This document shows, in pieces, positions 1 through 9,064 of a stretch of DNA of 9,064 bases; positions within the stretch are counted from its first letter, which is position 1, and each line of letters begins with the position of its first letter. This DNA is from a virus (Duplodnaviria > Heunggongvirae > Uroviricota > Caudoviricetes). The notes under the pieces were generated by a model, which did not search any database, was not told where the DNA came from, and saw only the letters and a list, made by a program, of their open reading frames with translations. Both the position numbers and the translations under genes were made by a program. The stretch lies in the IMG/VR virus record IMGVR_UViG_2872180393_000009; one strand, 5' to 3'.

Positions 1-303
1 TTAACGCGTATTTTTCAGCGACTCCTGTGCAAAATACGCTGTTGCTTTTTTTAATATATCTCGCTCAAGGCGAGCTTCATTTAACGCCTTACGCAGTTGC
101 AGAATTTCAGATTCCAGTTCAGCCACCGTGCGGGAACCAGGAGTACCGAGCCCTTTTCTGGCGGCGGTAACCCATTGTCCTAAAGTGTCTTCAGGAAGGG
201 ATAATCGGGAAGCGCCTTCACTGATCGAAAGTTGATTTTCAAGAACCGTTCTGACAGCTTCGGCTTTGAACTCTTTAGAGTAACGTTGGGTTTTTCTGCT
301 CAT
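1..303 (-). CDS. IS600 OrfA (IS3-family transposase N-terminal HTH protein)
   Basis: 100-aa ORF beginning MSRKTQRYSKEFKAEAV, which I recognise as IS600 OrfA. A good AGGAG Shine-Dalgarno lies upstream on the minus strand (reverse complement of 310-314). Confidence 0.9.
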   Translation of the reverse strand: MSRKTQRYSKEFKAEAVRTVLENQLSISEGASRLSLPEDTLGQWVTAARKGLGTPGSRTVAELESEILQLRKALNEARLERDILKKATAYFAQESLKNTR

Positions 304-367
304 TATTAGCTCCTTCTGATGCCATTCTATTTCAGGAAGGAGTGTCCGTTAAACTCAGGCTACCTCA
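1..367 (-). mobile_element. IS600 (IS3 family), partial copy in inverted orientation; left inverted repeat ends at 367, rest of element lies beyond the window start
   Basis: Positions 301-367 are the reverse complement of 6768-6834 (left end and orfA start of the complete copy) with one mismatch. The orfA product is identical to the 6832-7134 product except one residue (D vs G). Confidence 0.85.
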
Positions 368-600
368 ACGAAGTTGGCGTTCAGTTTGGCAGCGCGGCTG
401 AAATGGCTATTTTGCAGGAAATTATCAACGCCAGGTACGAAAGTATCTTGCCCACCATTCTGATCAGTAACCTCTCACCGGAAGAGTTGTGGGCGTTCAT
501 CAGTCCCCGAATTGCCGACAGGATCACAGACGGGGGACGCAACTGGTTGTCGTTTAACTGGCCCAGTTACCGTTCTCGTATCAGAGGTGTGGCTGCATGA
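368..600 (+). pseudogene. DnaC-like helicase loader, C-terminal remnant (about 77 codons) truncated at its 5' side by the IS600 end
   Basis: Translation NEVGVQ...LSFNWPSYRSRIRGVAA matches the C-terminus of E. coli DnaC (DEIGVQ...FNWDSYRSRVTGKEY, recalled from memory). The ORF is only open upstream because it runs into the IS inverted repeat. The stop overlaps the next gene's start (ATGA, 597-600). Confidence 0.75.
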
Positions 601-1826
601 CAACTCCAGTATGGCGTAACGATGACCTTGAAGGCGCTGTCATCGGCGCGTTCTTTCTGCGCGGAGCAGATCCTGAAGTGATGGATATTCTGGCCACACT
701 ACCGGCGGACGTTTTTTCTGTACGACCGTACCGGGATATCTACACAGGCATCTGCAGACAGGCCCGTGTGTCCGGCGTGATTGATCCTGTGCTGTTGTGC
801 AATGAGATGCCAGAACTTGCCCCGGTGATTACTGATACCGGGCGTAAAACCTGGGTGAAGTCATCTCTGGAACACTATGTTGCAGCACTGCGACGCAATG
901 CCGCACTGCGTGATGCAGAAAAAACACTGAACGAGGCATTACAGAAATTACGCGATGCGCATACCTGTGAAGCAGCTGAAGATGCTCTTAAGGATGCACA
1001 GAACATGATGGCCTCATTGTCGACGGAAAAGGGCGTTATTCAGTCGGTACATATTGATGATGTGCTTCCGGAGGTGGTTGAGCGTGTTGAATGCCGGAAT
1101 CAGGGACTGGAGAAATCCAGGACGTTGATGACCGGTATTGATGAACTGGACGCAAAAACAGGCGGCATGGAGCCCGGCGACCTGGTATTTATTGCGGCTC
1201 GTCCTTCGATGGGGAAAACCGAACTTGCGCTGGACATCATCGACAAGGTGACTGAGCAGGGGCATGGTGTGCTTCTGTTCACCATGGAGATGGCGAACAT
1301 CCAGATTGGTGAACGTATGGTGTCTGAGGCTGGAGGGATGCCAGTATCACGCCTGAAATCTGTGGCTCACTTTGAAGATGAAGACTGGGCGCGTTTCTCA
1401 CAAGGGGTGGGGCGGATGACCGGGCGCAATATCTGGATGGTGGACCAGGCGAACCTGACCATTGATGAGATATGCGCAACAACGAAACACCATCTGATTA
1501 AACATCCGGAAACGGCGCTGGTGGTGGTTGATTATCTCGGGCTGAAAAATTCCGGAGAAATAGAGGCGGATGCAGACATCATTCTGATGCTTTACAGGGA
1601 TGAAGTGTACAACCCGGATACACAGGCCACAGGCATAGCAGAAATTAATATCACGAAACAACGTAACGGTTCTCTGGGGACGATTTACCGGCGTTTTTAT
1701 AACGGACATTTTCTGCCTGTGGACCAGGAAAGCGCACAGGTTCTTTCCACCCCAATGCGGCAGCCCCAGCCGCGCAGATACAGCAATACACGTACCGACA
1801 GCAGTAAGATGGAGCGTTTCTTTTGA
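597..1826 (+). CDS. DnaB-family replicative helicase (prophage-encoded), apparently lacking the H3/H4 motif region
   Basis: 409-aa ORF with Walker A AARPSMGKT, Walker B-like VVVDYL and the conserved EDEDWAR, LYRDEVY and GIAEI..KQRNG blocks found in E. coli DnaB. About 50 residues between DYL and EIEADAD seem to be absent relative to DnaB. Confidence 0.85.
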   Translation: MTTPVWRNDDLEGAVIGAFFLRGADPEVMDILATLPADVFSVRPYRDIYTGICRQARVSGVIDPVLLCNEMPELAPVITDTGRKTWVKSSLEHYVAALRRNAALRDAEKTLNEALQKLRDAHTCEAAEDALKDAQNMMASLSTEKGVIQSVHIDDVLPEVVERVECRNQGLEKSRTLMTGIDELDAKTGGMEPGDLVFIAARPSMGKTELALDIIDKVTEQGHGVLLFTMEMANIQIGERMVSEAGGMPVSRLKSVAHFEDEDWARFSQGVGRMTGRNIWMVDQANLTIDEICATTKHHLIKHPETALVVVDYLGLKNSGEIEADADIILMLYRDEVYNPDTQATGIAEINITKQRNGSLGTIYRRFYNGHFLPVDQESAQVLSTPMRQPQPRRYSNTRTDSSKMERFF

Positions 1827-1837
1827 ACAACCAGACA

Positions 1838-2080
1838 ATGACTTTTACCCCTGAACAATTGCGTAAACACGCGCAGGAAATGTTGCGACAGGCGGAACAA
1901 CTGGAAAAAACAGGTGTAACAAAAGATGCCATTCGTCGGGATATGGTGCCAGCGCTCAGGGAACTGATGCAGGCGAAACATCGCGCACAAAAAGCGGTGG
2001 ATGAGCTCGTTGATTGTGTGGCAGAGCTGGAAACCAAAGTTGGAAAGTTTGAAAAAATGGTGCAGGAGGTGCTGCGCTGA
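1838..2080 (+). CDS. Hypothetical small phage protein (about 80 aa, charged, probably helical), nin-region position
   Basis: ORF MTFTPEQLRKHAQEMLRQAEQLEK..., tightly packed between the helicase stop (1824-1826) and the rusA start (TGATG overlap at 2078-2082). No clear Shine-Dalgarno; start could instead be TTG at 1823. No family recognised. Confidence 0.5.
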   Translation: MTFTPEQLRKHAQEMLRQAEQLEKTGVTKDAIRRDMVPALRELMQAKHRAQKAVDELVDCVAELETKVGKFEKMVQEVLR

Positions 2081-2451
2081 TGCGCCATGAGTTTATTTTA
2101 CCTTATCCGCCGACGGTGAATACTTACTGGCGACGTCGTGGCTGCACATATTTTGTATCAAAAGTTGGTGAGCGTTATCGCCGTGATGTGACGCTAATTG
2201 TTCGCCAGCAGCGGCTGAAATTAAACCTGTCCGGAAGGCTGGCGATAAAGATTATTGCAGAGCCACCGGATAAGCGCCGTCGTGACCTGGACAATATCCT
2301 GAAAGCACCACTGGATGCGCTGACGCATGCCGGACTACTCATAGACGACGAGCAGTTTGATGAAATCAATATTGTGCGCGGTCAGCTCGTTCTTGGTGGG
2401 CGACTGGGCGTGAAGATTTACGAAATCACAGGTGATAACGATGGCGCGTGA
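2080..2451 (+). CDS. rusA: RusA-family Holliday junction resolvase
   Basis: 123-aa ORF with [10 protein letters not shown], matching the RusA catalytic region (PDRRRRDLDN in E. coli RusA, from memory). Typical position between replication genes and Q in lambdoid phages. Confidence 0.9.
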
Positions 2452-2827
2452 TATTCAGCAGGTTATGGAACGGTGGGGGGCTTGGGCTGCAAACACTCAT
2501 GAAGATGTATCCTGGGCGTCGATCGCTGCTGGTTTTAAAGGGTTAATTCCGTCGAAAGTGAAATCACGCCCTCAGTGTTCTGATGATGATGCAATGATAA
2601 TTTGTGGCTGTATGGCCCGGTTGAACAAGAAAAATCAGGATTTGCACGATTTGCTGGTGGATTATTACGTAGGTGGAATGACTTTTATGAGTCTGGCACG
2701 GAAACATGGGTGTTCGGATACCTGTATTGGCAAGCGCCTGCAGAAAGCGGAAGGGGTTATTGATGGCATGTTGATGATGCTTGATATCAGGCTGGAGATG
2801 GACAGATACGTAGAACGAATTATGTAG
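2441..2827 (+). CDS. Q: Late-gene antiterminator Q (short QuuD/DLP12-type family)
   Basis: Translation [23 protein letters not shown]...[18 protein letters not shown]...[23 protein letters not shown] resembles my recollection of the ~127-aa DLP12 QuuD antiterminator. ATG at 2441 overlaps the rusA stop by 11 nt; the ORF track's GTG at 2432 is less likely. Confidence 0.8.
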
Positions 2828-2831
2828 GTGC

Positions 2832-2861
2832 TTGACCAGACACATTGTCCGGGGCTATATT
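2832..2861 (+). promoter_or_regulatory. Candidate late promoter pR' (sigma70-like TTGACC-N17/18-CTATAT/TATATT)
   Basis: TTGACC at 2832-2837 and a TATAAT-like hexamer at 2855-2861, starting 5 nt after the Q stop codon, the canonical location of pR' in lambdoid phages. Confidence 0.4.
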
Positions 2862-2922
2862 CCTCACGCGCCAGCAAAATCTGGCGTCGGGATTGGAACC
2901 CCGGATAGAGACCGCGACAGAC

Positions 2923-2945
2923 ACACGCCGCGAGCGTGTTTTTTA
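2923..2945 (+). terminator. Candidate tR'-like intrinsic terminator
   Basis: 6-bp stem ACACGC/GCGTGT (2923-2928 / 2934-2939) with a 5-nt loop, followed by a T-run (2939-2945), about 60-80 nt downstream of the candidate pR'. Confidence 0.4.
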
Positions 2946-3307
2946 TTGTCGTATGCACGCGCACATCTGAATTATGGTGGGGCGCATGGGGGAGCTGAAA
3001 AGCTCGCCGGTCGGTTTCCCGGTAGTTCCAACCCTGTGCGTCTCACCACCCGATGATTGGAACCTGACGGTGTTGACAGTTTCAGGTTTGCAGTTTACAT
3101 TTCCCCGCGGTGCTCAAAACACCTCGAAAGCGGTATCCACACCCGATAGCCATGTGGTTTTTTTGTGTCCAGAATTCTTGGTTTATGACCGGGTGTGCGG
3201 CTAATACAATACCAGCAATGGAAATACGCCCGCCGACTTTCGACGGTTTTGAGCGCCCGGTCACCCTCTCAAAAGGGGTAAATCAAAATATTCGAAAGGA
3301 CATGTCT

Positions 3308-3871
3308 ATGAATCGCACGTCTATTGAAAAACTCCCGTCACTTACGCATAACCATCTTCCTGTCATGACAACAGAGCTGCTGGCTGATTTGTACGGAACA
3401 GAGCGCCAGCGTTTGACAAACAATTTCAATCGAAACAAAGAACGGTTTATAGAAGGTAAACATTTTTTCCTGATAGAAGGTGATGCGTTACGAGAGTTGA
3501 AGAACGAAAACTCTTTAAGAGTTTCTGTGAAAATTGCCCGTAACGTTCGCTCCCTCATCCTCTGGACAGAACGTGGCGCAGCCCGTCACGCCAAAATGCT
3601 CGAAACCGATCAGGCGTGGGAAGTGTTCGAAAAACTGGAAGACTGTTATTTCAACCAGAAACAGCCACCAGCGGCACAAAACACATCTATCGAAAATGAT
3701 GGATGCGCATTACTGAGCCACTTCGATAAACACGGTCAGGTTGAGTTCACGGAAAAGGTACCCGCCGATGCGATGGTATGTACTCTGGAACGGTTTAAAT
3801 TTTATCTGGAGCAACACGGGTGGATCGTTGCCCGTAAAGAGCAACTGGTGGAGCGGTTGATGCGGTTTTAA
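3308..3871 (+). CDS. ORF6N-domain (antirepressor-like DNA-binding) protein with an uncharacterised C-terminal half
   Basis: ATG at 3308 has AAGGA 7 nt upstream. The N-terminal segment PVMTTELLADLYGTERQRLTNNFNRNKERFIEGKHFF...WTERGAARHAKMLETDQAWEVF fits my recollection of the ORF6N domain consensus. The ORF track's upstream extension from 3110 has no RBS and non-protein-like composition. Confidence 0.6.
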   Translation: MNRTSIEKLPSLTHNHLPVMTTELLADLYGTERQRLTNNFNRNKERFIEGKHFFLIEGDALRELKNENSLRVSVKIARNVRSLILWTERGAARHAKMLETDQAWEVFEKLEDCYFNQKQPPAAQNTSIENDGCALLSHFDKHGQVEFTEKVPADAMVCTLERFKFYLEQHGWIVARKEQLVERLMRF

Positions 3872-3984
3872 AAATTTTTTCCGAAAACTTTACGATCGTA
3901 AAAAGTTGAATATCCTGTTAAGAGTGGTTACTACGCCACACAGAAACGGCACAGGACGTTAAACGTGCTGGTGGTCAGATGAGT

Positions 3985-4013
3985 TTGCAGATGTGATGAC
4001 ATATGGTTATTAT
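3985..4013 (+). promoter_or_regulatory. Candidate sigma70 promoter for the tRNA array (TTGCAG-N17-TATTAT)
   Basis: TTGCAG at 3985-3990 and TATTAT at 4008-4013 with a 17-nt spacer, about 10 nt upstream of the first tRNA 5' end. Confidence 0.35.
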
Positions 4014-4022
4014 TCTGCCTCC

Positions 4023-4099
4023 GGCCCTTTAGCTCAGTTGGTCAGAGCGAGCGACTCATAATCGCCAGGTCGCTGGTTCAAGTCCAGCAAGGGCCACCA
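4023..4099 (+). tRNA. tRNA with CAU anticodon, most likely tRNA-Ile2 (ileX/ileZ-like) rather than tRNA-Met
   Basis: Cloverleaf read by eye: acceptor GGCCCTT/AAGGGCC, D-arm AGCTCAGTTGG, anticodon loop CTCATAA, T-arm GGTTCAAGTCC, 3' CCA encoded. Close to E. coli ileX as I recall it, including C4-G69 and C5-G68. Confidence 0.85.
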
Positions 4100-4100
4100 A

Positions 4101-4177
4101 CCACCACTAGCTCATCCGGATAGAGCATCAACCTTCTAAGTTGACGGTGCGAGGTTCGAGTCCTCGGTGGTGGGCCA
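4101..4177 (+). tRNA. tRNA-Arg (anticodon UCU, decodes AGA)
   Basis: Acceptor CCACCAC/GTGGTGG (unusual C1-G72), D-arm TAGCTCATCCGGATAGAGC, anticodon loop CTTCTAA, T-arm GAGGTTCGAGTCCTC, encoded CCA. Starts 1 nt after the previous tRNA. Confidence 0.8.
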
Positions 4178-4179
4178 GC

Positions 4180-4255
<76 letters not shown>

Positions 4256-4258
4256 TAT

Positions 4259-4333
<75 letters not shown>

Positions 4334-4946
4334 GCGAGATTTGAGACGAAGGTTGTTATTTGCACTGACACAATATTGTGTGGGAATGTCTGACTCCTTA
4401 CCATCTCCTGTTCTGTGATGTTGTTTTGTTGCAGTTCCAGTGCTCTTTTTTCAGCACCAGAATGGTGCATTGTCGGTCAGGTTACGTAGTGAACCTCTGG
4501 CAGGGGACTGATGATTCATCATTCTGGTGTTGTAAATATCTCTTCGGACAACTTACAAAATATTCTAAGCAAACCCCGGGAACACACTCTTAACTGCCTT
4601 GGTTGGCGGTTTTTTGTACAGTGCTCGGTATGTGTGAGCTGGAAATCAGATTTTGCATGGACTGGAATCATGCTGTTATTTAGGGGCGAAGAACTGGCTT
4701 TTTCTTCCGCCTTCTCACCAGTAATGATTAGAAAAATAATGAAATGCCCCCTCCGGGGAGGAGGACCGTAGAAAAAAGGACCCGCCAGCAAAAACATTGG
4801 GGATGAACAGCTTTCGCTACTCAGATTGCTGGCGGGTAAAGTTCCTCATGAATTAAGAATGCTACGCGATCTTTTTTAATGGAAATGAAAATTATTGTCA
4901 ATTAGACGTGCGTGTTTTTTCATACAATATTGGTAAAGGTGATTCA

Positions 4947-4980
4947 GGCCATCAGAGTTTTGCTGATGGCCTTTTTTCTT
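4947..4980 (+). terminator. Strong rho-independent terminator upstream of the holin gene
   Basis: Perfect 9-bp stem GGCCATCAG/CTGATGGCC (4947-4955 / 4963-4971), 7-nt loop, followed by TTTTTTCTT (4972-4980). Confidence 0.6.
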
Positions 4981-5013
4981 TCCGATAGCACAGGTCTGTC
5001 GGGGGGGCGGGAT

Positions 5014-5229
5014 ATGTATCAGATGGAAAAAATATCAACAGGCATTGCCTACGGCACCTCCGCCGGCAGTGCCGGCTACTGGTTTTTGCAGTGGTTGGAT
5101 CAGGTCAGTCCGTCACAGTGGGCTGCGATTGGTGTGCTGGGAAGTCTGCTTCTGGGGCTTCTGACTTATCTGACGAATCTGTATTTCAAAATAAGAGAAG
5201 ATAAGCGTAAGGCTGCGAGAGGTGAATAA
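5014..5229 (+). CDS. S: Class II holin / pinholin, phage 21 S-like, with dual-start motif (Met1 at 5014, Met4 at 5023)
   Basis: 71-aa product [71 protein letters not shown] is near-identical to my recollection of phage 21 S. G-rich Shine-Dalgarno-like stretch upstream; stop overlaps the endolysin start (TAATG). Confidence 0.85.
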
Positions 5230-5726
5230 TGTCGCCATCATTACGCAAGGCTGTTGCAGTTGCTATTGGTGGCGGGGCTGTTGCTATAGCATCTGTGTTA
5301 ATCACTGGCCCAGGTGGTAACGATGGTCTGGAAGGTGTCAGCTACATACCATACAAAGATATCATTGGTGTATGGACTGTATGTCACGGACACACCGGAA
5401 AAGACATCATGCCTGGTAAAACGTATACCGAAGCAGAATGCAAAGCTCTCCTGAATAAAGACCTTGCCACTGTCGCCAGACAAATTAACCCGTACATCAA
5501 AGTCGATATACCGGAAACAACGCGCGGCGCTCTTTACTCGTTCGTTTACAACGTGGGCGCTGGCAATTTCAGAACATCGACGCTTCTTCGCAAAATAAAC
5601 CAGGGCGATATCAAAGGCGCATGTGACCAGCTACGTCGCTGGACATATGCTGGCGGTAAGCAATGGAAAGGGCTGATGACCCGTCGTGAGATTGAGCGTG
5701 AAGTCTGTTTGTGGGGGCTGCAATGA
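5229..5726 (+). CDS. R: SAR (signal-anchor-release) endolysin, phage 21 R-like lysozyme
   Basis: 165-aa product with an N-terminal Gly/Ala-rich SAR helix ([20 protein letters not shown]) and a T4-lysozyme-like catalytic region ([22 protein letters not shown]). Near-identical to phage 21 R as recalled. Confidence 0.9.
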
Positions 5727-6187
5727 GCAGAGTCACCGCGATTATCTCCGCTCTGGTTATCTGCATCATCGTCTGCCTGTCATGGGCTGTTAATCATTAC
5801 CGTGATAACGCCATTACCTACAAAGAGCAGCGCGACAAAAACGCAAGAGAACTGAAGCTGGCGAACGCAACCATTACTGACATGCAGCAGAGACAGCGTG
5901 ATGTTAATGCACTCGATGCTAAATACACGAAGGAGTTAGCTGATGCGAAAGCTGAAAATGAAACTCTGCGCGCTGATGTTGCCGCTGGTCGTCGTCGGTT
6001 GCACATCAAAGCAGTCTGTCAGTCAGTGCGTGAAGCCACCACCGCCTCCGGCGTGGATAATGCAACCAGCCCCCGACTGGCAGACACCGCTGAACGGGAT
6101 TATTTCACCCTCAGAGAGCGGCTGATGACGATGCAGATGCAACTGGAAGGGGCACAGGAGTATATCCGCACTCAGTGCATTAAGTAG
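5723..6187 (+). CDS. Rz: Rz i-spanin (inner membrane spanin subunit)
   Basis: [34 protein letters not shown]... is highly similar to lambda Rz as recalled. ATG at 5723 overlaps the endolysin stop (ATGA). Confidence 0.9.
5943..6125 (+). CDS. Rz1: Rz1 o-spanin (outer membrane lipoprotein), embedded in the +1 frame of Rz
   Basis: 60-aa [45 protein letters not shown]... with lipobox VVGC and a proline-rich segment, similar to lambda Rz1 as recalled. Confidence 0.85.
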
Positions 6188-6229
6188 CCTTTTTATCGTG
6201 GTAAACATTTCGCAGGGTATGAGGTATTT

Positions 6230-6580
6230 ATGCCATCACTAATCCCACGTGCCTGCCGTAAGCGTGGATGTGCAGGTACAACCACAGACAGTTCGGGTTA
6301 CTGCGATAAACATCGCGGTGAAGGCTGGGTGCAGCACCAGCGCGGACTGAGCCGCCACCAGCGTGGCTATGGCTCAAAATGGACGGTGATTCGTGCCCGT
6401 ATTCTGAAGCGCGATAAAGGTCTGTGTCAGTTGTGTCTGCGTGTCGGTGTGGTGAGCGAGGCGAAAACCGTCGACCACATCATCCCGAAAGCGCATGGCG
6501 GAACAGACGCAGACAGCAACCTGCAGAGTCTGTGCTGGCCCTGCCATAAAGCGAAAACAGCGCGCGAACGAATCAGGTGA
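6230..6580 (+). CDS. HNH endonuclease (phage packaging-associated type)
   Basis: 116-aa ORF with Cys pairs (CRKRGC, CQLC, CWPC) and the HNH core DHIIPKAHGGTDADSNLQSLCWPCH. GAGG Shine-Dalgarno 5 nt upstream. Sits just before the putative cos/terS region as in HK97-like phages. Confidence 0.8.
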   Translation: MPSLIPRACRKRGCAGTTTDSSGYCDKHRGEGWVQHQRGLSRHQRGYGSKWTVIRARILKRDKGLCQLCLRVGVVSEAKTVDHIIPKAHGGTDADSNLQSLCWPCHKAKTARERIR

Positions 6581-6602
6581 TAATTATTCTCACTTGTAGG
6601 GA

Positions 6603-6651
6603 GGGGCGGGGCAAATCCCTGTGACCTGACGTCTTCCGGACTGCCCGCCCC
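6603..6651. repeat. GC-rich dyad GGGGCGGG ... CCCGCCCC with 33-nt spacer; candidate cos/packaging recognition element
   Basis: 8-bp perfect inverted repeat at 6603-6610 and 6644-6651, located between the HNH gene and the terS start. Assignment as cos is positional inference only. Confidence 0.3.
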
Positions 6652-6695
6652 GTCAAATTTTTACACCCGCGAAATTAAAAATTTCAGGATTTGAC

Positions 6696-6767
6696 ATGTC
6701 AGGAAAATCTGTTGCACCCGGAAGGGGAAGAAAGCCGAAGCCGACTACCCGTAAGGAGCTGGCAGGC
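6696..6767 (+). pseudogene. Terminase small subunit (P27-family-like) N-terminal 24 codons, truncated by the IS600 insertion
   Basis: ATG at 6696 encodes MSGKSVAPGRGRKPKPTTRKELAG, ending exactly at the IS600 left inverted repeat, whose first triplet TGA gives an immediate stop. The GRGRKPKPT motif is typical of P27-type TerS N-termini as recalled. Confidence 0.5.
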
Positions 6768-6831
6768 TGAGGTAGCCTGAGTTTAACGGACACTCCTTCC
6801 TGAAATAGAATGGCATCAGAAGAAGCTAATA

Positions 6832-7134
6832 ATGAGCAGAAAAACCCAACGTTACTCTAAAGAGTTCAAAGCCGAAGCTGTCAGAACGGTTCTTGAAAAT
6901 CAACTTTCGATCAGTGAAGGCGCTTCCCGATTATCCCTTCCTGAAGGCACTTTAGGACAATGGGTTACCGCCGCCAGAAAAGGGCTCGGTACTCCTGGTT
7001 CCCGCACGGTGGCTGAACTGGAATCTGAAATTCTGCAACTGCGTAAGGCGTTAAATGAAGCTCGCCTTGAGCGAGATATATTAAAAAAAGCAACAGCGTA
7101 TTTTGCACAGGAGTCGCTGAAAAATACGCGTTAA
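6832..7134 (+). CDS. IS600 OrfA
   Basis: 100-aa ORF MSRKTQRYSKEFKAEAVRTVLENQLSISEGASRLSLPEG..., with an HTH-like N-terminus and a leucine-zipper-like C-terminus typical of IS3-family OrfA. Confidence 0.9.
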   Translation: MSRKTQRYSKEFKAEAVRTVLENQLSISEGASRLSLPEGTLGQWVTAARKGLGTPGSRTVAELESEILQLRKALNEARLERDILKKATAYFAQESLKNTR

Positions 7135-7169
7135 TCGAACAATGGCGACAACAATTTCCCATTGAAGCG

Positions 7170-7988
7170 ATGTGTCAGGTATTTGGTGTATCCAGGAGCG
7201 GTTATTACAACCGGGTACAGCATGAACCCTCAGACAGAAAACAAAGTGATGAGCGGCTAAAACTGGAGATTAAGGTGGCACATATCCGCACTCGCGAAAC
7301 ATATGGAACCCGGCGGCTCCAGACGGAGCTGGCAGAGAATGGCATCATCGTTGGTCGTGACCGACTGGCACGTCTTCGTAAGGAGCTAAGGCTACGCTGT
7401 AAGCAGAAACGCAAGTTCAGAGCGACTACGAACCCGAACCACAATCTGCCAGTTGCGCCAAATCTGCTGAACCAGACGTTCGCTCCTACAGCACCAAATC
7501 AGGTCTGGGTGGCGGACCTGACGTATGTTGCCACACAGGAGGGATGGTTGTACCTCGCTGGCATCAAAGATGTTTATACGTGCGAAATTGTCGGCTACGC
7601 CATGGGAGAGCGCATGACAAAAGAGCTGACAGGTAAAGCCCTGTTTATGGCGCTCAGGAGCCAGCGCCCACCTGCCGGGCTAATCCACCACTCTGATCGA
7701 GGTTCACAGTACTGCGCATACGATTACCGGGTCATACAGGAGCAGTTTGGTCTGAAAACATCAATGTCGCGTAAAGGTAACTGTTACGACAACGCTCCGA
7801 TGGAAAGCTTCTGGGGAACGCTGAAAAATGAGAGCCTGAGCCACTATCGTTTTAATAACCGGGATGAAGCCATCTCAGTAATACGGGAATACATTGAGAT
7901 TTTCTACAATCGTCAGCGTCGTCACTCTCGTCTGGGGAATATCTCCCCGGCAGCCTTCAGGGAAAAATATCATCAGATGGCTGCTTAA
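7170..7988 (+). CDS. IS600 OrfB (transposase catalytic DDE domain), normally expressed as an OrfAB fusion by -1 frameshifting
   Basis: 272-aa ORF containing DDE-region motifs (WVADLTYV, HHSDRGSQY, CYDNAPMESFWGTLKNE). The orfB frame is open upstream from the A AAA AAA G slippery run at 7083-7090 inside orfA. Confidence 0.9.
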   Translation: MCQVFGVSRSGYYNRVQHEPSDRKQSDERLKLEIKVAHIRTRETYGTRRLQTELAENGIIVGRDRLARLRKELRLRCKQKRKFRATTNPNHNLPVAPNLLNQTFAPTAPNQVWVADLTYVATQEGWLYLAGIKDVYTCEIVGYAMGERMTKELTGKALFMALRSQRPPAGLIHHSDRGSQYCAYDYRVIQEQFGLKTSMSRKGNCYDNAPMESFWGTLKNESLSHYRFNNRDEAISVIREYIEIFYNRQRRHSRLGNISPAAFREKYHQMAA

Positions 7989-8098
7989 AAAAAGAACAAA
8001 TGGTAGTATCCGCTATTGCCAGTACACCTCAAAGGGGTTCATGTATTAAAAGTCGACGGAGTTAAAGAACGTTGGGTCGACTTAATGGAGATTTCAAA

Positions 8099-9064
8099 AT
8101 GGGCAAGAAAGAACAAGGATCATTACCTCTCCCAAGAGGAGTAACTATTCGTCAATACAAGAATTGCTCTACATTAGTTGTAACCTTCACATATAAAGGG
8201 GTTCTTTGCAGAGAACCCTTACCAAGGCTGGAAGCTAACGCAAAGGGGATTAAGTATGCAGAGCGACTTCTCGGAGAAATAAAAAACCAAATCTGTGATG
8301 ATTCATTCGATTTTTCAAAATACTTTCCAAACTCCAGGAAGTTAGCATTATTTGGAATGGTAAAGAAGAATAAAAGTGTGAGAGATTACCTAGATGAATA
8401 TCTGGAAATTTGCAAAAACAGAAAGTTATCTCCTTCAACAATAAATGGATATGAAAAATGCGTATCTGCATTATCGGAACTACATAAGCTACATGTCGTT
8501 GACCTGACACCAGCAATATTAAAAAAATGGATTTCAAGAAGAACAACAAAACTTAAGACCATAAGAAACAATCTGTCATTTTTAAGAAGCGCAGTAGATG
8601 AAGCGGTCACTGACGGACTTATAACGATAAATCCTGTAAAACTGGTTAGTGCAAGTAGATACCATGCGGTTAACCATACAGCCAATGCTGATGATTATGA
8701 AGTGGATCCCTTCACGCCAGCAGAGGCAACAGCTATCTACAACGCCTGTCTCTATCAGGAATGGAGAAATCTTTTTTGTTTCGCATTCAATACAGGCCTT
8801 CGAAGCTCAGAATTATGTGCATTGCGTTGGTCTGATATTGATTTTATTGGGCATACCGTTCACGTACAGGTCGCTTCTGTCGTTGGTGTAATAAAAGGAA
8901 CCAAAACAAAAGCAGGGACCAGAAAAGTTGAATTAAACAATGAAGCCATAATGGCATTGCAGTCCCAGAAATCATTTACGATGATGAGAAGTGATTTTGT
9001 ATTCAGTGATCCAAAAACACGCAAGCCGTGGGCTAATTCAGCTGCGATTCGCAAGAAAGCCTGA
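8099..9064 (+). CDS. int: Tyrosine recombinase / phage integrase, probably C-terminally truncated (likely pseudogene)
   Basis: ATG at 8099 with GGAG 8 nt upstream. N-terminal arm-binding-like segment (LPRGVTIRQY...TFTYKGVLCREPLP), box I arginine (FNTGLRSSELCALRWSDIDF) and the KGTKTKAGTRKVEL hairpin are present. The ORF stops 17 aa after FVFSDP, before the expected HxxR and catalytic Tyr. AT-rich relative to the rest of the window. Confidence 0.7.
   Translation: MGKKEQGSLPLPRGVTIRQYKNCSTLVVTFTYKGVLCREPLPRLEANAKGIKYAERLLGEIKNQICDDSFDFSKYFPNSRKLALFGMVKKNKSVRDYLDEYLEICKNRKLSPSTINGYEKCVSALSELHKLHVVDLTPAILKKWISRRTTKLKTIRNNLSFLRSAVDEAVTDGLITINPVKLVSASRYHAVNHTANADDYEVDPFTPAEATAIYNACLYQEWRNLFCFAFNTGLRSSELCALRWSDIDFIGHTVHVQVASVVGVIKGTKTKAGTRKVELNNEAIMALQSQKSFTMMRSDFVFSDPKTRKPWANSAAIRKKA

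Follow-up and report, generated by a model that had tools for sequence, protein, structure and literature searches.

A phiP27-like prophage remnant bracketed by inverted IS600 copies in Shigella boydii, a probable product of recombination between dispersed IS600 elements

The window analysed here, a whole stretch of 9,064 nt, is 100% identical to positions 3,890,138-3,899,201 of the Shigella boydii chromosome CP026846.1. It is very probably a junction-rich piece of chromosome, in which a defective phiP27-like lambdoid prophage, originally located beside ypjA, was fragmented by IS600. The two copies in the window would then be the scars of homologous recombination (presumably dependent on RecA) between dispersed IS600 elements, and also its substrates, but not the ends of a transposon. 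The order of the locus is ygcN'-IS600-'dnaC...terS'-IS600-'xis-int-ypjA'. No record with this locus was returned by a search of the whole window against 5,426 complete E. coli genomes, and the database annotation of its lineage-specific helicase is Shigella boydii.

The initial annotation described two inverted IS600 copies with their left ends (IRL) pointing inward, at 1-367 on the minus strand and 6768-8031 on the plus strand, and an inverted-repeat search bore this out, the arms 1-367 and 6768-7134 being 99% complementary over 367 nt. Copy 1 is cut by the window edge, leaving its IRL-proximal 367 bp with orfA at 1-303 (minus strand; repeat search and alignment). It had been called partial, which is true of the window but not of the source chromosome, where it is a full element of 1264 bp (8508-9771 in L004). 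Leftward extension, which had been proposed as a check, yielded this complete element, with its right end (IRR) abutting a truncated ygcN whose 3' part is present and whose codons 1-135 are absent there. Copy 2 is complete within the window (1264 bp, TGAGG...CCTCA; repeat search, Pfam and identity) and carries on the plus strand orfA (6832-7134, Pfam HTH_Tnp_1), an A7G slippery run that is a predicted -1 frameshift site (7083-7090), and orfB (7170-7988, Pfam HTH_21, rve, rve_2 and rve_3). Its termini, IRL TGAGGTAGCC... and IRR ...GTACACCTCA, are imperfect inverted repeats. The length (the class is about 1.2-1.5 kb), the TG...CA terminal repeats, the orfA HTH with the orfB DDE/rve domains, the predicted frameshift motif and the near-identity to IS600 are all those of an IS3-family element. 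Identity was judged against RefSeq-annotated copies rather than the ISfinder reference and is 99.1-99.8% over 1264 bp to IS600-annotated copies in E. coli RefSeq genomes (99.1-99.6% for copy 2), where near-identical copies are labelled [quoted passage not shown].

The two copies differ at exactly two positions in the 367-nt alignment, both of which had been noticed initially. IS position 56 is G in copy 1 and A in copy 2, giving AGGAG versus AGAAG upstream of orfA, and IS position 180 is A in copy 1 and G in copy 2, giving D39 versus G39 in OrfA. Over their full length the copies show 5 differences. The conclusion drawn from these differences, that the pair is not a very recent duplication, is a weak one, as the two need not have arisen by duplication of one another. 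The AGAAG Shine-Dalgarno occurs in CP026846.1 only, the sister genome CP119446.1 having AGGAG, and the initial suggestion that copy 2 may express OrfA less well is speculative. Both D39 (G39D, copy 1) and 1241A in the IRR of copy 2 are derived SNPs of the window's sub-lineage. A look-up of the OrfA D39 variant returned an unrelated contig only, because the relevant genomes record the gene as a fused OrfAB product.

Neither copy is flanked by the 3-bp duplication of a simple IS600 insertion. Read in IS orientation, the flanking triplets are CGT and GTG for copy 1 and GGC and AAG for copy 2; no 3-bp duplication was found within either copy, between the copies, or at the outer ends, where the plus-strand triplets are CAC on the left and AAG on the right. 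Control simple insertions of IS600 carry such duplications (GGT/GGT and CAT/CAT in E. coli, AAT/AAT in cas3 of CP026846.1). H15 and H25, which are different IS600-bearing prophages, served as duplication controls only. The missing duplications are explained by later recombination with other IS600 copies and do not argue against the identity of the elements. They do argue against both two simple insertions and a transposed composite element. Of the two findings that the initial annotation had named as counting against its reading, a solo left fragment and independent target-site duplications at both copies, neither was made.

The inverted geometry, two full-length copies and intact orfA and orfB in both are what would be expected if IS600-segment-IS600 had moved as a unit, through IS600 transposase acting on the outer (IRR) ends. 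The composite-transposon-like geometry noted initially thus stands, but the transposon reading does not. The outer ends share no 3-bp duplication, though simple IS600 insertions make one. The outer flanks are unrelated and are not the halves of one target, the right one being the xis-int end of the segment's own prophage family, and among the genomes examined the segment occurs at this locus only. We consider the composite-transposon reading effectively refuted and its probability very small indeed. Geometry alone is no ground for annotating IS-bracketed segments as composite transposons.

The outer flanks come from loci that are distant in an unrearranged chromosome. On the left is the 3' part of ygcN and on the right xis'-int-att-ypjA', and in E. 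coli E300082 ygcN and xis-int-ypjA are separated by about 134 kb and oriented the other way relative to each other. Immediately right of copy 2 (flank IRR-AAG...) is a small ORF remnant in the position of an excisionase gene, upstream of int, which keeps the last 36 of 69 codons (8032-8144, plus strand). It is followed by a tyrosine integrase pseudogene (8099-9064, plus strand; Pfam and comparison with sister strains), in which codon 322 has changed from TGG to TGA with loss of the catalytic C-terminus, the sister strains having 390 aa. Just beyond the right edge of the window are att and the 3' end of ypjA, which this integrase faces.

The other half of ygcN was located through a junction predicted before the search. 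A product made of the N-terminal part of ygcN, GTG and an IRL, YgcN(1-135)+CVR*, was found by exact-sequence look-up; in CP026846.1 it lies at a third IS600, about 131 kb to the right of the window. This third copy is preceded by ...GTCTGTG at its IRL, while the left copy of the window reads IRR-GTGGCGTT; intact ygcN has a single GTG. The GTG duplication of ygcN is thus split between copy 1 and an element 131 kb away, which points to an older large inversion, and the IRR end of copy 1 goes back to an earlier insertion in ygcN. For the roughly 130 kb that separate the window from the third IS600, collinearity was presumed because the distance matches. No representative with an IS read-through came out of a protein homologue search that used the N-terminal part of YgcN.

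Evidence for recombination across the two copies is that the segment between them exists in both orientations. Three independent complete S. boydii assemblies (L034, L035 and L036) have the order that we call isomer A, while the window, L003 and L004 have isomer B. Isomer A is the form of CP026845.1, CP026877.1 and JARKNR01, and isomer B that of CP026846.1 and CP119446.1. The same four junction 15-mers occur in isomer A and in the window with their inner partners swapped, so that the 6.4-kb segment is inverted, with 99.2-99.7% identity throughout and full-length IS600 copies in both isomers. Both orientations, identical junctions, swapped inner partners and intact repeats are the outcome expected of inversion by homologous recombination, for which the initial annotation had correctly proposed the pair as a substrate. 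The recombination is deduced from this swapping of junctions rather than seen as a mosaic in the sequence: the IS-internal SNPs are private to single genomes, and the crossover point in IS600 cannot be mapped from them.

A history of two independent simple insertions, in a prophage otherwise unrearranged and with no recombination, could appeal to the high activity of IS600 in Shigella (PMC7373316) and to the position of both breakpoints inside phage genes, dnaC and terS. This explanation is the least probable that we considered, with next to no chance of being right. Besides the lack of a target-site duplication at either copy, the gene on the left outer side is chromosomal and not from a phage, the orientation of the segment relative to int is wrong for any lambdoid prophage, and the opposite isomer exists. 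A separate origin of segment and integrase, from two different prophages, was also considered and rejected, since the orthologous segment is collinear with ypjA elsewhere and lies in canonical orientation beside the same integrase in isomer A.

The two orientations could also stem from faulty assembly, or every strain could be a mixed population that flips frequently, with no fixed difference between lineages. An inverted repeat of 1.26 kb on either side of 6.4 kb is well known to cause misassembly and heterogeneity within cultures, and short-read assemblies are blind to A versus B, since the two isomers share all four junction sequences. Each orientation is, however, found in three independent complete or near-complete assemblies, and two characters outside the repeats, the 162-nt helicase deletion and the TGA in int, occur with isomer B only. 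We therefore regard artefact or mixing as unlikely and a fixed inversion between IS600 copies as the better account.

As to its direction, isomer A has the canonical lambdoid order, with int opposite to the late and replication genes, which is also the arrangement in E300082. Its strains have retained the integrase at 390 aa and helicase DNA without the deletion, while the isomer B strains have in common the helicase deletion and the TGA in int. In other Shigella-type genomes the orthologous remnant is 99.2-99.75% identical and collinear with ypjA. The canonical order and intact integrase and helicase of isomer A suggest that the window is the derived flip, from A to B, a polarity that we infer from parsimony and linked derived characters, not from a rooted phylogeny. 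Orientation, helicase deletion and int stop codon together could serve as a lineage marker.

A programmed site-specific switch of the Hin/Gin/Fim type was rejected. No invertase gene was found in or beside the segment, where the only recombinases are the IS600 transposases and the nonsense-mutated tyrosine integrase, and the repeats are whole 1264-bp IS copies. It is very improbable, too, that the IS600-bracketed segment flips back and forth as a recurrent, reversible switch and was not inverted by a single accident, with an orientation that could have phenotypic consequences or be under selection in S. boydii. If it did, each flip would alter what is found upstream of the Q-tRNA-lysis block or of the xis'-int remnant, whether an IS600 end (with any outward promoter) or a neighbouring gene. 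The SNPs 78A and 159A, common to the two IS600 copies of L034, show that the copies do exchange sequence and would fit repeated recombination.

The gene content between the copies had been given correctly in the initial annotation (dnaC', helicase, RusA, Q, tRNAs, lysis genes, HNH and terS'); all genes are on the plus strand. The segment opens with dnaC' (368-600; sequence comparison), which retains the last 76 of 292 codons. Intact, the gene would encode a phage DnaC-like ATP-binding replication protein; its junction with copy 1 reads IRL-ACG... on the plus strand, that is, CGT-IRL in IS orientation. A DnaB-type replicative helicase (597-1826; Pfam and comparison) has an in-frame internal deletion of 54 aa (162 nt), leaving 409 of 463 aa, and is probably inactive. 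Next come rusA (2080-2451) and the antiterminator gene Q (2441-2827), both identified by ORF, homology and Pfam, and a C4/isrK antisense-RNA module (2855-3270) that precedes a gene with an ORF6N domain (3308-3871, antirepressor-like; Pfam). Four phage tRNA genes (CAU, Arg-UCU, Thr-UGU and Gly-UCC) occupy 4023-4333. There is no toxin ORF in the interval from the tRNAs to the holin (4334-5013), and there are no stx genes here. The lysis cassette (5014-6187) comprises holin (5014-5229), lysozyme (5229-5726), Rz (5723-6187) and the embedded Rz1 (5943-6125). An HNH endonuclease gene (6230-6580; Pfam and comparison) and a phiP27-like cos region lead to terS' (6696-6767), the first 24 codons of a phiP27-type small terminase, 95% identical to that of phiP27 and cut by IS600 at ...GGC-IRL. 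The helicase is internally deleted, the integrase has a nonsense codon, the terminase is truncated and structural genes are absent; the 6.4-kb segment is a dead, decaying remnant of a phiP27-like prophage.

The following history would account for the locus. Independent IS600 insertions in ygcN (with the GTG duplication), phage terS, phage dnaC and a T6SS vasL-like gene may have come first, followed by loss, next to an IS600, of the prophage early region from the 5' part of dnaC to within xis. Recombination among the IS600 copies of ygcN, terS and vasL would then have moved and inverted large blocks, two nested inversions being the minimal model. The outcome would be isomer A, kept by three sequenced strains, with ygcN' beside terS' and ygcN(N-part)-IS600-vasL' 131 kb away. 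Finally, the sub-lineage of the window would have arrived at isomer B when its two inverted IS600 copies crossed over and the 6.4-kb segment was flipped. The order of these events and their dependence on RecA are inferred, as is the fourth junction of the two-inversion model (terS 3' part-IS600-vasL 5' part), for which the best reference allele is only 97.8% identical and too distant for prediction of the exact product.

Neither a literature search by accessions, which gave no match, nor the literature searched more widely provided a description of the 6.4-kb flip or of the ygcN/terS/vasL rearrangement in S. boydii. Inversions brought about by IS elements are well documented for Shigella, and the S. 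boydii case is an ordinary one that adds no new principle. The locus is of interest as a clean and fully traceable example of the remodelling of Shigella chromosomes by IS600 expansion, displaying prophage decay, a split target-site duplication that marks an old inversion of >100 kb, and a later 6.4-kb re-inversion that separates S. boydii sub-lineages; otherwise it has little importance beyond bookkeeping.

Composite transposons of the Tn10 and Tn5 type consist of two inverted full-length IS copies around a passenger segment. The window resembles them in its two inverted full-length IS elements but differs in having no outer duplication, unrelated flanks and no sign that the unit ever moved. 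IS3-family elements transpose via a circle intermediate of one element. The window copies have the length, ends, orfA/orfB and A7G motif of annotated IS600 (IS3 family) and nothing substantially different. Compared with phiP27 (NC_003356), the dnaC-helicase-...-Q and HNH-cos-terS parts of the window are 93-95% identical, while the window keeps only a 6.4-kb remnant, and its integrase and att (ypjA) belong to another lambdoid group. The defective, IS-ridden Stx prophage of Shigella dysenteriae type 1 is likewise a non-inducible lambdoid remnant, with IS600 in its Q-lysis region (PMC7819885); the window differs from it in the absence of stx, in host species and in integration site (ypjA).

Close parallels are the IS-mediated inversions of Shigella. 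Five IS, IS600 among them, have expanded in all Shigella, where IS copies drive rearrangements and deletions (PMC7373316), and rearrangement rates are exceptionally high (PMC8072062). In S. dysenteriae 1 genomes 42 of 42 inversions were IS-associated (PMC7819885), and IS600-mediated inversion and re-inversion have been described in S. flexneri (PMC1550401). The S. boydii locus resembles these cases, in which inverted copies of an expanded IS bound inversions of <1 kb to hundreds of kb, nested inversion and re-inversion among them (PMC8072062, PMC7819885, PMC1550401, PMC7373316), and for S. flexneri 5b IS600 was named as a mediator, as is proposed here for the S. boydii window.

The two IS600 copies of the window form the inverted repeat described in the initial annotation: a repeat search paired 1-367 with 6768-7134 as arms of 367 nt with 99% complementarity, and the differences reported between the copies amount, within these arms, to just two mismatches, at IS positions 56 (AGGAG/AGAAG) and 180 (OrfA D39/G39). 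Copy 2 (6768-8031, plus strand) is 1264 bp long with ends TGAGG...CCTCA, is 99.1-99.6% identical to RefSeq-annotated IS600 elements, and carries orfA (6832-7134, plus; Pfam HTH_Tnp_1), an A7G slippery run (7083-7090, plus) and orfB (7170-7988, plus; Pfam HTH_21/rve/rve_2/rve_3). A whole-window search of 5,426 complete E. coli genomes did not find the locus. Exact lookup of the helicase protein, which is lineage-specific and named Shigella boydii by NCBI and UniRef, gave two complete chromosomes with the window's arrangement, CP026846.1 (100% identity; 9405-18468 of L004, the stretch around the window) and CP119446.1 (2 SNPs). In both, leftward extension of copy 1 (1-367, minus strand) gives a full-length IS600 and not a solo fragment; in CP026846.1 it spans 1264 bp (L004 8508-9771) and shows 5 differences relative to copy 2.

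The enclosed gene list was borne out by ORF, Pfam, tRNA and homology evidence. Between the copies lie dnaC' (last 76 of 292 codons), genes for a DnaB-type helicase, RusA, Q and an ORF6N protein, four tRNAs, holin, lysozyme, Rz and Rz1 genes, an HNH endonuclease gene and a phiP27-type terS' (first 24 codons). The first tRNA (4023-4099) was called Met (CAU) by ARAGORN, while its homologue in another sequence (L001) is tRNA-Ile in RefSeq; it is probably a lysidine-modified Ile2 tRNA, as is common among lambdoid phages. Several Rfam matches above gathering score were observed at 2855-3270 (plus), just downstream of Q and upstream of the ORF6N gene (3308-3871): c4-a1b1 (2855-2907), isrK (2868-2944), C4 antisense RNA (2970-3053) and sRNA-Xcc1 (3187-3270). 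This cluster resembles antisense-RNA modules of the P1/P7 immI or Gifsy isrK type, putatively controlling an antirepressor-like gene.

Outside copy 1 lies ygcP-ygcO-ygcN', in which ygcN, interrupted after ...AACGCCAC, keeps its 3' part but lacks codons 1-135. Outside copy 2, the flank starts within a 69-codon ORF at the excisionase position, the last 36 codons of which are kept, and continues through a tyrosine integrase and att to the 3' end of ypjA. In E. coli E300082, the ypjA site holds an intact lambdoid prophage whose late, lysis, Q and replication genes run opposite to int, and ygcN lies ~134 kb away in a relative orientation opposite to that of the window. The window thus brings together loci that ordinarily lie at a great distance, with the segment non-canonically oriented to int. 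The adhesin-like autotransporter gene ypjA itself (11494-17520 of L016, rightward of the window) is interrupted by an IS110-family element, which leaves a 3' fragment of 139 aa and a 5' part of 1389 aa; most of it is gone beyond the IS110-family element in L035, one of the chromosome stretches with the alternative arrangement described below.

Exact lookup of the HNH protein retrieved many complete genomes with an orthologous segment, 99.2-99.75% identical over window 1542-6674 and collinear with ypjA in the order ypjCB-ypjA'-IS-'dnaC-helicase-...-HNH-terS-terL-portal'. By identity and gene order, the segment is assigned to the ypjA prophage. The match to the 99%-identical ypjA-linked remnant ends at 6674, and the sequence is phiP27-like (95%) from 6675; from this change in similarity, 6674/6675 is read as a mosaic joint at the cos/terS boundary, between HNH and terS.

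Simple IS600 insertions bear 3-bp duplications (GGT/GGT in ISEc60, CAT/CAT in a helicase gene; E. coli), and as a control within CP026846.1, the IS600 in cas3 of the type I-E CRISPR-Cas system (731-1994 of L043) has an intact AAT/AAT; this cas3 insertion is missing in the sister genomes L042 and L045. Read in IS orientation, the window copies are bordered by CGT/copy 1/GTG and GGC/copy 2/AAG, and no 3-bp duplication was found within either copy, crosswise between them, or at both outer ends. Two undisturbed simple insertions are therefore ruled out, and so is transposition of a composite element. Of the earlier reading, the inversion substrate stands, and the pair has in fact inverted; the composite transposon does not, having no outer duplication.

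The inversion is seen directly in other chromosomes. The 90% cluster of the integrase includes a full-length 390-aa S. boydii protein, whose lookup gave three more complete chromosomes (CP026845.1, JARKNR010000001.1 and CP026877.1) with the order ygcN'-IS600(-)-[terS' HNH lysis tRNA Q rusA helicase dnaC', all minus]-IS600(+)-'xis-int-ypjA'. We call this canonical arrangement isomer A and that of the window isomer B. The four junction 15-mers are identical between these three and the window, with the inner partners swapped: in isomer A, terS' (...GGC) meets the left-copy IRL and dnaC' (...CGT) the right-copy IRL, while the window has the reverse pairing; the outer junctions, IRR/GTGGCG at ygcN' and IRR/AAGGGG at xis', are the same. 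Identical junctions with swapped partners point to a crossover between the two inverted repeats; intramolecular transposition would make new junctions, and the unchanged junctions speak against it.

In isomer A, dnaC' adjoins the xis-int end, which a single early-region deletion explains. Isomer A strains have an intact integrase and retain, as do related prophages, 162 nt of the helicase gene. In the window, the helicase (597-1826) lacks 54 residues within its DnaB_C domain through in-frame loss of these 162 nt; alignments from each side of the deletion point (~1542-1549) overlap by 8 nt, which suggests that short direct repeats mediated the deletion. The integrase gene carries a nonsense mutation and is a pseudogene (TGG-to-TGA at codon 322; the stop, 9062-9064, forms the window's last bases), its catalytic region running on in frame past the TGA in L004. 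The isomer B strains have both lesions in common. From the canonical order, the intact integrase and helicase DNA of A, and the shared lesions of B, we infer that A represents the ancestral form and B the derived one. Since dnaC, terS and the xis-position ORF are all truncated as well, and no structural genes are left at this locus, the phage segment is, judged by gene content, a dead remnant.

An older, larger rearrangement was also traced. If a simple insertion in ygcN gave rise to the left-copy IRR, the gene's 5' part should lie elsewhere, followed by GTG and an IRL and coding YgcN(1-135)+CVR+stop. This 138-aa sequence was found exactly in the protein collection and, in CP026846.1, lies ~131 kb rightward of the window, beyond cas3-cysHIJ-queD. 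The junction of this third IS600 (L043 10410-11673; about 4,029,934) reads ...GTCTGTG/IRL and that of the window's left copy IRR/GTGGCGTT, while intact ygcN reads ...GTCTGTGGCGTT... with one GTG. A single GTG duplication divided over two IS600 copies 131 kb apart is the hallmark of IS copies having recombined. Isomer A genomes (L042, L045) and further assemblies (L044, L046) have this junction of the third copy too, which makes it older than the 6.4-kb flip. At its other end, the third copy's IRR meets the 3' part of a T6SS vasL-like gene beside mucR-amiC-argA-recD, so that the element links this gene to the ygcN 5' part; by comparison with E. coli Eco_23-2667 (458 codons), the vasL-like gene is broken after codon 271. 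The flank triplet GTC there had no partner among the copies examined, implying a putative fourth recombined IS600 elsewhere. A minimal model would involve two nested inversions: the terS and vasL copies would recombine first, and the hybrid so formed would then recombine with the ygcN copy. All observed junctions and IS orientations follow from this model, which predicts a fourth junction, vasL(5')...GTC/IRL-IS600-IRR/GGC-terS(3').

Differences between the copies had been taken to mean that they are not a very recent duplication. As the copies are recombinant descendants of independent insertions, their SNPs say nothing of duplication age. The canonical IS600 states are G39 and AGGAG; OrfA D39 (copy 1) and IRR 1241A (copy 2) are present in both isomer B genomes and in no isomer A copy. 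AGAAG is found only in CP026846.1, whereas this copy has AGGAG in CP119446.1; OrfA translation may be affected in that single strain, and the inference of weaker expression is weak. Internal SNPs did not locate the crossover point within IS600 among the copies of isomer A and B genomes. The flanking copies of CP026845.1 (L034 856-2118 and 8670-9933) share 78A and 159A, a pair unseen together in other genomes, which suggests gene conversion or repeated exchange between inverted copies. The rare D39 IS600 also occurs in an unrelated contig (L014 10001-11157; GCA_000281795.1, AGRC01000028.1), where it sits in another prophage between genes for a Q-like (DUF1133) and an ORF6N protein.

IS600 is among the five IS expanded in all Shigella species, whose deletions and rearrangements are generally attributed to IS copies (PMC7373316), and rearrangement rates are exceptionally high in this genus (PMC8072062). 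In S. dysenteriae 1 genomes, all 42 of 42 inversions (0.7-400 kb) were IS-associated (PMC7819885), and IS600-mediated inversion, as well as inversion followed by re-inversion, was reported in S. flexneri in 2006 (PMC1550401). The locus is no new kind of element, and represents a well-resolved case of this already known IS-driven process.

Follow-up and report, generated by a model that had tools for sequence, protein, structure and literature searches.

An in-frame 162-bp deletion removes motif H3 from a phage DnaB-family helicase gene in an IS600-bounded prophage remnant of Shigella boydii

Results

The DNA under study is a stretch of 9,064 nucleotides, referred to here as the window, which is filed as IMG/VR virus record IMGVR_UViG_2872180393_000009 and is an exact substring of chromosome CP026846.1. 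It contains a 6.4-kb prophage remnant (368-6767) bounded by two inverted copies of IS600. The left end of copy A occupies 1-367 on the minus strand; this copy runs about 900 bp beyond the window, truncates a helicase-loader gene and replaces all of the upstream phage DNA. Copy B (1264 bp, 6768-8031, plus strand) lies directly after an HNH gene and forms the right boundary of the remnant. The two copies are 99.6% identical. Copy B is 99.2% identical to the annotated IS600 of NZ_CP065615.1, encodes a 100-aa orfA and a 272-aa orfB product, and has the termini TGAGGTAGCC...CACCTCA, as expected of IS600 (IS3 family). No 3-bp target duplication was found for either copy in any pairing, including those expected after inversion between the copies. 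This absence suggests that deletions or rearrangements next to the elements have taken place, and not simple insertions.

All phage genes in the remnant are on the plus strand. The first is the 3′ end of a DnaC-like helicase-loader gene (368-600), which retains the C-terminal 77 of 252 codons and has lost Walker A. Sixteen codons from the IS600 terminal repeat (319-366) are in frame with these last 77 loader codons and together with them make up a hybrid ORF (319-600), the stop codon of which overlaps the ATG of the helicase gene (ATGA, 597-600). If transcription entered from the IS end, the hybrid ORF could in principle be coupled translationally to the helicase gene. A promoter scan of positions 1-2200 returned 2 consensus matches against 1.5 expected by chance. 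The helicase gene itself (597-1826) has an intact start and is still open and complete, encoding 409 aa in place of the 463 aa of its full-length relatives. It is followed by orf85 (1823-2080), rusA (2080-2451) and the gene for the antiterminator Q (2441-2827). At position 2393, in codon 105 of rusA, the window has CTT (Leu) and contig L003 has CCT (Pro); the first difference from the window in five other S. boydii contigs is at the same position. This non-synonymous SNP in the gene for the RusA resolvase is strain-specific.

Farther downstream, a gene for an ORF6N-domain protein (KilA-N/antirepressor-like) is called at 3308-3871 with 187 aa in the public record; a mechanically delimited ORF with a GTG start (3110-3871, 253 aa) is longer than this called gene. 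Four tRNA genes, Met (CAT), Arg (TCT), Thr (TGT) and Gly (TCC), are located at 4023-4333, downstream of Q and the ORF6N gene. The stretch that contains them (3944-4334) is 99% identical to a region of Escherichia coli FDAARGOS_943, where the first of the tRNAs is annotated as tRNA-Ile; its CAT anticodon may be read as Ile after lysidine modification. The lysis genes are next, with a phage-21-type holin gene that ends at 5229, a lysozyme gene (5229-5726) and Rz/Rz1 (5711-6187 and 5943-6125), and the HNH endonuclease gene (6230-6580) is last. The stretch between the tRNA cluster and the holin holds ordinary lambdoid tRNA and holin neighbours, and no toxin or other cargo gene was detected after the tRNA cluster in the window.

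No repressor, origin, initiator or structural/morphogenesis gene is present in 368-6767. No DNA of phage origin lies upstream of window position 368 or in the interval from the HNH gene to IS600 copy B, and host metabolic genes lie beyond copy A. Just outside copy B, at 8099-9064, is a gene for a tyrosine recombinase (phage integrase) with an Arm-DNA-binding domain, which probably belongs to another integrated element than the lambdoid remnant. Judged by its gene content, the remnant would not qualify as a functional lambdoid (phiP27-type) prophage, as its replication module, immunity region and morphogenesis genes are not intact. The prophage is defunct regardless of any lesion in the helicase gene.

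The 409-aa protein matches the Pfam DnaB N-terminal domain at 23.9 bits (cut-off 23) and DnaB_C at 158 bits (cut-off 27). The DnaB_C alignment falls into two stretches, the better of which ends at profile position 140 of 255. The phiP27 L19 protein gives a single DnaB_C stretch from position 2 to 247 of 255 with 246 bits. The ORF is assigned by homology to the DnaB family (SF4) of hexameric replicative helicases, and its product is a phage paralogue, distinct from the host replicative helicase DnaB. The closest named phage system is phiP27, whose L19 "putative helicase" (CAC83537.1, 463 aa) shares 93.6% nucleotide identity with the window gene over the whole of its retained length. Equivalent helicases of 463/466 aa are found at full length in Stx1a/Stx2a-converting prophages of E. 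coli, and the nucleotide identity of the window gene to the full-length phage helicases compared is 92-95%. The window also shares with phiP27/Stx prophages the gene order of dnaC-like loader, helicase (with the ATGA overlap), small ORF and Q. It differs from them in the loss of helicase codons 317-370, in the cutting of the loader gene by IS600 and in five private substitutions.

Five motifs, H1, H1a, H2, H3 and H4, define the DnaB family according to the paper on the Thermus aquaticus DnaB structure (PMC1950529). The 409-aa protein retains Walker A (H1; ARPSMGKT, residues 201-208, aligned to ARPSMGKT of DnaB), H1a, the motif of the catalytic Glu that follows strand 2 (FTMEM, residues 228-232, aligned to FSLEM of DnaB, with E231 invariant), and Walker B (H2; VVVDYL, residues 309-314, with D312 and Y313 invariant). 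H4, which makes up a helix, loop and strand for DNA binding (KNSGEIEADAD, residues 317-327), is retained as well, with S319, G320, E321, D325 and D327 invariant, as part of a longer H4 stretch, KNSGEIEADADIILMLYRDE (residues 317-336), and so is the arginine-finger block (TKQRNG, residues 353-358), in which R356 is invariant. In comparison with E. coli DnaB (PDB 7T22/6BBM), H1, H1a, H2, H4 and the arginine-finger block (GKQRNG in DnaB) are conserved. H3 (SQLxR), which terminates a core strand, is missing from the 409-aa protein and this family motif is thus not represented. The N-terminal domain (approximately residues 1-140) is intact.

An earlier note, made from the letters of the window alone, had proposed an in-frame internal deletion of about 50 residues (about 150 bp) at 1527-1580, with loss of SQLNR (H3) and of the start of H4. 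We examined this by aligning the DNA with the closest full-length relative, the FDAARGOS_943 helicase gene (protein WP_197939852.1), which is 95.4% identical to the window gene overall and 100% identical around the junction. The deletion and the preservation of the frame were borne out; the size was underestimated, since exactly 162 bp (54 codons) are missing from the window. The gap is flanked by about 165 nt on the left and about 80 nt on the right that are 100% identical to FDAARGOS_943. With phiP27 L19 as the reference, the codons removed are 317-370 of the full-length gene. Across the junction the protein reads ...VVVDYLGL and continues directly with KNSGEIEADADIILMLYRDEVY..., the residues D312-Y313-L314-G315-L316-K317 being encoded by nucleotides 1530-1547.

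The junction lies at 1542-1549 on the plus strand, inside the interval named in the earlier note, and includes an exact 4-nt microhomology, CTGA, at 1542-1545. The deletion ends carry the direct repeats CTGAtAAAA and CTGAAAAA, which are exact over CTGA and imperfect over CTGA[T]AAAA. The full-length allele reads GGG-CTGATAAAAACC...(162 bp)...GAC-CTGAAAAATTCC at its borders, and the window reads GGG-CTGAAAAATTCC. A 162-bp gap between short direct repeats would be the signature of slippage or of a microhomology-mediated deletion. The ORF stays open only because the length of the deletion happens to be a multiple of three.

The missing 54-residue peptide is the same in phiP27 and FDAARGOS_943. 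E. coli DnaB aligns with phiP27 L19 from end to end (phmmer against 7T22/6BBM, E = 3e-65), and the segment that the window protein lacks is equivalent to DnaB residues 348-402 or so, including ALSQLNR, which is H3. The lost segment holds an invariant LSQLSR (H3), a helix and a core beta-strand. The proposed loss of H3 was thus correct, and that of the start of H4 was not: only the loop before H4 is gone.

We searched for shorter forms of the helicase in several collections. By megablast, the gene was found in 349 of 5,426 complete E. coli genomes, and 347 of these 349 matches cover at least 80% of the query. The E. coli matches listed, 30 rows drawn from across the whole ranking, are all in two pieces with a span equal to the covered query plus 162 bp, one row being 1 bp off. 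The extra 162 bp are likewise carried by 24 of the 24 matching phage records, phiP27 and Stx1a/Stx2a-converting phages among them. Among the best 120 of 1204 matches in a protein search, the full-coverage homologues are all 446-466 aa long; the shorter entries cover the query only partially, and the six that were aligned are N-terminal fragments. A MAFFT alignment with 110 full-length homologues (446-466 aa, approximately 50-97% identity over aligned residues) placed exactly 54 residues in the gap for every one of the 110. The gap columns that are invariant in these homologues comprise LSQLSR together with R, D, L, G, S, K, P, V-E, R, K-R-P, N and D. Since the 54 residues are present in all 110 homologues and many of their columns are invariant, the gap is not a chance feature of the alignment. 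For the junction itself we used the 44-nt probe GGTGGTTGATTATCTCGGGCTGAAAAATTCCGGAGAAATAGAGG, with which megablast seeding is possible only where the junction exists. The 5,426 complete E. coli genomes gave no match to it, nor did 50,697 phage records; the GTDB species-representative genomes gave none to a 41-mer of the junction.

The exact 409-aa protein is attributed by its sources to Shigella boydii only. Two complete chromosomes (CP026846.1 and CP119446.1) carry its gene, as do NCBI drafts and Logan assemblies of several sequencing runs, and one Logan contig was found in 15 samples. The DNA of the gene is identical in all nine contigs read. In both complete chromosomes the same IS600 adjoins the loader remnant, and draft contigs end on the left at about window position 340-394, which is the IS600 boundary. 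This distribution indicates that the deleted allele stems from one event inherited in one clone.

Relative to seven relatives, the private substitutions of the window allele number 5 non-synonymous to 7 synonymous. The proportion is close to that in intact relatives (9:13 and 6:10, for example), and this count, which has low power, gives no indication of relaxed constraint. The private non-synonymous changes are P150S, A244E, R345T, Q388R and K398T. Two of these alter conserved positions: at least 90% of 40 sequences have A at position 244, and all close relatives compared have P at position 150.

FDAARGOS_943 carries a parallel and independently decayed copy of the same prophage (NZ_CP065615.1, 280445-289836). 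This remnant too is riddled with insertion sequences (here IS110, IS66 and IS600); its loader gene is likewise truncated, the tRNA cluster is shared, and an IS600 lies close to the lysis genes. Unlike in the window, its helicase is full length (463 aa), and its loader gene is cut elsewhere by another element, ISSso6 (IS110 family), with IS66-family elements upstream. The Shigella-type IS content of FDAARGOS_943 suggests that it belongs to a Shigella-like lineage.

The consequence of the deletion for the protein was explored with AlphaFold2, using matched alignments of 39-40 sequences for the 409-aa protein and for P0031, a full-length control that shares 97% identity with it outside the gap. 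Model confidence serves here as a proxy and is no measure of stability. The 409-aa protein was modelled with a mean pLDDT of 66.8 and a pTM of 0.43, and its pLDDT fell below 50 at residues 172-206, across the linker and the greater part of the P-loop, and at 313-361, from the junction onwards. The control reached a mean pLDDT of 79.0 and a pTM of 0.59, with most of its C-terminal domain at 70-92. The N-terminal domain was modelled with equal confidence in both. In the control model the deleted stretch forms a helix (325-343), a core strand (347-351) and, after H3, a short helix (355-359). H3 lines the nucleotide pocket; if it works as it does in RecA and T7 gp4, its glutamine is a sensor of the gamma-phosphate. 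The modelling agrees with the expectation that losing a central strand and its covering helix would disrupt the RecA-like core. The structure prediction suggested in the earlier note pointed to the P-loop and the junction region as the parts that are predicted poorly in the deleted form, and together with the loss of H3 and the core strand it fits the proposal in that note that the product may be inactive. Alignment and models combined argue strongly that the 409-aa product would have lost helicase function; most likely it either folds wrongly or, at the least, does not work as a helicase.

Discussion

We consider it very probable that the gene at 597-1826 is a dead allele of the DnaB-family helicase of a phiP27-type lambdoid phage, residing in a 6.4-kb S. 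boydii prophage remnant. We propose that a single deletion occurred between the CTGA[T]AAAA direct repeats 162 bp apart, by replication slippage or by microhomology-mediated illegitimate recombination. It would have removed 54 codons in frame, and with them the helix that follows Walker B, the core beta-strand after it in the RecA-like fold and, at the end of this strand, H3 (LSQLSR). Without that segment the product can presumably assemble neither the central sheet nor a working ATP site. One IS600 has taken the ATPase half of the loader and everything upstream of it (repressor, pR and origin), and a second IS600 has replaced everything after the lysis cassette and the HNH gene. The helicase lesion is accompanied by this other damage, and the prophage either had ceased to work before the deletion or has done so since.

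The earlier note had also raised the possibility that the shortened product persists as a dominant interfering protein. According to this explanation the 409-aa protein was kept as a dominant-negative or decoy subunit that co-assembles with the helicase of an incoming phiP27-like phage or with host DnaB, or titrates the loader, and so interferes with superinfection. In its favour, the deletion has kept the frame and left a complete ORF; the protein still has its N-terminal collar domain and linker as well as Walker A, Walker B and the arginine finger; and the N-terminal domain is modelled as confidently as in the full-length control. By chance, however, one deletion in three keeps the frame, and the allele is confined to a single clonal lineage with identical DNA, with no sign of independent recurrence or selection. 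The cognate loader, the upstream control regions and all native promoters have been destroyed by IS600, no promoter stands above chance, a core strand is missing and model confidence collapses in the ATPase domain, while conserved residues have changed in the window lineage (A244E, P150S). The idea is unsupported on these grounds and we regard it as highly improbable. Our literature search on dominant-negative prophage helicases found nothing directly relevant.

A more specific form of this idea is that a chance promoter, for instance where IS600 joins the remnant, drives expression of the H3-less helicase, coupled translationally to the hybrid ORF, and that, when phiP27/Stx-type phages superinfect, their helicase or loader is poisoned through ATPase-dead mixed hexamers. 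If this were true, a domesticated prophage fragment would be serving as an anti-phage decoy in Shigella boydii, but we hold it to be slightly less probable even than the general form. About equally slim is the chance of a helicase-independent activity exerted through the N-terminal domain alone, such as primase binding. That domain is intact and confidently modelled, but the remnant offers it neither a replication origin nor an initiator to work with, and here too the allele is known as identical DNA from a single clonal lineage.

The explanations that would do away with the deletion have practically no chance of being correct. A naturally shorter subfamily in which the H3 segment is dispensable, which the earlier note offered as an alternative, has the open frame in its favour and nothing beyond; it is ruled out by the 54 residues in 110 of 110 full-length homologues, by the uniform 446-466 aa of the full-coverage homologues among the best 120 of 1204, by DNA flanks that match a full-length allele exactly and by the absence of the junction from the three collections searched, and a 409-aa form with the same gap is on record from S. 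boydii only. An assembly or sequencing artefact is ruled out by the occurrence of the identical gene in two complete chromosomes, NCBI drafts and independent Logan assemblies.

A dead helicase allele has its most direct consequence for annotation. The names derived from NCBI for the product are "replicative DNA helicase" and "DnaB-like helicase C-terminal domain-containing protein", and the gene is not labelled a pseudogene. Since a family-defining motif and a core strand are missing and the gene lies in a prophage fragment bounded by IS600, ORF 597-1826 is better annotated as a pseudogene or defective allele than as a replicative DNA helicase. The significance of the locus lies mainly here; it would gain in interest only if the protein turned out to be made and to disturb the helicases of phages or of the host. 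The deletion junction could also serve as a marker of this S. boydii lineage.

IS-driven decay of prophages in Shigella is a well-known process, and prophage decay as a general phenomenon has been described (PMC8072062). The helicase lesion is one more step in this known decay of a lambdoid prophage and is an ordinary loss of function. What it provides is a clean, datable case in which a prophage decaying within an IS-rich Shigella genome lost coding sequence in frame through a microhomology-mediated deletion.

Follow-up and report, generated by a model that had tools for sequence, protein, structure and literature searches.

One of the closest known systems to the locus considered here is that of the Salmonella prophage Gifsy-1, in which the gene order is antQ-isrK-orf45-anrP-isrJ and the antirepressor AnrP corresponds to STM2616 / SL2578 (Hershko-Shalev et al. 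2016, PMC4825925). The promoter PisrK, which drives transcription of anrP, works in the lysogen; the readthrough mRNA stays translationally silent until the small RNA IsrK acts in trans and activates translation of orf45 and anrP (PMC4825925). Overexpression of AnrP raises the level of antQ-operon mRNA and induces Gifsy-1; binding to a repressor was not shown in that work, which speaks of “activated transcription” (PMC4825925). Prophage repressors can be inactivated by small proteins, such as GfoA, GftA, GfhA, and FsoA of the Gifsy and Fels-1 prophages, whose targets are short, non-cleavable repressors (Lemire et al. 2011, PMC3121763). GfoA and GftA bind the short Gifsy repressors, with GfoR and GfoA forming a 2:2 complex and similar results reported for GftR and GftA, while GfoA, GfhA, and GftA are controlled by LexA and FsoA by the Fels-1 repressor (PMC3121763). 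Rem, encoded by the prophage Qin, relieves repression by DicA 165-fold, as measured genetically (Ragunathan et al. 2023), and by analogy with GfoA it would do so by binding DicA directly.

The window, that is, the whole stretch of 9,064 nucleotides of viral DNA analysed here, contains a gene at positions 3308 to 3871 that encodes a protein of 187 amino acids; this and all other features described below lie on the plus strand. The reading frame runs from an ATG at 3308, the start codon conserved among relatives in the alignment of loci, to a TAA at 3869-3871, and is preceded by a Shine-Dalgarno sequence, AAAGGA, at 3295-3300. The frame is a genuine and widespread prophage gene and not a chance one: in the assembly collection, 3937 blocks index an identical protein, and more than 4600 homologues are found at E<=1e-5. 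A cluster with 99% identity to the protein is labelled Shigella sonnei. Over its full length the protein matches the “anti-repressor” family phrog_2379 (E 4.4e-85), and residues 3-184 of 187 align with Gifsy-1 STM2616 at 49% identity (E 6e-58). The original prediction had proposed an ORF6N or antirepressor-type domain in the N-terminal part, and the Pfam search bears this out: ORF6N (PF10543) covers residues 13-97, encoded at 3344-3598, with 74.4 bits against a gathering cut-off of 27.8 (E 8.8e-21), and AlphaFold2 (AF2) models the domain with a pLDDT of ~77-89. It is the only Pfam domain in the protein, AntA and ANT domains being absent. The antirepressor-like character suggested at the time is supported by the full-length homology to AnrP, a protein whose overexpression induces its prophage.

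By position and sequence the protein is the counterpart of AnrP. Both proteins have 187 residues, both genes directly follow Q, and in both products an ORF6N head is joined through the invariant helix and a linker to a C-terminal module, the two modules being of one family; isrK and the C4/orf45 region, including two in-frame ATGs, lie upstream in each case. The two loci differ in several respects. The C-terminal modules share merely ~28-32% identity, and the Q protein of the window belongs to PF06530, whereas that of Gifsy-1 is of the 82 type. An insert of ~250 nucleotides, carrying a second promoter, a hairpin, and a leader resembling sRNA-Xcc1, separates C4 from the gene in the window. Because of this insert the orf45 homologue ends 104 nucleotides before the ATG at 3308, in contrast to Gifsy-1, where orf45 overlaps the anrP start (AUGA). 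Downstream, the place of isrJ in Gifsy-1 is taken in the window by a cluster of four tRNA genes, Met(CAT)-Arg(TCT)-Thr(TGT)-Gly(TCC), at 4023-4333 (ARAGORN and Rfam tRNA matches), so that the gene does stand ahead of the tRNAs as had been noted; an Rfam search of the window gave no match to isrJ (RF01393).

The 480 nucleotides between Q and the reading frame hold a series of RNA elements followed by the insert. Q itself (2432-2827; Phage_antitermQ, PF06530, E 2.4e-52) is followed almost at once by a sigma-70-like promoter at 2832-2861, TTGACC-18-TATATT, which matches the consensus at 10 of 12 positions in a promoter scan and is the counterpart of PisrK. A c4-a1b1 element, representing the upstream targets of a C4 antisense RNA, is recognized at 2855-2907 (RF03163, 50.1 bits against a cut-off of 46.7), and isrK with its intrinsic terminator occupies 2868-2946: the Rfam match (RF01394, 77.5 bits, cut-off 50) spans 2868-2944 and the full model, 1-77, while the terminator scan places the stem at 2923-2939 and the following T-run up to 2946. 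The C4 antisense RNA itself lies at 2970-3053 (RF01695, 71 bits, cut-off 45) and corresponds to the orf45/STnc1160 region of Gifsy-1; an orf45-like frame runs from 2974 to 3204, with in-frame ATGs at 2974 and 2986. The C4 loop GTTCCAA (3025) is complementary to the isrK loop motif GATTGGAAC at 2891 and to an exact repeat of GATTGGAAC at 3055-3063, just before the insert, which forms a second, a2/b2-like copy of the target. The complementarity resides at the level of these motifs; the global IsrK:C4 duplex energy did not differ from that of shuffled sequences (-53.8 versus -48.2±5.2). The order isrK, c4-a1b1, C4 is the same in Gifsy-1, E. coli, Salmonella, and an Actinobacillus phage.

This arrangement invites comparison with the immI region (c4-icd-ant) of P1 and P7. 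As there, the window has an RNA of the C4 family placed in the leader of an antirepressor gene, a1/b1-type targets upstream of it, a repeated target downstream, and a small leader ORF between the RNA and ant. It departs from immI in that the protein, an ORF6N domain joined to a Rem-like module, is not a homologue of P1 Ant by its domains, and in that the second target copy sits inside the leader ORF and not at the ribosome-binding site of that ORF. A further difference is known from Gifsy-1, where the upstream target region is freed as the small RNA IsrK, which activates and does not only repress. In the Stx phages Nil2 and 2851 the antirepressor AntB has an ORF6N head that is 54% identical over residues 1-157, and its gene is preceded by the same promoter and sRNA-Xcc1 insert, with the isrK-C4 cassette farther upstream, before antA. 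The tail of the Stx-phage AntB, in contrast, is P22_AR_C, the C-terminal domain of the P22 antirepressor, and not the Rem-like module, and antB is a gene of the nin region, placed upstream of Q.

Besides the window, two of the compared loci (L001 and L005) have the insert; Gifsy-1 lacks it, and among the compared loci it is missing from L002, L007, and L008. It opens with a second sigma-70-like promoter at 3073-3101, TTGACA-17-TACATT (10 of 12 positions in the promoter scan), and the homologous stretch of phage Nil2 is annotated as “promoter by homology.” A hairpin of terminator or attenuator type, CCACA...TGTGG followed by seven T, can be read from the sequence at 3137-3164; its loop exceeds eight nucleotides, which kept it out of the terminator scan, and the alignment shows a compensatory change in L001 (CCGC...GCGG). 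Directly upstream of the ribosome-binding site, at 3187-3270, lies a structured leader resembling sRNA-Xcc1 (RF02221, 77.4 bits, cut-off 53), an element that also precedes ORF6N genes in L001, L005, and L003 and in APSE phages. The minimum free energy fold of the leader at 3108-3325 is marginally better than those of shuffled sequences (z -2.15). The variant found in the window has lost the overlap between the orf45 stop and the ant start, on which translational coupling depends in Gifsy-1, and carries a second promoter, so that control by IsrK and C4 may be bypassed.

Behind the ORF6N domain the protein changes character. Residues 98-115, encoded at 3599-3652, form a nearly invariant helix, MLETDQAWEVFEKLEDCYF; across 14 diverse relatives its mean pairwise identity is 96%, compared with 68% for ORF6N, 31% for the C-terminal module, and 16% for the linker in the same set. 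At the DNA level, conservation of the gene with Gifsy-1 and an Actinobacillus phage (87-93%) is confined to 3548-3662, and matches to E. coli break around nucleotides 241-351 of the gene, which marks the helix as a mosaic joint. The linker (residues 116-130, 3653-3697) is rich in proline, alanine, and glutamine and disordered, with AF2 pLDDT below 50 over residues 119-130. The module that follows (residues 131-187, 3698-3868), modelled alone by AF2 with a pLDDT of 90.7, is predicted to consist of a β-hairpin, a helix, a strand bearing GW, and a further helix. The C-terminal half had earlier been described as unrecognizable, and for the curated databases this holds: the last 71 residues gave no match to Pfam-A or NCBIfam, also when the tail was searched alone, and no relative of the tail was found in the PDB, whether by sequence search with the whole protein, with the module profile against PDB sequences, or with the module model in Foldseek (best E 1.0, a TonB C-terminal domain, TM 0.31). 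A tblastn search of 50,697 phage records with the 60-residue tail also returned nothing, although the full protein does reach Gifsy-1. The description fails for PHROG, where the tail matches phrog_2379, phrog_25059, phrog_995, and phrog_340. In an exhaustive search of 1.84 billion representatives, from which the architectures given here are taken (a word-indexed search with the tail gave fragments only), the module was found in 86 clusters, in every case either at the C-terminus or as a protein of its own. Its partners among the 60 members scanned are Rha (11), Bro-N (8), ORF6N (7), P22_AR_N (5), Ash (3), AntA (1), and KilA-N (1), all of them N-terminal domains typical of antirepressor-like proteins. 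By its sequence relationships, the tail is a mobile and recurrent module of ~60 residues and not an orphan.

Among characterized proteins, the module appears to be homologous to Rem. The relation rests on profile methods: hhalign joins the module and the Rem family with a probability of 93.9% (E 1.6e-7) and a score of 35.9, against 9.9±2.0 and a maximum of 16.9 in a column-permuted null. When a Rem HMM was run against ~2470 sequences, the top 27 non-self matches all carried the module and aligned at it, and in the reverse search the Rem family ranked directly behind the true module ORFs. The tail of the window protein matches phrog_340 at E 1.1e-4 and Rem does so at E 3.5e-22, this family taking in Rem together with six stand-alone module proteins. 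Rem and most of its relatives carry the newer Pfam family PF27490 in precomputed annotation, while none of the 120 ORF6N homologues listed does. The module aligns to residues ~37-77 of Rem, over a hairpin-helix-G[WYF] core. Rem differs in being a stand-alone protein of 83 residues with an extra N-terminal hairpin, whereas in the window protein, which has two domains, the module forms the tail and bears an extra C-terminal helix. A fainter resemblance extends to GftA, which gave an hhalign score of 21.4 against a null maximum of 15.9 over 36-38 columns, a weak similarity with a probability of 39-69%; GftA belongs to another family, phrog_4847. The GfoA group shares with the protein as proposed here the inactivation of short non-cleavable repressors, and differs from it in being stand-alone and not RNA-gated. 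The antirepressor itself would belong to a known kind, and it is the link between Rem and an AnrP-type tail that we put forward as new and testable.

The domain architecture, the RNA elements, the synteny and homology with AnrP, and, for the module, its shuffled distribution and its homology to Rem are observed; beyond this we infer by analogy that the protein would act like its AnrP and Rem relatives, with the module as the part that contacts a repressor. Our preferred reading, to which we give a probability of roughly 0.6, is that the gene encodes an RNA-gated antirepressor of AnrP type whose Rem-type tail is directed against short, non-cleavable repressors. Right behind Q, the cassette promoter would produce the short IsrK RNA, and partial readthrough of the IsrK terminator would yield a longer leader containing the C4-like RNA and the orf45 region. 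Pairing between IsrK and C4, through the loops AUUGGAAC and GUUCCAA and with the second target after C4, would then decide whether the antirepressor is made. In the window this control would be partly rewired, because the insert adds a promoter and an Xcc1-like leader and breaks the stop/start overlap between orf45 and ant. The protein, as proposed, consists of a KilA-N-like ORF6N head, a helix serving as recombination joint, a disordered linker, and a swappable Rem-type module of ~60 residues. The module would bind and inactivate a short HTH repressor without an S24 cleavage domain, of the DicA, RacR, or GfoR type, and early transcription of the prophage harbouring that repressor, be it the protein's own or a co-resident one, would be derepressed.

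Other readings of the same locus have to be weighed against this one. The original prediction took the promoter and terminator behind Q for pR' and tR', which would make the gene an ordinary moron of the late operon, whose transcription would start at a Q-dependent pR' and continue past tR', with the protein appearing at an early stage of the late programme. The setting makes this tempting: directly behind Q come a promoter close to consensus (2832-2861) and then an intrinsic terminator (2923-2946), the promoter spacer varies with the Q family across loci and leaves room for a Q-binding element, a Q-modified polymerase started here would read through the gene, and a strong terminator before the holin gene, at 4946-4972, shows that antitermination is needed downstream. 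The promoter and terminator nevertheless coincide with the isrK gene, so that the pR'/tR' label is not supported, and nothing in the post-Q region of the window resembles the tR' region annotated in Nil2. The cassette, moreover, travels with the antirepressor gene and not with Q, since it precedes ant genes at nin-region positions in ~250 phage records, mostly of Stx phages (many of these isrK-C4 matches stop short of the promoter, and the position before antA was confirmed in Nil2), and follows three unrelated Q families, its -35 and -10 elements hardly varying across the six aligned loci. The gene, then, stands behind an RNA switch with a promoter of its own, and in Gifsy-1 the corresponding promoter already works in the lysogen with a message that is silent without IsrK (PMC4825925), so that early expression in the late programme from pR' is not upheld and the late-operon explanation becomes rather improbable. 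A role in defence, exclusion, or host killing, by KilA-like toxicity or abortive infection and not by regulation of lysogeny, seems to us very improbable. A PADLOC match to the candidate system PDC-S05 would speak for it, but the match is weak (E 1.4e-7, 29 bits) and covers only residues 19-106, within the shared N-terminal domain; the module has no match and there is none at full length. The interval between Q and the lysis genes is a known hotspot for morons and defence genes, and the gene sits within it. Against this stand the C4-type RNA switch, a hallmark of antirepressor control in P1 and P7, and the characterized homologue AnrP, which acts by inducing its own prophage (PMC4825925).

It is also conceivable, if unlikely, that the protein is a DNA-binding transcription factor, whose ORF6N domain activates or derepresses early promoters directly while the module does nothing but oligomerize. 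The Pfam match identifies the head as ORF6N, a member of the KilA-N-like group of domains considered to bind DNA, and the amphipathic helix with which the module ends in the AF2 model could serve in dimerization. Rem, however, with 83 residues and membership in phrog_340, relieves DicA repression without any DNA-binding head, and the occurrence of the module behind seven unrelated heads, together with its faster divergence, fits a partner-specific surface and not a generic dimerizer. The full-length AF2 model, in addition, gave no significant match to solved DNA-binding folds in a Foldseek search of the PDB, the best being weak MarR-like matches (E 0.7).

Returning to the RNA-gated antirepressor with a Rem-type tail, we would extend it, tentatively and at slightly less than even odds, to the proposal that the module is the repressor-binding “warhead” of a single unrecognized superfamily, comprising Rem, possibly GfoA and GftA, and the tails carried behind Rha, Bro-N, ORF6N, P22_AR_N, Ash, AntA, and KilA-N heads. 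If so, prophages with short, non-cleavable repressors of the DicA, RacR, or GfoR type would have two parallel induction inputs that converge through homologous modules on one repressor, the first being a small antirepressor that stands alone and in the Gifsy phages is under LexA control, the second the RNA-gated isrK/C4-AnrP system, and an IS-stranded copy fixed in Shigella sonnei would act in trans on other prophages. If the module is a Rem-type repressor-binding unit, the target of AnrP in Gifsy-1 would be GfoR or GtgR, and the alleles of the module would predict which resident prophages answer to which antirepressor, which bears on cross-talk among prophages, and on their induction, in pathogens that harbour many of them. 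Thousands of entries named “ORF6N domain-containing protein” in prophages of Escherichia, Shigella, Salmonella, and Citrobacter could be reinterpreted as AnrP-type antirepressors under an isrK/C4 switch, the tempting but mistaken assignment of the promoter and terminator behind Q to pR'/tR' is corrected, and an unannotated tail gains a concrete and testable role. The present alignment would readily yield a Pfam-style model of the module.

Action on co-resident prophages, already considered in the original prediction, is plausible in the light of the genomic settings. Four loci with an identical protein (L009-L012) were fetched and lie in chromosomes of 4.8-5.0 Mb; in these only an IS-broken remnant of the element is left, and no repressor gene was found within 10 kb of the antirepressor gene, which may lack a target there. 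Downstream of the gene in the window, a search for a late promoter found the terminator before the holin gene and no convincing promoter, and the spacer between the tRNAs and holin had no phage match. An ORF6N gene in an E. coli prophage matches the 3' half of the window gene (nucleotides 247-564) at 96.5%, and this prophage, the one complete example inspected, encodes a 153-residue repressor (WP_000753626.1) with HTH_3 as its only domain, beside YdaS/YdaT; like the fast divergence of the module, this is consistent with a role of the module in specificity. The immunity region lies ~9-10 kb upstream of the gene.

The ORF6N gene runs from an ATG at 3308, with a Shine-Dalgarno sequence (AAAGGA) 7 nt upstream, to a TAA at 3869-3871, encoding a protein of 187 aa, and lies between a Q antiterminator gene (2432-2827; PF06530, E 2.4e-52) and four tRNA genes (4023-4333). 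A further ATG at 3302, two codons 5' of the first, is too near the Shine-Dalgarno sequence and is not kept in relatives. The ORF6N domain occupies residues 13-97 (Pfam, 74.4 bits against a cut-off of 27.8, E 8.8e-21), and the last 71 residues gave no match in Pfam-A or NCBIfam. The coordinates and the ORF6N head of the original prediction are thereby confirmed, as is the lack of a Pfam domain in the tail. The gene is certainly real, as the index of the assembly collection has the identical protein in 3937 blocks and more than 4600 proteins are homologous at E<=1e-5. The four loci fetched with an identical protein are chromosomes of 4.8-5.0 Mb, and a protein cluster at 99% identity bears the label Shigella sonnei. 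The reading frame is without a stop from a GTG at 3110 to the ATG at 3308, so that gene callers can give N-terminally extended products crossing an sRNA-Xcc1 element; these are 253 aa long in the window and 215-217 aa in two Salmonella entries (P0045 and P0157).

An Rfam scan of the interval between Q and the gene returned four elements, each above its gathering score: c4-a1b1 (2855-2907; RF03163, 50.1 bits, cut-off 46.7), isrK (2868-2944; RF01394, 77.5 bits, cut-off 50), C4 antisense RNA (2970-3053; RF01695, 71 bits, cut-off 45) and sRNA-Xcc1 (3187-3270; RF02221, 77.4 bits, cut-off 53). The consensus-like promoter at 2832-2861 and the sole canonical terminator at 2923-2946 are those of isrK, and the earlier labelling of this interval as pR'/tR' was mistaken, both signals belonging to an isrK/C4 cassette. 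The loop of the C4 hairpin, GTTCCAA (3025), is complementary to GATTGGAAC, of which there are two copies, one in an IsrK loop (2891) and one directly past C4 (3055), and these copies flanking C4 resemble the a1b1/c4/a2b2 logic of the P1 immI region.

A characterized counterpart is found in the Salmonella prophage Gifsy-1 (NC_010392), where the order is Q (STM2617), isrK, C4, STM2616, isrJ, tRNA-Arg and isrI, and where STM2616 is AnrP. Hershko-Shalev et al. (PMC4825925) reported that PisrK gives the short IsrK sRNA and, where transcription in part reads through the terminator, a longer isrK-orf45-anrP mRNA, which stays untranslated until opened by IsrK in trans; translation of anrP is coupled to that of the small leader ORF orf45 through an AUGA overlap, and overexpressed AnrP raises antQ-operon mRNA and induces Gifsy-1. 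The same paper notes that orf45 and anrP are fused in S. dysenteriae, giving a product of 287 aa. In Gifsy-1, the C4 model and the processed RNA STnc1160 both coincide with orf45. AnrP and the window protein are both 187 aa long and share 49% identity over residues 3-184 (E 6e-58), and the isrK-C4-ORF6N order after Q recurs in E. coli EC12, E. coli SCU-125, a Salmonella prophage and an Actinobacillus phage. On this homology and shared gene order, the window gene is an AnrP-type gene inside an isrK/C4 cassette, and so belongs to a kind already known and experimentally characterized. The suggestion that it encodes an antirepressor gains support from the inducing effect of AnrP.

Whether the cassette belongs to Q or to the antirepressor can be judged from its distribution. 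The isrK-C4 stretch matches 251 phage records, mostly of Stx phages, with many matches ending short of the promoter; in those records it lies at nin-region coordinates, and in phage Nil2 it stands before antA, upstream of Q. The -35 and the -10 region (TCCGGGGCTATATTCC) are each nearly invariant across six aligned loci, whose upstream Q genes fall into three unrelated families (PF06530, DUF1133 and 82-type). From the nin-region copies and the invariance behind unrelated Q genes it follows that the cassette moves together with the antirepressor gene rather than with Q. Where it does follow Q, a Q-modified polymerase may also use the isrK promoter: the promoter spacer varies among loci, the strong terminator at 4946-4972 just before the holin gene means that antitermination is needed downstream, and our search of the window found no convincing alternative late promoter. 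That the protein is made early in the late programme, as had been proposed, is unproven and conflicts with Gifsy-1, where the readthrough mRNA is silent.

An insert of ~250 nt (about 3064-3300) parts C4 from the window gene. The insert is common to the window, E. coli EC12 and the Salmonella prophage, and is also found before antB in the Stx phages Nil2/2851; among the compared loci, Gifsy-1, E. coli SCU-125 and the Actinobacillus phage lack it. It holds a second promoter-like site (3073-3101; TTGACA-17-TACATT), a hairpin with a run of seven T (3137-3164) bearing a compensatory change in EC12, and the sRNA-Xcc1-like leader. In contrast to the stop/start overlap of Gifsy-1, the orf45 homologue of the window (2974-3204, 76 codons) stops 104 nt short of ATG 3308, so that the coupling is lost, and control in the insert-bearing variant has probably been rewired. 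The RF02221 element lies directly 5' of ORF6N-type genes at four independent loci, namely the window, EC12 (4868-4951), the Salmonella prophage (5970-6053) and Nil2 (5149-5232), and the pairing also appears in an APSE-phage paper; sRNA-Xcc1 may thus not be an independent integron sRNA but a 5' leader that goes with ORF6N genes. In the MFE fold the whole leader is closed by an 11-bp inverted repeat (gtgctcaaaac, 3110-3120, with gttttgagcgc).

The tail of the protein proved to be a shuffled module. A profile was built from 14 tail variants and run against 1.84 billion representative proteins (E<=1e-3); it retrieved 86 clusters, in which the module is either C-terminal, as it always is in proteins of 170-313 aa, or stand-alone (~50-130 aa, tandem in some). 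A Pfam scan of 60 module members found no model for the module itself and identified as N-terminal partners Rha (11 members), Bro-N (8), ORF6N (7), P22_AR_N (5), Ash (3), AntA (1) and KilA-N (1). Averaged over all pairs of 14 diverse ORF6N-module proteins, identity is 68% in the ORF6N head (window aa 13-97), 96% in the following helix (98-115), 16% in the linker (116-130) and 31% in the module (131-187). At the DNA level, Gifsy-1 and the Actinobacillus phage share just one stretch of the gene with the window at 87-93%, namely 3548-3662, and matches in E. coli are interrupted near nt 241-351 of the gene; the helix-coding stretch thus serves as the recombination joint for tail exchange. Stx phages carry the same head as the window but have the P22 antirepressor C-terminal domain as tail. 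In Nil2, the region 4019-5951 contains isrK-C4, antA (ORF6N) and then a second promoter, Xcc1 and ORF6N unit, antB (ORF6N with P22_AR_C); the authors of the record ascribed this tandem arrangement to a "retrotransposon" insertion, and to us it looks as if a module had been inserted at the conserved joint in the helix-coding stretch.

As the pattern of the module is reminiscent of two small antirepressors, GftA and Rem, each was compared with it. Rem, from the Qin prophage, raises dicBp-lacZ 165-fold when expressed ectopically and was itself found via iterated searches starting from GfoA and FsoA (Ragunathan et al. 2023). Against single sequences, the module profile gave hhalign probabilities of 80% for Rem (E 1.3e-5, score 28.5) and 69% for GftA (E 4.6e-5, score 25.7). 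Against family alignments, for which alone a null of 150 column permutations was computed, it gave 93.9% for Rem (E 1.6e-7, score 35.9; null 9.9+-2.0, maximum 16.9) and 39.5% for GftA (E 3e-4, score 21.4; null 9.4+-2.0, maximum 15.9). In a set of 240 collected proteins and 2230 background phage ORF segments, the best 27 non-self matches of a Rem HMM all bear the module and align at it, and in the reverse search the Rem family comes next after true module ORFs (E from 7.5e-7). PHROG phrog_340 includes Rem (E 3.5e-22) as well as six proteins in which the module stands alone (E 1e-13 to 3e-19), and the window tail also matches it (E 1.1e-4); the stand-alone proteins in addition match positions 121-181 of phrog_2379, the window protein's family. 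Taken together, these comparisons make the relation to Rem reasonably secure, while that to GftA is only suggestive. Rem relatives carry PF27490, a family of a newer Pfam, which precomputed annotation flags on 0/120 ORF6N homologues among the matches listed. What is gained here is the definition of the tail as a shuffled module and its link to Rem; the link, which none of the papers searched was found to describe, is directly testable. Five stand-alone proteins (P0195, P0203, P0220, P0224 and P0227) have two tandem Rem-like modules, and Rem and GftA each seem to have an additional N-terminal hairpin of the same type, which suggests that the unit duplicates easily.

On the combined evidence, the window gene most likely encodes an antirepressor, the production of which would be gated by the isrK/C4 RNA switch and the tail of which would be a partner-specific unit inactivating a short HTH repressor without an S24 cleavage domain. 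The E. coli SCU-125 prophage, the only complete one inspected, has an ORF6N gene 96.5% identical to the 3' half of the window's (nt 247-564), an HTH_3-only repressor of 153 aa adjoining YdaS/YdaT, and Rem; Gifsy repressors are likewise of the short type (PMC3121763), and both are consistent with such a target. The ORF6N head, for which a structure search with the full-length model gave no solved-structure match, could provide DNA targeting, oligomerization or a second activity. At the four fetched loci encoding the identical protein, the element survives as a remnant riddled with IS copies, and no repressor gene was found within 10 kb, so that the protein would have to act there in trans unless the gene is idle.

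The element in the window extends from a helicase gene, past Q and the lysis genes, as far as an HNH gene, between IS3-family copies at 1-303 (-) and 6832-7988 (+), which are inverted, flank the prophage remnant and differ by one residue in their orfA products (D/G, position 39). The helicase gene (597-1826) encodes 409 aa, against 463 aa in related chromosomes (L010, one of the fetched loci), and the integrase gene after the right IS3 copy (8072-9064, running off the window) is probably from another element. The tRNA genes, Met(CAT), Arg(TCT), Thr(TGT) and Gly(TCC), lie 1-3 nt apart; the first three align at 76-80% with the clusters of Nil2 and of a locus without the insert (L002), annotated Ile-Arg-Arg, and the CAT tRNA may therefore be of the Ile2 (lysidine) type. 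The phage collection gave no match to the 600-nt spacer from the tRNA genes to the holin gene, in which there are six terminator-like sites against 0.7 expected; the intrinsic terminator before the P21-type holin gene has a 10-bp stem with 6 GC pairs and a T-run, ~45 nt 5' of the start. The Rz gene (5711-6187) embeds an Rz1-like ORF with a lipoprotein-like start in the +1 frame (5943-6125), and the HNH endonuclease gene (6230-6580) occupies the place that it has in related prophages, with the lysis genes on one side and the (missing) terminase genes on the other.

Follow-up and report, generated by a model that had tools for sequence, protein, structure and literature searches.

The interval between Q and the lysis genes is an established source of small RNAs in prophages of pathogenic E. 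coli, where AgvB, AsxR, Esr41 and the Pas RNAs rewire host regulation. The catalogue of these RNAs rests on few strains of EHEC and EPEC. Structured RNAs are also known around tRNA genes and phage transcripts: 3'ETS-leuZ is the 3' external transcribed spacer RNA of a tRNA operon, lambda sib and T7 R1.1 are RNase III processing hairpins, and ROOL and GOLLD are large phage RNAs adjacent to tRNA genes. Tree et al. 2014 (PMC4104026) described convergent pairs of Hfq-bound sRNAs (AgvB, AsxR and their partners) at the moron site of lambdoid prophages, 3' of PR'. PasA and PasC directly adjoin the holin/lysozyme operon (bioRxiv 10.64898/2026.05.13.724894).

We analyzed the spacer between the tRNA array and the holin gene in a 9,064-nt stretch of Caudoviricetes DNA, hereafter the window. 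In our assessment the spacer is probably a mosaic of two conserved non-coding modules, filling the moron slot of a degraded lambdoid prophage, between Q and its lysis genes. The full 647 bp are present in only nine E. coli genomes, and RefSeq leaves the spacer of these near-identical genomes without annotation. Positions 4633-4980 recur at ~85-87% identity in ~1,500 records, whereas positions 4350-4618 recur at 68-78% identity in 218 genomes, with other holin types or terB downstream. This difference in distribution indicates two modules with separate histories, designated module A and module B (Table 1). The same spacer is also found in apparently intact phages, the phi80 prophage and vB_EcoS-683R6. 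Both modules are absent upstream of essD and essQ in the K-12 prophages DLP12 and Qin, where no similarity is detected. The prophage of the window is itself degraded and rich in IS elements.

Table 1. Features of the spacer and its flanks, in window coordinates
Feature	Positions	Strand	Basis
Predicted sigma-70 promoter of the tRNA cassette, TTGCAG-17-TATTAT	3985-4013	+	Pattern scan
tRNA array: CAU, Arg-UCU, Thr-UGU, Gly-UCC	4023-4333	+	ARAGORN, Rfam tRNA matches, RefSeq annotation of relative L001
Module A, conserved structured trailer RNA of the tRNA cassette	4334-4615	+	Synteny, covariance model
Module A domain 1, closing helix GCACUG (4362-4367)/CAGUGC (4438-4443)	4362-4443	+	RNAalifold on A6
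Module A long hairpin, 28 pairs and a 6-bp apical helix, G-U-rich	4448-4536	+	Inverted-repeat search, folding
Terminator T1, Rho-independent, ends the tRNA/module A unit	4592-4615	+	Scan, folding
Module B, conserved 'holin-upstream' module	4633-4985		Homology; starts at 4633 in the 87% relatives
CCTCC/GGAGG hairpin, doubtful significance	4747-4764		Folding
Candidate antisense sRNA, ~97 nt	4768-4866	-	Start predicted at 4865-4867, 3' end ~4770
Candidate sRNA terminator	4772-4837	-	12-bp stem 4837-4826/4791-4780, U-tract 4777-4772
Candidate sRNA predicted promoter	4873-4901	-	-35 TTGACA (4901-4896), 17-nt spacer, -10 TAAAAA (4878-4873)
Terminator T2, Rho-independent, lysis-cassette leader	4946-4980	+	Scan, inverted-repeat search, folding
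Class II (P21 S-type) holin, MYQM dual start	5014-5229	+	Pfam PF04971, E 1.5e-35; RefSeq annotation of relatives

The spacer has no detectable coding signal. A first-pass annotation had seen no convincing ORF, and this is borne out across 4334-5013, which holds no credible gene. The longest ORFs (92, 86, 71 and 61 aa) lie in differing frames, and the spacer ORFs have no matches in Pfam or PHROG. In alignments of the relatives, most internal gap runs are not multiples of three (94 of 99 in module A and 94 of 128 in module B), and no 3-base periodicity of substitutions is found. Three kinds of ORF could be taken for unannotated small proteins: a RefSeq ORF of 63 aa, annotated as a 'hypothetical protein' within module B of the relative L002 (5166-5357), ORFs deposited in GenBank on the minus strand of phage 683R6, and the window ORFs of 61-92 aa, including a possible peptide from module A. 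The annotated ORFs, however, are not preserved between lineages and the ORF starts have no Shine-Dalgarno sequence; together with the indel pattern, the absent periodicity and the lack of family matches, this makes a protein-coding role scarcely credible.

The first-pass annotation had likened the region to a promoter-cargo-terminator moron unit whose cargo is missing, decayed or a non-coding RNA; the last option fits our results and the first two do not. The slot does receive cargo elsewhere: the Q-holin interval of relatives holds genes for an esterase, TerB, IraM or a methyltransferase, and SerU-LTIIb carries LT-IIb after its lysis genes. These observations, and the degraded, IS-rich state of the prophage, would suit a remnant of a deleted or degenerate toxin or cargo gene. 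A tblastn search with 5,420 ORF translations from 74 related loci, a query set that took in loci with cargo in this slot, nevertheless recovered homologous non-coding DNA only, and no remnants of the esterase, TerB, methyltransferase or IraM. Both modules show RNA-type substitution patterns, are conserved across hundreds to thousands of genomes and lack Pfam and PHROG matches; the presence of the spacer in apparently intact phages likewise speaks against decay. An emptied moron is thus a very improbable explanation.

What the proposed promoter-cargo-terminator arrangement got right is a promoter-like site (3985-4013) and a terminator belonging to the unit, the latter lying at 4592-4615 and not at 4947-4980. 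These two predicted elements bracket the tRNAs and module A. The plus-strand terminator (4592-4611 plus a T-run) had been overlooked, as had an imperfect inverted repeat at 4448-4478/4506-4536. The hexamers and spacing of the promoter-like site are kept in four upstream contexts (the window, L009, L010 and L313) while the sequence between the hexamers differs, and the predicted start lies ~2 nt 5' of the first tRNA; it may well function as the promoter of the cassette. That first tRNA, with anticodon CAU, is Met by anticodon and is annotated as Ile in relatives. The tRNA/module A cassette is found with various Q genes, holin types and neighbours. Like a moron, it is present or absent at the same place among related phages; its cargo is not protein-coding and consists of tRNAs and a structured RNA. 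An autonomous cassette would thus run from the predicted promoter through four tRNAs and a ~280-nt RNA to T1.

Module A extends from the nucleotide after tRNA-Gly (last position 4333) to T1. Its carriers are phi80-like and other lambdoid phages and prophages, represented by 218 E. coli genomes and >100 viral contigs; at 96% identity the module falls into 35 clusters. Eight tRNA-bearing relatives were checked, the phi80 prophage of DH5alpha among them, and in each of them tRNA-Thr and tRNA-Gly precede the module. A covariance model of module A scores 94.8 bits on the plus strand and 30.6 on the minus strand, and has no match in L002 or in the PP2 and PP4 prophages of E2348/69. Module A itself has no match in Rfam. 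The Rfam scan suggested in the first-pass annotation returned no family match in the spacer: at thresholds of E <= 1 for the window and E <= 10 for the spacer, only generic terminator- or hairpin-like noise appears in 4334-5013.

The structure of module A is specific to the plus strand. Its closing helix in domain 1 is invariant and the small hairpins inside it covary; in one of them (columns 65-83 of A3), four of the five pairs display changes on both sides. The 31-nt arms of the imperfect inverted repeat form the long hairpin, which folds with -40.4 kcal/mol (z -4.4) on the plus strand and -23.2 kcal/mol (z -1.75) on the minus strand. Its pairing is maintained in 97.7% of cells across 28 sequences, with 9 of the 28 pairs in the long helix never varying. 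Across the whole structure of 45 pairs, 96.5% of pair cells are kept in 28 variants, as against 77% when the pairs are read on the minus strand; 262 of the cells are G-U, which is equivalent to A-C on the other strand. Controls with the pairing slid along the alignment yield 32-57% paired cells. None of 500 shuffles match module A in paired cells, covariation score or both-side changes, a control that leaves relatedness in, so part of the signal could be shared ancestry. The T1 hairpin (-10.7 kcal/mol, z -3.2) keeps its stem and varies in the loop among 12 type-1 relatives. Inverted repeats in the spacer might instead act at the DNA level, for example as palindromes bound by proteins or as sites of recombination, and the palindrome ATGCAT in the module A arms, the perfect 12-bp arms of a repeat in module B and a recombination breakpoint near 4765 are compatible with this. 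The strand asymmetry and the G-U cells of module A are unexpected for a DNA palindrome, however, and the 34-nt spacing and adjacent T-run of the module B repeat fit a terminator, leaving the DNA-level explanation with very little probability.

Module A comprises a closed 5' domain, an interrupted hairpin of ~34 bp, an A-rich single-stranded stretch and a Rho-independent terminator. The long hairpin would serve for processing or for stability; its length fits an RNase III substrate, a stem of ~20 bp or more being provided by its 28 pairs and 6 apical pairs. The 3' piece, with the terminator hairpin and U-tail at its end, could persist as an sRNA in the manner of the 3' external transcribed spacers of tRNA operons in the host. 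RNase III cleavage and the release of an sRNA are guesses on our part.

Of 5,426 E. coli genomes, ~1,430 have module B, placed immediately 5' of a P21-type holin or its remnant; ColV-type plasmids are among the carriers. The module comprises five lineages, confined to E. coli and Shigella: it is absent upstream of P21-type holins in other genera, and the same five were all that came from two viral-contig scans, one scan of metagenomes and 62 loci with P21 holins in other species. An inverted repeat reported in the first-pass annotation as 10 bp is real and longer, with 12 perfect bp (4780-4791/4826-4837) and a loop of 34 nt. Perfect inverted repeats of at least 12 bp occur in none of 300 dinucleotide shuffles, and those of at least 10 bp in eight. 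The repeat folds with -31.6 kcal/mol (z -4.1) on the minus strand and -28.3 kcal/mol (z -2.7) on the plus strand. Only on the minus strand does the hairpin have a T-run behind it, which in the window lineage is separated from the stem by 2 nt (CC). Within the loop, an inner hairpin of 8 bp with a GAAA loop (4823-4804) includes two G-U pairs on the minus strand, which are mismatches on the plus strand. The inverted repeat reads best as the terminator of a candidate sRNA on the opposite strand. A CCTCC/GGAGG element that had also been pointed out is present, yet its fold equals that of shuffles (z ~0 on the plus strand and -0.6 on the minus strand), and the lineages disagree over the strand that keeps the pairing.

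The candidate sRNA body is the best-conserved segment of module B, with a mean pairwise identity of 0.90 versus 0.74-0.85 elsewhere, and its 5' region is conserved as CAUUCUUA(U/A)UUCAUGA. The hexamers and spacing of its predicted promoter are kept in three aligned lineages while the sequence between them varies, and none of the module B lineages has an indel between the hexamers. The -10 box lacks a conserved final T, and a simple promoter scanner missed it. In the relative L357, a recombination breakpoint (4765-4768) coincides with the predicted 3' end of the sRNA. Remnants without a holin, on ColV-type plasmids and a pap-linked island, still keep the body, and T2 decays in them. Covariation lends no support to the antisense sRNA among the five lineages, which are closely related; of two informative stem substitutions, the one in the plasmid lineage favours the plus strand (G-U there, A-C on the minus strand) and the one in L073 favours the minus strand. 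Two plus-strand promoter candidates in module B were rejected: TTCTCA-17-AATAAT (4712-4740), inside which relatives have 3-nt and 10-nt indels, and TTGTCA...TACAAT near 4895-4928, with a spacing of 22 nt and a -10 box that is not conserved. The expression of the candidate, its Hfq binding and its targets we infer. Against the mRNAs of the window, the sole complementarity is to 11 nt of the isrK hairpin, within chance expectation. The antisense sRNA would probably act in trans on host or prophage mRNAs, and may damp read-through in cis.

A strong terminator just before the holin gene had been noted previously and is confirmed here: a perfect 10-bp stem (4946-4955/4963-4972) with a 7-nt loop and a T-run at 4972-4977, folding with -18.2 kcal/mol (z = -3.8). 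The holin ATG (5014) follows 41 nt after the end of this hairpin. Plus-strand terminators 38-53 nt before the ATG are found in 16 of 57 P21-type holin loci from other species, and terminators within 120 nt in 28 of 57. Because a plus-strand terminator recurs before P21-type holins, T2 is part of the holin/lysis cassette. Homologues with changed stem pairs occur in E2348/69 PP2 and PP4 and in L010, whereas T2 is decayed in the holin-less L004 and L011. Module B would thus carry an opposite-strand small-RNA gene together with T2 directly 5' of the holin. T1 and T2 on the plus strand, and the 4837-4780 repeat with its U-tract on the minus strand, have the form of Rho-independent terminators. T1 and T2 would halt any transcription that Q has not made terminator-resistant, and we propose that the lysis genes are thereby kept silent in the lysogen.

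Several of these observations are also at home in an ordinary late-operon leader, in which every hairpin acts in cis on the plus-strand late transcript (to process it, to stabilise the mRNA or to terminate as a Q checkpoint), with no independent RNA gene and no Q-independent expression. The region sits between Q and the lysis genes, in their orientation; module A is structured on the plus strand, where the 12-bp inverted repeat folds as well; the stem change in the plasmid lineage gives G-U on that strand, the CCTCC hairpin has left-arm changes in the 87% lineage that preserve its pairing there only, and T2 is widespread among holin leaders. A leader does not account for the minus strand, which alone has the consensus -35 box, the fixed 17-nt spacing and the post-hairpin T-run, nor for the retention of the sRNA body on plasmids and islands whose remnants are without the holin and have a decaying plus-strand terminator. 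Furthermore, the equivalent place in E2348/69 is taken by an experimentally validated antisense sRNA, and the tRNA cassette has a conserved promoter-like site and a terminator of its own. We therefore consider a plain leader unlikely and retain the reading of two non-coding modules.

A more far-reaching proposal is that module A represents an undescribed family of structured phage RNA with a role beyond transcript processing, and that the antisense RNA of module B is a new host-beneficial sRNA. We advance this tentatively, as possible and somewhat short of probable. The module A family would then comprise RNAs of ~260-280 nt with two alternative 3' domains, inherited en bloc with the tRNA-Thr/tRNA-Gly cassette. 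Its members could be, for example, RNase III-generated regulatory RNAs or sponges in lysogens, or could act with the phage tRNAs in conflicts with nucleases of the host or of rival phages. The module B RNA would be one that outlasts the lysis genes on ColV virulence plasmids and pap-linked islands.

If real, the antisense sRNA adds a lineage present in approximately a quarter of complete E. coli genomes, carried by ExPEC chromosomes, Shigella and, next to iss, ColV-type virulence plasmids, and module A adds a strongly structured RNA tied to a phage tRNA cassette. The laboratory strain DH5alpha has module A too, in its phi80 prophage, so the RNA is easy to test. More generally, 'empty' spacers in moron slots, and the 'hypothetical proteins' annotated across them, are better read as RNA genes and Q-checkpoint terminators. 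Both modules belong to a known kind of prophage feature, and these two versions of it appear undescribed. String searches of the literature found no paper for the RNA sequences or for the element at 3889-3945.

Among described systems, 3'ETS-leuZ is matched by module A in position, after the last tRNA and ending at the operon terminator, and in the A-rich single-stranded stretch before that terminator; module A differs in being much longer (~280 nt), highly structured and phage-borne. Like lambda sib and T7 R1.1, it has a double-stranded stem that is long and irregular and exceeds two helical turns. As with ROOL and GOLLD, it is a structured RNA genetically linked to phage tRNA genes, but it is far smaller and matches neither of them nor any other family in Rfam. 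Lambda tR'/6S RNA and StxS are known for terminated PR' transcripts and for terminators that Q reads through; T1 and T2 resemble them as strong intrinsic terminators that lie between the late promoter region and the lysis genes and need Q read-through. A difference is the placement of T2: the holin start is 41 nt away, and the nearest candidate late-promoter element ~1 kb.

The RNA ending at T1 and the candidate sRNA would be convergent, and the locus resembles the AgvB/AsxR pairs in having facing RNA units in the Q-to-lysis interval (predicted ends at 4615 on the plus strand and near 4770 on the minus strand), with the antisense member directed against the late operon. The AgvB/AsxR sRNAs are 51-60 nt long and have a conserved 3' region, whereas the sense partner in the window is a 280-nt tRNA trailer, and the AgvB and AsxR models (RF02702, RF02703) have no match in the window. 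Esr41 (RF02676, gathering threshold 102 bits) has no match in 4330-5015 even at E <= 10, and the PP4 element of E2348/69 scores only 32 bits against it. STnc100/PasD (RF02076, gathering threshold 47 bits), an sRNA of the same interval that has a terminator and lies on the sense strand, likewise has no match in the window at E <= 10. The 87% relative L002 has a match of 114.5 bits immediately 5' of its module B, where the window has the end of module A; L010 has both module A and STnc100 as separate elements.

[quoted passage not shown] By blastn and Rfam models, no similarity to PasA, PasC, PasD, Esr41, STnc100, AgvB or AsxR is found in the spacer, and blastn against PasA and PasC of E2348/69, the similarity that defines the family, gives nothing significant. 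The one sequence in common is GCCAGC, a motif that PasA, PasC, the PP4 element and the window each carry within a terminator stem. The window RNA also has a longer (12-bp) terminator stem with an inner GNRA hairpin, and its lineage is that of ExPEC, Shigella and ColV plasmids rather than EPEC/EHEC. The architecture of the locus, by contrast, is common to both. PasA, PasC and the candidate are located between cargo and a P21-type holin in lambdoid prophages, adjoining the holin/lysozyme operon: the candidate gene (4768-4901) has its -35 box 113 nt and its 3' end 246 nt upstream of the holin ATG. The candidate is predicted to share with them a length of about 80-100 nt and transcription opposite to the late genes, its promoter and T-run being on the minus strand only. 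Its 3' end has the PasA-type stem-loop followed by poly-U (the 12-bp stem and UCCUUUUUU on the minus strand). A TTGACA box occupies the same relative place in the candidate and in PasA/PasC; E2348/69 PP2 and PP4 both have this box, and in PP2 the published 5' end of PasA is exactly 7 nt past TTGACA-17-TCAGAA. Although the candidate sRNA is not a member of the PasA family by sequence, its predicted layout matches that of the experimentally validated PasA.

The stretch is a degraded lambdoid prophage broken up by IS3-family copies, and its recognized genes and RNAs are listed in the table. The four Rfam RNAs and the ORF6N gene, which separate the Q gene from the tRNA cassette, form a module like P1 immI and the isrK-anrP region of Gifsy-1; a promoter-like site (2832-2861) lies directly 3' of the Q stop codon. 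ARAGORN calls the first tRNA (4023-4099) as Met with anticodon CAT; in relatives this gene carries the RefSeq annotation tRNA-Ile, which would imply a lysidine-modified Ile2-type tRNA. The holin begins with MYQM (5014-5025), its two Met codons three codons apart, the dual-start holin/antiholin arrangement known from S21. An IS3-family element occurs in inverted copies (1-303 on the minus strand versus 6832-7134 and 7170-7988 on the plus strand): the left-edge orfA copy points the other way from the complete copy, which interrupts the packaging region of the phage past the HNH gene and is followed on its 3' side by a low-G+C integrase gene (8072-9064).

Annotated features of the prophage stretch
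Feature	Position	Basis or remark
DnaB-like helicase gene, rusA	left part of window, before Q	
Q antiterminator gene	2432-2827	Pfam Phage_antitermQ family
P1 immI-like block	between Q gene and tRNA cassette	Rfam RNAs and ORF6N anti-repressor gene
c4-a1b1	2855-2907	Rfam, above gathering score
isrK	2868-2944	Rfam, above gathering score
C4 antisense RNA	2970-3053	Rfam, above gathering score
sRNA-Xcc1	3187-3270	Rfam, above gathering score
ORF6N anti-repressor gene	3305-3871	after the four Rfam RNAs
tRNA genes (four)	4023-4333	
Holin gene, P21 S-type	5014-5229	followed by lysozyme, Rz and HNH genes

The spacer between the tRNA genes and the holin (4334-5013) is near-identical in Shigella flexneri and nine complete E. 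coli genomes. BLAST searches show that 4334-4980 (647 bp) is rare as a whole, while the two halves are each far more widespread, separately. The holin-proximal half, module B (4633-4980), is found at 85-87% identity in ~1,500 records, which come from 1,431 of 5,426 E. coli genomes, always immediately upstream of a class II holin or its remains; ~640 conjugative plasmids carry it adjoining iss, and an island carries it adjoining pap genes. The tRNA-proximal half, module A (4350-4618), is found in 218 genomes at 68-78% identity, directly 3' of a tRNA-Thr/tRNA-Gly pair and followed by another holin type or terB, as well as in phages SerU-LTIIb and vB_EcoS-683R6 and the phi80 prophage of DH5alpha. 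Two viral contigs (L021, L022) each have the tRNA-to-holin spacer twice, with one copy that begins at window position 4468 or 4347, which suggests tandem or recombined prophages.

The first-pass annotation saw no convincing ORF in this spacer and proposed a promoter-cargo-terminator moron whose cargo is missing, decayed or a non-coding RNA. The spacer indeed holds only overlapping ORFs of 61-92 aa in several frames, without Pfam or PHROG relatives. In the relatives' alignments of both modules, by far most internal gaps have lengths not divisible by three, and the three codon positions share the variable columns evenly. Missing or decayed protein cargo finds no support in tblastn: 5,420 stop-to-stop translations from 74 related loci, including those with esterase, TerB, IraM and methyltransferase genes in this slot, matched only as translated homologous non-coding DNA. 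'Hypothetical protein' annotations overlie the modules in some records and are not kept between lineages. Such coding sequences lie over module B in an 87% relative (L002, 5166-5357) and on the minus strand of vB_EcoS-683R6 (4090-4407 and 4515-4640, the first of which begins where the module A core has its 3' edge); as ORFs they lack conservation, and they are probably mis-annotations. The suggestion of a non-coding RNA, by contrast, is supported by the conserved non-coding modules, the structure of module A and a candidate sRNA in module B.

A degenerate 19-mer scan of viral contigs yielded more than 100 module A loci, in 35 clusters at 96% identity. RNAalifold on 28 representatives predicts five helices with 45 pairs, the largest being a 28-pair helix topped by a 6-pair helix. 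Standard pairs fill 96.5% of the pair cells, against 32-57% when the partners are slid by 1-3 columns, and in ten pairs both partners have changed; none of 500 shuffles came up to the real alignment in pairing, in covariation score or in number of double changes. Read on the opposite strand, the pairing falls to 77%, because 262 cells are G-U. The covariance model likewise scores 94.8 bits on the plus and 30.6 bits on the minus strand of the window, and the long hairpin folds at -40.4 kcal/mol (z -4.4) and -23.2 kcal/mol (z -1.75), respectively. Two elements of this structure had escaped the first pass: a 31-nt imperfect inverted repeat (4448-4478/4506-4536) and a second plus-strand terminator, T1 (4592-4611 with a T-run). 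In type 1 copies (12 relatives), the 5' end is an invariant GCACUG/CAGUGC closing helix (4362-4367/4438-4443), followed by the long hairpin (4448-4536), a conserved A-rich single-stranded stretch and a terminator with constant stem and variable loop. In the other relatives the 3' domain is replaced by a different structured segment without a terminator. A search of Rfam returned no family matching module A, and a literature text search with its sequence found no paper containing it; module A is a well-supported structured RNA family, apparently undescribed.

tRNA-Thr(UGU)-tRNA-Gly(UCC) precedes module A in all eight tRNA-bearing loci checked, and a sigma-70-like promoter (TTGCAx-17-TATTAT) immediately 5' of the first tRNA is kept in four otherwise unrelated upstream contexts. 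Judged from sequence, the run from the promoter through the tRNAs and module A to T1 looks like a single autonomous unit. The moron idea survives to this extent, with tRNAs and RNA as the cargo and the boundary at 4615. In size, the module A hairpin would suit RNase III and may be a substrate of it; the 3' part of the RNA looks like an sRNA anchored by a terminator, similar to those from 3' external transcribed spacers. Whatever is said here of expression, processing and targets of the spacer RNAs, we infer.

The strong terminator noted before the holin (T2) is present, with a 10-bp perfect stem (4946-4955/4963-4972) and a T-run (-18.2 kcal/mol, z -3.8). It had been taken for the end of the moron, but it accompanies the holin and is part of the holin leader: T2 is alignable in divergent P21-type holin cassettes, and among 57 P21-type loci from different Enterobacteriaceae species, 28 have a plus-strand terminator within 120 nt of the ATG, 16 of them at 38-53 nt. 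The most economical reading of T2 is a checkpoint passed only by Q-modified polymerase. Farther upstream, ~57 nt (3889-3945) share ~88% identity with an element of K-12 DLP12 (L346, 4696-4755) that lies 145-200 nt 5' of essD; this prophage has a Q of the same family and a terminator right after the element. A 15-mer of it recurs in 30 loci, often just 5' of the tRNA cassette and including several module A loci; a scan called no canonical sigma-70 hexamers in either the DLP12 or the window copy. The element may be where this Q family has its late promoter/qut region.

Module B is represented by only five lineages (the window type, 87% chromosomal, plasmid, second chromosomal and island); covariation is therefore not assessable, and an sRNA gene is argued from other evidence. 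The inverted repeat first described as 10 bp is in fact 12 perfect bp (4780-4791/4826-4837), a length reached by 0 of 300 shuffles; the CCTCC/GGAGG hairpin noted beside it exists, with a fold no more stable than that of shuffled sequence. Only on the minus strand does a T-run come after the 12-bp hairpin; there the loop contains an inner hairpin of 8 bp, capped by GAAA, whose two G-U pairs are mismatches on the plus strand. The region folds at -31.6 kcal/mol (z -4.1) on the minus versus -28.3 kcal/mol (z -2.7) on the plus strand. The candidate minus-strand promoter has a consensus -35 box (TTGACA, 4901-4896) and a -10-like TAAAAA (4878-4873), with the 17-nt spacing fixed in all module B lineages and the spacer sequence variable. 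The segment from the predicted start to the U-tract (4768-4866) is the best conserved in module B (mean pairwise identity 0.90 versus 0.74-0.85 elsewhere), and one metagenomic copy has its breakpoint at the predicted 3' end (4765-4768). In holin-less plasmid and island remnants (L004, ColV-type, 4001-4343; L011, by pap genes, 3001-3344) T2 is decayed (-10.5 and -8.3 versus -17.3 kcal/mol), and the sRNA body is not. Together, these sequence features favour a minus-strand sRNA gene. The ~640 conjugative plasmids with module B adjoining iss likewise retain it in the absence of any holin, and the holin-less copy in L011 lies in a chromosomal island flanked by IS elements. An 11-nt sequence, CGCCAGCAAAA, is common to the isrK 5' hairpin (2869-2879) and the left arm of the inverted repeat (4783-4793), with ~0.4 matches expected by chance.

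Lambdoid prophages carry convergent Hfq-bound sRNA pairs in the moron site, 3' of PR' (PMC4104026), and PasA and PasC directly adjoin the holin/lysozyme operon and are transcribed against the flanking genes (PMC8550237 table S6; bioRxiv 10.64898/2026.05.13.724894). The window candidate was not placed with PasA/PasC by blastn, nor the spacer with Esr41, STnc100 or AgvB/AsxR by Rfam; we liken the element to validated prophage sRNAs, yet it is not classifiable with them. The 87% relative has an STnc100 sRNA (114.5 bits) just upstream of module B, where the window has the end of module A. E2348/69 PP4 has, between PasD1 and the holin, an antisense element (L008, 3113-3202, minus strand) to which a TTGACA box and a GCCAGCGCAGA terminator belong; it matches Esr41 weakly (32 bits, below the gathering score of 102). 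The Pas loci used for comparison, taken from E2348/69, differ from the window in sequence but share its layout: upstream of the holin, PP2 and PP4 have a plus-strand homologue of T2 whose stem pairs have changed, the box TTGTCAA, which reads TTGACA on the other strand, and a minus-strand terminator that, as in the window, has GCCAGC in its stem. In PP2 (L006, 3500-3535) the published PasA 5' end is exactly the 7th nt past TTGACA-17-TCAGAA, which serves to calibrate the promoter prediction for the window and predicts a start at 4865-4867 there; since the published end equals the predicted start, it also suggests that PasA, 85 nt long, may itself be a primary transcript and not one trimmed by processing. 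The likeliest role of the inverted repeat, in which we have moderate confidence, is to terminate an antisense sRNA analogous to PasA. Given the layout shared with the PasA/PasC loci, the predicted plus-strand RNA, with its end at 4615, and the predicted minus-strand RNA, with its end near 4770, would make a convergent pair like those published.

Follow-up and report, generated by a model that had tools for sequence, protein, structure and literature searches.

A lambdoid prophage remnant at ssrA in Shigella boydii has very probably been reshuffled by recombination among IS600 copies. The junction at which a truncated terminase small subunit gene (terS) meets IS600 beside an integrase gene is thereby best read as an inversion product, and not as what a deletion from terS to the integrase left behind. 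The window (the whole 9,064-nt stretch of DNA analysed) is part of the S. boydii chromosome CP026846.1. Features lie on its plus strand unless stated otherwise.

The terS gene, probably of the P27 family, is represented by a 24-codon 5' fragment (6696-6767) that ends at the left inverted repeat (IRL) of the right-hand IS600 copy. The open reading frame translates as MSGKSVAPGRGRKPKPTTRKELAG, with the stop codon contributed by the IS end, and 22 of its 24 residues are identical to WP_001297663.1. It matches base for base the 5' end of the E. coli 700481 gene annotated as 'phage terminase small subunit P27 family'. From the HNH endonuclease gene into terS (6230-6767), the window shares 95.7% identity with an E. 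coli prophage region over 538 nt, and homology ends exactly at 6767/6768. Intact terS reads AATCCCGGCAAGCG... past this breakpoint. With 24 of 156 codons left, only residues 1-24 are present and the Terminase_4 domain (PF05119) is absent. The TerS protein cluster contains the phage P27 protein CAC83553.1. The first-pass annotation had described a terS-like frame starting at 6696 and cut after 24 codons by IS600, and both the residue match and the point where homology stops agree with it.

The right IS600 is complete (6768-8031, 1264 bp), with its IRL (TGAGGTAGCCTG...) joined to terS and its right inverted repeat (IRR; reverse complement TGAGGTGTACTG...) joined to a remnant of the excisionase gene (xis). 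The terminal repeats are imperfect, TGAGGT...ACCTCA (TG...CA), and the element shares 99.1-99.6% identity with features that RefSeq names 'IS3-like element IS600 family transposase'. orfA (6832-7134, 100 aa, Pfam HTH_Tnp_1) and orfB (272 aa, ending at 7988, Pfam rve) lie in frames 0 and -1, and 7083-7090 is an A7G slippery run; other IS600 copies are annotated as a 385-aa programmed-frameshift product. The flanking triplets differ, GGC at 6765-6767 and AAG at 8032-8034, so that the 3-bp duplication is absent. Three simple IS600 insertions served as controls: one in a dnaB-like gene of E. coli FDAARGOS_944 (ATG duplication), one in locus L038 (GTC) and one in cas3 of the source genome CP026846.1 (AAT). 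Since all three, delimited in the same way, carry 3-bp duplications, the IS ends are defined correctly and the missing duplication is meaningful. The ends and triplets recorded in the first-pass annotation are thus correct, and the lack of a duplication marks this copy as a recombinant and not as a different element. In a polymorphism comparison of 14 IS600 copies, single-base differences were mostly private and the crossover point was not visible.

A second IS600 copy, on the minus strand, is cut by the left edge of the window (1-367, with orfA at 1-303 and the IRL end at 367). In the source genome it is full-length (1264 bp, source locus L003, 1006-2269), inverted with respect to the right copy and 99.6% identical to it (five differences). 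On its inner side it abuts the final ~77 codons of a dnaC-like gene. Its outer flank, beyond the window, is the 3' two-thirds of the chromosomal gene ygcN, followed by ygcO, ygcP and further genes. In IS orientation, the flanks are CGT on the dnaC side and GTG on the ygcN side, again without a duplication. The four flank triplets of the two copies (GGC, AAG, CGT and GTG) all mismatch, which indicates that the four joints represent four different insertion events. A look-up of the left-copy OrfA allele gave a match to one unrelated contig only.

The pairing of these joints varies among S. boydii genomes. In CP026846.1 and CP119446.1, the joints are ygcN'(GTG)-IS-(CGT)dnaC' and terS'(GGC)-IS-(AAG)'xis. 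In three sister genomes (CP026845.1, JARKNR010000001.1 and CP026877.1), the locus runs ygcN', IS600, a 6.4-kb fragment, IS600 and 'xis-int-attR-ypjA. There the fragment, which extends from dnaC' to terS', is reversed at 99.2-99.7% identity, and the joints are ygcN'(GTG)-IS-(GGC)terS' and dnaC'(CGT)-IS-(AAG)'xis. All four IS-end/flank joints are sequence-identical between the two isomers; the pairing alone differs. Because the joints are re-paired between genomes, the window junction is read as a flip isomer generated by recombination between inverted 1.26-kb repeats, and such an inversion accounts for the missing duplication without a deletion at the terS junction. The first-pass annotation had attributed the missing duplication to a secondary event, an 'IS-mediated deletion or rearrangement', and not to plain insertion. 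The re-paired joints uphold the secondary event and its second form, rearrangement by inversion between inverted IS600 copies, but not a deletion at this junction.

The proposed history begins with independent insertion of IS600 into at least five targets, which would have been terS, the dnaC-like gene, xis, chromosomal ygcN and a vasL-like T6SS gene. Homologous recombination among these 1.26-kb repeats would then have reshuffled the region. Earlier, directly repeated IS600 copies in dnaC and xis probably recombined, with loss of the intervening immunity and early region; ygcN and vasL may also have taken part in large inversions. The 6.4-kb dnaC'-terS' fragment would in this way have become bracketed by two inverted IS600 copies with their IRL ends inward. 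Recombination between the bracketing copies would flip the fragment, placing terS' against the int-side IS in the window isomer, and terS' against the ygcN-side IS with dnaC' against the int-side IS in the sister isomer. The terS'-IS-ygcN' joint of the latter would need one or more inversions through the IS600 in ygcN. Each IS600 would be a hybrid whose flanks come from different original insertions, hence the absence of 3-bp duplications.

Several observations bear on these steps. IS600 runs in the direction of terS and likewise in that of xis, two genes that face opposite ways in the canonical prophage. In K-12, ygcN is found 116 kb clockwise of ypjA and shares the orientation of ssrA. The IS600 orientations are those needed for the proposed exchanges. 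A predicted chimera of YgcN residues 1-136 followed by 'VR' (from the IS IRL) has an exact match in the protein collection, and its gene is located in the same genome at a distance of ~140 kb, on the strand opposite to that of ygcN 3'. At that position, near amiC-argA-recD, a third hybrid IS600 joins ygcN 5' to vasL', the 3' part of the vasL-like gene, whose closest intact E. coli allele is 98.9% identical. If they were relocated rather than lost, the model would place the terS 3' part and the structural genes beside vasL 5' and the T6SS genes, some 50 kb leftward of the window. None of the reciprocal joints (IRR-GGC-terS 3', xis 5'-AAG-IRL and IRR-CGT-dnaC 5') was found in the ~60 kb of S. 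boydii sequence examined.

Within this history, the window isomer would be the derived one. A nonsense codon in the integrase gene (W322*) and a 54-codon deletion in dnaB occur only with the window orientation, a covariation that weakly suggests derivation. On parsimony only, the sister isomer is taken as ancestral, since its orientation is canonical, its integrase is intact and its dnaB lacks the deletion. The opposite polarity would make the window arrangement the older one, formed by an inversion between the terS and xis IS600 copies and then one between the dnaC and ygcN copies, with the sisters as the derived flip. On a geometry argument, the IS orientations also fit this two-inversion path, and the number of steps to each isomer is equal. 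Still, it is unlikely, because the lineage it treats as ancestral has the derived characters W322* and the dnaB deletion, the canonical int/late-gene orientation is held by the sister isomer, and the predicted ygcN 5'-IS-dnaC 5' joint is contradicted by ygcN 5', which is actually joined to vasL'.

Inversion is likewise preferred to deletion when the right flank is considered. Homology to an annotated E. coli xis-int prophage pair (94.8% identity) starts exactly at 8032, inside the excisionase gene. The 113-nt xis 3' remnant (8032-8144, ~37 codons), defined by alignment to the E. coli FHI_NMBU_11 excisionase/integrase, overlaps the integrase start and includes all 67 nt between IS600 and the integrase ATG at 8099. 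The tyrosine integrase itself (8099-9064; Pfam Arm-DNA-bind_2 and Phage_integrase, PF00589) is a pseudogene with a G+C content of 38.9%, versus 50% in the phage fragment. Its TGG>TGA change at codon 322 (9062-9064) drops the C-terminal 68 residues, which hold the RHTF, GH and RHY tyrosine region of the 390-aa intact relative. The catalytic set of the truncated product is incomplete, as Arg II, the His and the nucleophilic Tyr are missing. An intact 390-aa allele is present in CP026845.1, JARKNR010000001.1 and CP026877.1. Past W322*, the frame stays open beyond the window. A 26-nt copy of the ssrA 3' end (GGGTTCAACTCCCACCAGCTCCACCA, one mismatch to ssrA) lies 150 nt past the integrase frame. 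This copy (attR) is followed by the native ssrA-ypjA intergenic region and then by ypjA, which in CP026846.1 is split by an IS110-family element. The right flank, comprising the xis remnant, int, the ssrA-type attR and ypjA, is the native end of an ssrA-integrated lambdoid prophage.

An integrase in its native ssrA context is in its proper place, and nothing was 'replaced' there. The first-pass annotation had rightly noted an AT-rich integrase gene downstream of the IS, with no terS continuation, terL or head genes. Its further step, that a deletion at the junction swapped the structural genes for this integrase, is contradicted by the native int/xis/attR/ypjA order and by the reversed fragment in the sister genomes. 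The comparison with intact related prophages that it recommended is also informative. E. coli FHI_NMBU_11 carries a related intact prophage at ssrA, with int/xis at the far end and antiparallel to the late genes, and from such a prophage the order terS-IS-xis-int cannot be obtained by one within-prophage deletion.

A single IS600 deletion, either adjacent to the element or between direct copies, would have run from terS to the int end and removed the terS 3' part, terL and the head and tail genes. Such an event would fit the absence of a 3-bp duplication, as well as the fact that the 10 kb to each side of the junction contain no continuation of terS, no terL and no head genes. It would also fit the gene order of intact relatives, in which the HNH endonuclease gene, terS, terL, a 60-aa ORF, portal, protease and capsid follow one another, so that the structural genes come after terS. 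It is nevertheless very unlikely, given that int/xis of the canonical prophage are at the other end from terS and on the other strand, that the sister genomes have dnaC' and not terS' beside the int-side IS, with the fragment reversed, and that the xis-int-attR-ypjA side is in its native context.

The fate of the missing packaging genes was followed in several collections. The HNH gene (6230-6580; Pfam HNH and HNH_5) is the usual upstream partner of P27/HK97-type terminases. The window matches the phage P27/HK97-type packaging module in this gene and in the first 24 terS codons; beyond those 24 of 156 codons, the rest of the module is missing from the locus. Nor does the ~60 kb of S. boydii sequence examined contain the 3' part of terS, terL or any head and tail genes. 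Among TerS homologues and cluster members, all proteins were intact, frameshifted or partial at a contig end, and none was fused to IS600; a TerL look-up (P0186) returned intact E. coli prophages only, with no fusion or fragment. An exact-pattern scan of a genome contig collection for IRR-GGC-AATCCCGGC, the terS 3' joint, gave no match. A control scan of the same collection for the window's own junction was also empty, which implies that the lineage is not in that collection and makes the negative for the terS 3' joint uninformative. Neither junction occurs in any of 5,426 complete E. coli genomes, which were queried with junction-spanning sequences. The description of a non-packaging prophage remnant, made in the first-pass annotation, is borne out by the truncated terS and by the absence of the rest of the packaging module from the locus.

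Other Shigella-like chromosomes carry the fragment in their ssrA/ypjA region at 99.2-99.75% identity over window positions 1542-6674, without this IS600 pair. Judged from these alignments, its position there supports an ssrA-prophage origin of the fragment. On the 3' side of the fragment, these chromosomes continue with terS, intact but of a different allele, then terL and a portal gene interrupted by IS4. A mosaic breakpoint lies just upstream of terS in them, and orthology of the packaging end across lineages is not strict.

The two isomers could in principle reflect a frequently flipping reversible switch in populations, in which the orientations of the 6.4-kb Q-sRNA-tRNA-lysis cassette would differ in late-gene, tRNA and sRNA expression. 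The chance of this appears slight. If true, it would amount to IS-based phase variation of a domesticated prophage module instead of a fixed neutral scar. A site-specific invertible segment of the Hin/Gin/Pin type was considered separately and rejected, as the repeats are whole 1264-bp IS600 copies and no invertase gene is found within or beside the segment. Segments bounded by inverted repeats are also a classic source of orientation errors, and the segment between the 1.26-kb repeats might have been mis-resolved in one set of assemblies. An artefact of this kind is hardly credible here, because each orientation occurs in at least two independent complete assemblies (two for the window isomer and three for the sister isomer) and covaries with the independent differences W322* and the dnaB deletion. 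Finally, a composite transposon, in which two IS600 copies moved the intervening 6.4-kb Q-tRNA-lysis cassette into the site, would suit the two complete inverted copies that flank the fragment, yet it can practically be dismissed, as the outer flanks (GTG and AAG) differ and belong to ygcN and xis, the fragment occupies one and the same locus in every S. boydii genome examined, and a near-identical fragment lies at ssrA/ypjA in other Shigella-like chromosomes without the IS pair.

The inverted fragment retains much of a lambdoid late region, while its replication genes are damaged. The dnaC-like gene (IstB-type ATPase) is reduced by the left IS600 to a 3' fragment of ~77 codons (368-600). Window positions 365-957 are 98.7% identical to locus L012 5998-6590, where an intact 'ATP-binding protein' CDS spans 5355-6233. 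The DnaB-like replicative helicase gene (597-1826, 409 aa, Pfam DnaB_C), named 'replicative DNA helicase [Shigella boydii]' in the source, carries its in-frame 54-codon deletion in the C-terminal ATPase domain, according to a global alignment with a 463-aa orthologue from locus L016; the BLAST segments on its two sides share 8 nt at 1542-1549. Between 1823 and 2827 lie an 85-aa frame from the ORF list, a RusA resolvase gene (2080-2451, Pfam RusA) and a Q-type antiterminator gene (2441-2827, Pfam Phage_antitermQ). Pfam searches were run on the called genes of the source locus L003. Absent from the first-pass annotation were the IS600 copy at the left edge, the remnant of xis, the nonsense codon in the integrase gene and the deletion in dnaB.

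Downstream of Q, a small-RNA and antirepressor module (2855-3871) contains four Rfam matches above the gathering score, c4-a1b1 (2855-2907), isrK (2868-2944), C4 antisense RNA (2970-3053) and sRNA-Xcc1 (3187-3270), followed by a gene for an ORF6N-domain protein (3308-3871, Pfam ORF6N). A phage-borne tRNA cluster (4023-4333; ARAGORN and Rfam) has the anticodons CAT, TCT (Arg), TGT (Thr) and TCC (Gly) and corresponds to locus L003 5925-6235 in the ARAGORN run. The lysis cassette (5014-6187) consists of genes for a holin (5014-5229, Pfam Phage_holin_2_1), a lysozyme (5229-5726, Pfam Phage_lysozyme) and Rz (5723-6187, Pfam Phage_lysis), with Rz1 (5943-6125) embedded in Rz. All of its ORFs are intact, and their lengths equal those in related loci. 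At the sequence level, the Q, holin, lysozyme and Rz/Rz1 frames, the four tRNA genes and the C4/isrK-type small-RNA and ORF6N module are therefore intact. The dnaC, dnaB, xis, int and terS genes are truncated or damaged, and the early promoters, the repressor/immunity region and the 5' part of dnaC are lost from the remnant. The lysis competence proposed in the first-pass annotation is putative. On its gene content, the prophage remnant is heavily degraded and is predicted to be unable to excise, replicate or package.

IS600 is one of five ISs expanded in all Shigella (PMC7373316; PMC8072062), and recombination between IS copies is the accepted cause of the many inversions and deletions in the genus (PMC7373316; PMC8072062). 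Inverted copies give rise to inversions and direct copies to deletions (Yang et al., 2005, cited in PMC7373316; PMC8072062; PMC7373316). IS-associated inversions and defective prophages are both frequent in Shigella (PMC8072062; PMC7373316; PMC7819885). For example, 42 IS-associated inversions of 700 bp to 400 kb are reported among genomes of S. dysenteriae type 1 (SD1), whose defective Stx prophage is a non-inducible, IS600-associated lambdoid remnant with most structural genes missing (PMC7819885). The window remnant resembles that prophage in being lambdoid and IS600-associated with most structural genes gone. They differ in locus, sapC/ychK for the Stx prophage and ssrA for the remnant, and in cargo: the former carries stx, whereas in the window the stretch from the tRNA cluster to the holin gene is free of toxin genes.

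The finding is a local instance of known, routine IS-driven prophage decay in S. boydii. Closely related Shigella strains differ by chromosomal IS inversions, as here, without an essential difference; the present case is one small inversion polymorphism (~7.7 kb with the ISs) inside a prophage remnant. No description of this S. boydii polymorphism was found in the literature searched, and a literature search on the accession found nothing. Mild novelty lies solely in the two orientations that the fragment takes across sequenced strains of S. boydii. To the genomics of this species, the finding contributes a small inversion polymorphism, located at the ssrA prophage remnant, by which lineages can be told apart; its importance beyond annotation is slight. 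As a worked example, the locus illustrates that the lack of a target duplication around an IS copy should be taken as the mark of a recombination hybrid, and that the gene beside a hybrid IS tells nothing about what was deleted there. The cryptic lambdoid prophages DLP12, Rac and Qin of E. coli K-12 are likewise grounded, keeping Q, holin, lysozyme and Rz frames after the loss of replication, immunity or morphogenesis functions. Compared with them, the window remnant has decayed mainly through IS600 recombination and has two orientation isomers.

The homologous prophage remnant in loci of other Shigella-like chromosomes (L015-L023) is bounded by other insertion sequences. In these loci, codon 459 of ypjA is linked to the dnaB region through an IS3-family element, and the portal gene is interrupted by IS4. 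Because their right flank varies, carrying either bamE-recN-nadK or raiA-pheA, the comparison indicates that the ssrA locus has undergone additional independent rearrangements in these chromosomes. The autotransporter gene ypjA is also disrupted in the source genome, where it lies 3' of the window (11494-17520 of the source locus, L003) and is split by an IS110-family element into a 1389-aa N-terminal and a 139-aa C-terminal piece. Elsewhere on this chromosome (CP026846.1, ~4.03 Mb), positions 10410-11673 of locus L044 are occupied by a third hybrid IS600, a copy whose flanks stem from different original insertions. On one side lies the 5' part of ygcN, on the other the 3' portion of a T6SS gene that resembles vasL; this joint adjoins amiC-argA-recD. 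The hexamer GTCTGT happens to occur in both flanks. At the same locus, a simple insertion of IS600 in cas3 is flanked by an AAT duplication.

Two prophage genes in the window are themselves altered. Relative to 463-aa orthologues, the dnaB-like gene (window 597-1826) lacks 54 codons (162 nt), deleted in frame from the C-terminal ATPase domain, only in genomes that share the window orientation. At the deletion site (window ~1542-1549), the two BLAST segments have 8 nt in common, which suggests that the deletion arose between short direct repeats. The integrase carries a single TGG>TGA nonsense mutation at codon 322 (window 9062-9064), yielding a 321-aa product. The reading frame 3' of this stop shows no other damage, and sister S. 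boydii genomes retain a 390-aa allele.

Rfam matches above the gathering score (c4-a1b1, isrK, C4 antisense RNA, and sRNA-Xcc1; window 2855-3270) immediately precede an antirepressor-like ORF6N-domain gene (window 3308-3871). Together they look like a P1/Gifsy-type antisense-RNA/antirepressor module, immediately 3' of Q. Four clustered phage-borne tRNA genes (anticodons CAT, TCT, TGT, and TCC; window 4023-4333) lie between the antirepressor-like and holin genes. In Stx phages, tRNAs and stx occupy this interval, whereas the tRNAs of the window prophage are accompanied by no toxin genes there.

In HK97/P27-type phages, cos is located between HNH and terS. In the corresponding interval (window 6600-6675), a T run comes after an inverted repeat that is rich in G+C (GGGGCGGGGCA...TGCCCGCCCC). 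Directly after this element, related prophages change over to different terS alleles, with a mosaic breakpoint near window 6652-6674.

Follow-up and report, generated by a model that had tools for sequence, protein, structure and literature searches.

Organization of the locus

The window, by which we mean the whole 9,064-nucleotide stretch of DNA analysed here, is identical to positions 1903–10966 of the source locus (L002), which itself spans positions 3888236–3909201 of CP026846.1. The chromosome appears to be of Shigella boydii type, a label taken from the source name of an identical full-length protein (P0127, described below). A literature search by accession found no publication for CP026846. 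Toward its right end, the window carries an insertion sequence, part of an excisionase gene (xis) and an integrase gene (int) whose reading frame closes on the very last base. These features are as follows.

6768–8031, plus strand: IS600, 1264 bp, with terminal repeats TGAGGTAGCC... and ...CCAGTACACCTCA and with orfA/orfB
8032–8144, plus strand: 3′ remnant of xis, 36 codons and a stop at 8142–8144, its frame in phase with base 8031
8050–8083, no strand: inverted repeat, AAGTCGAC at 8050–8057 and GTCGACTT at 8076–8083 with an 18-nt spacer
8099–9064, plus strand: integrase pseudogene, the 5′ 82% of the gene, with ATG at 8099, 321 codons and a premature TGA at 9062–9064
8132–8338, plus strand: arm-type DNA-binding domain, residues 12–80
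8378–8641, plus strand: core-binding (SAM-like) domain, residues 94–181
8714–9061, plus strand: first half of the catalytic domain, residues 206–321, ending before Tyr337-x-x-Arg340, His363 and Tyr373

A program-made list of open reading frames starts the integrase at TTG 8072 rather than at ATG 8099. For comparison we used three sister chromosomes (L011, CP026845.1; L012, JARKNR010000001.1; L013, CP026877.1), all of which encode P0127, and a prophage of Escherichia coli (L001, NZ_CP045712.1) with 95% nucleotide identity. Complete E. coli genomes hold no copy above 95% identity, and phage records hold none above 73%. An exact search with the 33 nt at the end of the reading frame found no match among contigs representing one genome per species, where Shigella is presumably included only under E. 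coli.

The integrase reading frame ends within the catalytic domain

The N-terminal part of the 321-residue product matches the arm-binding profile PF12167 (Arm-DNA-bind_2) from end to end (profile positions 1–65 of 65, E = 1.9e-17). It is followed by a core-binding domain that scores above the cut-offs of PF13102 and PF14659 and that also aligns to the core-binding region of lambda Int (PDB 1z1g and 1p7d). The product thus combines the N-terminal arm domain and the SAM-like core-binding domain that are features of integrases of the DUF3596, or PF12167, type. It has at least 1538 homologues at E ≤ 1e-10 and, among the best-scoring matches listed, these are mostly about 390 residues long.

The catalytic domain is represented by its first half. 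Against the Phage_integrase profile (PF00589, cut-off 27.1 bits) the 321 residues score 42.5 bits and cover profile positions 4–99 of 172; the reconstructed protein of 390 residues, in which the stop is read as tryptophan, scores 68.8 bits over positions 4–165. The box I arginine is R235 (codon 8801–8803, within TGLRSSE) and the lysine of the β-hairpin is K269 (codon 8903–8905, within GTKTKAG), and both are present in the 321 residues. Alignments to Tn1549 Int and to the family place no equivalent of the second arginine, the second histidine or the tyrosine nucleophile within these 321 residues.

The initial annotation had recognized an arm-binding N-terminus, the box I arginine and the lysine hairpin, and had placed the end of the reading frame ahead of box II and the catalytic tyrosine. 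The PF12167 match, R235 and K269 bear out the first part, and R340, H363 and Y373 are encoded only past the TGA. An alignment to Phage_integrase, which the annotation had named as the way to check this, likewise leaves box II and the catalytic tyrosine outside the 321 residues. Of the hallmarks of a tyrosine recombinase, the product retains the box I arginine and the lysine and lacks the box II motif (H/Y)-x-x-R, the second histidine and the tyrosine. Judged by its sequence, the reading frame belongs to the tyrosine recombinase family by descent, as a pseudogene, and not as a functional member.

A single base change separates the pseudogene from a full-length allele

Past the TGA the same frame stays open for 68 sense codons (IPTLKKAGVRYRNPYQTRHTFATQHISQGANLFWLAGQMGHKGPEMLFRHYGSYLSEYDGKTAISKVI) and then reaches a stop. 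In the source locus this continuation lies at 10967–11173, and it carries Y337-Q-T-R340-H341, H363 and Y373, the very residues that the truncated product lacks. The lesion is a single G-to-A transition that turns TGG into TGA at codon 322 (Trp322, hence W322*). The mutated base is 9064, the last of the window, where the source has A and the sisters have G. The E. coli prophage has TGG at codon 322 and is annotated with a 390-residue site-specific integrase after an overlapping excisionase gene. P0127 (390 residues, source name Shigella boydii) is identical at 390 of 390 positions to the reconstructed protein with tryptophan at 322, which amounts to 100% identity over the 389 residues shared once the stop is read as Trp. 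Both the continuation and the sister allele are direct observations.

The initial annotation had proposed reading beyond 9064 to see whether the catalytic region was absent or resumed in another frame, and neither is the case. Loss of this region by deletion, frameshift or a second insertion might have been expected at a locus where truncation by insertion sequences is common, with the end of IS600 68 nt before the int start codon and, about 1.2 kb downstream, an element of the IS110 family. Counter to this, the 207 nt past the stop are colinear with the full-length relatives, free of gaps and in frame, complete with the tyrosine, arginine and histidine residues named above. Because the catalytic region continues intact in the same frame past the TGA, it was neither deleted nor frameshifted, and we consider such a loss extremely improbable.

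The initial annotation had also allowed that the stop might be a sequencing or assembly artefact. The position of the TGA invites this suspicion, as it coincides with the end of the window, where the mutated base is the final letter, which could also point to an effect of where the window was cut; the real gene would then be intact. An exact look-up of the 321-residue protein found it on eight contigs, from two NCBI assemblies (one complete chromosome and one draft) and from six Logan assemblies of separate runs, some of whose contigs are seen in up to 12 samples. All eight carry the TGA followed by AATTCCGACG. We therefore regard an error at this position as next to impossible. The window most likely stops at 9064 because a called gene ends there.

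The W322* mutation is recent, because none of the 68 codons past it is damaged and only 3 nt set the gene apart from the full-length sister allele. Across the xis remnant, int and the attachment site, 4 of 1587 nt distinguish the source from its sisters: three differences fall in the int frame (two synonymous ones and base 9064) and the fourth in the attachment core. The 68 downstream codons differ from those of the sisters by one synonymous base and from those of the 95% identical relative by eight synonymous and two non-synonymous codons. As a separate observation, G-to-A changes account for three of the four differences between source and sisters in these 1.6 kb.

Catalytic residues of the family and predicted loss of activity

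We aligned 25 full-length members of the family, which are 64–97% identical. Invariant among them are W322, the tryptophan lost in the source, together with R235, K269, Y337, Q338, T339, R340, H341, H363 and Y373. Position 372 is His or Asn. The best match of solved structure is the integrase of Tn1549 (PDB 6en0, 6emy and 6emz), which aligns in 6en0 to residues 142–374 of the reconstructed protein (E = 9e-11). It is a distant relative, the integrase of a conjugative transposon without the PF12167 arm domain. The positions of the first arginine, the lysine, the second arginine and the histidine nevertheless align. K269, R340 and H363 pair with identical residues, and R235 pairs with an arginine that is replaced by lysine in one PDB construct. 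We take the positions of R235, K269, R340 and H363 to be catalytic positions of a tyrosine recombinase.

The nucleophile aligns one residue off. In the ungapped alignment to 6en0, the tyrosine of Tn1549 Int (Phe in one PDB construct) falls on His372, one residue before Tyr373. We considered whether the nucleophile is missing from the whole family, with His372 at its place, and rejected this, since the tyrosine at 373 never changes in the family alignment, unlike the His or Asn at 372. On the same grounds, Tyr373 is taken as the probable nucleophile, giving a His-to-Tyr spacing of 10 instead of 9. As a trait of the family within residues 337–373 (source locus 11009–11119), Tyr-Gln-Thr-Arg stands in place of the canonical His-x-x-Arg.

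With Arg340, His363 and the nucleophile Tyr373 all missing, we infer from the established mechanism of tyrosine recombinases that the 321-residue product cannot cleave or rejoin DNA. This agrees with the initial annotation, which had called the integrase probably inactive. Such a fragment might nonetheless be produced and could retain binding to arm or core sites.

IS600 interrupts the excisionase gene

The first base with homology to the E. coli prophage is 8032, which adjoins the right end of IS600 and corresponds to base 104 of an annotated excisionase gene of 216 nt, and the 5′ 103 nt of xis are missing. IS600 is therefore a true boundary, as the initial annotation had drawn it. The remnant matches phrog_2917 (excisionase, PHROGs) over profile positions 38–72 of 72 (E = 3.3e-17). 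Translated, window positions 8031–8141 read KGVHVLKVDGVKERWVDLMEISKWARKNKDHYLSQEE, which shares 70% identity with the C-terminal half of intact Xis. The remnant overlaps the start of int just as xis does in the intact relative. Pfam and NCBIfam gave no match for the excisionase or for its remnant. A reading frame of 42 codons (8016–8144) starts at a TTG inside the right inverted repeat of IS600 and runs in frame into the remnant; by its sequence it could give a hybrid peptide of insertion sequence and excisionase.

What the initial annotation had described as the leader of int is thus what IS600 left of xis, its 3′ half, and the palindrome reported there lies within codons. The left arm (8050–8057) and the 18-nt spacer were correct as given; the right arm lies at 8076–8083 and not, as had been reported, at 8077–8084. 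The palindrome consists of two SalI-type GTCGAC hexamers, which are Val-Asp codon pairs in the xis frame (KVDG...WVDL). At this site the E. coli relative has AATGTGGA...GGATTGATTT, read as NVEG and WIDL, with no inverted repeat.

The palindrome had been put forward as an operator or a site related to attachment. As a protein-binding site it would be either an operator or an Int, Xis or IHF site of the att region. Arguing for such a site are its perfect 8-nt inverted arms, their 18-nt spacing and its place just upstream of the int start; a specified 68-nt stretch of this composition would contain one or more repeats of this kind with a probability of about 0.015, a post hoc figure. Over the 1033 nt from 8032 to 9064, however, one perfect 8-nt inverted repeat with a spacer of at most 30 was observed against 0.58 ± 0.96 expected under Markov resampling, which is chance level. 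In addition, the repeat sits in the coding frame of xis as two GTC-GAC pairs, the 95% identical relative has other codons there, and the attachment core and P arm lie downstream of int, away from the palindrome. We consider a role in protein binding most improbable.

The initial annotation had further noted that the DNA after IS600 is richer in AT than the prophage genes and had suggested a different origin for it. The difference in composition is real, with a GC content of 0.389 at 8032–9064 compared with 0.498 at 1–6767 and 0.491 in IS600. It does not by itself mark a foreign origin, because the xis-int module of the E. coli prophage, which is intact, is equally low in GC (0.395, next to early genes at 0.45–0.49). 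Low GC is intrinsic to the xis-int module and is not in itself proof of another origin to the right of IS600.

The prophage is integrated at the 3′ end of ssrA

The downstream core repeat that the initial annotation had proposed to look for exists and lies outside the window. The core, GGGTTCAACTCCCACCAGCTCCACCA, is at 11308–11333 of the source locus, about 135 nt past the true int stop. In the form GGGTTCAACTCCC(A/G)CCAGCTCCACCA it corresponds to the last 26 nt of ssrA, the tmRNA gene, of E. coli K-12. The source matches at 25 of 26 positions, and the sisters and E. coli at 26 of 26. The mismatch is a source-specific G-to-A change at 11321 (CCCACC versus CCCGCC). A covariance model of tmRNA gives a weak match over the core.

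The DNA past the core is the flank found to the right of CP4-57 in K-12, near-identical from the core onward; it includes psaA, a pseudo-ssrA fragment, as well as the 3′ end of ypjA. Core and flank are observed directly, and together they are the true attR of a prophage integrated at ssrA. No tmRNA gene was found within 10 kb on either side, and intact ssrA and attL were not located. Lambdoid prophages at ssrA are known from STEC, and reports describe cases in which they have lost int (PMC7067040, PMC8112680).

Beside attR, a ypjA-like autotransporter gene (source locus 11494–17520) is split by an IS110-family element into a 139-residue Autotransporter fragment and a frame of 1389 residues. 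All six Logan short-read contigs end at 11513, in the 3′ region of ypjA, and this shared end suggests a repeat boundary.

Full-length integrases of 390 residues occur in ssrA prophages of S. boydii and E. coli (cluster P0001/P0127, e.g. WP_086218968.1, E. coli FHI_NMBU_11). Their loci and the source share an overlapping xis upstream, a P arm and a core from the ssrA 3′ end downstream. The source differs in having TGA in place of TGG at codon 322, an xis cut by IS600 and one G-to-A mismatch in the core. The cryptic prophage CP4-57 of E. coli K-12 (IntA, attL in ssrA, attR at psaA) occupies the same chromosomal locus. Its integrase is of P4 type and lies next to ssrA at the other end, whereas the source element is lambdoid and carries an unrelated integrase of the DUF3596 type at the end near ypjA.

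The layout also resembles that of lambda Int, Xis and attP. In both, the integrase is made of an arm-binding N-terminal domain, a core-binding domain and a catalytic domain, xis overlaps int, and int adjoins the attachment site; lambda Int chains in the PDB match residues 93–248 of the source integrase. In contrast to lambda, the arm domain of the source is PF12167, Tyr-Gln-Thr-Arg replaces His-x-x-Arg in its family, the His-to-Tyr spacing is 10 and not 9, the target is the 3′ end of ssrA and not attB-lambda, and the gene is dead. Among the traits of a lambdoid int-xis-att module, an xis that lies upstream and overlaps int is present, and an attachment core with its native flank is present outside the window. 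An int opposed to the replication, Q and lysis genes is found in the three sisters and not in the source.

Recombination between IS600 copies inverted the adjoining segment

The insertion sequence has Pfam matches to HTH_Tnp_1 and rve, and the matching E. coli DNA is annotated as 'IS3-like element IS600 family transposase'. Its right end cuts xis and its left end cuts a short reading frame that begins at 6697. This short frame (6697–6767, MSGKSVAPGRGRKPKPTTRKELAG) starts just past the HNH endonuclease gene. Judged by where it lies, it could encode the N-terminus of a small terminase subunit, which is a guess only; its 23 residues have no PHROG match.

The source locus carries two inverted IS600 copies, one at 1006–2269 on the minus strand and one at 8670–9933, which is window 6768–8031, on the plus strand. 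The window begins inside the left copy, and its positions 1–8031 fall within the segment 1006–9933. Between the copies lies phage DNA from DnaB to HNH, plus the cut frame at 6697. Within this segment, ARAGORN finds four tRNA genes at window positions 4023–4333, Met(CAT), Arg(TCT), Thr(TGT) and Gly(TCC), between Q and the lysis genes. Lambdoid phages of the Stx type carry their tRNA genes at this place, after the antiterminator Q and before lysis.

Like int, DnaB, RusA, Q, holin, lysozyme, Rz and HNH all lie on the plus strand of the window. In the sisters the same segment is on the opposite strand, in a lambda-like order. The 15-nt flanks at the inner ends of IS600 are exact reverse complements, swapped between source and sisters, and the segment itself is about 99% identical. 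On the strength of the gene orders, the swapped flanks and this identity, the source carries an inversion produced by recombination between the two inverted IS600 copies. The initial annotation had remarked that int runs in the same direction as the late genes, unlike in lambda. That is correct for the source, but the arrangement is secondary, and the sisters retain a lambda-like one.

A target duplication might have told which arrangement is ancestral, but neither has one: there is no 3-bp duplication here (flanks GGC/AAG) or at the partner copy (CAC/ACG), and none in the sister arrangement either. Later recombination or deletion at the IS600 copies would be compatible with this. As neither arrangement shows a duplication, earlier deletions mediated by insertion sequences must also have occurred. 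Source and sisters alike lack all that would lie between the replication genes and mid-xis.

Discussion

We interpret this locus as the int-proximal end of a degraded lambdoid prophage at ssrA, in which xis was cut by IS600, int was inactivated by the nonsense mutation W322* and an adjoining segment was inverted between IS600 copies (probability roughly 0.94). A lambdoid prophage had integrated into the 3′ end of ssrA, with an original layout that ran from xis through the overlapping int and the P arm to the 26-nt ssrA-3′ core (attR) and the chromosomal flank with ypjA. Two lesions inactivated the recombination module. IS600 removed the first 103 nt of xis, and a G-to-A transition turned Trp322 of int from TGG into TGA, so that translation ends after 321 residues. 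These still comprise the domains for arm and core binding along with the first half of the catalytic domain (including Arg235 and Lys269). The remnant would thereby be locked in place. Homologous recombination between the inverted IS600 copies flipped the segment, leaving int co-oriented with Q and the lysis genes. Although the inversion is seen directly, the order of these events is our inference.

Alternatively, the allele may still be functional, either through read-through of the UGA or through a 321-residue fragment that binds arm or core sites in a dominant-negative or regulatory role. The tRNA for tryptophan is a near-cognate reader of UGA, and it would insert Trp, which is the ancestral residue. 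The 68 downstream codons bear no further lesion, and the DNA-binding domains are intact. Counter to this, with xis truncated and the prophage scrambled by IS600, excision would lack its partner functions. An intact 3′ part is expected from a very recent mutation, which makes selection unnecessary as an explanation, and conservation of the truncated form is not evidenced outside one lineage. Half a catalytic domain likely misfolds. We therefore judge a functional allele to be very unlikely, and prefer a degraded prophage end with an inactivated integrase.

The more specific proposal, that occasional decoding of UGA 322 by tRNA-Trp would yield the exact wild-type integrase of 390 residues and make the mutation a leaky knock-down and not a null, is slightly less probable still. 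If it were true, there might be a trickle of Int activity at the attR in ssrA, or an abundant 321-residue fragment that competes at arm sites. Read-through would be of little consequence with xis gone.

Taken as a whole, the locus records ordinary gene decay, and its value is mainly one of annotation. The correct annotation is 'integrase pseudogene (W322*)' and not a short integrase. Where a reading frame closes on the final base of an analysed stretch, it should be followed further in its source genome. As a general lesson, a seeming leader ahead of an integrase gene usually turns out to be the excisionase gene. Beyond this, the locus is a clear and dated case of prophage remnants becoming fixed in a Shigella-type genome, here through a point nonsense mutation in int, the IS600 cut in xis and an inversion mediated by IS600.
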